NCBI GenBank assembly: GCA_016126025.1
Contig: JAEFDA010000104.1
Span: forward strand, 1 to 52,333
Origin: Nitrososphaerota archaeon
GTDB taxonomy: Archaea; Thermoproteota; Nitrososphaeria; Nitrososphaerales; Nitrosopumilaceae
Direction of reading: 5' to 3'
DNA length: 52,333 nt
Shown in pieces: positions 1 through 52,333 of the stretch. The stretch's first letter is position 1; each line of letters begins with the position of its first letter. The notes beneath the pieces were generated by a model. That model worked only from the letters and a program-made list of their open reading frames with translations, searched no databases and was not told the DNA's origin. A program made the translations under genes and the position numbers.

Positions 1-20
1 GCGAGCGCGCTCGAGCGTCG

Positions 21-722
21 GTGGACGCATTACAACAGGCTCTGCCAGCCAGTACAGATACGGTGGCGGTGTACGTGACCGGCTCGCAGGCGAATGGAAC
101 AGCGACCGAGGACAGCGATCTGGACATATACCATGTAGTGCGGGGAGACAAGCGGGACTCGAGCCACTATGATATAATCAGTAATGCCGTGGGAGACCGC
201 ATGCATGTGGACGTGGTCGTCGACTCGATGGAGTCCTTGGGCAAGTCCGTCAACATGTACGGAAGTTTTGAGTATTGGGCAACGCGCGACGGCATCGCGA
301 TATATAATGATGGAAGCGCCGACTGGCGCACCATACTTGGTATGATGCGTGACGTGCACCTGCCGGACTGCTCGGGGCGGTGGCTGGAGTTTGCGGGCCG
401 GTGCATGGATGATGCGGACGCATACGTGTGCGATGGCTGGCTAGACAACTCATTCCCGTGCATATTATACCGGAGGGCCATAACCGCGTCCGTCATGGCC
501 GCTCTCACACACGACAACATACGGTTCAAATTCACCAAGCGGCTGGCCGACATGGTCGGCTTACTGCGTGACCGCTCCATAGTACGTGGCCACCGACTGA
601 ACATGGTGGATGCATGGGTGCCGTCCGCGCTGGATGGGAACGGGCCCGCGGCCGCGGACACACAGGTCGGCGCGCGCATGGCTAGATCCATATATTGCGC
701 CGCAATGGAGTATGTGGCTTGA
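21..722 (+). CDS. Minimal (pol-beta fold) nucleotidyltransferase domain protein with a helical C-terminal domain
   Basis: 233-aa ORF with a GTG start. 'VYVTGSQANGTATEDSDLDIY' fits the G[GS]-x9-13-D-x-D NTase signature. The C-terminal ~130 aa look helical and contain an R-x5-H string (RSIVRGH) that might be a HEPN motif. Confidence 0.6.
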   Translation: MDALQQALPASTDTVAVYVTGSQANGTATEDSDLDIYHVVRGDKRDSSHYDIISNAVGDRMHVDVVVDSMESLGKSVNMYGSFEYWATRDGIAIYNDGSADWRTILGMMRDVHLPDCSGRWLEFAGRCMDDADAYVCDGWLDNSFPCILYRRAITASVMAALTHDNIRFKFTKRLADMVGLLRDRSIVRGHRLNMVDAWVPSALDGNGPAAADTQVGARMARSIYCAAMEYVA

Positions 723-1156
723 GCAAGGATCCATTAAACATTGATGATTGTTGGGATGCTTCCAGCATACGCGCAAAAATAAAAGCCCTGAACGTAATGG
801 CGGGCTACGCTTTTGATAGGTCGGGAGAAATACTCGCCACATTGCGGGTGTTGAGGGGGCGTCTTAATGCTCTTGGTGAAGAGTCGTAGGTCAATTGGTG
901 CAGGCGGCGCTCGAATGAGAGCCTGATGTGAAGGCGGAGATGGTTGTCGCACCAACCACTCTCGTCGTCCAGTCCGGTGCAATCCCCAGTGTCTAACCGT
1001 TTTACGGGGCCGTTCCACGCCACATATCATGGAGGGAGAGCGCGCCGCAGAAAATCCCTACATTGTGTGGTGGGTGGCCCACGTATTCCTGGGGGTCATA
1101 CCCGGACTGGTCGTCTACATTTTGTACAAGGACAAGAACCCGGCTGTATTTTCACA

Positions 1157-1375
1157 TCACTGATACTTTTGGCGAGACTCTACCATTGCCATCTTCATAC
1201 TAACGAGGATTCTTTTCTCCTCGATCTCGTTGGAATGTTTCTCTTTCTCGGCATTGTTGCTCCCAATGTCGTCCATGGTACTCTGGTGGTCAGTCATATA
1301 CTCTTGTAGTATCTTTTCCCAGTGCCGCCGGGCGTCCGAGCTTATTATGTCAGTTCGATCGACTAACTTCAGCAT
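1157..1375 (-). CDS. Small helical (Lys/Glu-rich) protein, paralog of 48471..48692
   Basis: 72-aa ORF. Hand alignment to the 73-aa ORF at 48471..48692 (D.R..WE..L.E.M.D.Q ... EEKR ... MK.A.V.S) gives about 19 identities over about 56 positions. It overlaps the upstream 46-aa ORF by 26 nt. Confidence 0.5.
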   Translation of the reverse strand: MLKLVDRTDIISSDARRHWEKILQEYMTDHQSTMDDIGSNNAEKEKHSNEIEEKRILVSMKMAMVESRQKYQ

Positions 1376-1490
1376 ACCTGCGAAAGTTCTCTGCGATCCG
1401 ACGGAATCCTACCGCGATCTCCGGACACCCCTCAGCCTCTGCCTCGGTGGCCATCTTCTCTGCGCTTCTGGCCGACTCCATATATCCCAT
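1350..1490 (-). CDS. 46-aa protein, paralog of 48695..48835
   Basis: Starts at the internal ATG of the 1350..1592 track ORF: MGYMESARSAEKMATEAEAEGCPEIAVGFRRIAENFRRYAEVSRSN. It has the same length as a 46-aa ORF at 48695..48835 and about 20 of 46 identical positions (hand count, no gaps). Confidence 0.5.
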   Translation of the reverse strand: MGYMESARSAEKMATEAEAEGCPEIAVGFRRIAENFRRYAEVSRSN

Positions 1491-1530
1491 GGTTTGTAGA
1501 TGTTTTGTATTACATCTAAACCACATTCGT

Positions 1531-1794
1531 TCATATTCCAGCTGACAGAAATAATTGATCGAATAGTTCGGGGCCGTTCTCGCCAGCATCATGATGGTAG
1601 CCGTACCCCAGTCTTTGAGGCTCTGCGCCGTTCTCGCCGGTCATCACTATGGAGCCGAGTCCAATTTGCTCCCGTACCATGCTGGCCACGGTTTTGCCGT
1701 TACATAGAACGTCCATTATGTCCTGCTTGTCCTCTGTGGCCCGCCGAAAGTATCCGGTTAGGCGCGGCTCAGATCCTAAACCGTATGTAGTCAT
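1531..1794 (-). CDS. Hypothetical protein
   Basis: 87-aa ORF on the same strand as its neighbours, overlapping the 3' end of the PP-loop gene by 26 nt. No recognisable motif; internal GENGAE/GENGPE repeat. Confidence 0.3.
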   Translation of the reverse strand: MTTYGLGSEPRLTGYFRRATEDKQDIMDVLCNGKTVASMVREQIGLGSIVMTGENGAEPQRLGYGYHHDAGENGPELFDQLFLSAGI

Positions 1795-2770
1795 CCTCAG
1801 ATGCAGGCGCCACCGATATGTCCTCGGTCTCCTCGCCCCGCCACACCGTTACATGTCCTTCCGTATCTGGCGCGTCCGAGTACTTGAGGGTGACCGAGGC
1901 GGCCAGACGTACGTGGTCCCCGGCCGTCGTACCCCTGAGTATGGTCGTGGGTCCCACGTGGTCCCGCGCCTCCAGTATGATGTCGCCGGGCATGGCCAGC
2001 ATGCGTATGGTCTCGTTCTCCGTACGGTTGCGGCCCACCACCATCTTGGTATGTTCATCTAGGCGGTGCTGCCGGCCCACCTTGAGCAGCTCTATGTCGT
2101 TTATGCTGGGAGTCTCCGTGTGCCCGAAGAGGTCCTTGGCGCGCAGCCCAAAGGACGGGTCCGTCAGCAGGCATCCGCCGCCGGCGTTGGGCGGGTCCGC
2201 TATACCATACTCCTTGGCCATGGCCAGCTGGGGCTTGCGGCTGCGGCCCCGGATCATCCCCAGGTCCTCCCGCCGTATCAGGCCGTCCTTCTCCGGCTTG
2301 GTGGGCGGCAGCAGCCGGCCGGAGAGCGGCCTTACTATGACCCCCTCCATCTCCGACTCGGTCTCTATGTTCTTGAGGGCCCGGCGGTGCTGGCTCATGG
2401 GCCTCTGGCCCAGCACCTCCCCGGATATTACAAAGTCGGCGCCCGTGCGTTCCATCTCCTTCTTGGCCGCCTCGAACATCATGGAGCGGCAGTCCACGCA
2501 CGGGTTGAAGCCGGCCCCCCTGCCGTACTTGGGGTGCTTGAGCATCTCGATGTACTCGTCGCCCAGATATACCGTCTTGAGGTCCACGTTCAGCTGGTCG
2601 GCCCTCTCCCGGATCTCAAAGCCGCACCCCCGGCCGCAGTCAAAGTCGCAGAAGGGCGTCCTTATGGCCACCGCCGAGACCTCAAAGCCCTTCTCCTGCA
2701 TCATCCTGACGGCCAGCTGGCTGTCCAAACCTCCGGACAGCAGGGCCACTACCTTCCGCTTCTCGGGCAT
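1769..2770 (-). CDS. PP-loop ATPase (adenine nucleotide alpha-hydrolase), MnmA/ThiI-like tRNA thiolation-type enzyme
   Basis: 333 aa with the 'VVALLSGGLDS' PP-loop. Also has 'NPCVDCR', 'ISGEVLGQRPMSQ' and 'GGGCLLTDP', typical of the MnmA-related sulfurtransferase family. Confidence 0.85.
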   Translation of the reverse strand: MPEKRKVVALLSGGLDSQLAVRMMQEKGFEVSAVAIRTPFCDFDCGRGCGFEIRERADQLNVDLKTVYLGDEYIEMLKHPKYGRGAGFNPCVDCRSMMFEAAKKEMERTGADFVISGEVLGQRPMSQHRRALKNIETESEMEGVIVRPLSGRLLPPTKPEKDGLIRREDLGMIRGRSRKPQLAMAKEYGIADPPNAGGGCLLTDPSFGLRAKDLFGHTETPSINDIELLKVGRQHRLDEHTKMVVGRNRTENETIRMLAMPGDIILEARDHVGPTTILRGTTAGDHVRLAASVTLKYSDAPDTEGHVTVWRGEETEDISVAPASEDDYIRFRI

Positions 2771-2792
2771 GGTATCCGGTCCGCATATCCGG

Positions 2793-2800
2793 TATTATAA
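2793..2800 (-). promoter_or_regulatory. TATA-box-like element for the PP-loop ATPase gene
   Basis: TATTATAA is centred about 27 nt upstream of the ATG at 2770 (minus strand), which suggests a leaderless transcript. Confidence 0.45.
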
Positions 2801-2877
2801 TGCCACCGCCTCCGGGGCGGCGCAGAACGGCATACCGCCCGCCAGAGATAAATTGTGAAGAGTCCCCGCACGGAGGC

Positions 2878-3933
2878 ATGGACGCCAGGCGATTATCCCT
2901 GCTGGAGGGGGCCCGGGAGCTGGGCTGCGACTCGCTGGTGGCCTGTACCCCAGAGAACATGTTCTACATGACCGGGTTCTGGGGGGAGGGGATGGCGGTG
3001 CTGGACGGGGACCACGCCACAATAGTGGCGCCCGGTCTGGAGGCGGGCCGCGCCGAGGCCGACTCGCGGGACTGCACCATAGTGTCGGCCGGGAGGGGCG
3101 CCGAGATGGTTCCTGCAGTAGCTAGGCTTCTGGAGGGAGCCAAACCCTGCACCGACTGCGCCGACTACTCCACCATGCTGCTGCTGCAGAAACACATGCC
3201 GCATGTGCGGCACGCGCCCGGCCCCTTCCAAGACTCCAGGATGGTAAAGGATGCAGAGGAGATCCGCACGCTCCAGGAGGCCTCGCGTATCATAGACGGA
3301 ATGTTCGAGCTCTGCGCCGGGACCATAACCCCCGGCCAGACCGAGTCACAGCTGCAGGCCGTACTGATGTCGCACGCCGCCGAGCGGGAGATGTTCGACA
3401 CCGGGTACCCCTCCACCCTCAACCCGCTGATAGTGGCGGGGGGCCCCAACGGGGCGCTCCCCCACGCCCAGGTTACGGGGCGCCGGTTCGGGCGGGGGGA
3501 CCTGGTGGTGGTGGACATCACCCTGCGGTATCGGGGGTATGTCTCGGATGCCACCCGCACGTTCGGGGTGGGGCATGTGTCCCCGGAGCGCGTCAAAATA
3601 TACGAAATAGTGAGGGAGGCGCAGGAGCTGGGCCTGCGGGCCGCCATCCACGGGGTATCCTGCGGCGATGTGGACCGGGCCTGCCGCGACCACATAGAGT
3701 CGCGGGGGTACGGCAGATACTTTATACACTCGACGGGCCACGGCGTGGGCTTGGAGGTGCACGAGCAGCCCGCCATATCAAGGTCCGTTGATACCATACT
3801 GCGCAGGGACATGGCCGTGACCGTCGAGCCGGGCATATACGTACCCGGGGAGGCCGGCGTCCGCATAGAGGACTCCATAATCGTGGGGCAGGGCAGCATG
3901 CACCGGTACACTAGGGATCTGGTCGTGGTATAG
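2878..3933 (+). CDS. Xaa-Pro dipeptidase / aminopeptidase P family (M24B)
   Basis: Internal ATG at 2878 (MDARRLSLLEGARELG...) of track ORF 2800..3933. M24 metal-ligand motifs: 'VVVDITLRYRGYVSDATRT', 'HSTGHGVGLEVHE', 'VEPGIY', 'RIED'. An ATAAATT element lies about 27 nt upstream of 2878. Confidence 0.9.
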   Translation: MDARRLSLLEGARELGCDSLVACTPENMFYMTGFWGEGMAVLDGDHATIVAPGLEAGRAEADSRDCTIVSAGRGAEMVPAVARLLEGAKPCTDCADYSTMLLLQKHMPHVRHAPGPFQDSRMVKDAEEIRTLQEASRIIDGMFELCAGTITPGQTESQLQAVLMSHAAEREMFDTGYPSTLNPLIVAGGPNGALPHAQVTGRRFGRGDLVVVDITLRYRGYVSDATRTFGVGHVSPERVKIYEIVREAQELGLRAAIHGVSCGDVDRACRDHIESRGYGRYFIHSTGHGVGLEVHEQPAISRSVDTILRRDMAVTVEPGIYVPGEAGVRIEDSIIVGQGSMHRYTRDLVVV

Positions 3934-4541
3934 GCACGTCCACCGTCCGGAGCGGTGGATTCCGCACAAAAATATTCCAAGGCAGAACGCGGTACGGGGC
4001 CGCTTTCGGTACGGGGGGCGCCGGCCCGGACGGAATGGTACTGGCATCATGCTTATGGCATGGGGAGAAGCACGACCCGTCCGTATCCAGAACTTTGGGG
4101 ATCAGCATGCCGTCTCGCATCACTATGCCGTCTTCGCCAAATTCGTATATAGGAACATCTTTTGATATTCCCTCCGGCATCTGCACGTAGAACATTACTA
4201 ATCATCCAATGTCATGTCGGTCTCCGTTCCGTGTGCGTGTCAGTCCTGAATAATCTTGACGGCATACACGCATGCCGCATCATAAAGAGACGTACTTTAC
4301 TACCTCTTCACTATATCGCTGTAGACTGTGATCTTATACAGAGTGGTGCCAGCTAGATGTGAGACCATAACAGATACGGCGTGCGCCACAATGTCGGTGT
4401 CGGGTTTTGAACCATAAAATGTAAGTCGTATGCATCGAAGATGAAGAGTTTTCTTGTTAAAGTCAAGCATTGTGTCAACCGACAACGATGGTCTATCCCT
4501 GTATCTGCTGCTCGAAGTGGTCATGGCAGGTCGTTCATTAG

Positions 4542-4808
4542 GTATCTGGGCAACTGCGGAGCCGCTTCGGCAAGTCCGCCGTCATCGTTGACAACACAGC
4601 GTACCACGACTCCAAGCGCGTGCGGCGGTATCTGGAACGAAACGGAGGCCTTGTAAAACTGCTATTCCTGCAGCCGTACTCGCCGTTCCTGAACCCGGCC
4701 GAGTGGCTGTGGCGCAAGGGCAAGGCGAGGATATGCAGGACGTTCAGGCAGCTGGCCAAGAGCTATAGCGCCGACCAAAAGTTCATGCAGAGTATGTCGC
4801 TGTTTTAA
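4542..4808 (+). pseudogene. IS630/Tc1-mariner-type DDE transposase, C-terminal fragment only
   Basis: The frame is open from 4542: '...AVIVDNTAYHDSKRVRRYLERNGGLVKLLFLQPYSPFLNPAEWLWRKGK'. This is the DN..H ... PYSP.LNP.E catalytic end of IS630 transposases. The N-terminal two thirds are missing. Confidence 0.8.
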
Positions 4809-4984
4809 CTACAATTGTTGAGCACTTATGCATCAACTACAGACTAGTGTGCTCAACTTGTTCCTGATCTTGGCACACACGATATTATGGCGGACGGTCT
4901 TGAAGAGAAACTCAACTGAAATAGTTCAGACTTTGCACGACTTTTTAGTCGACGCTATAGAGTGGAAATAATGGTCTATTCGTG

Positions 4985-5038
4985 GAGTGGAAATGTATAT
5001 CGGAGTGGAAATGTATATCGGAGTGGAAATGTGGGTCA
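4985..5038. repeat. Tandem 18-bp repeat, 3 copies (GAGTGGAAATGTATATCG x2 plus a diverged third)
   Basis: Copies read directly at 4985-5002, 5003-5020 and 5021-5038. An extra GAGTGGAAAT core lies at 4960-4969. Confidence 0.9.
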
Positions 5039-5102
5039 GACAGTGGCTAGGCGCTATCTGTTACAGGCGCTGCCAACGTTACAGCCCACTTTTGTCGCTA
5101 AC

Positions 5103-5113
5103 TATATATATAT
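5103..5113 (+). promoter_or_regulatory. TATA box candidate for the low-GC island operon
   Basis: TATATATATAT is centred about 27 nt upstream of the TTG at 5134. Confidence 0.4.
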
Positions 5114-5133
5114 GACATCATGTATCATGATTA

Positions 5134-6063
5134 TTGAAAGCGCTAACTGTGGGTTTTGAAAGTTATGACAGGCAGGAATATGCCAAATCTGCCACCCTGT
5201 ATGTATTGCAACATTTCCAACCCAGCCTAGGGAAGAAAACAACCCCGAAGCATTATGTGAAAAAAACCATAATAGACCTGATGCCGGACGAACAACCAGA
5301 CTTGGACAAGATAATATCCAGTGAAATAGGGTTTGTCGTAGACAAGGTTCGTTTTAAGGCAGACTGGTTTACCACTGACGACTACCTGAAGCTCTGGAAG
5401 AAATATTTCACGGAATTCTTGAATGAAAATACGATGATCCAGGAGTCACTCCAGGCGCTCCAATCAAACTCGGACGACACCAGCGAACAGTTCGGCTTGA
5501 TGATGGACTCGTTGAGAGAACTGCGGCGGATGCTCAGGGATTCATATGACCAATGGCACAGAAAGATAATGGCAGAATTCTTGGAATCAGACCTGCCATT
5601 AGAACTGTACAACCTGTACAACATCTCATACATCGGAAAGGCATCAGCGATAAAGTCATTCGTAGCAGATCTGACCAGGTTGCAAACAAAGCTGCACCTT
5701 GTCAGGTCCAATGAGAGAAAGATAATGTCAGAATTAAGAGAGTTTGAGAAATGCCACAGGAGACTTTCAGAGACGCTGGCGAAGGCATCCCGCTCGGAGT
5801 CCACGCTGAGGTTCTTTCTGAAGTCGGTCAATGCAAAGGAGCTGGAGGACCTGTTTAGGACAAAACCACTAGTGTTGAACAGCAGCGCAGAAGAGAAGAG
5901 ATTCAAGAAATACCTTGGCGAATTCACGCAGAGCCTCTTTGAACTGACAAACCAACTAGACAAAATACACCTCAATGAAGATATTATGCTGAACTCTTCA
6001 GACTCAGTGTCGTTTGGTGATTTTGATAAAGAATTGCGCCAGGCAGTCTTCAATCATGCCTAG
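5134..6063 (+). CDS. Hypothetical all-helical / coiled-coil protein (low-GC island gene 1)
   Basis: 309-aa ORF in visibly AT-richer DNA, rich in K/E/L, with no motif I recognise. The start is uncertain: TTG 5134, GTG 5149 or ATG 5281. Its stop overlaps the next gene's ATG by 8 nt. Confidence 0.65.
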   Translation: MKALTVGFESYDRQEYAKSATLYVLQHFQPSLGKKTTPKHYVKKTIIDLMPDEQPDLDKIISSEIGFVVDKVRFKADWFTTDDYLKLWKKYFTEFLNENTMIQESLQALQSNSDDTSEQFGLMMDSLRELRRMLRDSYDQWHRKIMAEFLESDLPLELYNLYNISYIGKASAIKSFVADLTRLQTKLHLVRSNERKIMSELREFEKCHRRLSETLAKASRSESTLRFFLKSVNAKELEDLFRTKPLVLNSSAEEKRFKKYLGEFTQSLFELTNQLDKIHLNEDIMLNSSDSVSFGDFDKELRQAVFNHA

Positions 6064-6838
6064 CAACACAAAGATCGCAGTCTGCGTGGATTCGTCGATT
6101 TTTCTGGCCGAAGTGTTTGGTAACGAGACTCAGTCGACACGGGCAGGTGCCATTGACAGGTACCAAAAAACCTTCCAATTCAAAAAATGTATGTCTGCTA
6201 CCGTGAAAATCGAGGTGGGCCGCAGGATGTGCGAAGTCACGGAGCTGATCGAACAGACTTCGAAGGAATTTACAAAGTATTTCCGCTCGTCCAAAGGAAC
6301 GGGATCGACAATCGACCTGTCGGATCTGACATTAATTCAATCGTTTTTTTCAGGGTATAAGGTCAAATACAAATCCAAAACGTCTGAACTAGAAGTCATT
6401 AACAAAACGGAGTCGGTGCTTGCACGGTATCTGGTGGAAAACTGCGATGGGAAAAAGGTGCTAACGACGGTGGACTTTGTCTTGGAGTCAATGGCAGAGT
6501 TTAACAAAAGGCTCTCCGGTCTAAGATACGAATACTACTCTAGGCTGAGCGGATATGAGGTATTTCCAGCTAAGGTGAATTCTGCAACGTGCGCAAAACT
6601 GCAAAACGAGAAGGCGCTGCAAAAGACGGCAGCGAAAAAGCCACAGGACATCCAAATTTTATGCGAAGTAGAGGCCTACAAGCATGACTCTAAGCAGACA
6701 TGCCTGCTGGCAACGGTCGACGAACACGATTTTCTGAGCAATTCAAAGACGATTGAATCGCTTATCGGGATAAAATGTGTGGATCCGATCTACATTCCGT
6801 ATGAGTTCGCTCGTATTCCAAATGTTGATGGTGCCTGA
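6056..6838 (+). CDS. PIN-like nuclease domain protein with a large internal helical insert (low-GC island gene 2)
   Basis: The ATG at 6056 lies inside ...AATCATGCCTAG. The N-terminus 'KIAVCVDSSIFLAEVFG' looks like PIN strand 1 with the first Asp. The C-terminus 'DIQILCEVEAYKHDSKQTCLLATVDEHDFL..IKCVDP' matches the D..I....A......l.T.D..F PIN end. About 170 aa separate the two halves. Confidence 0.6.
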   Translation: MPSNTKIAVCVDSSIFLAEVFGNETQSTRAGAIDRYQKTFQFKKCMSATVKIEVGRRMCEVTELIEQTSKEFTKYFRSSKGTGSTIDLSDLTLIQSFFSGYKVKYKSKTSELEVINKTESVLARYLVENCDGKKVLTTVDFVLESMAEFNKRLSGLRYEYYSRLSGYEVFPAKVNSATCAKLQNEKALQKTAAKKPQDIQILCEVEAYKHDSKQTCLLATVDEHDFLSNSKTIESLIGIKCVDPIYIPYEFARIPNVDGA

Positions 6839-7478
6839 TCGAGTTGTGCACGTCCTTTCGTCGGCATTTTAACTACTGACAATCCAAAAGGCGCGCTTGA
6901 GCTAGGCCGAGATGGGCATGTGAGCCAGTTACATTATGAAGCTTGCCCTCAAACCTACCAGAACCATGGCTGGTGTGGCCAAGAACCCGCCGTTGAAGCC
7001 GTAATGGAGTGGGTTGTGCACGAACTGGAACGACTGGATATAGAACGCCAGGTGCCACTTGCTGACGTCGCGGTGTTTTTCAGCCATCATTTGGACAGAC
7101 CCACCCGGCACTCGCAGTTATTTGCCTGTGTATTGGACAGCGAGTGTTTGCACGCCGACCATTCAAGATCCTATGTTGCAAGAAACAATTTGCCGGCGGA
7201 TCCCCCTTAACCTTCACGGCGGGCGGTTCTTGTGAAATCAAGATTTTGCGGGGTGCTTGATGAATGATACGAACGCTCGCGTCTTGGTCCGGCAAGCTTA
7301 TGCGGTCTGGAGGATATTGGCGTCCATCTCTGGTCGCTGACCGTGCATAATACTATGGCCACGTCCACGGCCGTCCGGTACCCAGCCCTTGCCTGCCCCG
7401 GGCCATACTCCCTAGGTACCGCGCATACCACCGGACATGCGGGGCTCCTGCATAACCATAGGGGCCGCGCCGGCCGGC

Positions 7479-7928
7479 CTAGTCGTAAAAGTCGACCACA
7501 TCTATCACATCCTTGGTGATGTCGTTGTTGCCCCGGACCTGGCCTGACGCCGTATCCACACCCCAGTCAAAGTACAGCCGCTCGCCCTGCGACTCAAAGT
7601 CCAGCGTCACGCGGTACGTATCCACGCTGGTGGGCATCACGGCCACCTGCACCGTAGTGGAGCGATGATCGTACGCATTCCCATCCGGGTATTCTGACTC
7701 TATTTTGGCCGATATGGCGCCTGCCACATCTATGCCGGTCTCGTTGGGGCCCGTATACCCCAGTACATACTCCAGTATCTCCTGATCCCGCTCCTCCTGC
7801 ATCACGGGTATCACGTCCTCCAGGTCCTTCTCCAGCATGGGCGGCACCACGAACACGATGATCAGGGCCACCCCCGCCAAATAGAACGGGGCCCTCTTTA
7901 CCAGAAAGTCCCGGGCCCTCTCTCCCAT
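7479..7928 (-). CDS. Membrane-anchored hypothetical protein (last gene of the CoA operon)
   Basis: 149 aa with an N-terminal TM segment 'FYLAGVALIIVFVVPPML' and an acidic soluble domain. Begins 4 nt after the upstream stop. Confidence 0.7.
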   Translation of the reverse strand: MGERARDFLVKRAPFYLAGVALIIVFVVPPMLEKDLEDVIPVMQEERDQEILEYVLGYTGPNETGIDVAGAISAKIESEYPDGNAYDHRSTTVQVAVMPTSVDTYRVTLDFESQGERLYFDWGVDTASGQVRGNNDITKDVIDVVDFYD

Positions 7929-7932
7929 GGTA

Positions 7933-8766
7933 TTATGCCGAGGCGGTCAGAATTAAAACTTGCCAGGGGAACGATATGGTCCCGTCCGGGCCCGTGTACG
8001 GTATGGTGTTGCGGCGGACCGCCTCCCGGAGCTCCCCCATACGATGTGGCCCCAGCGCCCGTATCTTGCGGCGCTGCGCCTCGGATATGTACCCCACGTA
8101 CCCGTTCCAGTACGCGTCAAAGTCGCCGGGGCTGTACCGGTATGCCATGGTCTGTACGGATATGTCGTGGTATCCGGCCCCCCCGGCCAGCCCGCGCAGG
8201 GCCCCGGCCTCCGAGTAGCGGTCCAGGGCCGGCGCCCCCGGGGGGATATAGTCGGGGATGTACGAAGGGATCTCCCGCAGCAAGCACCCGTGGTAGGGGA
8301 CCTCCTCCAAGGTACCATGTACCGCGACGCCCAGTCGGCCCCCGGGCTTGGTCATCGATATCATATTCCGCAGGGCGGCGGGCGCGTCCGGAAAGAAGAA
8401 TATGGCGAACTGGCACACCGCCATGTCGAACCGGGCCGCCAGGGGCATGGCCTCGGCGTCGGCGTTCACATACATCAGGTTGGGCGGAATACCATACTCC
8501 GACGCTATGCGCAGGGCGGTATCGGAGGCGTCCACCCCTATTACGAGCCCGCCGGGGCCCACCCTCTCCATGATGTGGCGGGTGGCCGCTCCCGTCCCGC
8601 AGCCCACGTCCAGGACCGCATCGCCGGCGGATATGCCCACCTCATCCAGCAACATGTCGGCGCAGCCAAAGGGGCCCGCTCCGGGCCCGGCCCACTTGGA
8701 ATGGTACCTGGGGGCAACCTCGTCCCATGTCTCCACGGTTGCCCGCTTGTACGCGGCGGGGCTCAC
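7933..8766 (-). CDS. Class I SAM-dependent methyltransferase
   Basis: Only the C-terminal 278 codons of track ORF 7933..9297 look coding. 'VLDVGCGTGAATRHI' is SAM motif I; 'LVIGVDAS' follows. The GTG at 8766 overlaps the coaBC stop (GTGA). Confidence 0.8.
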   Translation of the reverse strand: MSPAAYKRATVETWDEVAPRYHSKWAGPGAGPFGCADMLLDEVGISAGDAVLDVGCGTGAATRHIMERVGPGGLVIGVDASDTALRIASEYGIPPNLMYVNADAEAMPLAARFDMAVCQFAIFFFPDAPAALRNMISMTKPGGRLGVAVHGTLEEVPYHGCLLREIPSYIPDYIPPGAPALDRYSEAGALRGLAGGAGYHDISVQTMAYRYSPGDFDAYWNGYVGYISEAQRRKIRALGPHRMGELREAVRRNTIPYTGPDGTISFPWQVLILTASA

Positions 8767-9998
8767 CGGGGGCGGGCCGTCCACTTCTCCTCTATCTTCT
8801 GCTTGATGAACCGGACCACGTCCTCCTTCTGCTTGCGGCCGGAGCTGGAGTGGCCCTCGCGGTCCACTATGATGACGCGGTTGTTCTCCGGGTCGCTCTG
8901 GTACCCGTCGCCCACGTCGTTGGCGATCACCATGTCCGCGTCGGCCTCCTTCATCTTCTGGCGGGCCGACTCTATCAGGTCCTCGTCGGAGATGTTCACC
9001 TCGGCCTTGAAGCCCACCAGCAGGACATCGCCGGCCACCACCCGGATGCGGTCTATTATCTTGGGGGTTTTGGACATTTTGATATCCAAACCGGACAGCT
9101 CGCTGTCTATCTTGGAGCGGTTGTACTCGGAGGGGGTGTAGTCGGCCGCCGCCGCTGCCATCACTATGATATCCTGGTCGTTGGAGGCCTCCCGGAGGGT
9201 CGCCTCCATCATCTCGGCGGTGCTGGTGACGCTTATGAGCCGGACGCCCGACGGCGGCCTTTCCCGCCCGGGCCCGTACACCATGGTGACGTCGCACCCG
9301 TCCAGCACCAGCTCAGAGGCCAGCAGCACGCCGGTCAGCCCCGAGCTCATGTTTGTGACGGCCCGCACCGGGTCTATGCGCTCCAGGGTGGGCCCGGCCA
9401 CCACCAGCACGCGGCGGCCCCGCAGCGGCGCCGTCCTAGATATGGTCTGTATCACGGTGTCCAGTACCTCTTCTGGCTCGGCCGCCTTGGCCTTGCCCTC
9501 CGTTATGGTGGGGGGCGCAAAGCGCACCGACCGTTCCAAAAACTCGATGTTGCGGCGCACCGCCGGGTTCACGTACAGCGAGTCGTGCATCGCCGGGCAG
9601 ACCAGTATGGGCATGCCCGAGCCCAATGCGGTGGTGAGTATGGTGGAGACCGCGGTGTCATCTATGCCGCAGGCCATCTTGGATATGGTGTTGGCCGTGG
9701 CCGGGTACACCAGTATGAGATCCGTGTTGTGGCGGTCGGCCAGCGATATGTGCTCCATGTCGCCGCCCAGCGACACAATGGCGGGATGTCCCGTCGCCCA
9801 GGTCATGTACTGGGGCGTGATCAGCTCAGCGGCGGACGGCGTCAGCACGCACCGAACCGTTCCCCCATGCCGCATCAGCAGCCGGGCCAGCTCCACGGCC
9901 CGGTAGGCGGCCACGCTGCCCGTGACACACAGTACTATCTTCTTGCCGAGCAGCTCCTTGCCGTCGGTTCCGGTTATGTCCAGGGAGGGGTGATCCAT
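8763..9998 (-). CDS. coaBC: Bifunctional phosphopantothenoylcysteine decarboxylase / phosphopantothenate-cysteine ligase
   Basis: 411 aa. N-terminal flavoprotein 'KKIVLCVTGSVAAYRAVELARLLMRHG'; C-terminal DFP/CoaB domain 'RAVTNMSSG..G'. Confidence 0.92.
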   Translation of the reverse strand: MDHPSLDITGTDGKELLGKKIVLCVTGSVAAYRAVELARLLMRHGGTVRCVLTPSAAELITPQYMTWATGHPAIVSLGGDMEHISLADRHNTDLILVYPATANTISKMACGIDDTAVSTILTTALGSGMPILVCPAMHDSLYVNPAVRRNIEFLERSVRFAPPTITEGKAKAAEPEEVLDTVIQTISRTAPLRGRRVLVVAGPTLERIDPVRAVTNMSSGLTGVLLASELVLDGCDVTMVYGPGRERPPSGVRLISVTSTAEMMEATLREASNDQDIIVMAAAAADYTPSEYNRSKIDSELSGLDIKMSKTPKIIDRIRVVAGDVLLVGFKAEVNISDEDLIESARQKMKEADADMVIANDVGDGYQSDPENNRVIIVDREGHSSSGRKQKEDVVRFIKQKIEEKWTARPR

Positions 9999-10793
9999 CT
10001 AACCATCCCTCACCGGGAACGTGTGCTCCTCCGCCGGGAACGCGCCGCTCTCCACATCGTCCCTGTACGCGGATACGGCCTGTCTTATATCCTCCGATAG
10101 GGAGGCGTACCTCTTGACGAACCTGAGGCTGGCCGGGTACATGCCCAGCATGTCGTGTATCACCAGCACCTGCCCGTCACAGAGCGGACCCGAGCCTATC
10201 CCTATGGTGGGGACATCTAGGGCGCCGGTTATATCCCCGGCGGTCCGCCCGGCGACCTTCTCCAGCACTATGCAGAAGGCCCCCGCCTCCTGGATGGCCC
10301 GCGCCTCCTCCAGCATAGTGTCGGCCTCGTGCGCGGTCTGGCCCCGTACCCCGTACCCGCCCGAGAGGCTGGCGCTCTGCGGCTGCAGCCCTATGTGGCC
10401 CATCACCGGTATGCCCGCCAGCGTGATGGCGCGTATGGCATCAGTGTATGGCCCCTCCAGCTTTACGGCGTCGGCGCCCTCCCGCACCAGCCGGCCGGCG
10501 TTCCGCACCGCCTCGGCCACATCCGCCTGGTACGACATGAAGGGCATGTCGGCCACCACCGTGCACCCCTTGCGGGCCCGGGCCACCGCCCCGGTGAACA
10601 GGCACATGTGGTCCATGGTGACGGGTATGGTGCTGGGGTGCCCCAGCATGACCATCCCGGCGCTGTCCCCCACCAGCAGTATGTCGGCTCCCCCCTCCTC
10701 GCAGAGGGAGGCCATGGTATAGTCGTACGCGGTCACCGCCACTATCTTCTTGGCGCCCTTCATGTCTTGTATGCCCGACACCCGGCTATGCAC
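9999..10793 (-). CDS. panB: 3-methyl-2-oxobutanoate hydroxymethyltransferase (ketopantoate hydroxymethyltransferase)
   Basis: 264 aa with 'KIVAVTAYDYTMASL', 'LLVGDSAGMVMLGH' and 'VVADMPFMSYQ', all typical PanB motifs. Confidence 0.92.
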   Translation of the reverse strand: MHSRVSGIQDMKGAKKIVAVTAYDYTMASLCEEGGADILLVGDSAGMVMLGHPSTIPVTMDHMCLFTGAVARARKGCTVVADMPFMSYQADVAEAVRNAGRLVREGADAVKLEGPYTDAIRAITLAGIPVMGHIGLQPQSASLSGGYGVRGQTAHEADTMLEEARAIQEAGAFCIVLEKVAGRTAGDITGALDVPTIGIGSGPLCDGQVLVIHDMLGMYPASLRFVKRYASLSEDIRQAVSAYRDDVESGAFPAEEHTFPVRDG

Positions 10794-11538
10794 GGCGGCC
10801 GCCCCCGAAGTTGCGCGCCATAATTCTGGAGCTCTCGGCCAGGTTGGAGTCGTTGCGGAACGCCCCCAGCACGGCCCGCAGGGAGCCCTCGTCGTACTGG
10901 GTCATCTGGGAACAGTACTGCGCCAGCCGGGGCATGGCCCGCACCACATTGTCCACTATTGTGATGTGCGCCGCCCGCGCCGTCCTGGAGGCGGGGTTCA
11001 GGTCTATGGCTATGACCCTCTTGCCGGCCGCCGCCAGGGCCTCGGCGCGGTCGCCGTCCTCCAGCGGGACCAGGACCGTGTCAGCCGCCAGGATGCCCCG
11101 GGCGCTCACCAGCCGCCGGGGCGAGTCCGTACCCGGCAGCGTGGCGCGGTCCTCCTCGGTGCCCAGCACCTCGGCGGCCCCGCGCCGCCGCAGCATGCCT
11201 GCTATGACGCGCCGCCGCCGGATGTCGTCATAGAACAGGTTGACCTCCAGGATGCAGCCGGCCGCCTCGGCCAGCCGCACGGCATCGGCGGCGCACAGCG
11301 CCGCCAGGTTCCCGTTCACCGATATTACGGGCTTCTTGGACAGCAGCAGGGCCGCGGCGGCGGCGTGGGCGGCCCTCTGGGCCGTTATGGTGCTCTCCTC
11401 CCCCAGCATGTAGTCGAACGCCTCCCCCCGGCCGTGGGCCATCAGCCCCTCGGAGGCGACGGCCCCCGCCTCGAACCCGCCGGCGAGCATCTCGCGTATG
11501 CGCAGCGACTCGTACCGGGGGTGGGTGGGGGGTATCAT
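10786..11538 (-). CDS. Archaeal phosphopantothenate synthetase (4-phosphopantoate--beta-alanine ligase, PPS)
   Basis: 250 aa. 'HPRYESLRIRE...GLMAHGRGEAFDYMLGE...KKPVISVNGNLAAL' matches my memory of the archaeal PPS (DUF137/COG1701) family. Overlaps panB by 8 nt. Confidence 0.85.
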   Translation of the reverse strand: MIPPTHPRYESLRIREMLAGGFEAGAVASEGLMAHGRGEAFDYMLGEESTITAQRAAHAAAAALLLSKKPVISVNGNLAALCAADAVRLAEAAGCILEVNLFYDDIRRRRVIAGMLRRRGAAEVLGTEEDRATLPGTDSPRRLVSARGILAADTVLVPLEDGDRAEALAAAGKRVIAIDLNPASRTARAAHITIVDNVVRAMPRLAQYCSQMTQYDEGSLRAVLGAFRNDSNLAESSRIMARNFGGGRRA

Positions 11539-12377
11539 ATGGCGCGGGCCCCCTCATGGTCTATGCCGGTGAGCACCGGGTCGTACGGGCGCAGCGCCTC
11601 CATGACGCCGCCGGCATCATCCTGTGGCACCATGCTGAATATGGTGCCGCCCAGCATGGCCACCCCGCAGGGGTACCCGGCCCTCTCCAAGGCGCTGGCT
11701 CCTGACTCCATCTGGGGGGTTATGGTCCCGGCCTTCCGGGCGAACTCCATCGACAGTCGCTGGAACGTGCCCATGTCGGGGTGCCGGTCCAGCTCCGCCA
11801 CCATCCGGCCTCCCATGCCGTTCAGTATGCCCATGCGGTCCCGCAGAAAGTCGCTGGTGGAGAGCGGCGAGAGGCACGCCACCACGACCGCCGGATCCCC
11901 CGCCTCCAGGCGGCGGATTATTCCTCTTCCGGGCCCCCCCGGCCGCACCCTTATCTCGAAGCCGCCGTGGTATGCGGCCAGCACGTCCCCCAGGCCGGTG
12001 CGCAGGCGCACCTCCGATATGTGGGCCATCATGGCCAGACTCTCTTTAGGCATGCGGGTCCCCAGCGCCGTATCCAGCGCGTACAGGGCGGAGAGCGCCA
12101 GCGCCCCGCTGGACCCCAGCCCGTACCCGGCCGGGACGCCCATCTCGTGGCTCATGTGCACGGGGGTGCTCACACCGGTGGCCCGGCGGAACTCCTCCAG
12201 CACGTATTGTGCCATGCCCGGCCGCACCGCATCATGTCCGGCATCCTCCACCGTGGTGGTGACGCCCCTCTGTATGGAGAAGCCGGCGCCCACGGATCCG
12301 GTGTCGGCGGCGGATCCGGACTCCTCCACGCCAAAAAAGCCGGTCACGTGCGCCGGACAGAAGGCTGCGCCCCTCAT
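11535..12377 (-). CDS. Archaeal pantoate kinase (GHMP kinase superfamily, PoK)
   Basis: Uses the internal ATG at 12377 (MRGAAFCPAHVTGFFGV...) of track ORF 11535..12644. GHMP motif 'PAGYGLGSSGALALS'. The ATGA overlaps the PPS start. Confidence 0.85.
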   Translation of the reverse strand: MRGAAFCPAHVTGFFGVEESGSAADTGSVGAGFSIQRGVTTTVEDAGHDAVRPGMAQYVLEEFRRATGVSTPVHMSHEMGVPAGYGLGSSGALALSALYALDTALGTRMPKESLAMMAHISEVRLRTGLGDVLAAYHGGFEIRVRPGGPGRGIIRRLEAGDPAVVVACLSPLSTSDFLRDRMGILNGMGGRMVAELDRHPDMGTFQRLSMEFARKAGTITPQMESGASALERAGYPCGVAMLGGTIFSMVPQDDAGGVMEALRPYDPVLTGIDHEGARAI

Positions 12378-12441
12378 GAGTGCCGGTTTAAACTGTAGAC
12401 AAAATATAAGAATATGGCTTAAACCAATTATACTGGTATAA
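12378..12441. promoter_or_regulatory. Divergent AT-rich promoter region (CoA operon / phoU-like gene)
   Basis: 64-bp spacer containing AAAATATAAGAATAT (12401-12415). It lies about 29 nt from the ATG at 12377 (-) and about 35 nt from the ATG at 12442 (+). Confidence 0.4.
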
Positions 12442-13401
12442 ATGGCCCGGTTCCTGCGGCGGCTCCAGCGGATAGGCTCCAGCGTTTTGGTATCGCTGCC
12501 CAAGGAGTGGGTCATACAGAACGGCCTGGAGAAGGGCAGCCAGGTGGAGATAGAGACCTCCAGGGGGGGCCTCTCGGTGGCGGCGACGGGGCGGCAGACC
12601 CGGGAGCTCTCCATAGCGTACCCGCTGCCCCCCGACGAGAACATAACGGCGGACTTGACGGGCGCCTACCTGCTGGGGTACGACGCGATACAGGTCACCG
12701 GGCCTGCGATCCCCGCCGGGGACCGCGAGCTGATACGGGACTCGACCCGGCGTTTGGCGGGGATGGAGATCGTCGAGGAGGACCGCTCGCACGTCACGCT
12801 GCAGTTCCTGCTGGATCCGACCACCCTGGACCCCCGCCGCATCCTGCTCCGGATGAACTCCATAGCCTTGGGGATGTTCGGCGAGGTGCTCAAGGGCATG
12901 GAGACCGGCGAGCTCTCGGCGCTGGGGACTCTCCGGAACCGCGACGCGGAGGTGAACCGGCAGTACTTTCTGCTGGTGAGGCTGATACGGTCCGCCCTGG
13001 TGGACGGGCGCATATCGCACGCGTTCGACCTGGAGGGGGTCGACGTGCTGGACTACAGGGTGGCGGCCAACCTGCTGGAGAACGCCGGGGACTCCATAGT
13101 GGCGCTGGGCGCCGCCATGCGGGACTCGGGGCTGCCGGCCGGCCGGCTGCGGGGGGCCCGGGGGGCGGCCCGGGAGCTGGAGGGGGCCGCAGGCCGGGCT
13201 GTCCGGGCCCTGGTGGAGCGCGACCGGAGACTGGCCATACAGGCCATATCGCTCCACGCTTCATACCAGGAGGGGCTGGCGGCCCTGCGCGCCGACGCCG
13301 CCGGGGACATGGCCCTCATAGACGTGGTGTACGGCTTGGAGCGGATAGGGCGGTTCTGGGCGGACGTGGCGGATCTGGTGCGGCCCATCTACTACGATTG
13401 A
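12442..13401 (+). CDS. AbrB/SpoVT-domain + PhoU-domain phosphate-regulon-type regulator
   Basis: 319 aa. The N-terminus 'LQRIGSSVLVSLPKEWVIQNGLEKGSQVEI' is AbrB-like. It is followed by two PhoU-like helical repeats ('RDAEVNRQYFLLVRLI'). Confidence 0.8.
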   Translation: MARFLRRLQRIGSSVLVSLPKEWVIQNGLEKGSQVEIETSRGGLSVAATGRQTRELSIAYPLPPDENITADLTGAYLLGYDAIQVTGPAIPAGDRELIRDSTRRLAGMEIVEEDRSHVTLQFLLDPTTLDPRRILLRMNSIALGMFGEVLKGMETGELSALGTLRNRDAEVNRQYFLLVRLIRSALVDGRISHAFDLEGVDVLDYRVAANLLENAGDSIVALGAAMRDSGLPAGRLRGARGAARELEGAAGRAVRALVERDRRLAIQAISLHASYQEGLAALRADAAGDMALIDVVYGLERIGRFWADVADLVRPIYYD

Positions 13402-13907
13402 TATGCGGTATATGCCAGGAGGGCGCAGATGGTCTTGGAGTCCTGGATGCGGCCCGCCCTTATCATCTCCAGCAGGTTTGATATGGTGTATCTCTCAACG
13501 GATATTATCTCGTCCTCGTCGGGGTTGGACTGGGCCTCCTTCAGGTCGGAGGCCACAAAGCAGTGTATGACCTCGGTGTTGTATCCTATGGAGGGGTAGT
13601 ACGAGAGCAGCGGTTTGATGGAGCCGGCCATATACCCGGTCTCCTCGGTCAGCTCGCGGAGGGCGCAGTCCCGGGGGCTCTCGCCCTCCTCCAGGGTGCC
13701 GGCGGGTATTTCCAGGACGCGGCCCCGGGGGAACCGGTGCTGGTTCACCATGATTACCATACCGTCGGGATCAAAGGCTAGGATTGCGGCGGCGCCGGGG
13801 TGCTCTATTATCTCGCGGGTCACGCGCCTCCCCTCGATCTCGCCCTCGTACACGCTGAGACCCAGTATGCGGCCCCGGAACTTGGTATGGCGGGTCGCCC
13901 TGTCCAT
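13392..13907 (-). CDS. NUDIX hydrolase (ADP-ribose pyrophosphatase-like)
   Basis: 171 aa with the Nudix box 'GTLEEGESPRDCALRELTEETGY'. Its 3' end overlaps the convergent phoU-like gene by 10 nt. Confidence 0.88.
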   Translation of the reverse strand: MDRATRHTKFRGRILGLSVYEGEIEGRRVTREIIEHPGAAAILAFDPDGMVIMVNQHRFPRGRVLEIPAGTLEEGESPRDCALRELTEETGYMAGSIKPLLSYYPSIGYNTEVIHCFVASDLKEAQSNPDEDEIISVERYTISNLLEMIRAGRIQDSKTICALLAYTAYQS

Positions 13908-14420
13908 GATATTGCGGCAGAAATGGGGGCAAATGTACCTTTGCGCGGGAAGTCTCGGCGGAGGATCTGTCTAGAACGCGCCGGGGCTTACTTCGGACCA
14001 GACAGGCGGCGCCCGTAGTGGCGGACCTTGAGATCCGCTCAATTCCAAATACGGGCTGACGCGACAGTGTGCTCGGATCAAATTGTCTACAACTATTCAA
14101 CTACTGATGGGACACCGTCTGTCTGGCCGGTGTATTTCCGGATACTGAACTGTCAAAAAAACAGTACATGATCGTGGACATTATACGTAATATGCTAAAT
14201 AAGATCAAAATAGAATAGATGCTGATATGCCCCGCCCGACCCCCCTTCTTGGTGGGGCATGGACATGTGGGCCAAATCGATAGTATGTGAGCTGGAGCGG
14301 AATGTGCCACATATGACAGGATCATACTACCGCACGACCGAAGTTGGGCTGACATGCGGGCACGATTCAGAATCTCCGACAGGATAATCTTTTATGTAAT
14401 AATATGGGGAGTGGCGCATA

Positions 14421-15425
14421 GTGAGCCGATACAAATACGCGATGGTCGGGGCGGTGGCCCCGCTGGCAGCCATGGTGATCCTGGGCGTTGGTTGGGCCGA
14501 ACACGTATCTATACCGGAGGACGCCGACGAGCAATACCTAGACTACCTTGACCGGGCGACCTACATGCCGGAAGCGACGGGGGAGACGGAGAGCGAGTAC
14601 GGCGACTGCACGTTCAGGTACGCGACCAGTTCGCCAAACCCGGGCAGGGGAGGCAAGACCGACATGTCCATGGACTGCGGGATAGGTTACGGGGGCGGAG
14701 GCGGCGGAGGCGGCGACGAGCGCCTCTTCAACCTGTTGAAGCCGGACTTTGAAAGGCACCGCGACAGCATAACCTGGGAACAGACGGGGATAGAGTTCTG
14801 CACCATACAGACCGTCAACCACGCGCGTTTCCCCGGGCACGGTCCCAGTACCCTCTCAATCAACATTGACTGCTGGTGGATGGACGACGTAACAACGCTC
14901 AACGCCACCGTGGACGACCGCCCCGTCGAGGAGCTGGCCGCCGAGTCGGCCCACGCCATACTGGGCGTGGTAATCCAGACCGACACCATCCCTTACAACA
15001 TAACGGCGGCCAACGCGACGTCGGTCAACGGCACAGAAATTATCCGCGAGACAATCTTCACTGAGGTGACCGTGGCCGTCAACGAGGACCTGCGGGGAAC
15101 CTACGACGACAAACTGATAATGTTCCGGTTCGAGGGCGGCAGCATAGACGACACGAAGGTGATCAACCCGAACGCTCCAGAGTTCGAACTGGGCGAGCAG
15201 GTGCTGGTGTTGGTGGGCGAACCGGACCCGGACGGATACCATCCTATAGTGGGCCAGGTCAACGGCAAGTACAGCATCACCGAGGACATGTTTGCCATAG
15301 TGGGCTATTATGACCGGTACGGTCCGTTCTACGTCGAGGACGACCGGTACAGCACGCTGGATGAGCTGCGCGAATTGTTCAGGGACGTGCCGCCCGACCA
15401 GGCGGCCCAAGAGACGGCTCCCTGA
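14421..15425 (+). CDS. Exported/membrane-anchored hypothetical protein
   Basis: 334 aa with a GTG start. N-terminal hydrophobic segment 'MVGAVAPLAAMVILGVGWA', a poly-Gly run, and acidic composition. A TTTTATGTAATAAT element lies about 26 nt upstream. Confidence 0.7.
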   Translation: MSRYKYAMVGAVAPLAAMVILGVGWAEHVSIPEDADEQYLDYLDRATYMPEATGETESEYGDCTFRYATSSPNPGRGGKTDMSMDCGIGYGGGGGGGGDERLFNLLKPDFERHRDSITWEQTGIEFCTIQTVNHARFPGHGPSTLSINIDCWWMDDVTTLNATVDDRPVEELAAESAHAILGVVIQTDTIPYNITAANATSVNGTEIIRETIFTEVTVAVNEDLRGTYDDKLIMFRFEGGSIDDTKVINPNAPEFELGEQVLVLVGEPDPDGYHPIVGQVNGKYSITEDMFAIVGYYDRYGPFYVEDDRYSTLDELRELFRDVPPDQAAQETAP

Positions 15426-15466
15426 CACTGCCAGAGAGTGTTTCGGTTTCTGAAGTTTTATGAGGC

Positions 15467-15691
15467 TTGGTGGAATCGCGGATGCGGGATCCAGTGAAGA
15501 GACGCCCGCCGTTCCTGAACCCGACCGAGTGGCTGTGGCGCAATGGCAAGGTGGGGATACGCAGGACGCTCAGGCGGCCGGCCAAGAGCTACTTCAGGCG
15601 GAAGGTAATGTTCGTGTGCAAGTCGCTTGAAATAAAACTCAAACCGAGCAACATTCTGTTCAGAAACTTGGACAGGATATTTCCGGCATAA
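15467..15691 (+). pseudogene. IS630-type transposase, extreme C-terminal fragment
   Basis: 'PPFLNPTEWLWRNGKVGIRRTLRRPAKSY' and the underlying DNA closely resemble the 4670-4770 fragment (roughly 85-90% identity by eye). Confidence 0.75.
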
Positions 15692-15841
15692 AGCGCATTG
15701 GAGTATTTATGATCTTAACTATATACGGCATAACCAAAGCATGCATCATGTTTTCTGGAGCGCCGTCGGGTCCAGGCGCGCGCCGGCCGGCTTGTCGAGG
15801 GTTTATTAGTGCAGTGGCACCAACCGTACCGGGTATATTCG

Positions 15842-17821
15842 ATGGGGCGCGGACTTATTTTGACCACATGTGCGGGGGTTGCCGTTGCGGTTCTGGCGGT
15901 CGCATATTTGGGGGCCGTCCCGACAACCTCCGCTCAGTATATGGGTAATGTGGAACCCGGCGACACCTACACCACTACCGTCCCCGCGTGCTTTCAGGAA
16001 CCTCTGGCGCCGTACATACAGGTGCGGCAGGGGCTGGCACCCGATGATATCGTGTGCAAGGAGGGCCTCGTGCTGGCCGCAAGGGAGGGCGGCGATCCCT
16101 TGTGCATAAGGGAGGAGTCAGTCCAGACGTTGCTGCGCCTAGGCTGGACGGTGGACATATCCGGGCATACGGATCCGGACGACACGTGGAACCCGCAGTC
16201 AAAGCCCTACGACCGCCGCGTCTACTGCAATGATAACTTGAAGGTGGAGGTGGAGCGACATATAGAGGAGTATACACTGCAAGAGAGTCTGTCGCTGTCC
16301 TCCCCACGCATGGCCGCTCCCCAAGCCGCAGACCAGAATATGGGACTGGCCGTCGGCGGCGCCCAGGACGTCAACAACTTTAGGGCAAACGTCGAGAACG
16401 GCTACCTGCCGCTGCATACCGACATTACGTATGAGGGGCTCTTCTATGACTATTATTTCGATACCGGGAGAGGCGCCGAGTGCAAGGCGCTCTTCTGTCC
16501 GTCGTACAGCTATGCGGTGTCCGCGGATCCGTTCTCCGGAGAGCGCGAGTACTACCTGTCGGTGGGGCTAAACTCGGGGCTGAAGGAGTCCGACTTTAAC
16601 CGGAGGGACCTCAACCTGGTTATAGTTTTGGATGTCTCCGGATCCATGGGCGCGCCGTTTGATCGGTATTATTATGATGATCCCCTCGCGGCCAGTACCG
16701 ACGCCCGCACCAAGATGCAGATCGCCAACGAGGCGGTGGCGGGCCTGGTGGACCATCTGGGCCCCGACGACAACCTGGGGATGGTCCTGTTCAACAACGG
16801 GGCGCATCTCGCAAAGCCGCTGGAGAGCATGGGGTCGGCCGACAGGGACAGGCTCAAGGCCAACATAATGGGCATACACGAGGGCGGAGGGACGAACATG
16901 GACGCGGGCATGAACTTGGGGACCTCGCTGTTCGGCGAGACGGCGGACGGCTACGAGAACCGCATCATCTTTCTCACCGACGCCATGCCAAATTTGGGCG
17001 ACATATCACGGGCGGGCCTGTTCAAGACCGTGTCTGACAACTCCGAGAACGGCATACATACCACATTCATAGGGGTGGGGGTCGACTTCAACACCGGGCT
17101 GGTAGAGGCGCTGACCAAGATCCGGGGGGCGAACTACTACTCGGTTCACTCGGCCGAGGAGTTCAAGAACAGGATGGTGGACGAGTTCGAGCTGATGGTT
17201 ACGCCGCTGGTGTTCGACCTGGAGCTCAACTTGGAGGCGGACGGCTACGAGATAGAGGAGGTGTACGGCTCGCCGGAGGCAGACCAGGCGACCGGTGAGA
17301 TAATGAGGGTGAGTACGCTCTTTCCCTCCCGGACGGAGGACGGCCAGACCAGGGGCGGGATAATACTGCTCAAGCTGGAGCGGGTCTCCGACGATGCCGT
17401 TCTGGTCCTGAGCACCACGTACGAGAGCGTGGACGGGGAGACCGGGGGGGTCCGGATGGCGGTGGGCATTGGCCCGCACGACCGGGACTACTACGAGAAC
17501 ACCGGCGTATGGAAGGGCGTGCTGCTGGCCAGGTACGCCGACCTAATGAAGGCGTGGATACTCGACGAGAGGGCCGCCCTGGCCGGGGCGCCCGTCGTGC
17601 GGCCGTCTTTTTACGATGACGGAATCCATGTTCCGGACCACGACGGTTGGGCCCTCGGCCAGTGGGAGAGGCAGTCGGCCCCGCTGCAGGTCTCGGACCA
17701 CCACAGGGAGGCGTTCTCCGAGTTTCATGGGTACTTTGGCGCGGAAGCGGCCGCCATCGGAGACGAGGCTCTCCGGCAGGAGCTCGAGGTATTGGCCAAG
17801 CTGGCAGACCATGGCGGGTAG
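15842..17821 (+). CDS. von Willebrand factor A domain protein, YfbK-like, N-terminally anchored
   Basis: The ATG at 15842 gives the TM segment 'LILTTCAGVAVAVLAVAYLG'. 'NNFRANVENGYLPLHTDITYEGLFYDYYF' is the vWA N-terminal module. MIDAS motif 'VIVLDVSGSMG', then 'GGGTNMDAG' and 'IIFLTDAMPN'. Confidence 0.85.
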   Translation: MGRGLILTTCAGVAVAVLAVAYLGAVPTTSAQYMGNVEPGDTYTTTVPACFQEPLAPYIQVRQGLAPDDIVCKEGLVLAAREGGDPLCIREESVQTLLRLGWTVDISGHTDPDDTWNPQSKPYDRRVYCNDNLKVEVERHIEEYTLQESLSLSSPRMAAPQAADQNMGLAVGGAQDVNNFRANVENGYLPLHTDITYEGLFYDYYFDTGRGAECKALFCPSYSYAVSADPFSGEREYYLSVGLNSGLKESDFNRRDLNLVIVLDVSGSMGAPFDRYYYDDPLAASTDARTKMQIANEAVAGLVDHLGPDDNLGMVLFNNGAHLAKPLESMGSADRDRLKANIMGIHEGGGTNMDAGMNLGTSLFGETADGYENRIIFLTDAMPNLGDISRAGLFKTVSDNSENGIHTTFIGVGVDFNTGLVEALTKIRGANYYSVHSAEEFKNRMVDEFELMVTPLVFDLELNLEADGYEIEEVYGSPEADQATGEIMRVSTLFPSRTEDGQTRGGIILLKLERVSDDAVLVLSTTYESVDGETGGVRMAVGIGPHDRDYYENTGVWKGVLLARYADLMKAWILDERAALAGAPVVRPSFYDDGIHVPDHDGWALGQWERQSAPLQVSDHHREAFSEFHGYFGAEAAAIGDEALRQELEVLAKLADHGG

Positions 17822-18226
17822 GTTCCCGTGGGGATCGGGCACGGACATCTGCAATTAATTTGTGGTTTGCATAAAGTCGGGTTAACCGCAAAAATTGATT
17901 TTTGCCACCTGTCAATATCTGGGATCATAAATAATCTCACACTATAGAAAATATAAATGATCGAAATTTTAACACACACGGACACACAAGTCAGACACAA
18001 AAAGGTAAGATCGATTCTAAGGCAAAGGGCACGCACGAGTACGCCCGTGCCATGGCCGTTAACATGGTGCGCGTAAAGTTGCATGTGCCATTTACGGCAG
18101 ACGTGCCATACCACACGCAAGTCCGTGGCGGACAGGCCCGACGGTTAGCATTATGAACCACACGGTTTCAATTTTGCAAGAGTACCTCCAGCCCACCAAA
18201 TAAATCCGGCGCCCGCATAGTATTGT

Positions 18227-21200
18227 GTGATGGCACCTGTATGGTCCCTGCCGCGCCACCCGGCGGTCGCTCCGTTGGTGCTTGTGGTGATGGCCGCCGC
18301 TCTCCCGGCGGCCTATGCCGAGATACTGGTCTTGGACGAACTGCGGGCTGGGGACAGCCAGGTCTTGGACATGATGTCGGACGTAGCCTCGTTCGAGTCT
18401 GACGGACATGCCTACCTGTTGGCCGTCTCCATCTCCGGCACGGTCCAGATCATAAACGCGACAGATCTGCAAAACCCCGTCCAGGCGGGCGATGCCATGC
18501 GTATCGGGTCTGCCGACTCGTGGTTCTGGGATGTGGAGGTGTTCAGCCCGCCCGATGGCCGCATTTATGCGGTCGTTGCCGGTGATGGCGCCCGGATTCT
18601 GGACGTCACGGATCCGACCGGTCCGGCGCTGGTGGACGTCGTGCAGAACGGCGCTACTGTACTCGGCACTGCGCGGGATATCGAGATACTTGAGCGGCCC
18701 GACGGCCGCGTCCATGCGCTGGTGGTGGGCGGGAACGGCAGACTGCAGACCGTCGATGTCACAGATCCATCCCGCCCGGCTGGCTTGGGGAATCCGCTGG
18801 GCCTGGGCCTGACAACCCCGGACTCTGGGGGTGTCGTATTCTCCGGACTAGACGGCCGCACCTATGCCCTGTATCCCAGCCTTATGGCGGGGGTCTTGGT
18901 AGTGGACGTGACCGACCCCCTGCGCCCCGCGTTGGTCAGTGCCGTGAGATACGATGACGACCGTTCCCCATGGCCCGACGATCCCTTCGAAGCTTTCGGC
19001 ATAACCCTGCCCTCGTCGTCGGATGTCCTAATCTCCGATATGTACGCGGCGGGGCTGCGCCATCCCGGGTCGGTGGCCGTCTTCGGGTCGCCCGACGGCC
19101 GCACATATGCCATGGTGGCAAACAACGGCTTCACCAGTAATGTGAACGACTCTGACCCGCGCAGCACCCCCACCGGCATGCTATTTCTGGATGTGACCGA
19201 TCCGGAATCGCCCGTCCCGGTGGGCGCCGTCAGGAACGGCGAGGGCGGATTCAGCTTTGGGTCCCACATCAGGGAGATTACCATTCTGGACTCGCCCGGG
19301 GGGCGCGTCCATATGGTGGTTGCCGGCGGCCAGGACGCGGTAATTCTGGATGTCACCGACCCGGCCCGTCCGGTTCCGACGGGCCACATCCGGGACGGCG
19401 AGGGCGGATTTGACGCGGTCAACCTGGTCTTCGGCATGGCCGTCGTCGGGCCGCCGGGCGACCGCACCTATCTGGCGATGGTCGGCGACGAGGGCGTCCA
19501 AGTGGCGGACGTGACGGATCCGCTAGCTCCGACGGCGGCCGGCAGCATTCCGGACGGATCGACCGGCCTCGCCGACCTGGCGGTCTTTGAGCCCGGTGAC
19601 GGCCGCACCTACATTCTGGGCGTGGGCGGGGACGGCATTAGTGTGGTCGATGTCACCGACCGGCCGGTTCCGGCGGTCCGCATCCAGGACGGCGAGGGTG
19701 GCTTCGACACCCTGGATGAAGCCCGGCAGGTGGAGGTGTTCCATACTATCGGCGGCCTCACCTACGGGATAGCGGGCGGTGATGACGGCCTGCAGGTGGT
19801 CAATATCACCGACCCTGCTGAGATTGTGGCCGTCGGCAGCCTGCGGGACGGCGAGGGCGGCTTCGATGTGGGGTGGATCACCGGCATGGCGGCGTTCCAG
19901 CCGTCTGGTGGCCGCGACTATGTCCTCGTTGCGGAGCACAACAGTGGCATCCATGTGGTGGACGTCACAGACCCGGACGCCCCCGTTCTGGCGGGCGGCC
20001 TGCGGGACGGCATGGACGGCTTTGACCTGCTGGGAGGGGCGCACGACATAGCGGTCTTTGATGCATACGGCGGCCAGCCCTATGCCCTGATGACCGGGGA
20101 CTGGGGAATCCACACGATCGACATGTCCCGTCCCGGGGAGCCCAGGGTGGCCGGTACGCTGAAGGATGGTATGGAGGGGTACGCCCAGCTCGCCGCTCAT
20201 GACGCGGTGGTCTTTGAGGCGTCTGGCGGCCGCCCATATGCACTGGTTGCAGACTATGCGGTCGGCCTCCATGTCATAGATGTGGCCGATCCGCGCGCAC
20301 CGATCCGTGTGGGAAGCGTTCCGGCCGAAGCGGAGCTGGACATGCTTGTGCCGGGATCCGACATCTCCACGGTCGCCTCCCCGGACGGCCACACCTATGC
20401 CTTGGCGGCCAGCAAGGACAGCATCCGGGTGGTGGATGTCACAGATCCTCGGGCGCCCGCCCTGGTGGATGGCATAGACCTGACGCTGTCCCCCTGGTAC
20501 GTCACCGTGTTCGGGCGGGACGGCGGCCGCGCCCATGCGCTGGCCGGTGATGAGAACCACATGCTGGTACTGGATGTAACCTATCCGCACGCGCCCGTCC
20601 CGGTCGGCGCCGCAGGGGGTTTTGATGGGCGCGGCGGCGCCGTCTTTGCGCCGGAAGGGGGCCGCGTCCTTGCCTTGGTGGGCAGCGGCGACCACACCGT
20701 CCTGACGGTCGACCTGACGGATCCGCGGGCCCCGAAGGTTCTGGGGGCCATGCCGGCTGGGAATGACTGGCCCGGGGATGTGGTGGCGGCCGGCTCCCCG
20801 GACGGCCGCGCCTACGGGATGTGGATAGGCTCCTCGGGAGGGGTGCTGGCCGCAGACATCACCGAACCGCATGCGGCAACCTCCCCCGTCATATCGGAAG
20901 ATCTGGGCCTGGCTCCCGGCTCCGCAATGGAGCTGTTCAGGCCGCACGACGGCCGCACCTACATGATGGCGGGCAGCGGCGACACCATACGGATAATAGA
21001 TGTCACGTATCCGTCCGGCCCGGCGTATGTGGGCAGCATCCGGGACAACCTGGGCGGCTTTTACTATCTGGGTGATGTGCGCGACATATCCGTCGTCGCA
21101 CACAGCAACGGCCGCGTCCTCGCCTTGGCGGGCAGCGGGGACGGCGTGCAAGTGATCGATGTCACCGACCCGTACCATCCGGCCCCCGCCGGAGGCCTCC

Positions 21201-21637
21201 GGGCCGGCCACGGCGGCCTGGATCCGGACGGGACCCACCGGACCGCCGCGCTGCACTCCGACGGCCGCGTCCTCGCCTTGGTGGCCGGCGGAGACGGCCG
21301 CACAGTCATGCTGGATATCACCAGCCCGGGCACGCCCGCCTTGGCGGGCGCCATCCATACCGGCGGTGCCGGATCAGCCACGGTTGTCTCCATGTTTGAG
21401 GCATCCGACGGCCGCCCCTACGCCATGCTGGCCGGGGAGGGCGGCGTCCAAATAGTGGACGTTACGGACCCCGGATCTCCCGTACAGGCCGTCGCTCTGG
21501 AGGGGTTTGGAGTCTCGGATATCTCCATATTCGAGTCGTCCGACGGCCGCCCCTACGCCATGCTGGCCGGGGAGGGCGGCGTCCGGATAGTCTATCTGGA
21601 CGACCCGGTCCGGTACTACGCCGGTATCCCGCCATAG
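18227..21637 (+). CDS. Secreted LVIVD-repeat (beta-propeller type) protein, about 21 repeats
   Basis: 1136 aa with signal-like 'APLVLVVMAAALPAAYA'. A ~55-aa unit ending in '[VI][VIL]D[VI]TDP..P' recurs about 20-21 times (ILDVTDPTGP, TVDVTDPSRP, VVDVTDPLRP ... IVDVTDPGSP). Confidence 0.88.
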   Translation: MMAPVWSLPRHPAVAPLVLVVMAAALPAAYAEILVLDELRAGDSQVLDMMSDVASFESDGHAYLLAVSISGTVQIINATDLQNPVQAGDAMRIGSADSWFWDVEVFSPPDGRIYAVVAGDGARILDVTDPTGPALVDVVQNGATVLGTARDIEILERPDGRVHALVVGGNGRLQTVDVTDPSRPAGLGNPLGLGLTTPDSGGVVFSGLDGRTYALYPSLMAGVLVVDVTDPLRPALVSAVRYDDDRSPWPDDPFEAFGITLPSSSDVLISDMYAAGLRHPGSVAVFGSPDGRTYAMVANNGFTSNVNDSDPRSTPTGMLFLDVTDPESPVPVGAVRNGEGGFSFGSHIREITILDSPGGRVHMVVAGGQDAVILDVTDPARPVPTGHIRDGEGGFDAVNLVFGMAVVGPPGDRTYLAMVGDEGVQVADVTDPLAPTAAGSIPDGSTGLADLAVFEPGDGRTYILGVGGDGISVVDVTDRPVPAVRIQDGEGGFDTLDEARQVEVFHTIGGLTYGIAGGDDGLQVVNITDPAEIVAVGSLRDGEGGFDVGWITGMAAFQPSGGRDYVLVAEHNSGIHVVDVTDPDAPVLAGGLRDGMDGFDLLGGAHDIAVFDAYGGQPYALMTGDWGIHTIDMSRPGEPRVAGTLKDGMEGYAQLAAHDAVVFEASGGRPYALVADYAVGLHVIDVADPRAPIRVGSVPAEAELDMLVPGSDISTVASPDGHTYALAASKDSIRVVDVTDPRAPALVDGIDLTLSPWYVTVFGRDGGRAHALAGDENHMLVLDVTYPHAPVPVGAAGGFDGRGGAVFAPEGGRVLALVGSGDHTVLTVDLTDPRAPKVLGAMPAGNDWPGDVVAAGSPDGRAYGMWIGSSGGVLAADITEPHAATSPVISEDLGLAPGSAMELFRPHDGRTYMMAGSGDTIRIIDVTYPSGPAYVGSIRDNLGGFYYLGDVRDISVVAHSNGRVLALAGSGDGVQVIDVTDPYHPAPAGGLRAGHGGLDPDGTHRTAALHSDGRVLALVAGGDGRTVMLDITSPGTPALAGAIHTGGAGSATVVSMFEASDGRPYAMLAGEGGVQIVDVTDPGSPVQAVALEGFGVSDISIFESSDGRPYAMLAGEGGVRIVYLDDPVRYYAGIPP
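21404..21584 (+). repeat. 46-nt exact direct repeat inside the last two LVIVD units
   Basis: TCCGACGGCCGCCCCTACGCCATGCTGGCCGGGGAGGGCGGCGTCC occurs at both 21404-21449 and 21539-21584. Confidence 0.9.
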
Positions 21638-21753
21638 GCTGTATGGTGGTCCTCAAAAGTTCCCGGGCAGGCCCCGCGCCGAATCCCGACAGAACCATGG
21701 CATGCAACAGACAACTTGGAGGTTCCGGGCACCGGCGGCATCTGGCGCAGGAC

Positions 21754-22500
21754 CTATCGGAACCCACCAATGCCGCGACTCAGCAGGCCCGACGCCACCC
21801 CGGCGCCCGCCACCCCGACATCCTGTTTTGACATGAACGGGGAGAGCGCTCGCGCAAACTCCATCAGGTTCTTTGTCTGGTAGTAGACCGTTCCGGGCCC
21901 GGTTATCTCTATCACGAGCGCCTCGCCGCCGAACAGCGTGGTCTTCAGGCTCCCGTGCTTCCTGATGTCGTACCGGGCCGTGGCCGTCAGGGCCACCAGC
22001 TGGTAGTTGTCCAGTATCATACTCTCGCCCGCCCCCAGGTCCACCCTGCGGATCCCGCCCCAGCCTTCCACGAATATGTCGCCGGATCCGACCGTCTTCA
22101 GCATGAACAGGTTGCTTCCGAATATTCCCTTGGTGAAGCCCTGCCACTGCGTGTCCAGCGTCAGGTCGCCGACGGACGCCACGTACGAGCCCGACTGCAC
22201 AATGTACTCCTCGTCGGCGTGTATGACCTCTATGTCGCCCAGCACGTTTCCGGTGATGCCCAGCCTGCAGCCGTCTTCCTGTGCGGTAAACTCGTTCACG
22301 AAGAACGACTCCCCGGCCAGGACCGTCGACTTGAGGGCCTTGAACAGGCCGCCCTTCCTGGTCTTGGTGTCGGTGCTGATGTGTCCGCGCATGTACACCA
22401 TGGCTCCGGCCTCGGCGGTCACCGCCTCGCCCCAGTCCATGGCAAAGTCGATCATCCCGACAGGATTCTTTACGATCTCGTACTCCACGCCCTTGCACAT
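21754..22500 (-). CDS. AIM24 / DUF124 (TIGR00266) family protein
   Basis: 248 aa. 'AEAGAMVYM.....T.TK...GGLFKALKSTVLAGESFFVNEF..', '..LFMLK..G.G..F....G.I' and 'TTLFGGEALV..I.GPGTVYYQT' fit the family pattern. Confidence 0.85.
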   Translation of the reverse strand: MCKGVEYEIVKNPVGMIDFAMDWGEAVTAEAGAMVYMRGHISTDTKTRKGGLFKALKSTVLAGESFFVNEFTAQEDGCRLGITGNVLGDIEVIHADEEYIVQSGSYVASVGDLTLDTQWQGFTKGIFGSNLFMLKTVGSGDIFVEGWGGIRRVDLGAGESMILDNYQLVALTATARYDIRKHGSLKTTLFGGEALVIEITGPGTVYYQTKNLMEFARALSPFMSKQDVGVAGAGVASGLLSRGIGGFR

Positions 22501-22939
22501 ATCAGGTTGCTATAATTAGGATTTCGGCTCTGGGCAGGACCGCCTTGGTGGCCCAAAATCTCCGGGGCCGGTCGGGGCAAAAATCAATCGGATGGAACAA
22601 GGACCGGGTGGCAGTCCAACGCCCCGCGCCAAGTCGTTTCGGTGCCGTATGGTTCGTGCGCAACCGCCGCCACTACGGCCTCGGCAGGTTAGCGGCCGCG
22701 CCGGCTGCGGTCCTCGATCCCGGAGGACGGCAGACCATCGCAGGGCGGCTCCCAGAGTGCAGCCTGCCCGCGCCATGCTATTAGTTTGGGACAGGAGCGG
22801 TGGCCGTACAGTCAGGCAGGGCGGCCACCCATCCCGCCGCGCTTTGGAATGGTCAGCCGGCGGAACGCCCGCAGCAGCCAAGTACTGCCAGATCAGCCAC
22901 CCCCGGCGTCTGAAATGCGAATGACGATATAATTTCCGT

Positions 22940-23287
22940 CTATTTGGCTAGCCTCTCAGCAGTATCATATCCTATTAGAATCCACTTCATGGCACCGGCG
23001 GTTGTGGTCAGCTTTGGGTCGATCTCAATCCACCCCATCTTGGAACCATGAGAAAACGGTTTGATCGCCTTTGATTTTATTGCAATTTCCTGCTGGTCTT
23101 TGGGAATTCTGACGATGATCTGCCGGTTGTTCTTGTTGCTAAATCCAACAAAAAACTTTCTTTTTATTAAAAAACACTGATAACCGAACATGGGCCTAGT
23201 CGTTACCATATCCATGGACTCAACCTTTCTTTTGATCGGATCGTAGCTATTCAACCGTACCCTCTCTTGGTTTGTAAATGAAGCCAA
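22940..23287 (-). CDS. TfoX N-terminal-domain-like small protein
   Basis: 115-aa ORF in an AT-richer islet. 'RPMFGYQCFLIKRKFFVGF' resembles the TfoX_N 'MFGG.g.f..gkmFa' core. The family assignment is tentative. Confidence 0.55.
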   Translation of the reverse strand: MASFTNQERVRLNSYDPIKRKVESMDMVTTRPMFGYQCFLIKRKFFVGFSNKNNRQIIVRIPKDQQEIAIKSKAIKPFSHGSKMGWIEIDPKLTTTAGAMKWILIGYDTAERLAK

Positions 23288-23649
23288 GTATTATGAAAGT
23301 GTTACCTGGAATAGTCGGTGCCGCCGTACCCCGCTCTTGCCGCCGTACCACATACCTCCTGCCCCGCATGAGGTTCTGCAAAGTGCTCCCGCGCCGCCAC
23401 ATGCGGCACCGAGGCGGCGGCCATCCACCGGTATTCGACTCTGCAACCTGCCGGGGCCGTCCAGACCGGTGCCGCCACCCGCCGGACGGCCACACCCTTC
23501 TAGGAGACCGCGCCCTTCCCGCCCATGCCGTCTCCTTGCGGCGCATAGACCAGCATGTCTAAAGGCTGCGGTGGCCAGATCCACCCGGTTGGGCGGGTCC
23601 CCGTTCCGGGCCGCATGCGTTTTTTAAGGCGGAGCCGCTCACCGTCGCC

Positions 23650-26034
23650 GTGAACCCACTGGCATGCGCCATATCAGGAATGCTGCTGGCCGCCGCGCTG
23701 GCCGCGTCCCCGGCCCTGGCGGAGGACGCGCCGTCCCCCGGCGGCGGGGCAGACGCGGCGGCGCCCCATGCGGAGCCGGTCATGATCGGCGGCCTCTTCC
23801 CGCTCACCGGGATACTGGACGCCGCCGGCGCCGAGGGGAGGGCGGCCGTCGAGCTGGGCATCCGGGACTTTAACGCGTACCTGGCCGAGAGCGGGGCCGG
23901 CTGGTACCTGGAGATGGCCGTCGAGGACACGGCCACCGACCCCGACGTGGCCCTAGGGAAGATCCAAATACTGCACCAGGCCGGCATCACCGCCGTTCTG
24001 GGCCCCATGACCAGCGGCAACGTGGACAGCGTCAAGGGGTATGCAGACCAGAACGGGATGCTGGTACTGAGCCCCACCGCCTCTGCCGCCTCCCTGGCCA
24101 TACCGGGCGACAGCGTATACCGGCTGGTCCCTGACGACAGCGTGTCGGGAGCCGCCCTGTCCAAACTGGCCGAGCATGTGGGGGTGGAGGCCCTGGTCCC
24201 GATATGGAGGGGCGACACGTACGGGGACGGCCTGTGGAGGGTCGTCTCCGACGACTTTGAGTCCAGGGGCGGCGCCATCCACGCCGGAGTGCGGTACTGG
24301 CCGGACGCGCCGGACCTGGAGTCGGAGGTGGCGCTGCTGGACAAGCACGTGCGGGAGGCCACAGAACTGTACGGTCCCGGCAGGGTGGGCGTCCTGATGG
24401 TATCATACGACGAGTACGCGTCCATATCGGAGGCCGCCGCTGGCTATGACGCCCTGGGGGAGGTGGCGTGGTTCGCCTCCGAGTCGTCCACCCTTACGGA
24501 CGCGCTGGACAGGAACCGCGCGGCCGCCAAATTCGCCGAGAGAGTGGATCTCACCGGGGTGCAGACCATGTCTGTCCGGGGCGAAGAGTACGGGAGGCTC
24601 GCCGCCGAGCTGGCCGCCCAGCTGGGGAGGAACCCCAGCACCATATGGCCGCACGCGTACGACTCGGCGTGGGTACTGGGCCTGTCCATACTGCATGCCA
24701 ACAGCACCGACGCCGCCCACATACGGGAGGCCCTTCCCAGAGTGGCCGCCGGGTATAGCGGGGCCCTGCTCTCCACAAATCTCAACGAGGCGGGGGACCT
24801 TCTGCCCACCGACTACCGCATAGTGAGGGTTGTAGGCGGCAACTGGACGGCCATAGGAAACTACTCCACGGCCACCGGCGCCATCATACTGGATGTCCCG
24901 CCCCCCGAGATCCCGCCCGAGACGGCGGCGGCCATAAACGGCTTCGCCGCGGACTTTTACCGGGAGGCCTCCAACAACAACGACAACGTGTTCTTCTCCC
25001 CGGCCAGCATATACGTGGCCTTCGGCATGGTGAACGAGGGGGCGATGGGGGAGACGGCGCTCCAGCTGCGGGATACCTTCGGCTTTGGGGCGGACGCGGA
25101 GCTGCGCCACGGCCACACCGAACAGTTGATGTCGTCGCTGAACCAGCGGGACCCGTACGCCACCCTACATATGGCCAACGCCATGTGGCTGGCCGAGTGG
25201 TTCGAGCCGTACGAATCATACGCAGATATCATACGAGATATCTACCGCGCCGAGGTCGACAGCGTCGACCTTCCGGCCGTCGGGATGGATACTGTAAACG
25301 CCTGGGCCGCCGAGAAGACCGAGGGCAAGATAAAGAGAGTACTCGGCGAGCCGCTGCCCGATTTGACGGCATCCGTAATGACGAACGCCATATACTTCAA
25401 GGGTTCGTGGGCGGAGCGGTTCCCGGCGGGGGCCACCAGCCCGTCCGACTTCTGGACCGGCGAGCGGCAGGTGCAGGCCGACTTTATGCATATGACCGGA
25501 TGGTTCGACTATGCGTCGTCGCCGACCGAGCAGGTGCTCCGGATGCCCTACGAGGGGGACAGGCTCTCGATGCTGGTGGTTCTGCCGGCAGAGCGGGACG
25601 GCATGGGGATCCTGGAGGATACCATCACGCCGGACATGGTGGACCGGTGGACGGCGGACCTCCGCCCCGCCGAGGTCGCCGTCGAGATGCCCAAGTTCGA
25701 GATGGGCACCCACTACGACCTGGTACGGCCCCTGATGGAACTCGGGGTGGTGGACATCTTTGACGGGGCGGCGGCCGACCTCTCCGGGATGGCAGACCTC
25801 TCCGATACCGGCAACCTGTACGTAGGCGCCGCACTCCACGACGCGTACGTCCAGGTGAACGAGGAGGGGACCGAGGCGGCGGCCGTTACGACGATAATAG
25901 TGGGGATCACCAGCGAGTCGTACGAGCCCCCACCCGTGCCGTTCGTGGCGGATCATCCGTTCCTCTTCCTCATACTGGACGACCGCAGTGGTACGATACT
26001 GTTCATGGGGCGCGTCTCGGACCCGTCGCAGTAG
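23650..26034 (+). CDS. Fusion protein: type-I periplasmic binding protein (LivK/ANF-receptor-like) + serpin
   Basis: 794 aa with signal 'ISGMLLAAALAASPALA'. Residues ~45-415 ('VMIGGLFPLTGILDAAG...', 'AVLGPMTSGN') are PBP1-like. A 'PPPEIPPE' linker follows. Residues ~425-794 are a serpin ('VFFSPASIYVAFGM', 'NAIYFKGSWAERF', 'MPKFEM', hinge 'EEGTEAAAVT', 'ADHPFLFLI'). Confidence 0.85.
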   Translation: MNPLACAISGMLLAAALAASPALAEDAPSPGGGADAAAPHAEPVMIGGLFPLTGILDAAGAEGRAAVELGIRDFNAYLAESGAGWYLEMAVEDTATDPDVALGKIQILHQAGITAVLGPMTSGNVDSVKGYADQNGMLVLSPTASAASLAIPGDSVYRLVPDDSVSGAALSKLAEHVGVEALVPIWRGDTYGDGLWRVVSDDFESRGGAIHAGVRYWPDAPDLESEVALLDKHVREATELYGPGRVGVLMVSYDEYASISEAAAGYDALGEVAWFASESSTLTDALDRNRAAAKFAERVDLTGVQTMSVRGEEYGRLAAELAAQLGRNPSTIWPHAYDSAWVLGLSILHANSTDAAHIREALPRVAAGYSGALLSTNLNEAGDLLPTDYRIVRVVGGNWTAIGNYSTATGAIILDVPPPEIPPETAAAINGFAADFYREASNNNDNVFFSPASIYVAFGMVNEGAMGETALQLRDTFGFGADAELRHGHTEQLMSSLNQRDPYATLHMANAMWLAEWFEPYESYADIIRDIYRAEVDSVDLPAVGMDTVNAWAAEKTEGKIKRVLGEPLPDLTASVMTNAIYFKGSWAERFPAGATSPSDFWTGERQVQADFMHMTGWFDYASSPTEQVLRMPYEGDRLSMLVVLPAERDGMGILEDTITPDMVDRWTADLRPAEVAVEMPKFEMGTHYDLVRPLMELGVVDIFDGAAADLSGMADLSDTGNLYVGAALHDAYVQVNEEGTEAAAVTTIIVGITSESYEPPPVPFVADHPFLFLILDDRSGTILFMGRVSDPSQ

Positions 26035-26193
26035 CCGTGGGGTTGTGTACGCGTCGGGACATACGTGGCTGCCCCGGACGGCTCGATCCATCCTTACCGT
26101 ATCTGGCCGCGCAGCCGAAACCCTGACGTAAAAGACGGTTGCAGGTCGGCCGGTCGGGCGCGCGTCGGAGGGCGGCCCCGGTGTAGGCCGTAC

Positions 26194-26604
26194 TCAGCCG
26201 TCCGACTGCAGGATCCTCAGCATTTCGTCGACTGTAACCATCCGGATTCCCTTAAACTCTGCTAGGTCGAGCAGGTCGCGGTCTCCGGAGACGATGTAGT
26301 CGGCGCCCCCGTCATACGCAGCGTTGATGAACATGTCATCGGCCGGGTCTCTCACCACGCTGAATTTCGACTTTGTTTCAATGATGTCGGACAGTGACTC
26401 GAGCGCGGACACCACATTGTCGACTTCATTTTTGTCCAAGCGGAATTTCGGCCTGCATAGGACTTCCCTTATCTCGTTGATTATCTCATCTGATGTAACC
26501 AGGGCGCATTTGCCGCCGAGCACGGCCTTCAGCAAAAATCCGTAGGCCTTGCCGGCTCTGATGGCCGCGCTTACCACGCTGGTATCTACTACCACCCTGT
26601 ACAT
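26194..26604 (-). CDS. PIN-domain toxin (PIN_3 / TIGR00305-like)
   Basis: 136 aa. 'YRVVVDTSVVSAAI' carries the first Asp. 'RDPADDMFINAAYDGGADYIVSGDRDLLDL' is the typical C-terminal motif. The ATG directly abuts the upstream stop (TAAATG). Confidence 0.85.
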   Translation of the reverse strand: MYRVVVDTSVVSAAIRAGKAYGFLLKAVLGGKCALVTSDEIINEIREVLCRPKFRLDKNEVDNVVSALESLSDIIETKSKFSVVRDPADDMFINAAYDGGADYIVSGDRDLLDLAEFKGIRMVTVDEMLRILQSDG

Positions 26605-26844
26605 TTACCTGGCCGGCTCGTTTTCACGCTTCGCTCTCCTGTATTCCCTGATCTCCCCTGCTATCTCTTCGTCTGACATGCCCAAATTCTTGGCATGTAT
26701 GGTCCCGAACGCCTCTTCAACTTTGAGTCTTGCCTGTATATTTTTGATCACATCCTCGAGTTTGTCATCGGAGACAGAACGCACTATGATGATTCCGTCG
26801 CTGTAGGATGTGACTATGATGTCCGTTTTTTCCAGCAAACCCAT
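26605..26844 (-). CDS. AbrB/SpoVT-type antitoxin (N-terminus problematic)
   Basis: 79 aa from the first in-frame ATG. The same frame stays open to 26901 and encodes 'KTVIDEGGWVKIPSAIRAQ', the conserved AbrB strand, with no ATG/GTG/TTG. An ATG at 26909 is one nt out of frame across an A5 run. Confidence 0.65.
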   Translation of the reverse strand: MGLLEKTDIIVTSYSDGIIIVRSVSDDKLEDVIKNIQARLKVEEAFGTIHAKNLGMSDEEIAGEIREYRRAKRENEPAR

Positions 26845-27392
26845 CTGCGCTCTGATGGCAGATGGTATCTTTACCCATCCGCCCTCGTCAATTACTGTTT
26901 TTCACACATTTGAGGAATGCCCAATCCCATGCTGAATTACCGCCGGCATCTTATATAGATCTAGGGTGAACCGGGACATTCTAGCGACCCGAAGCCGGCC
27001 GGGACAGAGTGACCCGGAATGGAGGCCGCTGTCAGATCCGACGCTTGGCGGAGTTGGCTGCCGGAACCGGCCGGTACACTCCCGTCCCAGTCAGGCTTAG
27101 GTCACGCGGATGTTCCAGTCCACTTGGTGCGTAATACAGAATACCAGAGGGGGGAGATGGCAGGTATACTACGCTGGCTTGCGTCGGCGGCGCCGGTGGC
27201 GGCGGCTGCGTCTAGGCGGCGGACGCGCAGTACGACCCGCCCGGGAACTCTAACACCACGCTGCCCGGTACCAGCAACAACCAGCCCACCGGCATCTGGC
27301 CTACGCCGCCACGTATTGTCCCGGGCACCGCTTATGCACTAGGCCAGCACTCTCTGCTGTTTTAAATAACCCAGCCCCCCATCATACCACAG

Positions 27393-28580
27393 TTGGATTA
27401 CCGCTTCAGACTGGCCAAGCGCATGCTCTTCAACAAGAAGGGCAGCCTCATTGGGGCGGTGCTGGCCGTGACCATAGGCATACTGGTGTTACATGTCAAC
27501 TTTGTGATATTCCAGGGGCTGTACGACGCCATAGTGCGGGACATCACCGACTACCACAACGGAGACATACTGGTCACAGACGAGGCCAGCCTGATAGACA
27601 AGACCGACACCACCATACTGAACTGGTTTGAGCGCATACCATACGTGGAGGCGGCGGCGCCCCGGCTCTCCGCAACCGGCGAGATAAACATAACCAAGAA
27701 CGGCCAGCTGATCCAGGAGACGCGGGTGCCCCTGCTGGGGGTGGACCCACTCCGGGACGTAAGGGCGTCGACGGCGCACCAGACCGTTTCGGAGGGGAGC
27801 TACGTGTACGCGCGCAACTCCATAGTGCTGGGCGCCAACGTGGCCCGGGACCTGGGGGACGTGCGGCTGGGCGACAGCATACGGGTGGGCGTGACCGACA
27901 GGTGGGGCGAGGATCAGGTGCGCCGCTTCATAGTCTCGGGCATAACCAGCTCGCCGGGCGGCCAGGGCCTGGACTTTAGGGCCGTGGTACACATAGACAC
28001 GCTCCGGGACATGATGGCCCGGGAGGGGTACACCGGTTCCATAATGGTAAAGATGAACGACCCGGCCCGGGCCATCGAGGTCCGGGACAGGTTCCTGCTG
28101 TCCTTCCCCAACGACGACTTTGTTGCCGAGACCATAGAGGAGTCCGCCGAGCAGCAGCTGGCAGGCTTCCGCTCCGGCATAGCCATGATAAACATGATCG
28201 GGTACTTCGGGATGATGTCCTCGGCCTTTGCCATAGTCACCATACAGATGATGCTGGTCAACGGCAAGACCAAGGAGATCGGGATAATGCGCTCGATAGG
28301 CGCGCGCCGCAAGGACATACTGGTGATATTCCTGATGCAGGGCATGCTCATAGGGTTCATAGGGGCCAGCGTCGGGACGGGGGCCGGGCTGGCGTACACC
28401 TTCTACGCCAAGGAGACCAAGCTCTCGTTCAACAACAGCCTGCCGCTGGAGGTCACCTACGACTGGTACAAGATAGCTCAGACGGCCCTGACGGCGTTCG
28501 CCCTGGCCGTGGTCGCCGCCCTGTACCCGTCGTACAGGGCCACCCGGCTGCTCCCCGTGGAGGCGATGAGATACGGGTAG
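27393..28580 (+). CDS. ABC transporter permease, MacB/LolC/FtsX family
   Basis: 395 aa with a TTG start. 'FRLAKRMLFNKKGSLIGAVLAVTIGI' is TM1. It is followed by a large extracytoplasmic domain and a C-terminal FtsX 3-TM bundle ('EIGIMRSIGARRKDIL'). Confidence 0.88.
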   Translation: MDYRFRLAKRMLFNKKGSLIGAVLAVTIGILVLHVNFVIFQGLYDAIVRDITDYHNGDILVTDEASLIDKTDTTILNWFERIPYVEAAAPRLSATGEINITKNGQLIQETRVPLLGVDPLRDVRASTAHQTVSEGSYVYARNSIVLGANVARDLGDVRLGDSIRVGVTDRWGEDQVRRFIVSGITSSPGGQGLDFRAVVHIDTLRDMMAREGYTGSIMVKMNDPARAIEVRDRFLLSFPNDDFVAETIEESAEQQLAGFRSGIAMINMIGYFGMMSSAFAIVTIQMMLVNGKTKEIGIMRSIGARRKDILVIFLMQGMLIGFIGASVGTGAGLAYTFYAKETKLSFNNSLPLEVTYDWYKIAQTALTAFALAVVAALYPSYRATRLLPVEAMRYG

Positions 28581-28590
28581 GATACTGGAG

Positions 28591-29265
28591 GTGGAGTCGC
28601 TGGTCAAGGTGTACGGCCGCGACGAGAGCGCCGTCCGGGCGGTGGACAACGTCTCGTTCGGCGTGGACCGGGGGGAGTTCGTGCTGGTGGTGGGCAGCTC
28701 CGGCTCCGGCAAGTCCACACTGCTGAACCTGGTGGGACTGCTGGACAGCCCCACCTCCGGCCGCATATCCATAGACGGCACCGACACCACGAACATGAAC
28801 GACGGCAAGACCACCACGTTCCGGAACCGCAAGCTGGGCTTCATATTCCAGTTCTCCAACCTCCTGGCGGACCTCACGGTGCTGGAGAACGTGATGCTGC
28901 CCGTCCAGATGGCCGGGGGGAGGGACCCCCGCGGGTACGCCGCCGAGCTGCTGGGGGCCGTGGGGCTGCGGGACCAGATGCACAAGAGGGCCGACCGCAT
29001 ATCGGGGGGGCAGGCGCAGAGGGCCGCCGTGGCCCGGGGGCTGGCCAACAGGCCCAGCCTGGTGCTGGCCGACGAGCCCACCGGGAACCTGGACTCGATA
29101 AACTCCGAGAGCGTGGTGCAGCTGATGAAGTCCATGTGCCAGAAGCTGGGGCAGACGTTCGTGGTGGTGACTCACGACCAGCAGGACTTTGGGGACGTGG
29201 ACCGAATAATCAATATGAGAGATGGGCGGGCGTTTCAGGAGATGGCCCCGGAGGTTGCGCGTTGA
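28591..29265 (+). CDS. ABC transporter ATP-binding protein (MacB/LolD-type)
   Basis: Walker A 'GSSGSGKST', Q-loop, signature 'ISGGQAQRAAVARG', Walker B 'LVLADEPTGNLD'. Confidence 0.92.
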   Translation: MESLVKVYGRDESAVRAVDNVSFGVDRGEFVLVVGSSGSGKSTLLNLVGLLDSPTSGRISIDGTDTTNMNDGKTTTFRNRKLGFIFQFSNLLADLTVLENVMLPVQMAGGRDPRGYAAELLGAVGLRDQMHKRADRISGGQAQRAAVARGLANRPSLVLADEPTGNLDSINSESVVQLMKSMCQKLGQTFVVVTHDQQDFGDVDRIINMRDGRAFQEMAPEVAR

Positions 29266-30569
29266 TATACCAGGCGGCGGCCGCATCGCTGCTGGCCGCA
29301 TCGCTGTGCGGCGTGGCCGCCGGGCAGGAGTTCGGGGGGTTCGGCGACTCGCCGTTCGAGAGGGACTTTGCCGACGTAAAGTATCTGGACTCGTACTTTG
29401 GGACGTTCGAGTCCAAGGTGGAGGTGGCCCCCGGCGACCAGAACGTGCCGTTTACGGTGGTGCTGGCCAACGTGGGCACCCAGGACATCACCGGGATACG
29501 CGGCGAGCTCTCCATGCCGTACGGCTTCTCGCCGGCAGAGGGGACCGGGCTGGTGGTGGTGGCCGACAGCAACACCAACTCGCTGGCCGGGGAGATATTC
29601 CACCTGACGTTCTACGTGGACGTGGAGCCGCACGCCCAGATACAGGAGTACCCGGCCGCCGTCAAGGTGGAGTACTCCCGAATACGGGAGTCGGGCGTGC
29701 GGAACTCGTTCTTCGACTTTTACTTTATGGTGCCCGGCAGCGGCGTGCTGCACGTCAGGACGCTGGACCAGTTTCTCTTCTCGCTGCAGCCCAATACGGT
29801 ACGCATCGAGATAGCCAACAACGGCACCGCGCCGCTCTCCAACACCGACATCAGGACGCCGGACGCGGCCATGTCGGCGGGCTCCCCGTCCAACCTGGAG
29901 AACGTGGTGGTGTACGAGTCCAGCTGGGACGTGGGCAACATAGGCCCCAGCTCCTCGGAGACCATACAGATGACCGTGTACATCCCCGAGACGCTGAGCG
30001 GCCAGACCCTGCGGCTGCCGCTGGAGATCTCATACATAGACGCGCACGGCGACGCCGTCAGCGAGCTCCGCACCGTCGACTTTTACGTGCGGGGCCTGGT
30101 GGACCTGGCCGTGTACGGGGTGGAGACCTTCTCCATATCAGATACCACCATGATAGTGGGCGAGATAATCAACGAGGGCAACGAGGACGCCCTGTTTGCG
30201 TTCGTGACGGTGGAGCCGGCCGGCGCCTCCAACATAGCGGGCAGTACGCAGTTCATAGACGAGATAGACACGGACTCGCCGGTCCCCTTCAACATTCCCC
30301 TGGAGTTCGACGGGCCGCCCGCATACGGCGAGCACGATATCGTGGTTACGGTGCGGTACAAGGATGACATCCGAGAGGAGCACTTTCTGGTGCACCCGGT
30401 CACCATAACGGTGGCCGAGCCGCCCCCCACAAACGAGGAGTCGGTGATACCCGGACTGGAGGCCGACTCGCCGATCTCCGACTCCGTGGTGATGGCCGCC
30501 GCCGCCGTAGCCGTGGCGATCATAGTGGCGGTGCTGGTGGCGGCCCGGCGCCGCGGGCGCCGCAGCTAG
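29262..30569 (+). CDS. Exported CARDB/S-layer-domain-like protein with C-terminal TM anchor
   Basis: The TTG at 29262 overlaps the ATPase stop (TTGA). Signal 'AAAASLLAASLCGVAAG'. Repeated 'V..G....V.V.N.G...' beta-sandwich-like modules. C-terminus 'VVMAAAAVAVAIIVAVLVAARRRGRR'. Confidence 0.75.
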   Translation: MIYQAAAASLLAASLCGVAAGQEFGGFGDSPFERDFADVKYLDSYFGTFESKVEVAPGDQNVPFTVVLANVGTQDITGIRGELSMPYGFSPAEGTGLVVVADSNTNSLAGEIFHLTFYVDVEPHAQIQEYPAAVKVEYSRIRESGVRNSFFDFYFMVPGSGVLHVRTLDQFLFSLQPNTVRIEIANNGTAPLSNTDIRTPDAAMSAGSPSNLENVVVYESSWDVGNIGPSSSETIQMTVYIPETLSGQTLRLPLEISYIDAHGDAVSELRTVDFYVRGLVDLAVYGVETFSISDTTMIVGEIINEGNEDALFAFVTVEPAGASNIAGSTQFIDEIDTDSPVPFNIPLEFDGPPAYGEHDIVVTVRYKDDIREEHFLVHPVTITVAEPPPTNEESVIPGLEADSPISDSVVMAAAAVAVAIIVAVLVAARRRGRRS

Positions 30570-30647
30570 CCGGGGGCATGGACTCGCGTCTCCAAAGCTG
30601 TTCTGGGCCGCATTCGCTTTTATAACGTCCCCACACAGCCGGCTCCG

Positions 30648-32204
30648 TTGAAGAGACTGCTGGCGGCGCTGGCCGCTATACTGGTATTGGGCATGTCCTC
30701 TGCGTACGCCCAGCTGGACGACACCCTGGTGGTGCTGTACACCGAGCAGGGCATGCTGGTCATAGAGCTGTTTCCGGCCGACGCGCCCGGCCACGCGGCA
30801 AACTTTGCGGCGCTGACCGAGCAGGGCTTCTACGACGACACGCTCTTCCACAGGATAATCCCCGGATTCATGATACAGGGCGGGGACCCCAACACCCGGT
30901 CCGACTCGGGGACCTCCCCGGACCAGTGGGGCACCGGGGGGCCGGACTTCCGGCTGGATGCCGAGTTCAACACCATAATGCACAACCGGGGCATAGTGTC
31001 CATGGCCCGCTCCACCAGCCCCGACAGCGCCGGCTCGCAGTTCTTTATAGTGCACCAGGACTCCAACTTTCTGGACGCCCAGTATACGGTATTCGGGCGG
31101 CTGGCGACCCAGGACAGCTACGACACCTTGGACGCGATAGCGGCGGTGCGGACGGTGGAGAACGACCGCCCCGCCGACCCCGGGACGGTCAGGGTGATAA
31201 CCAGCGAGACGCTGACCCGGGCCGAGGCCGCATCCTCGGGCATGGTGCTGCTGGACCAGGGGCCGCCGGCCCGCATACAGCCCACCGAGCCGCCGGCGCC
31301 GCCCAGCCGGGAGTACGAGAGCGAAGAGCTGAACCTCGCGCTGGCGTTCCCGGAGGGCTGGGTCATACAGGCGGTGGGCGGAGACGGACTTCCGGACGTG
31401 GTGGCGGTGGCGCCCATGCTGGGGGCGATCCCCTCGTCCATAGCGGTGTACGCGAATATATCAAACGGCACCAGCCTGGACGATGTCATACAGAGCAAGG
31501 TGGAGAACCTCGAGTCTCTCCAGGCGATCAGCCAGTTTGAGATACTCTCCCAGGAGAGGACCGAGGTAGCCGGGCGGGAGATGTTCGTGCTGGACGCCCA
31601 GGACCTCTTTGAGACGCAGGGCGGCATCACCCAGATAAAGTACAGGGAGGTGACCACTGTGGTGGGCGATACGGTATACACGTTCCTGTTCACCGGCGAC
31701 GCGAACATCTTTGACGCGGACCTGCCCCTGTTCGAGGAGACCGTCTCGTCGTTTAGGGTGCTGGTCGAGCCCTCCTCTCCCCAGCTTCCCTTCGGCGGCG
31801 GCTGCCTCATAGCGACGGCCGCCTTCGGCTCGGAGATGGCCCCGCAGGTGCAGCAGCTCCGCGAGCTCCGCGACGGCTCCCTGATACGTACGGAGGCGGG
31901 GCGCGGCTTTATGGAGTGGTTCCATGCCATATACTACTCGTTCAGCCCGGCGGTGGCCGACTACGAGAGGGAGAACCCCATGTTTCGCGAGATGGTCCGG
32001 CTGGCCATAACCCCGATGATATCCATACTGTCAATTCTGAACCATGCCGACATGGAGACCGAGGAGGGGGCCGTCCTGTACGGCTCGGCGGCCATATCCT
32101 TGGTAGTTTTGGCGTATCTGGGCGCGCCAATGGTAACGCTGTACTGGCTGTGGCGTCTGGCGCGCCGTCGACATTACGCGCGGGCGGCGTCCGTGTCCGG
32201 ATAG
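30648..32204 (+). CDS. Exported cyclophilin-type peptidyl-prolyl isomerase with extra domains and a C-terminal membrane module
   Basis: 518 aa with a TTG start and signal 'LLAALAAILVLGMSSAYA'. 'FHRIIPGFMIQGGDP' and 'GIVSMARS..PDSAGSQFFI' are cyclophilin motifs. The C-terminus has 'GGGCLIATAAFGSEMAPQVQQLRELRD' followed by two hydrophobic segments. Confidence 0.88.
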   Translation: MKRLLAALAAILVLGMSSAYAQLDDTLVVLYTEQGMLVIELFPADAPGHAANFAALTEQGFYDDTLFHRIIPGFMIQGGDPNTRSDSGTSPDQWGTGGPDFRLDAEFNTIMHNRGIVSMARSTSPDSAGSQFFIVHQDSNFLDAQYTVFGRLATQDSYDTLDAIAAVRTVENDRPADPGTVRVITSETLTRAEAASSGMVLLDQGPPARIQPTEPPAPPSREYESEELNLALAFPEGWVIQAVGGDGLPDVVAVAPMLGAIPSSIAVYANISNGTSLDDVIQSKVENLESLQAISQFEILSQERTEVAGREMFVLDAQDLFETQGGITQIKYREVTTVVGDTVYTFLFTGDANIFDADLPLFEETVSSFRVLVEPSSPQLPFGGGCLIATAAFGSEMAPQVQQLRELRDGSLIRTEAGRGFMEWFHAIYYSFSPAVADYERENPMFREMVRLAITPMISILSILNHADMETEEGAVLYGSAAISLVVLAYLGAPMVTLYWLWRLARRRHYARAASVSG

Positions 32205-32803
32205 CCCCCAGATACATACCCCGTCCGTCCATGCCGCGTACCCGAAAGCCCTTGGACCGGAAGCGGGGCTCTAGGCCGGCGGCCAGCAGTCCTCCCTGGA
32301 ATGACATGCCGAGTCGCACAGCATATCCCCGGAGCCGCGGGGCGCCCTGGCGCACAGATCCGCCCGCGAGTCTCCCGCGTTCCCGTCAGCCACCCCCGAG
32401 CAGCGGGAATATGACAGGACCTACTGTATGGTCCGCATACTATACCAGAACGATATCCGGAGAGCGAAGGTCTTCCGGATCACACAGGAACAAGCCGGAA
32501 TGGCACGACCATACCACGGCATCACCTGCGGAGCGGCCAACCAAACCATCCTGCTGAAGCGGGACGGCATCATATGAGGTGCCGTGGCGGGCTGGCGTGG
32601 GCGGGTGCCGTACGATTTTTAATTACAGATCAGATCTCCGGCACTGCCCCGTCTGCGTATGGCGGATCCCCCCAAACGGAAGAGCATCGTGGTTTGGTCA
32701 CGGCCGGAGCGCTCTGCCGGCGGGTGCTTGGCAACGCCCGGTCCGTCCCGCCAATGCCGGCGGGGCGACGGAAGGATTTGCAGTCCCCAGACGGAACGGC
32801 GCC

Positions 32804-33694
32804 TTACCGCGGGAAATCATAAAACGACTTCACCTCATTTATCATGGCATCGAAGTCGAAACCTCCCGCAAAAGCGGTCTCTTCGAGTTTTGTCCTTTTT
32901 TTGTCATCCCTGAGCATTGCGTCAAGGCAGCGTCGGCATTCCTCCACATAGGCTCCCGGTCCCGGCACGTAATTGGCGCACCGCGTCTCGAATAGGCTGC
33001 GCGCCTTCTTCATGTCAATCTTGTTGGATTGAAATATCATAAAAGAATCGTATGCGTCAAAATATTTCCTTTGTCTTGTATTAGATCCTATTACGTGAAG
33101 CTTGGCGGCAAACTGCTCCTCCAAGGACAGGTGCGCAACTACCGGGGGCTCCAGTCCAAGCAGCTCCAGATCGATGATGGTGTTGATCTGGCTTAATACC
33201 GGCATCTCGTGGACGCGGCAGGTCTTGCATACCTCTATCTTTGGACGCTCTATTATGCGGTGGATGTTTTCCAGAGACTGCCGGTATTCCACCGCCACAA
33301 AGTGCAGCCTCTGCTCGTCTCTGGTTATGCTGACCCGCGTGTTGCATCCCCTTGCGGCGCCGTATTCCGCAATGTCGCCCTTCAAGCTGCTCACGTCTCT
33401 GTAACTAAATCCCTCTGGCGTGTTTGGATCAAAGTCGGCATCAAACGAGAATCGATGGCTTGCCAGCGGTACGGCGCTTCTGACAGACAGCCCGCCCTTC
33501 AAGACGAGTCTCTTTCTGTAGTACCCGTCCCGCATGTTGGTTATCGCGTACAGCATGTCCATCGCGCACAGTTCGGAGAGGATGAACGGCGCAAAATCTT
33601 TCTCTGCAAAACGCCCGTAGTATTCGTCCTTGACCATCACGGCTGGCTCGTGCAAATTAACCAGCCTGTCATCAATAAAGAAGAAGACGCCCAT
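32804..33694 (-). CDS. AbiEii/AbiGii-like nucleotidyltransferase toxin (DUF1814 family)
   Basis: 296 aa. 'LVLKGGLSVRSAVPLASHRFSFDADFD' matches the family hallmark (KGG.a.......R.S.D.Df) and the pol-beta NTase GG...DxD pattern. Confidence 0.75.
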   Translation of the reverse strand: MGVFFFIDDRLVNLHEPAVMVKDEYYGRFAEKDFAPFILSELCAMDMLYAITNMRDGYYRKRLVLKGGLSVRSAVPLASHRFSFDADFDPNTPEGFSYRDVSSLKGDIAEYGAARGCNTRVSITRDEQRLHFVAVEYRQSLENIHRIIERPKIEVCKTCRVHEMPVLSQINTIIDLELLGLEPPVVAHLSLEEQFAAKLHVIGSNTRQRKYFDAYDSFMIFQSNKIDMKKARSLFETRCANYVPGPGAYVEECRRCLDAMLRDDKKRTKLEETAFAGGFDFDAMINEVKSFYDFPR

Positions 33695-33697
33695 CTA

Positions 33698-34474
33698 TCA
33701 ACCGTCAGCTCCGCCAGCGTCCTTCAGGTAAGGGATGCCGCCCATTCGCTGTGGGCGATCGCCGCCTGCAAGCCTTACGGACACGCGCCTTGACCTGCTT
33801 CCAAAGTGCAAACTCTCCCGCACGATGGATTCCATCAGGCCAAGAAACGGCTTGTAGGTGAATATTTTCATTTCCGCCGAACCCATTGGGGTTCCGGGCT
33901 CGTAGTCCGCCAGATGGCGTGCGTGCGGTCCGCCCACATATGACGGGACCGTGTTGAACAGAACGGACGTATCGTCACTGACATCCATCCACGACCTGGC
34001 CGCAGCCAGATACCTTGTAAGCCACGCATGGGCCGGCGAATCCTCCACTGCGGCCGCCATGCCGCCACTCATCCTTACAATCCCCACACCCTCCATGCGC
34101 CTCAATGCGTCGCGCACAGCCTTTGCGCTAAAACGGCACTCTCTTGCTAAATGCGCCCCGCGTCTGGGAGAGTCTGCAACTAACGCCAGGAATAGAACGT
34201 ACGGAACCCTGTTGCCCAGAACACCGATCTGATGCCTGTCCACACGCAACGGCATCGTCACCACATGCATGTTTGGGAGGCTCTCCACAAACGTCCCGCG
34301 GCTGCCGATTATGCCCTCTTCCTTGAGCTTTGACTTGATCCTGTAAAACTGCTTGCTGTACTTGGGATATCCAAGCCTCGTACCCATATCGGGCGGCTTT
34401 TTCTGGCTTAGCAGGTGCCTCATCCGGTACATCTTCCTGATGGTGTAGGCATGCCTTATCTGCTCGTACAGCAT
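33698..34474 (-). CDS. AbiEi-like antitoxin / winged-helix transcriptional regulator
   Basis: 258 aa, ending 3 nt upstream of the NTase gene. wHTH-like segment 'RRGAHLARECRFSAKAVRDALRRMEGVGIVRM'. The position and size fit AbiEi. Confidence 0.6.
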   Translation of the reverse strand: MLYEQIRHAYTIRKMYRMRHLLSQKKPPDMGTRLGYPKYSKQFYRIKSKLKEEGIIGSRGTFVESLPNMHVVTMPLRVDRHQIGVLGNRVPYVLFLALVADSPRRGAHLARECRFSAKAVRDALRRMEGVGIVRMSGGMAAAVEDSPAHAWLTRYLAAARSWMDVSDDTSVLFNTVPSYVGGPHARHLADYEPGTPMGSAEMKIFTYKPFLGLMESIVRESLHFGSRSRRVSVRLAGGDRPQRMGGIPYLKDAGGADG

Positions 34475-34477
34475 GTT

Positions 34478-34524
34478 GTTACTAAATGTACAAAGTTATA
34501 TAAATATTCAGTACAAAAAGTAAC
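34478..34524 (-). promoter_or_regulatory. Promoter of the AbiE-like operon: TATA box bracketed by an imperfect 14-bp inverted repeat
   Basis: GTTACTAAATGTAC (34478-34491) and GTACAAAAAGTAAC (34511-34524) match at 11 of 14 positions as reverse complements. They flank AGTTATATAAATATT, which is centred about 27 nt from the ATG at 34474. Confidence 0.5.
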
Positions 34525-34807
34525 CTAATCGCACAGCCTCGGCAAAACTCGTGCAATGCTGGAAACCGGCGTGCGCATGGTACTGGCCATAAAGAATGTA
34601 AAAACAGGCGACAAACAGAAAGGCTCAGATCACCCGGTCTCCCCCGTGCCCCCGTGCCGAAGGCAGTGCCGGTAAAGAGGGGAGAAGGGCGCCTTCCCGG
34701 CGTGCCGCCGGCCAAACTCAAGGCGCTCATATTCCAAATGTTTGGGGTGGTTGATCGAACCGCACACACCGTCCAACCACCATTTCGGTGGTGGACGGCA
34801 TCAAAAT

Positions 34808-36232
34808 ATGTCACATTATCAAACTGCTGTGTTTTATATATGGAAGAATGCAATAGGTTACGTGTATGCCATCACATATGCCGTGTTGATAGCATGTCTG
34901 CTCGCAGCCGGAGCCGTTGCTCCTGCCTTGGGTGCCCAACTGGAGATAGAGCTGGATCCCAATGTCGACTCGGCGCCGTTCAAGATGACATACCAAAGGA
35001 CGGCGTTCATAGAGTACGAGCCGGGCGGTAACGTGGCGGCTTTTCTGGACGGTACTAAGATGGCGCTGGAGGGCGCCGCCGGCCCCGAGGATCTGGCGGT
35101 GCAGCGGCTCGCCGCCAACCTCAACGAAAAGATACGATCTGATCGTAGCGTGGCCAGCGTCGACAATCTGAGCGTCGAGTACGGATTTTACATGACGGGG
35201 CGGGACGCCAACACCTCGCTGGACTTTAGGGTGGTGCTGACGGGAAACATAGTGGAATATGTCATAGTACAGGACCAGCAAAAGACTCTGGTGGATCTGG
35301 GGTGGAGGGGACTCAGCTTGGACGGGCCCGTGGTGATAGACGGGGTGGATGTGAACATACCGCTGAATATGCTGCGCGACCACGAGCCGGCGATATATGA
35401 GCTGGTACGGGACACCGACGCCGGCAGCATACTTTCAATGCCGCTGATAAACGCCGACTTTATTCTGGAGATGCCCATGGCAAGCTGGCACTTTCTGTTT
35501 GATCCCACCGGAATAATAGAGGACTCCAAAAAAGTTGGCCTGTCCGACGAGCTGGCCGGGCGCGTGATCTCGGGGTGGTCGATGGGCACCAGCGACATAT
35601 TCATCAGGCAGGTGGAGCGGGAGTGGAGCGCGACCGTCGACGGAGGATCCCATCCGGCCATACCGGGGGAGGTCTCATACGATTTGGTTGCCCGGCAGGC
35701 AGCCGACAGCGGCAACATAGACATCGTGGGCTTTGGCTCCCTTGACATGCTGGATGGCGTGGAGATAGCGGGGGTGACGGCCGAGGCGCCGGAGGGATTT
35801 GGTGACCCGGCCACCGGAGACTTTCCGGTCTTTATCATATATGGAATGGCGGGAATGGCGGCCGTGGGCGGGGGAGCCTTCTTCATGTTCAGCAACCGCG
35901 CCCTGAAGAACGAGAAGCGGGGCCAGCAGGGGATCGACCCCGGCCTGCTGGTGAGCCACCAGACCAGCGCCGCCTCCGGCGGCTACCGGACCAACCGCGG
36001 GGAGGCCCACCTCAGGGACTTTGCAGACTACCAGCAGACCCGCAGCTACTACGACGAGGCGGGGCCGCCGCCCGCGCAGGATATCCTGCCGCCCGCCCCG
36101 GCATCCGCCGGGGATACAGCTTGCGCCTGCGCCGTGTCAGCCGGGATGGATTCGGAGTGCGACTGCCAAATGCGGGGATCCTGCTTGTGCGACGCTGCGT
36201 GCGGGTGCCCGGCGGAGACGTGCCGGGGATAG
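34808..36232 (+). CDS. Bitopic membrane/exported hypothetical protein with a Cys-rich cytoplasmic tail
   Basis: ATG at 34808; an alternative GTG at 34862 sits about 27 nt after TTTTATATA. N-terminal 'ITYAVLIACLLAAGAVAPALGA'; C-proximal TM 'FPVFIIYGMAGMAAVGGGAFFMF'. The last 39 aa contain 9 Cys, arranged as CxC pairs. Confidence 0.7.
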   Translation: MSHYQTAVFYIWKNAIGYVYAITYAVLIACLLAAGAVAPALGAQLEIELDPNVDSAPFKMTYQRTAFIEYEPGGNVAAFLDGTKMALEGAAGPEDLAVQRLAANLNEKIRSDRSVASVDNLSVEYGFYMTGRDANTSLDFRVVLTGNIVEYVIVQDQQKTLVDLGWRGLSLDGPVVIDGVDVNIPLNMLRDHEPAIYELVRDTDAGSILSMPLINADFILEMPMASWHFLFDPTGIIEDSKKVGLSDELAGRVISGWSMGTSDIFIRQVEREWSATVDGGSHPAIPGEVSYDLVARQAADSGNIDIVGFGSLDMLDGVEIAGVTAEAPEGFGDPATGDFPVFIIYGMAGMAAVGGGAFFMFSNRALKNEKRGQQGIDPGLLVSHQTSAASGGYRTNRGEAHLRDFADYQQTRSYYDEAGPPPAQDILPPAPASAGDTACACAVSAGMDSECDCQMRGSCLCDAACGCPAETCRG

Positions 36233-36485
36233 TGCGCATAATCAAATAGATGCGATCGTATAATAAATGCTAGAATTAAGATCAAATAACCCATGTACAA
36301 AACGCGCCGAACGGACATAATGCTAACGCTGCACGCTCCCGGCCGGCGGCCGGGATCGCCTCGGGGGACTGTCACGGCAGGCGCGGAGATGAAAGGCCGG
36401 GAGAGCACAGTTAACGAAAAAGTGGTGAAATAAGGATGATCTACATTTGATACTGGGATCAAATCTGAGCACGCAGAAAATAGCG

Positions 36486-36670
36486 GCGGCATCTGGTTAT
36501 CGTTCCCAGACCAACGGCAAGCCGGGGCGATTCCACAAAAGCCTAGAAGACGAAATCCGGAACTACCCCGATCTGGACTACCATATCAAGTACTGTAACA
36601 CCGACCGGCTGCGCTGGACATGGACGATGAGACGCCGCCGATGGCATTTACCAACAGGCGGACCGGCTAG
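36486..36670 (+). pseudogene. rve (integrase-core) transposase C-terminal remnant
   Basis: 'SGYRSQTNGKPGRFHKSLEDEI' matches the 'P.TNGK.ERFh.tLk.E' motif. The expected 'YN..RPH..L......TP..AF' end is present only after a frameshift ('LDMDDETPPMAFTNR'). Confidence 0.7.
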
Positions 36671-36789
36671 GGGACTAGGGCGCGCAACCCAGACTGTAGA
36701 AAATCCATGGCTGATGGTCAAAACGGGGCGCGACATGATTTTCATACACTACAGGCCCCAGAGGATAGACAGGAAGATGCTGAATGACT

Positions 36790-37287
36790 TTGACAGGTGT
36801 CCGGAGTGCGGCAAGTACAACATCTCGCACGTGGTGGAGTCGTACGACAGGGCGGTCTAGATGGAGCACACCATAACGGAGAACGTCAAGATCATTACCA
36901 CCGCCGGTACTGCCGCTACTGCAAGGGACTGGTCTCCAGAACCGTGCCCGGTGTGGCCCCCAACGCACCGTCTCGGCCAGCAAGTCTGCCGCCATGGTGA
37001 AGCTGAAGGACGACGGCCAAGGCACCATAAAGCGGTACAGAAAGAGATGCAGGAGGGAAGGGTACTATCTCAGCACGTTCCTCCGGAAGGAGGGGATAAA
37101 ATCCGGCAGCAACGGCGTGGAACGGGTTAACCGGAGGTTCGTGGCGGTGCGGAGCGGCGGGGGCGGGAACCGGACCCAGAGGGGAATTGACGCCAACTCC
37201 GTGCTGTTCGCCATAATGGCCACCGACTGGATAAACGGAAAAAACCTCTACGAGCACTTGGTGAGATCAACGTCCGGCGACGAATAG
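36790..37287 (+). pseudogene. Frameshifted transposase remnant (Zn-ribbon + C-terminal 'SNGVERVN' segment), family unclear
   Basis: 'RCPECGKYN' and 'RRYCRYCKG' lie in two different frames. Downstream is 'GSNGVERVNRRF', the kind of N-x-x-E-x-x-N motif seen near the C-termini of several DDE transposase families. Confidence 0.5.
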
Positions 37288-37460
37288 CGCGCCGGATACA
37301 TGACCGTTCCAAAAAACCGACATCACAAGGCAGTCTGCGCACTACCCCTCACTCGTCAAGATTGATTAGATCACTTCAAAAAGCAAAACGGTTACCATGA
37401 TACGGATATTGTTGATGGTTTACCAGATCCCCCCGTGTTTGTCCGAGAACAAACCCCTGC

Positions 37461-37542
37461 GGGTACATGCATGCACATACGAGCACATACGAGCACATTG
37501 TAGACATCCTGCTTATATCATTCATTCTAAGCTGTCCGTACA
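37461..37542 (+). repeat. Copy A of a duplicated promoter block: phased decamers (GAGCACATAC) + TATA box
   Basis: GGGTACATGC ATGCACATAC GAGCACATAC GAGCACATTG, then TAGACATCCTGCTTATATCATTCATTCTAAGCTGTCCGTACA. About 90% identical by eye over about 58 nt to 39191-39248. Confidence 0.85.
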
Positions 37543-37779
37543 ATGATCACGAAAAATACGATGCTAGATATCGTGCGTGACACGGTTTTGGCGTGGAAGT
37601 GCTACAGGTGCAACCTCTACTTCAAGGACGAGGCGCACGCGTACATGCACAAGGTTGTGATGAACCACCCGGTGGTCAAGATACAGTTGCCTGGTGTAGC
37701 GCAGAGGGCGGGACTTGAGTCCACGAGCTCCCAAGGGAACGGCCCCAAAGGCCGGCCTATCCATGCGGGGGAGGGGTGA
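37543..37779 (+). CDS. Small C2H2 zinc-finger protein
   Basis: 78 aa. 'CYRCNLYFKDEAHAYMHKVVMNH' fits C-x2-C-x12-H-x5-H. The TATA box CTTATATC is centred about 28 nt upstream of the ATG. Confidence 0.6.
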   Translation: MITKNTMLDIVRDTVLAWKCYRCNLYFKDEAHAYMHKVVMNHPVVKIQLPGVAQRAGLESTSSQGNGPKGRPIHAGEG

Positions 37780-37832
37780 GCCGTCACGGAGGCCGAAGGG
37801 TATATTGATCGTAGATGCGTACACTACCCGAT

Positions 37833-38870
37833 ATGAACACTGCAATCAAGAAACGCATACGGAAGACCAAGGATACCAACGTGCGGGACCGCCTGAGGCT
37901 GGTCGGCGACATCCAGGAGAGTGGGAACATAACCCAGGCGGCTAAGAAGCTGAGCATGAGCCAGCCTTGGGGTTCCAAATAGTGGGCCCGCTACAAGAAG
38001 TATGGTTTTGGCGGACTGGAGGACCGCCCCAGAAGTGGCAGGCCACCCAAGGTGGCCGGGGACAAGATAGACGAGGCGGTCACCCAGTCCCCCACACGGA
38101 CGTCGGACGGCCTCCTTGATCATATAGAGAGGAAGACGGAGTGCGGTACTGCCCCGGATACGGCGGCATACTTCTGGAATGGCGGGGATGCTCGCTTAAG
38201 GTCGCCGTCAAGCGGCACGTCAGTCGGGCCCCGCTCGCAGACATAAAGAAATTCCAGAGGAATATACGGCGCAGGATCAAGCGATGCCAGAAGAAAGGTA
38301 TGCCCGTGCTGGTGCAAGACGAGGCGGTATTCGTAGCCGACGCCCGCCCGGGGCGGGTGTACACGCCCCACGGAATACGAGCTGCCTGCCACGTCTCCGG
38401 AACGCACGACCGAACTATAGTGTACGGGGTGCTGGGCCTGGACGACGGGCAGCTCTTCCGGCAGTACGACAAGTTCAACGGTGATACCTTTGCTGAGTAC
38501 ATCAAAGAGGTGAAGAAGGAGTTCGAGCGGAGCCCCATGATAGTGGACCGCGCGCCGCAGCACAAGGCCGGTGTAGCGGGCGAGACGCTCACTTGTGTAT
38601 TCGTCGTCCGCATATGGTCGGGTTATCTCGCGTTTTGCTACCCACCGATAGCCGTTTCAGGGGAATGACCGGCATCGCCCGGCGTTCCTTCCGGCGGCCT
38701 CGTCGGAGCTGAGCGCCGTCGAGTAGTGCTGGAGGCAGTCCAAAAAGGACCTGCTGAAGGTGTCCTATGTCCCCCTGAGCAGGCTGCGCCAAACCATCGA
38801 CGAGTGCTTTGTGGGCAAGACGTTCGGCCTGGACATACTAAAGTACCTGATGCGTTCCTTCAGGCGATGC
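37833..38870 (+). mobile_element. Degenerate IS630-family transposase gene (two in-frame TAG stops, at least two frame changes)
   Basis: HTH 'GNITQAAKKLSMSQPWGSK*WARYKKYGFGGLEDRPRSGRPPKV' with a TAG at 37980. The frame changes near 38135 ('GVRYCPGYGGILLEW..'). DDE core 'VLVQDEAVF' and 'MIVDRAPQHKA'. The end 'SELSAVE*CWRQSKKDL' has a TAG at 38724. Confidence 0.8.
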
Positions 38871-39140
38871 GGCGCCGCCCAGATGCGCCCGTACCGGGGA
38901 GGCTGCGCCCGATATTCCAGTAGAATGGGAGATCTGGGGCGCCCCGTACGGTACCACAGCAAAACCACCCCCGCATCAGGCCCGCATGGTGCGGCAACGC
39001 CGCGCCGGAGCCTGCTTTCCCTCATATTTCGTGTCGTCCGGTTCATTTAGGCAGATGTATGGTAGTTTTGGAGCATTAATGGTTAATTCCAATCATATCC
39101 CGATCACGAACTTAGTCACCCCGGCATAGTCAAATCCTCG

Positions 39141-39356
39141 GGCACATACGAACACATACGAACACATACGGGCACTATGGACACATGTGTGCACATTGTA
39201 GACATGCTGCTTATATTATTATTCTAAGTTGTCCGTGCAATGATTACTAGAAAGGCAACCGCGCCAAACTCAGTCTTTGCCATCGACACGATTGCGTGGC
39301 GTTTCACCTCGCGTATACGCATACCGCCCAGATGGGAACCCGACTGCCACCGATAG
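39141..39356 (+). pseudogene. Copy B of the duplicated promoter block plus a decayed 5' paralog of the C2H2 gene
   Basis: The decamers GGCACATACG AACACATACG AACACATACG ... and GCACATTGTAGACATGCTGCTTATAT are followed by the ATG at 39240. The 38-codon ORF 'MITRK...IDTIAWRFTSR' parallels 'MITKN...RDTVLAWKCYRC' but has lost the Cys ligands. Confidence 0.6.
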
Positions 39357-39674
39357 GGTTTTTTTGCGTTGACGTATGGCGACCGCCCGGTGCGGCAAGG
39401 ATTCAATCCGGGCGGCGCCGACTCCTTCAGGACGGCCGGTGGCCGTGCCATCCAACCTTGATGTCCGCTGTGCCGTTTATTGATCTTTTAATTAAATATT
39501 GATGACGCTCATATTTCGAATCGTGGGGGTAGTTTCAGCCCTTAACCACGTGGCCGGACCGAAAGAGATCCATATCCCAACATCTCCCGCGCCCCCATGG
39601 CAAGAGCCAGGATGCAAAAAGCGCCATCCGGACGCGGTCCACTTCTGGCTCTGTTCGTACTGTTTGCCGACAGC

Positions 39675-39805
39675 GCAGCAGCAGAACTTTTCCGGATGGT
39701 GCGATGGCACGGCGGGGTGTGTTGCCCCGACTGTGGGATGAATAACGTCACCAAATACTGCCTCTACCAGAAACACCTGCAGCGGTACACCTGCGGCCCG
39801 TCCGG
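39675..39805 (+). pseudogene. IS1595 (ISXO2-like) transposase N-terminal Zn-ribbon remnant
   Basis: 'AELFRMVRWHGGVCCPDCGMNNVTKYCLYQKHLQRYTC' fits the 'RWP.G..CP.CG......k......Y.C' N-terminus. No DDE domain follows. Confidence 0.6.
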
Positions 39806-40042
39806 ATATCCGACCCGCCGGTGGATGGCCGTGCCAGGGCGGACACCACGCCACCATGCCACCGGACCGGCCCGGCGCGGGCCGGGTGGCGCCCTGCAGT
39901 GGGTTCCCTCCCCCTGCTGCGGTTTTGATGCATATAAGATCATTATTACAGCAGCCTTAGGGCATGAGTTGCCGTATACCGCTCGAATCCGCGCGTAATT
40001 CCCAGGCCGCCATTTATGGGCGCAGTATAGTGTGCCGGGATA

Positions 40043-42574
40043 CTATGGCCGTATGTATTCGAAGAGATCGTCGCCGCTTATGTCGCCGCTCAGTATCAGG
40101 GTAAGCAGCACTATGGCCGCCCCGCTCAGCTCCCGCTCGTCCACTATATGCATGACGTCCTCCACCGAGGTGCTGCCGCCCTTCTGCGCCGCCTCCACCA
40201 CGCCTGCCAATGTCCGCAGGAACTCCATGTCCCCGGCCACACCCATCTCTTCGAGCATCTCCTCAAAGCTCACGCCGCAGTCGGTTACCTCCACATCGGC
40301 CATGTCTGCATCAGGTATGATTACCGTATCCGACATTGCAAAGACCCTGAGCGCCAGCGAGCAGGCATCCACGTCTGCTGTGGCCTCGGCCGGTATGGTT
40401 ATGGTGTCAGAGCCTGTCGCGTTGACCTCGGCAGTGTGCACCAGCCCGCCGGTCTCATAGCTCAGAAAGTACTGGAGCCTGTCGGCGTTGGTGGTGAATG
40501 CCCTAAACGAATATGATTCTCCGGCCACCAGATCCGGAGCCGACAGATCCACCACGTGCGGGAAGGCCGGACTGCCAAAGTCAGACCATATCCCCTTGGG
40601 GTAGGGGTACGACTCGTCCCGGAAGGCAGACAGCGTGGCGGTGCCGGCCTCGGTGTCTATGCTCGTCAGCGTGAAGGGTCCGTTGCCGATGTACGCGTGT
40701 CCGTGCCCATCGATCCAGGATATCGCCGCCCGGTACCGGTTCTCATAGTATTCGGCGTCCATGCCCACCAAGGATATGGGCATGGCCCCCTCCTCCAGGA
40801 ATGATGCCAGATACTCGCGTACCAGAGCGGTGTCGTCGGGATCAATCAGCGACAGCCACGGGACGCCGTGGGCCGTCGCCTCCGAACCGGAGAACTCTGC
40901 CCGGCCGTCCAGCACTATGCGCTCCATGGCATAGAATATCTCCCACGGCGTGCCGGTCCAGTACACCCCGGCGCCGGCCAGCTCGTCGGCATCAAATGTC
41001 CAGTAGTCCATGTACACCTCCATGGTGTTGTCGCCGGTCTGCCGGATGCCCACCAAATCCTCCAGGCCGGGCGTCTCCCGGTCGGTGTACTCTGCATCCC
41101 AGGTGGTATCGTCGTCCCCGGTGTAGGTGCCCCACTCGCCGCTAAAGTAAATCCCATACAGGACGTCCCTGATGTCTGTGGCCTGGCCGTGGTGCCAGTT
41201 GCTGAACGTGTAGTCCAACGTTACCATGGTGAGGGCCGTGGCGTTCTCGCCCACCTCTGCCCACCGCTGTTCGTACGGGTCCCACCGTATCGCATCAACG
41301 GGCACCTCCAGTGTTCCGTCGGGGCCGGCGGTAACCATCTGTCGCTGTACCGCGTGGGGTATGGTATCCACGTTGTGCGGGTGGGTCGTCGCCGAAGGGA
41401 TGCCCAGCGGGCCCACCACATCCCCGCTGTACACATCGCCGAACCCGGCCACCGGGTTCCAGGAGGACTGGGTGAGATGCTTTACGCCCACCCGGAGGCT
41501 GTCGGAGGGGGTCTGAACGTTGGTGAGCGTAAGGCTGTGGGATATGCCGCTTGTCACGTGGTTTATGATGCCGTTTGTATGATCGGCGGCCACATACGTA
41601 TCGGACTGCGCTGCCAGAAAGATCCGGACCGACTCCTGCAGCCCCAGAACGACGCCCTTCTGGACCAGCTGGGTACGGTGCTCCCCGTCTGTGTACTCTT
41701 CTCTGAATATGGTCTGCGTGACGTTGTCCAGCTCGGCGTGTTCATAATTCCAGAACTCTGGGTTCTGGCTGCCGGGCATCCTGCCGGCCCAGGGGGCATA
41801 AAAAGCGGCCAGGCTGCTGTCGTCATATTTGTCGAAACCGCTTCCCCAACCCTCGGTGTACACGTGCCACTCAAGCATGCTGGGATCCGCGTTGTACACA
41901 CCGGCGTAGGCCTGCGCCAAGTCCCCGTATGTGCGCTCCACCGCAAACCCGGCATCCTCCAGAGCCGATGCCAGGGTCTCGCCTATGTTCAGCCGGATGC
42001 GGTCGTCGCCGCGTATGAATACGATGATCCCCACAGGCTCGCCGTCGACCATCCACACCCCGTCCTCCATGACGGCCCCGGCGCCGGTCATCGCCTTGTC
42101 GATTATGGACTGCGCCAGTACTGGATCATGCCTGATGACAAACGACTCTGCCGCCTCCAAGGTCCTGGCGTAGTCTGGGTGGTAGGGCTCAAAGGGCGTC
42201 ACTATCGGGGACCCGTACCCGCCCAGAACCTCGTCCACTATGCGCTCCCGATCCACCAAATGATGCACCGCGAACCTTACCGGGCTCAGCTGGAACGGAT
42301 TGAACTGCTCTCCCTCGGCCGGATTCAGCAGCAGGCTCAGGGAGCCGCCAACGGGTGCCTCAAATACCCTGATGCCTGTCTGGTCCTCCACCAGGTGGTG
42401 CGGAACGGCCCAGTAGTGTATGTCCAGCGTGCCGTTTCGCACCGCGTTCACGGCCTGCTCCTCATCGCCGACCCGCAGAAATGTTACGGTGTCCACGTAG
42501 GGCTCGGCCGCGGCCGACACCGCCGCTCCTGCCAGCGCCAGGGCCAATAGTGGAAGGGCGGCTATATGCAACAT
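40043..42574 (-). CDS. ABC-type oligopeptide/dipeptide/nickel family-5 solute-binding protein with a long C-terminal extension
   Basis: The ATG at 42574 gives signal 'MLHIAALPLLALALAGAAVSAAA'. 'LLLNPAEGEQFNPFQLSPVRFAVHHLVDRERIVDEVLGGYGSP' is typical of SBP_bac_5. There are about 250 extra C-terminal residues. A TATA-like ATAAAAAT element lies about 26 nt upstream. Confidence 0.82.
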   Translation of the reverse strand: MLHIAALPLLALALAGAAVSAAAEPYVDTVTFLRVGDEEQAVNAVRNGTLDIHYWAVPHHLVEDQTGIRVFEAPVGGSLSLLLNPAEGEQFNPFQLSPVRFAVHHLVDRERIVDEVLGGYGSPIVTPFEPYHPDYARTLEAAESFVIRHDPVLAQSIIDKAMTGAGAVMEDGVWMVDGEPVGIIVFIRGDDRIRLNIGETLASALEDAGFAVERTYGDLAQAYAGVYNADPSMLEWHVYTEGWGSGFDKYDDSSLAAFYAPWAGRMPGSQNPEFWNYEHAELDNVTQTIFREEYTDGEHRTQLVQKGVVLGLQESVRIFLAAQSDTYVAADHTNGIINHVTSGISHSLTLTNVQTPSDSLRVGVKHLTQSSWNPVAGFGDVYSGDVVGPLGIPSATTHPHNVDTIPHAVQRQMVTAGPDGTLEVPVDAIRWDPYEQRWAEVGENATALTMVTLDYTFSNWHHGQATDIRDVLYGIYFSGEWGTYTGDDDTTWDAEYTDRETPGLEDLVGIRQTGDNTMEVYMDYWTFDADELAGAGVYWTGTPWEIFYAMERIVLDGRAEFSGSEATAHGVPWLSLIDPDDTALVREYLASFLEEGAMPISLVGMDAEYYENRYRAAISWIDGHGHAYIGNGPFTLTSIDTEAGTATLSAFRDESYPYPKGIWSDFGSPAFPHVVDLSAPDLVAGESYSFRAFTTNADRLQYFLSYETGGLVHTAEVNATGSDTITIPAEATADVDACSLALRVFAMSDTVIIPDADMADVEVTDCGVSFEEMLEEMGVAGDMEFLRTLAGVVEAAQKGGSTSVEDVMHIVDERELSGAAIVLLTLILSGDISGDDLFEYIRP

Positions 42575-43025
42575 CGGGGATGCTATTGGCTGAACATAAA
42601 AATGCAACTAGGCCGGCGGAGAGACTTATTCCAGTGAATCCGTGGCAACATGCGCACTGGAGCGGTCCGTTCCTGCTGAAATCTGCCCGAGACAGGCCGC
42701 GAGTCGGCGAGTGTTGCGCCGCCGCGCCCTTTCACCTTCCTGGCCAAGCCCCTAGGCGGACCCGTGTCCCGGAGTAACATTTCAGGCCAAGCCGGTTCTT
42801 GGACGAACACGGGAGCCGGCGGGCCGCGTAGCCAAATCGCGTTGTACGTTTTCAGCCTCCCGGGCCATTCCCCCAAAGCGCTCCCTGCGTCTCCGGATCA
42901 GCCTTGGCCTCGTACTCAGGGTCCTCACGCACGCGATGTGGATCCGGCCCGTGTACGGCCCCTTCACACTCTTCCAGTCCGTCTCGGATTCATAGACTCA
43001 TCCGCGTACCCGCACCACGCATACC

Positions 43026-44351
43026 CTACCAAAAGTCGTCCACCTGGTTCAGCGTCCCGTACTCTTTGAGGCGCGACTTTCCCATGAACTTCAGCCTGGC
43101 TATGTCCCGGTCGAATATGGTGTCCTCGATCCAGTCCAGCGCCACCCTGACCCGCTTGGAGAAGGTGGGCACCTTGGAGAGGTAGATGTTCCTCCACAGC
43201 ATCCAGGCTATTATGCCCTGTATGTTCAGGCCAAACACGGAGGCTATCCCGGCGCGCTTTCCTATTATGGCCATCTGCCCCCGGGGCGAATACGAGAACT
43301 TTTTCATCTCTCTGCCGTTTATCGCCGCGTTCAGGTTGGCGGCCACGCTCTTGGCCTGCGCCTCGGCCAGCTGGGCGGTGGGCGCGTACGGCCGGCCCGT
43401 GGCCGGATCCACGGACAGGGCGCAGTCGCCGGCGGCAAAGACCCCCGGGTACCCCTCCGCCTCCAGGTACTCGTCCACCACCATCTTTCCCCGTTCCGTC
43501 TTGAAGATGGACCTCTTTATCGTGTTGACGGGGGTGACGCCGGCGGTCCATATCAGGGTCTTGGTGTACAGGCGGCCGGCCTCCCCCGTATCCAGATCCT
43601 TGGTGGCGACCTCGTTGCCGTCAAAGCCGGTCACCGCGGTCCTGAGCATTATGCGGATGCCCTCCCGGACCATGCGGTTCTGCGCGAACGAGGCCAGCTT
43701 CTCGGAGAACCCCGGCAGTATGGAGGGCAGCGCCTCGAGCACCAGCACCTTCACCTCCTTGGGCCGCACGCCGGGGTAGTGCTTGAGCGCGTCGGCCAGC
43801 AGGTCGTTCAGCTCGCCGGCCGTCTCTATACCAGCAAAGCCCCCGCCCACCACCACGAAGGTCAGCAGGCTCCTCTTCACATCGATGTCGGTCTCGTTGT
43901 CGGCCTGCTCCAGCATGTCTATGACCCGGTTCCGCACCGACACGGCGTCGTTGAGCGTCTTCATCTGGAAGGCGTTGGCCTCCAGGTCGCCCATCCCAAA
44001 AAAGTTGGTCTCACTGCCCAGCGCCACCACCAGATAGTCGTAGTCCAGCGTCACGCCCCTCTTCTCGGGCGTCCCCCAGACGCTCACCTTCCGCGCCACC
44101 GGGTCTATGTTCTTCACCCGGCCCTCATAAAACCGGGCCTTCTTCAGGATGGTGCGGATGGGCATCACTATGTTGCGGGTCTGGATGGTGCCCGAGGCGA
44201 CCTGGGGCAGCATCGGGGTGAACAGCAGAAAGTTGTCCTCGCTGATCATGACTATCTCGGTATCCGAGTTGCTGCTCAGCCCCCTCTGCAGCTGCTTGAC
44301 GCACTCCACCCCGGCGAACCCCCCGCCCAGAACCACTATCCGGGCCATCAC
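43026..44351 (-). CDS. ndh: Type II NADH dehydrogenase (NDH-2), FAD-dependent pyridine nucleotide-disulfide oxidoreductase
   Basis: 441 aa with two Rossmann motifs, 'RIVVLGGGFAGVE' and 'FVVVGGGFAGIETAGEL', plus 'VFAAGDCA'. Confidence 0.9.
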   Translation of the reverse strand: MMARIVVLGGGFAGVECVKQLQRGLSSNSDTEIVMISEDNFLLFTPMLPQVASGTIQTRNIVMPIRTILKKARFYEGRVKNIDPVARKVSVWGTPEKRGVTLDYDYLVVALGSETNFFGMGDLEANAFQMKTLNDAVSVRNRVIDMLEQADNETDIDVKRSLLTFVVVGGGFAGIETAGELNDLLADALKHYPGVRPKEVKVLVLEALPSILPGFSEKLASFAQNRMVREGIRIMLRTAVTGFDGNEVATKDLDTGEAGRLYTKTLIWTAGVTPVNTIKRSIFKTERGKMVVDEYLEAEGYPGVFAAGDCALSVDPATGRPYAPTAQLAEAQAKSVAANLNAAINGREMKKFSYSPRGQMAIIGKRAGIASVFGLNIQGIIAWMLWRNIYLSKVPTFSKRVRVALDWIEDTIFDRDIARLKFMGKSRLKEYGTLNQVDDFW

Positions 44352-45010
44352 AGGGACCTGACTATGTCCGACCGCAGTATCTCGTACGCCCGGGGGGCGA
44401 GCCTCTCGTCCAGCACCAGGGTGGTGGTGTCGTCGCTGAAGAAGGCGTTCTTCAGCTCTATGCCGTTGCTGTGGAGCACCTCGGCGATGTACGATATGGA
44501 ATCCGGCGGGGCGCGCTCGGGGGGTATGGTCACCTTTATGCGGGCCAGGCCGGAGCCGTGGTGCCGCCGGCCGCCCAGCTCCTCCATGACCCTCCTCACC
44601 GACTCTATGTCCTCGGCCAGGAACCTAACCGAGTCGGCCGTCCTGAAGAACTCGTACTTGTCGGTGGCCTCGGCGAACTTTGAGAGTATGGCCGCCGGAT
44701 CCATCCCCACCTCCTCGGCCGAGAGCCGTATGTCCAGTATGCCGTCGGTCACAGACAGTCGGGCGTTCTTGAGCACCCCCGGGTCCGGCCGCCGGCCGCC
44801 GGCCGCAAACGAGTCGGCGTACCTCTTTATGGCCACCACTATGGTGTTGGGGTTGGCGGGCCTGCCCGTCTCCCTCTCGACCTCCGGCCGTATCTGCGCC
44901 GCCAGGGCGCTGTAGTTTATGACGTTCATCTTCATGCAGTCGTATATGGAGCGGTTCCTGGTTATGATCTCGCGTACCGCCTCGGGCACGGACACGCCGG
45001 CGGGTCTCAT
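44348..45010 (-). CDS. Conserved hypothetical protein (possibly a regulatory/ACT-like fold), translationally coupled to ndh
   Basis: 220-aa ORF with good coding character. The ATGA overlaps the ndh start. The function is not recognisable from the sequence alone. Confidence 0.65.
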   Translation of the reverse strand: MRPAGVSVPEAVREIITRNRSIYDCMKMNVINYSALAAQIRPEVERETGRPANPNTIVVAIKRYADSFAAGGRRPDPGVLKNARLSVTDGILDIRLSAEEVGMDPAAILSKFAEATDKYEFFRTADSVRFLAEDIESVRRVMEELGGRRHHGSGLARIKVTIPPERAPPDSISYIAEVLHSNGIELKNAFFSDDTTTLVLDERLAPRAYEILRSDIVRSL

Positions 45011-45101
45011 GGGACGGGTGCACGGCCCACTCTTATTAACATATAGTCATGGAATGAATATGCTATGTTCTAAATCAGAGTATCTATTACGGAAACTTTA
45101 T

Positions 45102-45125
45102 ATTATGTAATATCTATTACATAAT
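45102..45125. promoter_or_regulatory. Perfect 10-bp inverted repeat (ATTATGTAAT-atct-ATTACATAAT) between the TATA box and the hsp20 ATG
   Basis: Read directly from the sequence. It overlaps the TATA-like TTTATATTA (45097-45105) and ends 3 nt before the ATG at 45128. TATCTATTAC also recurs at 45081 and 45111. Confidence 0.6.
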
Positions 45126-45127
45126 CA

Positions 45128-45571
45128 ATGAGAATGACACCGTTTGAGGAGTTCGACAGGCTCTTCGAGAGAATGTTCCGCGGGAGCGTCTCCCCCCGGA
45201 CCGGCACGCCGGTCTGGTGCGGGTGCGAGGTGGCCGTGGGTCCGGACGGCGTGCCCAGGGTGCGCGAGTACGGGAACGCGGCAGAGTCGGGGCGCCGGCT
45301 GCCCATAGAGGTCATAGACGACGGGAAGAGCGGCCGCCTGAAGGTGGTGGCCGAGATCCCCGGCGTTGAGAAGGATGACATAGAGGTGACCCTGGAGGAG
45401 GGGTCCGTTACAGTACGGGCCACCCGGGGCGAGACCGCATACGAGGGAAGCGTCCCCCTGCGCGAGAACGTCGACCGTGACTCGGTGAAGGCGGCCTACA
45501 GGAACGGCATCCTGGAGGTATCCTTTGCCGTGGAGAGCAGGCCCAAGGGCCAAAGGGTAAGTGTGGAGTAG
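45128..45571 (+). CDS. hsp20: Small heat-shock protein, Hsp20/alpha-crystallin family
   Basis: 147 aa. 'LKVVAEIPGVEKDDIEVTLEEGSVTVRA' and 'AAYRNGILEVSF' are alpha-crystallin domain motifs. Confidence 0.9.
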   Translation: MRMTPFEEFDRLFERMFRGSVSPRTGTPVWCGCEVAVGPDGVPRVREYGNAAESGRRLPIEVIDDGKSGRLKVVAEIPGVEKDDIEVTLEEGSVTVRATRGETAYEGSVPLRENVDRDSVKAAYRNGILEVSFAVESRPKGQRVSVE

Positions 45572-45580
45572 CCTTGCCCA

Positions 45581-45594
45581 TTTTTTGCTTTTTT
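45581..45594 (+). terminator. Oligo-T tract (T6-GC-T6), likely an archaeal terminator after hsp20
   Basis: TTTTTTGCTTTTTT begins 10 nt after the hsp20 stop. It could also serve as the AT-rich promoter element for cdc48, about 27 nt upstream of the GTG at 45615. Confidence 0.45.
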
Positions 45595-45614
45595 GATGGT
45601 ATGGAGGTGATGGA

Positions 45615-47762
45615 GTGGTAGACAAGTACAGGCTGAAGGTGGCCGGGATGGCCCAGCGGCAGGGCGACCGGGGCAGGGTCGTGGTGGACCCCCAGGTGGC
45701 CGAGATGGCCGGCTGGGAGACCGGCCAGATACTAGAGATATCATATGACAAGAACACCTATGCCCGCCTCTGGCCGGGGACCGTGCAGTATGGCTCGGGC
45801 ATCATAGAGATGGACGGCGCCACGCGGCGGAACGCCGGGGCAGGCATGGGGGACCGCGTGGGGGTGCGCGCCGTGCGCGCCCAGGACGCCGCCGAGGTGG
45901 TGGTGTCTCCCGCCGAGGGCATAGAGGTCGCCGGGCTGCAGGAGTTCATGGTCGAGGCGTACGGCAACCGGGTGCTGGGGATCGGCGACACGCTGACGGT
46001 CGGCACCAACCTGGGAACCCGGGTGGCGCTGGCGGTGGTCTCCACCAGGCCGGCGGGCCCCGTGGTGGTGGTACCGAATACAAGGTTCAAGCTGGGCAAG
46101 CCGGGGATGTCCGCCTCGCCGGTGTTCACGTATGATGACCTGGGGGGGCTGGACTCGGAGATCAAGAAGATCCGGGAGATGGTGGAGCTGCCCCTCCGGC
46201 ACCCGGAGCTCTTCGAGAAGGCGGGCATAGAGGCCCCCAAGGGGGTGCTGCTGCACGGCCCGCCGGGGACCGGCAAGACGCTCCTGGCGCGGGCCGTCGC
46301 CGGCGAGACCAGCGCCCACTTTCTGCATGTCAGCGGGCCGGAGATCATGGGCAAGTACCACGGCGAGAGCGAGGAGCGCATACGGGGGGTGTTCGAGGAG
46401 GCCTCCAAGAACGCGCCCAGCATCATATTCATAGACGAGATGGACTCTATCGCTCCCAAGCGGGACGACACGCACGGGGAGGTGGAGAAGCGGGTGGTAT
46501 CCCAGCTGCTCACCCTGATGGACGGGCTCAAGGCCCGGGGCAAGGTGGTGGTCATAGGGGCCACCAACCGGCCCGACTCGATAGACCCGGCGCTGAGGAG
46601 GCCGGGCCGCTTCGACCGGGAGATGGAGATAGGCATACCCGATATCAAGGGGCGCCGCGACATACTGCAGATACACACCCGCATGATGCCCCTGGAGTCG
46701 GTGGACTTGGAGCAGGTGGCCCGGGTGACCCACGGTTTTGTGGGGGCGGACCTGCAGGCGCTCTCCAAGGAGGCGGCCATGGGGGCGCTGCGCCGCCTGA
46801 TACCGGATATGGACTTGGAGCAGGACCGCATACCTCCGGATGTGCTCAAAAAGATCCGGATAGGGCCCGACGACTTCCGGGAGGCCCTGCGGGAGGTGCG
46901 GCCCAGCGCCCTGCGGGAGGTGCTGGTGCAGGTGCCCGACGTGGGGTGGGACGATGTGGGCGGCCTGGATACGCTGAAGGAGGAGGTGCGGGAGGCCGTG
47001 GAGTGGCCCCTCAAACATTCTGAGGCGTTCGCGCACGTGGGGGCCCGCTCGCCCCGGGGCATACTGCTGCATGGCCCGCCGGGGACCGGCAAGACCCTGG
47101 TGGCCAAGGCCCTGGCGCATGAGACCGACTCCAACTTCATCAGCGTGAAGGGTCCTGAGCTGCTCTCCAAGTGGGTGGGCGAGTCCGAGAAGGGCGTCCG
47201 GGAGATATTCCGAAAGGCCCGCCAGGCGGCGCCCTGCGTGATATTCTTTGATGAGGTGGACTCGCTGGCCCCGGCCCGGGGGACGGACACGGGGACCCAC
47301 GTTACAGAGAACGTGGTCTCGCAGCTGCTCTCGGAGATGGACGGGCTAGAGGAGATGCACGATGTGGTGGTTGTGGCCGCCACCAACCGGCCGGACATGA
47401 TAGATTCGGCCCTGCTGCGGCCCGGCCGCTTCGACCGTATCATAGAGGTGGGCCTGCCGGATGCGGCCGGCCGCGACCACATACTGCGGATACACATGCG
47501 GGGCAGGCCGACGGCCGGCGAGATAGACTATGACACTCTGGCGGCGCGGACCGATAAGATGGCGGGCGCCGAGCTGCGTGCCGTGGTGGACGGGGCGGCC
47601 ATGGCCGCCCTGCGCCGCCACGTGAACGGGGGAGTGGATCTGAAGGAGACGGCTATAACGCAGGAGGACTTGGAGGAGTCCGTATCCAAGGTGGGGGGCG
47701 CCCAGTCCCGGAACGGGCCGTCCCAGGTGCCAAAGCACCAGCTCCACATTCCATCCTACTAG
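45615..47762 (+). CDS. cdc48: CDC48/VCP-like AAA+ ATPase (two AAA domains)
   Basis: 715 aa with an N-terminal double-psi-barrel-like domain. Walker A appears twice ('GVLLHGPPGTGKTLLA', 'GILLHGPPGTGKTLVA'), as does Walker B ('IIFIDEMD', 'VIFFDEVD'). Confidence 0.93.
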   Translation: MVDKYRLKVAGMAQRQGDRGRVVVDPQVAEMAGWETGQILEISYDKNTYARLWPGTVQYGSGIIEMDGATRRNAGAGMGDRVGVRAVRAQDAAEVVVSPAEGIEVAGLQEFMVEAYGNRVLGIGDTLTVGTNLGTRVALAVVSTRPAGPVVVVPNTRFKLGKPGMSASPVFTYDDLGGLDSEIKKIREMVELPLRHPELFEKAGIEAPKGVLLHGPPGTGKTLLARAVAGETSAHFLHVSGPEIMGKYHGESEERIRGVFEEASKNAPSIIFIDEMDSIAPKRDDTHGEVEKRVVSQLLTLMDGLKARGKVVVIGATNRPDSIDPALRRPGRFDREMEIGIPDIKGRRDILQIHTRMMPLESVDLEQVARVTHGFVGADLQALSKEAAMGALRRLIPDMDLEQDRIPPDVLKKIRIGPDDFREALREVRPSALREVLVQVPDVGWDDVGGLDTLKEEVREAVEWPLKHSEAFAHVGARSPRGILLHGPPGTGKTLVAKALAHETDSNFISVKGPELLSKWVGESEKGVREIFRKARQAAPCVIFFDEVDSLAPARGTDTGTHVTENVVSQLLSEMDGLEEMHDVVVVAATNRPDMIDSALLRPGRFDRIIEVGLPDAAGRDHILRIHMRGRPTAGEIDYDTLAARTDKMAGAELRAVVDGAAMAALRRHVNGGVDLKETAITQEDLEESVSKVGGAQSRNGPSQVPKHQLHIPSY

Positions 47763-48470
47763 TAATACTAGACCATCTCTTGGTCGCCACTATGCAGTAT
47801 CGATTCTAGCCGCTATGCACCTACAGCGCTATGTGGTTGGTCCCTAGAAGATATGGAAGGTTGCACGGGCGAGGTGTGGGCGTATCGGACGGCTAGGCAT
47901 TTGGCGTGTTCGGATAAGGCGGGCACATCTGTTGTTGGTGTGGCCGGATCCTCACAATCGCCGACCTCGCATCATACATGTGACCACACCATGTCGATTA
48001 GGCGTGGATTTGACATATCCTGTCCTGGACTGTTTGGATTATTCCTCATCTCCTTACCACTCATTCGAGAATATTTGGTCGTGCGGACTATAGATCTGGT
48101 AGTTTAAGCAATAGTATTGTACGTATAGTTGGGACCATTTAGATCATATTCAGTTCTTGCGGAAGGAACCCCATATCCCGGTTGTGTATGGGGTTTGCGG
48201 AGGAATGGGTTGGCTTGCATTCCATGGTGTGTAATATGCATGAAAATCCAGACCAATCGACTTTGCAGAATAGCCATTACTACACAGTCTGGCAAGCGCG
48301 CCGCGCCCGGGCTGGTCTTCACGGCGGTGTAACCTGCCAACAGCGACCTCCCGGCAGGCTGCCAAGCCACAAGAGCCTCACATACGTGGTGCACAGCGGC
48401 GGGTCAAAAACCACCCCGTATACGGGCGGGTAGCCGGGCACCAGTTACCACCGTCGGCCACCACGACTCG

Positions 48471-48692
48471 TCATTTTTCGGCAAGTTTCATTTCAAGACC
48501 GGCAATCTCTTCTTCAAGGCTTGCGACCACGGCACCCTTCATCTTAGCCATATTCCTCTTCTCTTCTGCCATGTCAGCATACTCTGCAGCTGCGCGGTCA
48601 TCGGCCTCCATCTCGTCTGCCAAGCGCTGATAATCCAGCATCGCTTCCCGTAATTCACGTTCCCATCCATCCCGGGTGTCTTTGTCTGCCAT
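48471..48692 (-). CDS. Small helical protein, paralog of 1157..1375
   Basis: 73 aa, 'MADKDTRDGWERELREAMLDYQRLADEME...EEKRNMAKMKGAVVASLEEEIAGLEMKLAEK'. The ATG lies 2 nt after the upstream stop (TGAATATG). Confidence 0.6.
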   Translation of the reverse strand: MADKDTRDGWERELREAMLDYQRLADEMEADDRAAAEYADMAEEKRNMAKMKGAVVASLEEEIAGLEMKLAEK

Positions 48693-48694
48693 AT

Positions 48695-48835
48695 TCAGTC
48701 CGAGTCGGACACATCATGGGCCTGGCGGAACAGCGTTGCTATGCGCGAAAAGCTGCTGGCTATGTCGTGCTCGCCAAGCTCGCGGGCCTCCGCAGCGCAT
48801 CTGTCCATGTTTCGGGCGGTATCCAGATATCCCAT
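48695..48835 (-). CDS. 46-aa protein, paralog of 1350..1490 (below the ORF-track size cut-off)
   Basis: My own translation: MGYLDTARNMDRCAAEARELGEHDIASSFSRIATLFRQAHDVSDSD. An ATTTTTAAG element lies about 28 nt upstream of the ATG. Confidence 0.55.
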   Translation of the reverse strand: MGYLDTARNMDRCAAEARELGEHDIASSFSRIATLFRQAHDVSDSD

Positions 48836-49354
48836 GCTATCAATACACGTGGTTCGTACTTAAAAATGTCGATATGGTAGCGCCCTCACAAAATTGGGAC
48901 AGTTCGGCTCATGGATCTGACTGCCGGGTCCCCCGCGGCGGCGGATCACATGCTACCTGGCACCACAGAGCAGGTCTCACAGGGCACGTGGGCGGGGCGG
49001 GCGCGCCTTCAGGGGAATGTTCGGCAGGTTCCGCAACCCCAAGCCCCTGCATTTCTGGGAGAGCTACATCCACAACGAGTACTCCAATAACAACAGCCAC
49101 GAAAGGCTCAACGGCGACCCAAACGGGACATGCGCAGCCCATCTGGGACGGCTGCGTATAGAATATCCAGTAAGAGCCGTTTTTGAGGCGGTTTTTGTCA
49201 AAGTCGGAGGCCAAAACGGGCAGTCTGGTCCCAGCACCCGCGTTTGCACAAGAACCCATCAGCCGACTTGAGACAGAACCGGCCTTACCGGTAAAAATCC
49301 GGAAGACACAACCTGTCAAAACAGATGAGCATTACGTTCGATCTTGGCACAAAT

Positions 49355-49394
49355 GAACACATTCGAGCGCAAGTGAGCACAAGTGAGCACAGGA
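49355..49394 (+). repeat. Phased decamer array GAACACATTC GAGCGCAAGT GAGCACAAGT GAGCACAGGA
   Basis: Four consecutive 10-bp units plus a weaker GGCACAAAT unit just upstream. The array ends about 12 nt before the TATA-like TTTATA (49406-49411). Confidence 0.85.
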
Positions 49395-49437
49395 TATGAG
49401 CTGTCTTTATAGACACTACATGGGGGCATGCTCGAAA

Positions 49438-51408
49438 ATGAACAGGACATCATACGCACTCCTACTGTCGGTGACGGTGCTGGCGGGAGGAGGGGCACAT
49501 ATGGGCGATTCGTACGCGCAGACAAACGCAGAGGTTAACACCATAGCGAACACGGCAGAGGCCAACATGATCTTGGATGCTATCCGGGCCGCTCTGGAAG
49601 ACTTGGTGGCCGCGCTGCCGCTGCTGTCAGACGACATGGACAGGTTCGAATCCCGGATAAGCGACCTTGAGTCAAAGCTGGATAGCATTATCGCAGGGTT
49701 AGATGAAAACTTGGCAAGCGACGACAGCGAGTCTTCCTTGGCCATTCTGGAGTCGATACAGGAGGTGAACGAGCAGCTGGCTGATCTGCAGACGGGTGCG
49801 GACCAGTTCTCCGGCGGATCTGGACCGATGCAGGGAATGAACGGGGACGGTGCCCCAGCCCCGCCCGTGTTAAGCTATGCTAGGGCGGAGGTCGCCTTCG
49901 GCACCCTCGCCACCGAGAAAGCCGGCGACAGCGTTGACCTGGTCAGGGGCAACGCCATGTACGGGATCATCCTACCGCGCATCACCGACTGGCTTCTGGA
50001 GGAGGTGTCGCCGGGACACAATGATGCCCCGATAATATTCCGCTATCTTACGCTGCTGTACAACGCCGCCTTTGATGCCGTGGCACCATACCACCCCACC
50101 GCGGTGGGGGTCTATTCGCGCATGGAGCACCGCCCCGCGCTGGAGTCTGAGACAAACCTGATGCCAAACACGGCAGTCATGCACGCCGCCTATAGGTCTA
50201 TGCTGGAGTTCGCTCCGCACCGGGCCGACGAGTGGCGGGGCATGATGACCGCGTATGGCCTTGATCCGGATGACGAAAGAGGTCTTGGCCTTGACTGCGC
50301 CCAGACGCATGACTTGGACTCGCCGGTTGCCATGGGCAACCACGCCGCAGAGTGCGTGCTGGACGCGCGCCGCAACGACGGCTTCAACCACTTTGGCACC
50401 GTAAACATCCCGCCGTTCGGTGACACCACCGGTTACACGCCTGTCAACACGCCGGGCAGCCTGGTGGATCCGTCGCGCTGGTCGCCCCTGTACGCATTCA
50501 ACCGCCTGGGCGAGTTCGGCGTACAGGAGTTTGCCACGCCCCAATGGGCCAACACGGAGACCTACTCTGGCTTGGACCAGCGCTCCATCCGCGTGCCGCC
50601 GCCATCGAGCAGCAACCACCGCAACGCCGACGCGTACCAGGCGCAGGCCGACGAGGTGATCCGCCTGAGGGCAAATCTGACCGGCAGCGACAAGATTCTG
50701 ATCGAATTCTTCGACAATAAGTTTCGCGAATTAAGCCACAGTCCGGCGCTCAAGAACATCCCAGACGTAGTAGACTATGTCCAACTCGAGTTCCTGCTGA
50801 ACATGGCAAAGTTCGATGCGGGCACCATAATCTGGCAGGAGAAGACGCGCTACGACGCGGTGCGGCCCACCACGGCCATACACTACCTCTACGGCGAGGA
50901 TCCGGTCCCGATATCGGTGGATGCCCACGGAAACGCGGCAATGGTGCCGGGCAACCTGTGGCGGAGCTACCTGCAGACCGCCGACCATCCTGAGTACCCG
51001 TCGGCGACGACGTGCTTCTGCGCCGCCTATGCGGAGGCGTGGCGGCTCTACTCGGGCACGGACGACCTTCCGGTGTATACGGAAGGCGACGGGGTTGTGC
51101 ACGGTTATACCGCCACGCTGGAGGCAGGATCGTCTCTGATCGAGCCGCAGGTAACGCCGTCCGAAGACGTCGAGGTGGTGTTCGACTCGTGGTCGGATTA
51201 CGAGCAGAGGTGCGCCGCAAGCCGCGTCATATCCGGTACCCACTTTTGGCCCGCGGTGGAAGTGTCCGTCGACGCGTGCAACATCGCATCCAACGCGGTC
51301 TTTGCATACTGGGAGACTCTGGTTCACGGGACCGCTCCGATCAAGGGGCCCGCCACGGGGTTGACTCCGGATCCGCTGCTGAACGGACCGTCTTGGACTG
51401 GGTACTAA
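49438..51408 (+). CDS. Secreted PAP2 / vanadium-haloperoxidase-like protein with an N-terminal coiled-coil region
   Basis: The ATG at 49438 gives signal 'MNRTSYALLLSVTVLAGGGA'. PAP2 motif 1 'KTRYDAVRP' fits K-x6-RP. Motif 2 is 'HPEYPSATT' where PSGH is expected. Motif 3 is 'SRVISGTHFWPA', i.e. SR-x5-H with the final Asp replaced. Confidence 0.8.
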   Translation: MNRTSYALLLSVTVLAGGGAHMGDSYAQTNAEVNTIANTAEANMILDAIRAALEDLVAALPLLSDDMDRFESRISDLESKLDSIIAGLDENLASDDSESSLAILESIQEVNEQLADLQTGADQFSGGSGPMQGMNGDGAPAPPVLSYARAEVAFGTLATEKAGDSVDLVRGNAMYGIILPRITDWLLEEVSPGHNDAPIIFRYLTLLYNAAFDAVAPYHPTAVGVYSRMEHRPALESETNLMPNTAVMHAAYRSMLEFAPHRADEWRGMMTAYGLDPDDERGLGLDCAQTHDLDSPVAMGNHAAECVLDARRNDGFNHFGTVNIPPFGDTTGYTPVNTPGSLVDPSRWSPLYAFNRLGEFGVQEFATPQWANTETYSGLDQRSIRVPPPSSSNHRNADAYQAQADEVIRLRANLTGSDKILIEFFDNKFRELSHSPALKNIPDVVDYVQLEFLLNMAKFDAGTIIWQEKTRYDAVRPTTAIHYLYGEDPVPISVDAHGNAAMVPGNLWRSYLQTADHPEYPSATTCFCAAYAEAWRLYSGTDDLPVYTEGDGVVHGYTATLEAGSSLIEPQVTPSEDVEVVFDSWSDYEQRCAASRVISGTHFWPAVEVSVDACNIASNAVFAYWETLVHGTAPIKGPATGLTPDPLLNGPSWTGY

Positions 51409-52161
51409 AAGAAACGCATTCACACAGTTTTGTTATTTTATTTTATACCGCAAGGTACGTGGCCTCGATCGGGCTTGGCTGCGTCATGCCGTGACGGTCG
51501 CCGCGCCGGCGCCATGTGGCGCCGGAGCGGAAGGACGCCGACCCCGACGGGCGGGGCCCTGCGCCCAACGGTTCGGAAACAGGCCGCCCTGCCCGCCCAT
51601 CGGGCGGTCCGCGCCATTCTTCCTGAGATGCTGCGTCCCCCACTTGCACACGTCCAGTCCTTTGCTTGGGAGTATGCGGATCGAACTGTTTAATTTTTCG
51701 ATCGTGTGAATTAAACTCATTCGGTCGGACACGTCTGCTCCTATGTACTGTATTGTGTCTTATGCCGGTCATGATCTAATATATTATTTAAGATCAAAAA
51801 GTATGCTTTCCGATCAGCCCCTGATTCTTGCGGGGTATATATGTACACATTGGCTAAGCGGGCCTGGCCAAAACCGGTGATCTGTCCGGAAAACCAGCCT
51901 GGTTGGGGGCCTCCCGGCTGGCAGAATGGCGCTGTTCTTCCCGAACCGGCCCGGATCTGGTCCCGGAACTGCTCTCGAGTGTCATCGGACGCCGCCAGAA
52001 ACGGCTCTCCGGTCCAGTCTGAATCAGATCTGGAGCCAGCGCGCGCAGTTTTGTTAGGCCGGGCAGCTTTCAAGCCGGTCCAGTTTTGTTCAACTCTCCA
52101 GATTTTGGACAAGGCCGGGGAGCACTCAACACTAAAAGCCCCGCCGCCCCCCGCACATGCG

Positions 52162-52333
52162 ATGCACCAGCGACTGAGGCGGCTCATCACCGAGACGGGG
52201 GCGTTCGCCCACTCACCCGAGAAGCCCTTCGTGCTGGCGTCGGGCCGGACTAGCCCCTACTACTTTGACATGAGGAGGCTGAACGCCCACCCCGAGGGGC
52301 TGCACCTGGCCGCCTCGGCCATACTGGAGCGGG
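52162..52333 (+). CDS. pyrE: Orotate phosphoribosyltransferase, N-terminal part (runs off the window)
   Basis: My own translation from the ATG at 52162: MHQRLRRLITETGAFAHSPEKPFVLASGRTSPYYFDMRRLNAHPEGLHLAASAILER. The 'F.L.SG..SPYY.D.R' pattern is typical of PyrE-type PRTases. Absent from the ORF track because it is open-ended. Confidence 0.7.
   Translation, partial: MHQRLRRLITETGAFAHSPEKPFVLASGRTSPYYFDMRRLNAHPEGLHLAASAILER

What the first reader, a model, noticed from the sequence alone, without database searches (positions are those of the whole stretch)
5134..6838. Low-GC two-gene island: a 309-aa helical protein translationally coupled to a split PIN-like nuclease (best candidate for an undescribed toxin/defence module)
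A roughly 2-kb stretch lies between an IS630 remnant (4542-4808) and the GC-rich core genes and is visibly far more AT-rich than the backbone. It carries two same-strand ORFs whose stop and start overlap by 8 nt (ATG 6056 within AATCATGCCTAG). ORF2 opens with a PIN strand-1 pattern (KIAVCVDSSIFLAEVFG) and closes with the PIN C-terminal pattern (DIQILCEVEAYKHDSKQTCLLATVDEHDFL ... IKCVDP). The two halves are separated by about 170 aa of helical insert, much more than in VapC-type PINs. ORF1 is a 309-aa K/E/L-rich, apparently coiled-coil protein with no motif I can place. It is several times larger than a classical VapB/AbrB antitoxin. The pair is preceded by an 18-bp tandem repeat and a TATATATATAT box. 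A large helical partner, an expanded PIN and a foreign base composition next to IS debris together look like a horizontally acquired conflict system that does not match the standard VapBC layout.
Basis: partly seen in the sequence, partly recalled or inferred. Interest (0 to 1): 0.7.

Follow-up and report, generated by a model that had tools for sequence, protein, structure and literature searches.

The report
Archaeal PIN nuclease with helical partner
A low-GC insert in an ammonia-oxidising archaeon carries a conserved two-gene operon, a large all-helical protein coupled to an expanded PIN-type nuclease, that looks like an undescribed archaeal toxin/defence-type module whose nuclease gene is repeatedly broken in related genomes.

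Summary
Window 5134-6838 carries two real, same-strand genes (309 aa and 260 aa) overlapping by 8 nt. They lie in the most AT-rich stretch of the window (GC about 0.45 against about 0.61), beside an IS630-like remnant.

ORF2 is a divergent PIN-like nuclease. The AlphaFold model is confident (pLDDT 89), and its best PDB matches are VapC toxins. The acidic quartet D12/E53/D198/D222 is conserved down to 14-20% identity, and distant relatives give in-register but sub-threshold PIN_12/PIN/PIN_3 hits. It has a long helical insert after strand 2.

ORF1 is a confidently modelled helical protein with no match by sequence or fold and no conserved catalytic-looking residues.

The pair is always adjacent, from 85% down to about 20% identity, in Nitrososphaerota and at least one Odinarchaeota MAG. 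Its position differs even between close relatives. It is often next to IS elements, integrases, restriction-modification, TIR, HEPN or Cas genes, or a tRNA.

In 7 of 9 species-representative genomes the PIN gene is broken, while ORF1 stays intact in 8 of 9.

The best reading is a VapBC-like but non-canonical toxin/effector-plus-neutraliser module. Toxicity and any defence role are inferred, not shown. I file it as a new variant of a known kind.

The parts
4620..4808 (+). IS630/Tc1-mariner-type transposase C-terminal remnant. This is context, not part of the conserved module.
   Evidence: There is a weak Pfam DDE_3 hit (E = 4.5e-4, profile positions 98-135 of 146). The '...QPYSPFLNPAEWLW' signature resembles the intact IS630-like element inserted in L014.
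4984..5037 (.). 18-bp tandem repeat (GGAGTGGAAATGTATATC, about 3 copies). It is specific to this locus.
   Evidence: Detected by TRF and the repeat finder. It lies outside the segment shared with other loci.
5074..5133 (+). Conserved upstream region with a TATA-like box (5103-5113), about 21-31 nt before the ORF1 start. Presumed archaeal promoter.
   Evidence: Nucleotide homology to L111, L004 and L012 begins at 5074-5104. A gATATATA / gATATTATA box 25-40 nt upstream is conserved in 12 loci.
5134..6063 (+). ORF1: a 309-aa alpha-helical partner protein of an unclassified family, with a conserved TTG start. Proposed neutraliser/regulator of the nuclease.
   Evidence: - 65 homologous clusters.
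- No hit in Pfam, NCBIfam, PADLOC or PHROGs.
- AF2 model pLDDT 85.9, pTM 0.84, helical with a beta-hairpin at 31-48.
- No fold match in PDB or BFVD.
- Distant partners are homologous: hhalign probability 99.4, 96.8 and 92.0.
- TTG start in 10 of 13 loci.
- dN/dS 0.2-0.4.
6056..6063 (+). 8-nt stop/start overlap (ATGCCTAG), implying translational coupling.
   Evidence: Read directly from the sequence. The same ATGnnTAG/TAA overlap is conserved in all Nitrosopumilaceae-type loci. A 4-nt overlap or a short gap occurs in distant members.
6056..6838 (+). ORF2: a 260-aa PIN-like (VapC-group) nuclease with a long helical insert.
   Evidence: - AF2 model pLDDT 89, pTM 0.83, with strands at 7-11, 43-47, 168-170, 215-219 and 240-242.
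- The top Foldseek PDB hits are VapC toxins (3zvk_B probability 0.98; 6ifc_A TM 0.69 normalised to the target).
- Invariant or near-invariant D12, E53, D198 and D222.
- Sub-threshold, in-register PIN_12/PIN/PIN_3 hits in distant members.
6089..6091 (+). Codon for Asp12, the first PIN acidic residue, at the end of strand 1.
   Evidence: Near-invariant across the family. Its position relative to strand 7-11 comes from the model.
6212..6214 (+). Codon for Glu53, the second PIN acidic residue, in the helix after strand 2.
   Evidence: Invariant in the 33-sequence alignment that reaches down to 14% identity.
6296..6547 (+). Helical insert (residues about 81-164) between strand 2/helix 3 and strand 3. 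It carries near-invariant D90 and E119.
   Evidence: Helices 88-104, 109-131 and 138-164 in the AF2 model. Conservation.
6647..6649 (+). Codon for Asp198, the third PIN acidic residue.
   Evidence: Invariant. It lies at the N-terminus of helix 196-212.
6719..6721 (+). Codon for Asp222, the fourth PIN acidic residue, in the LLATVDxxDF motif after strand 4.
   Evidence: Invariant. It follows strand 215-219.
6839..6969 (+). Downstream tail shared with the closest relative. It contains an oligo-T stretch (6867-6871) that may be an archaeal terminator.
   Evidence: blastn homology to L111 extends to 6969. The sequence was read. The terminator role is inferred.

Best explanation
This is a mobile, accessory two-gene operon of archaea, found mainly in ammonia-oxidising Nitrososphaerota and also in an Odinarchaeota MAG. 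It works as a toxin/effector-plus-neutraliser pair.

ORF2 is a metal-dependent PIN-family nuclease, most likely an RNase as in VapC. Its catalytic quartet is D12/E53/D198/D222, and an added helical domain probably shapes substrate or partner binding.

ORF1 is a non-enzymatic helical protein made from the same transcript. It is translationally coupled to ORF2 through the 8-nt overlap. It binds the nuclease and keeps it inactive until a trigger (loss of the element, stress or virus infection) frees it.

Shown here: gene reality, PIN fold and active-site conservation, strict pairing, variable genomic position, foreign base composition, and asymmetric decay of the nuclease gene.

Inferred: complex formation, toxicity, neutralisation, RNA as substrate, and any role in defence.
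For: 1. PIN fold and catalytic residues.
- The model is confident.
- VapC toxins are the top structural matches.
- The four acidic residues are conserved across a family reaching 14-20% identity.
- Distant members give in-register weak PIN_12/PIN/PIN_3 hits.

2. Operon logic resembles type II toxin-antitoxin modules.
- The partner lies upstream.
- The conserved overlap is 8 nt, or 4 nt in distant members.
- There is a conserved TATA-like box.

3. The pairing is ancient.
- Every homologue examined has an upstream partner of 303-367 aa.
- The distant partners are homologous to ORF1.

4. The module behaves as accessory and mobile.
- The whole ORF2 family comprises only 52 clusters at 50% identity among 1.84 billion representative proteins.
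- Pair GC is below flank GC in 11 of 13 loci. It is marginally above in L009 and L018. The difference is largest in high-GC hosts (0.455 against 0.617 here).
- The closest relative (85% aa identity) carries the pair in a different neighbourhood, with homology limited to 5074-6969.
- Neighbours include IS630/IS66/IS4/IS110 elements, an integrase, ThsB-TIR x2, MmeI/Eco57I restriction-modification, Mrr, HEPN, HEPN_AbiV, an SLFN-type helicase, type I-G Cas genes, and a tRNA.

5. Asymmetric decay.
- In nine species-representative genomes the ORF2 homologue is frameshifted, stopped, split by an IS, truncated or missing its start in 7.
- ORF1 is a single intact reading frame in 8.
- With at least 7 independent disruptions all falling in the shorter gene, the chance under equal per-base rates is about 0.46^7 = 0.004 (my calculation).
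- This is what is expected if the nuclease is costly and the partner is not.

6. ORF1 does not look like an enzyme.
- It has no conserved catalytic-type residues across the family.
- Its C-terminal tail is strongly conserved but modelled with low confidence (residues about 286-303, pLDDT 55-62).
- That combination is typical of a segment that folds on binding a partner (inference).
Against: - No experiment shows toxicity, neutralisation or nuclease activity.
- ORF1 is four times the size of classical VapB and has no recognisable DNA-binding domain.
- The window protein itself gives no PIN-clan HMM hit. The Foldseek E-values are weak (0.05 at best) because about half the protein lies outside the PIN core.
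- Deep-branching family members sit among housekeeping genes with no obvious defence neighbours.
- ORF1 stays under purifying selection (dN/dS 0.28-0.42) even where ORF2 is dead. A pure antitoxin should then be dispensable.
- No PADLOC model matches either gene.
- No complex prediction could be run.
Confidence: 0.58

Rival explanations
1. The pair is a dedicated antiviral (abortive-infection type) defence system rather than a simple addiction module. ORF1 would be a sensor or scaffold that detects a viral cue and then releases or activates the PIN nuclease. This overlaps with the best explanation in mechanism, but assigns ORF1 a sensing role and the system a defence function.
For: - In the Nitrosopumilaceae-type loci the neighbours are often defence genes: ThsB-TIR, MmeI/Eco57I restriction-modification, Mrr, HEPN, HEPN_AbiV, AAA_15/21 ATPase and type I-G Cas.
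- ORF1 is far larger than an antitoxin needs to be and has a confident, elaborate fold.
- ORF1 is retained under selection where ORF2 is dead.
- A PIN_12-domain protein ('Cosus', Brc24) has been shown to protect against phage, and mutations T12A, D14A and D96A in residues predicted to matter for its PIN12 domain sharply reduced that protection (bioRxiv 10.1101/2024.07.02.601719, read).
Against: - There is no match to any PADLOC model.
- Several loci, including this window, have no defence genes nearby.
- Most of the 100 neighbour ORFs scanned are housekeeping.
- A useful defence gene would not be expected to be broken in 7 of 9 species, although defence genes do turn over quickly.
- No virus of these archaea is available for testing.
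Confidence: 0.25
2. The pair is a non-toxic, lineage-specific RNA-processing or nucleic-acid-maintenance complex. The PIN nuclease would work with an adaptor subunit, as Nob1, Fcf1 or HARP-type PIN enzymes do. It would be inherited mostly vertically and simply lost in some symbionts.
For: - Deep-branching members lie among IMPDH, adenylosuccinate synthase, TFIIB, SUI1 and tRNA synthetase genes.
- Both genes are under purifying selection.
- The helical insert with conserved D90/E119 suggests specific substrate recognition.
- HARP (protein-only RNase P) appears among the Foldseek hits, though weakly (probability 0.30).
Against: - The distribution is very sparse: 52 clusters in 1.84 billion representatives, and no named cultured isolate among the hits.
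- The position varies even between relatives at 85% identity.
- The base composition is foreign.
- IS elements and integrases lie alongside.
- The nuclease has been pseudogenised repeatedly and independently while the 'adaptor' is kept.
Confidence: 0.12
3. ORF2 is an inactive PIN-like fold, or not a nuclease at all, and the pair has some unrelated function. The PIN resemblance would be structural only.
For: The window protein has no significant sequence hit to PIN families. The Foldseek E-values are all at or above 0.05.
Against: All four canonical acidic positions are invariant or near-invariant over a family reaching 14% identity, and they sit exactly at the expected ends of the secondary-structure elements. 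The LLATVDxxDF motif is the classic PIN C-terminal motif. Weak PIN-clan hits in several distant members align in register.
Confidence: 0.05

Closest known systems
VapBC type II toxin-antitoxin modules (PIN toxin VapC plus antitoxin VapB)
   Same: - The PIN fold has VapC toxins as its best structural matches.
- The four conserved acidic residues are present.
- The partner gene is upstream, with an overlapping stop and start.
- The distribution is accessory and mobile.
- The toxin gene is preferentially inactivated.
   Different: - The nuclease is 260 aa, against about 130 aa for VapC. It has a helical insert of about 85 aa after strand 2 and two extra helices after strand 3.
- D12 to D198 spans 186 residues, against about 90 between D7 and D98 in Shigella VapC (residue numbers taken from the PDB entry titles).
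- The partner is a 309-aa helical protein with no AbrB, RHH, HTH or PHD domain and no fold match.
- No PIN/VapC HMM reaches threshold.
DUF4935 / PIN_12 (Pfam PF16289), classified as a VapC-group PIN-like family by Matelska et al. 2017 (PMC5499597)
   Same: [quoted passage not shown] The ORF2 model shows exactly this topology. PIN_12 is also the Pfam family hit most often by distant members of the ORF2 family: 9 of 33, in register at the N-terminus.
   Different: - The hits score 15-21 bits against a 32-bit threshold, and the window protein has none.
- DUF4935 proteins are about 350 aa with an extra C-terminal alpha/beta region. They are almost all bacterial and 'usually expressed as mono-cistrons'.
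- This family is 250-260 aa, archaeal, and always paired with the helical partner.
'Cosus' (Brc24), a single-gene phage-defence integron cassette with a PIN_12 domain (bioRxiv 10.1101/2024.07.02.601719)
   Same: It is a PIN_12-type protein carried on a mobile element. Protection against phage dropped sharply when residues predicted to matter for its PIN12 domain were mutated (T12A, D14A, D96A).
   Different: It is a single bacterial gene with no partner protein. No detectable sequence relationship to ORF2 was tested or shown here. It serves only as functional precedent.
PIN-like nucleases with large inserted or appended modules (FEN-like helical arch; HARP protein-only RNase P, 8kda)
   Same: In each case a PIN core is elaborated by helical additions that shape substrate access. 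HARP appears among the Foldseek hits.
   Different: The HARP match is weak (probability 0.30, TM 0.25-0.33). The insert position and the catalytic Glu in helix 3 are VapC-type rather than FEN-type, following Matelska's description.

Membership tests
PIN domain-like superfamily (VapC-like group) | An alpha/beta/alpha fold with a five-stranded parallel sheet | tested here: met
   The AF2 model (pLDDT 89) has five short strands alternating with helices. The top Foldseek PDB hits are VapC toxins (probability 0.98-0.75, TM normalised to target 0.51-0.69), though the E-values are only 0.05-0.5.
PIN domain-like superfamily (VapC-like group) | Four conserved acidic residues: Asp after strand 1, Glu in the helix after strand 2, Asp, and Asp after strand 4 | tested here: met
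   In a 33-sequence alignment reaching 14% identity, E53, D198 and D222 are invariant and D12 is near-invariant. Their positions match the ends of the structural elements.
PIN domain-like superfamily (VapC-like group) | A significant match to a PIN-clan profile HMM | tested here: not met
   The window protein has no Pfam hit at E <= 1. Distant relatives hit PIN_12, PIN and PIN_3 only below threshold (best 20.8 bits against 32; 19.8 against 23.6), but in register. hhalign against a single PIN sequence matched only the LVTxD motif.
PIN domain-like superfamily (VapC-like group) | Metal-dependent nuclease activity | not testable with these tools
   This needs biochemistry.
VapBC type II toxin-antitoxin | A compact PIN toxin of about 130 aa | tested here: not met
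   ORF2 is 260 aa with a helical insert. All family members are about 250 aa.
VapBC type II toxin-antitoxin | A small upstream antitoxin with a DNA-binding domain (AbrB, RHH, HTH or PHD) | tested here: not met
   ORF1 is 309 aa. It has no hit to such domains in Pfam or NCBIfam and no fold match.
VapBC type II toxin-antitoxin | A bicistronic operon with the antitoxin first and overlapping or abutting reading frames | tested here: met
   The 8-nt overlap is conserved in all Nitrosopumilaceae-type loci, and a 4-nt overlap or short gap occurs in distant ones.
VapBC type II toxin-antitoxin | A toxin that arrests growth and is neutralised by the antitoxin | not testable with these tools
   The only evidence is indirect. 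The ORF2 homologue is disrupted in 7 of 9 species-representative genomes, while ORF1 is intact in 8 of 9.
DUF4935 / PIN_12 (PF16289) | An HMM match above the gathering score (32 bits) | tested here: not met
   The window protein has no match. Distant relatives score 14.8-20.8 bits.
DUF4935 / PIN_12 (PF16289) | A long helical insert after S2 and two helices after S3 | tested here: met
   The model shows helices 48-164 after strand 43-47, and helices 176-184 and 186-194 after strand 168-170. The family description is in PMC5499597.
DUF4935 / PIN_12 (PF16289) | About 350 aa with an additional C-terminal alpha/beta region; monocistronic; bacterial | tested here: not met
   The protein is 260 aa and ends right after the PIN core. 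It is always paired with ORF1. The named members are archaeal.
Catalogued anti-phage defence systems (PADLOC-DB 2.0) | A match to a model of a known or candidate defence protein | tested here: not met
   Neither protein has a family at E <= 1.

The most novel reading that the evidence does not exclude
The pair is a new, archaea-specific antiviral defence system. A novel-fold helical protein would sense infection and unleash an insert-bearing PIN nuclease (abortive infection). It would spread horizontally among ammonia-oxidising archaea, including sponge symbionts, and into Asgard archaea.
Probability: 0.25. Interest if true: 0.72.

Novelty: new variant of a known kind. Interest (0 to 1): 0.55.

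Why it matters
Ammonia-oxidising archaea are globally important, and their conflict and defence systems are almost entirely unstudied experimentally.

This module pairs a recognisable effector (a PIN nuclease) with a large partner that has no known relatives by sequence or fold. It recurs in variable, IS-rich and defence-rich regions, and it reaches Asgard archaea. It is therefore a concrete, small (1.7 kb) candidate for a new archaeal toxin/defence system that could be tested by simple expression experiments.

The repeated breakage of the nuclease gene while the partner is kept is a natural-history clue to which component is harmful.

If the module proves to be only a VapBC variant, it still adds a new antitoxin-type protein family and a new insert-bearing PIN subfamily that Pfam does not cover.

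Tried and rejected
- **Profile libraries.** Pfam, NCBIfam, PADLOC, PHROGs and PDB sequence searches of both proteins gave nothing significant.
- **hhalign of the ORF2 family against one bona fide PIN protein (L002:19355-19822).** Only the LVTxD motif aligned, at probability 3.5%. A single-sequence target is too weak for this test.
- **Foldseek of ORF1 against PDB and BFVD.** Only noise was returned (TM <= 0.4 even normalised to short targets; nearly all < 0.3).
- **Flanking direct repeats as island borders.** The apparent repeats at 3929-4026 and 7354-7475 do not align convincingly (67% identity in GC-rich DNA), so I rejected them. The 10-nt TTTTAACTAC at 4803-4812 and 6867-6876 may be chance.
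- **Empty-site search.** A metagenome scan with the neighbouring M24 peptidase returned only relatives at <= 42% identity, so the insertion borders could not be defined.
- **Genome scan with the broad alignment A3.** I reran it with A1, which finds only close relatives. The 9 genomes it returned are therefore a lower bound.
- **Viral, phage and plasmid origin.** There were no homologues in IMG/VR, INPHARED or PLSDB.
- **tRNA and Rfam scans of the region.** Both found nothing.
- **Not done.** The bacterial promoter/terminator scan was not used because the host is an archaeon.
Full report
**1. What is there**

The window comes from a high-GC Thaumarchaeota/Nitrososphaerota MAG. The source name for ORF1 is 'MAG: hypothetical protein IS632_07335 [Thaumarchaeota archaeon]'.

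The finding's coordinates are exact.
- ORF1 runs 5134-6063 on the + strand (TTG start, 309 aa).
- ORF2 starts with ATG at 6056 and ends at 6838 (260 aa).
- The two overlap by 8 nt.

GC is 0.42-0.47 across 4800-6800, against 0.60-0.73 on both sides. At 1-kb resolution, 4001-7000 is the lowest-GC stretch in the entire 52 kb.

Upstream lie three features:
- a short ORF (4620-4808) with a weak IS630-type DDE_3 hit;
- an 18-bp tandem repeat at 4984-5037;
- a TATATATATAT box at 5103-5113.

The neighbours on either side are housekeeping genes: ThiI and M24 peptidase on the left, and a methyltransferase, CoaBC and pantoate transferase on the right. In this genome the pair is therefore a small insert in a core region.

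**2. The genes are real and form a conserved pair**

ORF2 has 41 homologous clusters and ORF1 has 65 in a 5.8-billion-protein collection. None carries a Pfam domain or an informative name.

In every locus I could read, the two genes are adjacent and in the same order. These loci include four complete or near-complete chromosomes, the closest relative and nine GTDB species representatives.

The 8-nt ATGnnTAG/TAA overlap is conserved. So are a TATA-like box 25-40 nt upstream and, unusually, a TTG start for ORF1 in 10 of 13 loci.

An exhaustive profile search of 1.84 billion representative proteins found only 52 clusters. All full-length members are about 250 aa.

I looked up six distant members (ORF2 identity 16-31%). 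For one of them (P0131, L008) the contig was too short to show any neighbour. Each of the other five has an upstream gene of 303-363 aa. I compared three of those partners with ORF1, and all three are homologous to it: BLASTP E = 1e-28, and hhalign probabilities 99.4, 96.8 and 92.0.

Named members are Thaumarchaeota/Nitrososphaerota. One pair (L029) is from an Odinarchaeota MAG, and an ORF1 relative is annotated in Baldrarchaeia.

The module is therefore old, archaeal and strictly bipartite.

**3. ORF2 is a PIN-like nuclease with an insert**

No profile library or PDB sequence search recognises it. The evidence comes from structure and conservation.

- An AlphaFold model built on 26 homologues is confident (pLDDT 89, pTM 0.83). 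It shows five short strands alternating with helices, plus a long helical region between strands 2 and 3.
- Foldseek against the PDB puts VapC toxins at the top: 3zvk_B at probability 0.98, and 6ifc_A with TM 0.69 normalised to the target. The E-values are modest (>= 0.05), because only about half the query is PIN core.
- In an alignment that includes relatives at 14-25% identity, the only invariant or near-invariant polar residues in the core are D12, E53, D198 and D222.
- These four residues sit where the PIN quartet should be: after strand 1, in the helix after strand 2, at a helix N-terminus before strand 4, and after strand 4 in an LLATVDxxDF motif.
- Nine of 33 family members give weak PIN_12 hits, and others hit PIN, PIN_3, PIN_4 or PIN_5. 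The hits are below threshold but in register, with residues about 9-76 aligning to profile positions 2-65.

The topology is a long helical insert after S2 and two helices after S3. That is the feature Matelska et al. describe for DUF4935, now Pfam PIN_12 (PMC5499597). However, this family lacks DUF4935's C-terminal region, is archaeal, and is never monocistronic.

Two residues in the insert, D90 and E119, are also nearly invariant. Their role is unknown.

**4. ORF1 is a novel helical protein**

Its model is confident (pLDDT 85.9, pTM 0.84). It is mostly helices, with a beta-hairpin at residues 31-48. Nothing in the PDB or BFVD resembles it.

Across the whole family, only hydrophobic or structural positions and one Asn are conserved. 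This argues against an enzyme.

Within the Nitrosopumilaceae clade, the C-terminal segment LNSSDSxSFxDFDxxLRQ is strongly conserved but modelled with low confidence (pLDDT 55-62). I read this, as inference only, as a segment that folds on binding, possibly in the nuclease groove as VapB tails do.

**5. Accessory and mobile behaviour**

Pair GC is below flank GC in 11 of the 13 loci measured, and in every high-GC host. It is marginally above in L009 and L018.

| Locus | Pair GC | Flank GC |
|---|---|---|
| window | 0.455 | 0.617 |
| L012 | 0.472 | 0.643 |
| L020 | 0.483 | 0.651 |
| L004 | 0.433 | 0.579 |

The closest relative (Cenarchaeum sp. MAG, 84-85% aa identity) carries the pair in an unrelated neighbourhood. 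Nucleotide homology is limited to 5074-6969, which covers the promoter, the two genes and about 130 nt of tail. The 18-bp repeat is not shared.

Neighbourhoods of the Nitrosopumilaceae-type copies are rich in mobile and defence genes:
- IS66, IS630 and IS4 fragments, two ThsB-TIR genes and a type IIG restriction-modification gene;
- a Dam methylase, HicB, Mrr, a NucS-like protein, Csa3 and a PIN gene;
- an SLFN-type helicase and IS110;
- an integrase, an AAA_15/21 ATPase, MmeI-type restriction-modification, HATPase_c_3 and HEPN;
- HEPN_AbiV;
- IS4, IS66 and a type I-G Cas3.

In three low-GC genomes the pair sits about 100-150 nt from a tRNA-like sequence.

This association is not universal. 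Most of the 100 neighbour ORFs scanned are housekeeping, and the deep-branching members lie among housekeeping genes. No viral, phage or plasmid copies were found.

**6. Asymmetric decay**

This is the most informative new observation. It comes from the nine GTDB species-representative loci.

The ORF2 homologue is damaged in seven:

| Locus | State of the ORF2 homologue |
|---|---|
| L012 | frameshifted |
| L014 | split at residue 208 by a ~1.1-kb IS630-like insertion |
| L015 | C-terminally frameshifted |
| L016 | interrupted by a stop and a frameshift |
| L017 | frameshifted |
| L018 | frameshifted and truncated |
| L020 | reduced to 41 codons, with its ATG mutated to ATA |

In L019, ORF2 is reduced to a 54-residue remnant and ORF1 is absent, so that locus counts against both genes. 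Only L013 is intact.

ORF1 is a single uninterrupted frame in eight of the nine. With at least seven independent hits all in the shorter gene, the probability under equal per-base rates is about 0.004 (my calculation).

dN/dS is 0.2-0.4 for both genes. For ORF1 it stays at 0.28-0.42 between lineages that have both lost ORF2.

The simplest reading is that the nuclease is costly or dangerous and is repeatedly inactivated, while the partner is harmless or useful. This is the pattern expected of a toxin and its neutraliser. The persistence of ORF1 hints that it has value beyond neutralising its own toxin, for example protection against incoming copies, or a regulatory or sensing role.

**7. Interpretation and ranking**

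- **Toxin/effector-plus-neutraliser module, 0.58.** This fits the PIN catalytic site, the operon layout, the mobility and the decay pattern best.
- **Dedicated antiviral system, 0.25.** Here ORF1 acts as a sensor. It is a sub-hypothesis supported by neighbourhoods and by the precedent of a PIN_12 defence protein. It is weakened by the absence of defence neighbours at several loci.
- **Housekeeping RNA-processing complex, 0.12.** It is disfavoured by sparse distribution, variable position, foreign composition and pseudogenisation.
- **Catalytically dead fold look-alike, 0.05.** It is contradicted by the conserved quartet.

**8. Novelty**

I found no description of this family. It is absent from Pfam, NCBIfam, PADLOC and PHROGs. 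It is also not mentioned in the PIN classification paper or the archaeal dark-matter review that I searched.

It works like VapBC but fails two of VapBC's defining features, toxin size and antitoxin type. It also fails the sequence and architecture criteria of DUF4935/PIN_12. I therefore file it as a new variant of a known kind: a PIN-nuclease two-gene conflict module with a new insert-bearing PIN subfamily and a new partner family.

My literature search was limited to open-access text.

Noticed in passing
L002:~8830-8905, L013:~1-75, L016:~8835-8910 (upstream of the pair): A tRNA-like sequence on the opposite strand lies about 100-150 nt upstream of the pair in three low-GC Nitrosopumilus/Nitrosarchaeum genomes. 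Its anticodon-loop region reads CTGATAATCG, suggesting tRNA-Ile(GAT). This points to a tRNA-linked integration hot spot. The window has no tRNA within 12 kb.
   Followed up: partly
L014:10604-11747: An intact-looking IS630/Tc1-mariner-type element of about 1.1 kb is inserted in the ORF2 homologue at residue 208. This is the same IS family as the remnant at window 4620-4808.
   Followed up: partly
window 4803-4812 and 6867-6876: An exact 10-nt direct repeat, TTTTAACTAC (17 nt at 82% identity), brackets the module. One copy follows the IS630 remnant and the other follows the ORF2 stop. It could be an insertion scar or chance.
   Followed up: no
L029:9073-10849 (Odinarchaeota MAG); P0168 (Baldrarchaeia): The two-gene module, or at least the ORF1 family, also occurs in Asgard archaeal MAGs, next to a Roadblock/LC7 gene and TFIIB. 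The family is therefore not confined to Nitrososphaerota.
   Followed up: partly
window ~12443-13401 (+): A 57-aa MazE/AbrB-type protein overlaps the start of a 274-aa protein with a faint PhoU-like hit. The coordinates come from L021 minus 52 nt. This may be an ordinary PhoU-regulator pair or another small module.
   Followed up: no
window ~1029-1794 (-/+): A second, milder GC dip (0.49-0.53) holds four small uncharacterised ORFs (44-87 aa) between an NTP_transf_2 gene and ThiI. An NTP_transf_2 gene also lies 3 kb from the pair in L111.
   Followed up: no
window 5134; L001, L002, L004, L005, L012, L014, L016, L018 ORF1 starts: ORF1 uses a TTG start codon in 10 of 13 loci, whereas ORF2 uses ATG. 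A conserved weak start on the upstream gene of a coupled pair may set the ratio of the two proteins.
   Followed up: partly
L019:13386-18988: A type I-G (Cas3g/Cas8g/Cas7g) CRISPR-Cas effector cluster lies about 3 kb from the remnant of the ORF2 homologue in one Nitrosopumilus MAG.
   Followed up: partly
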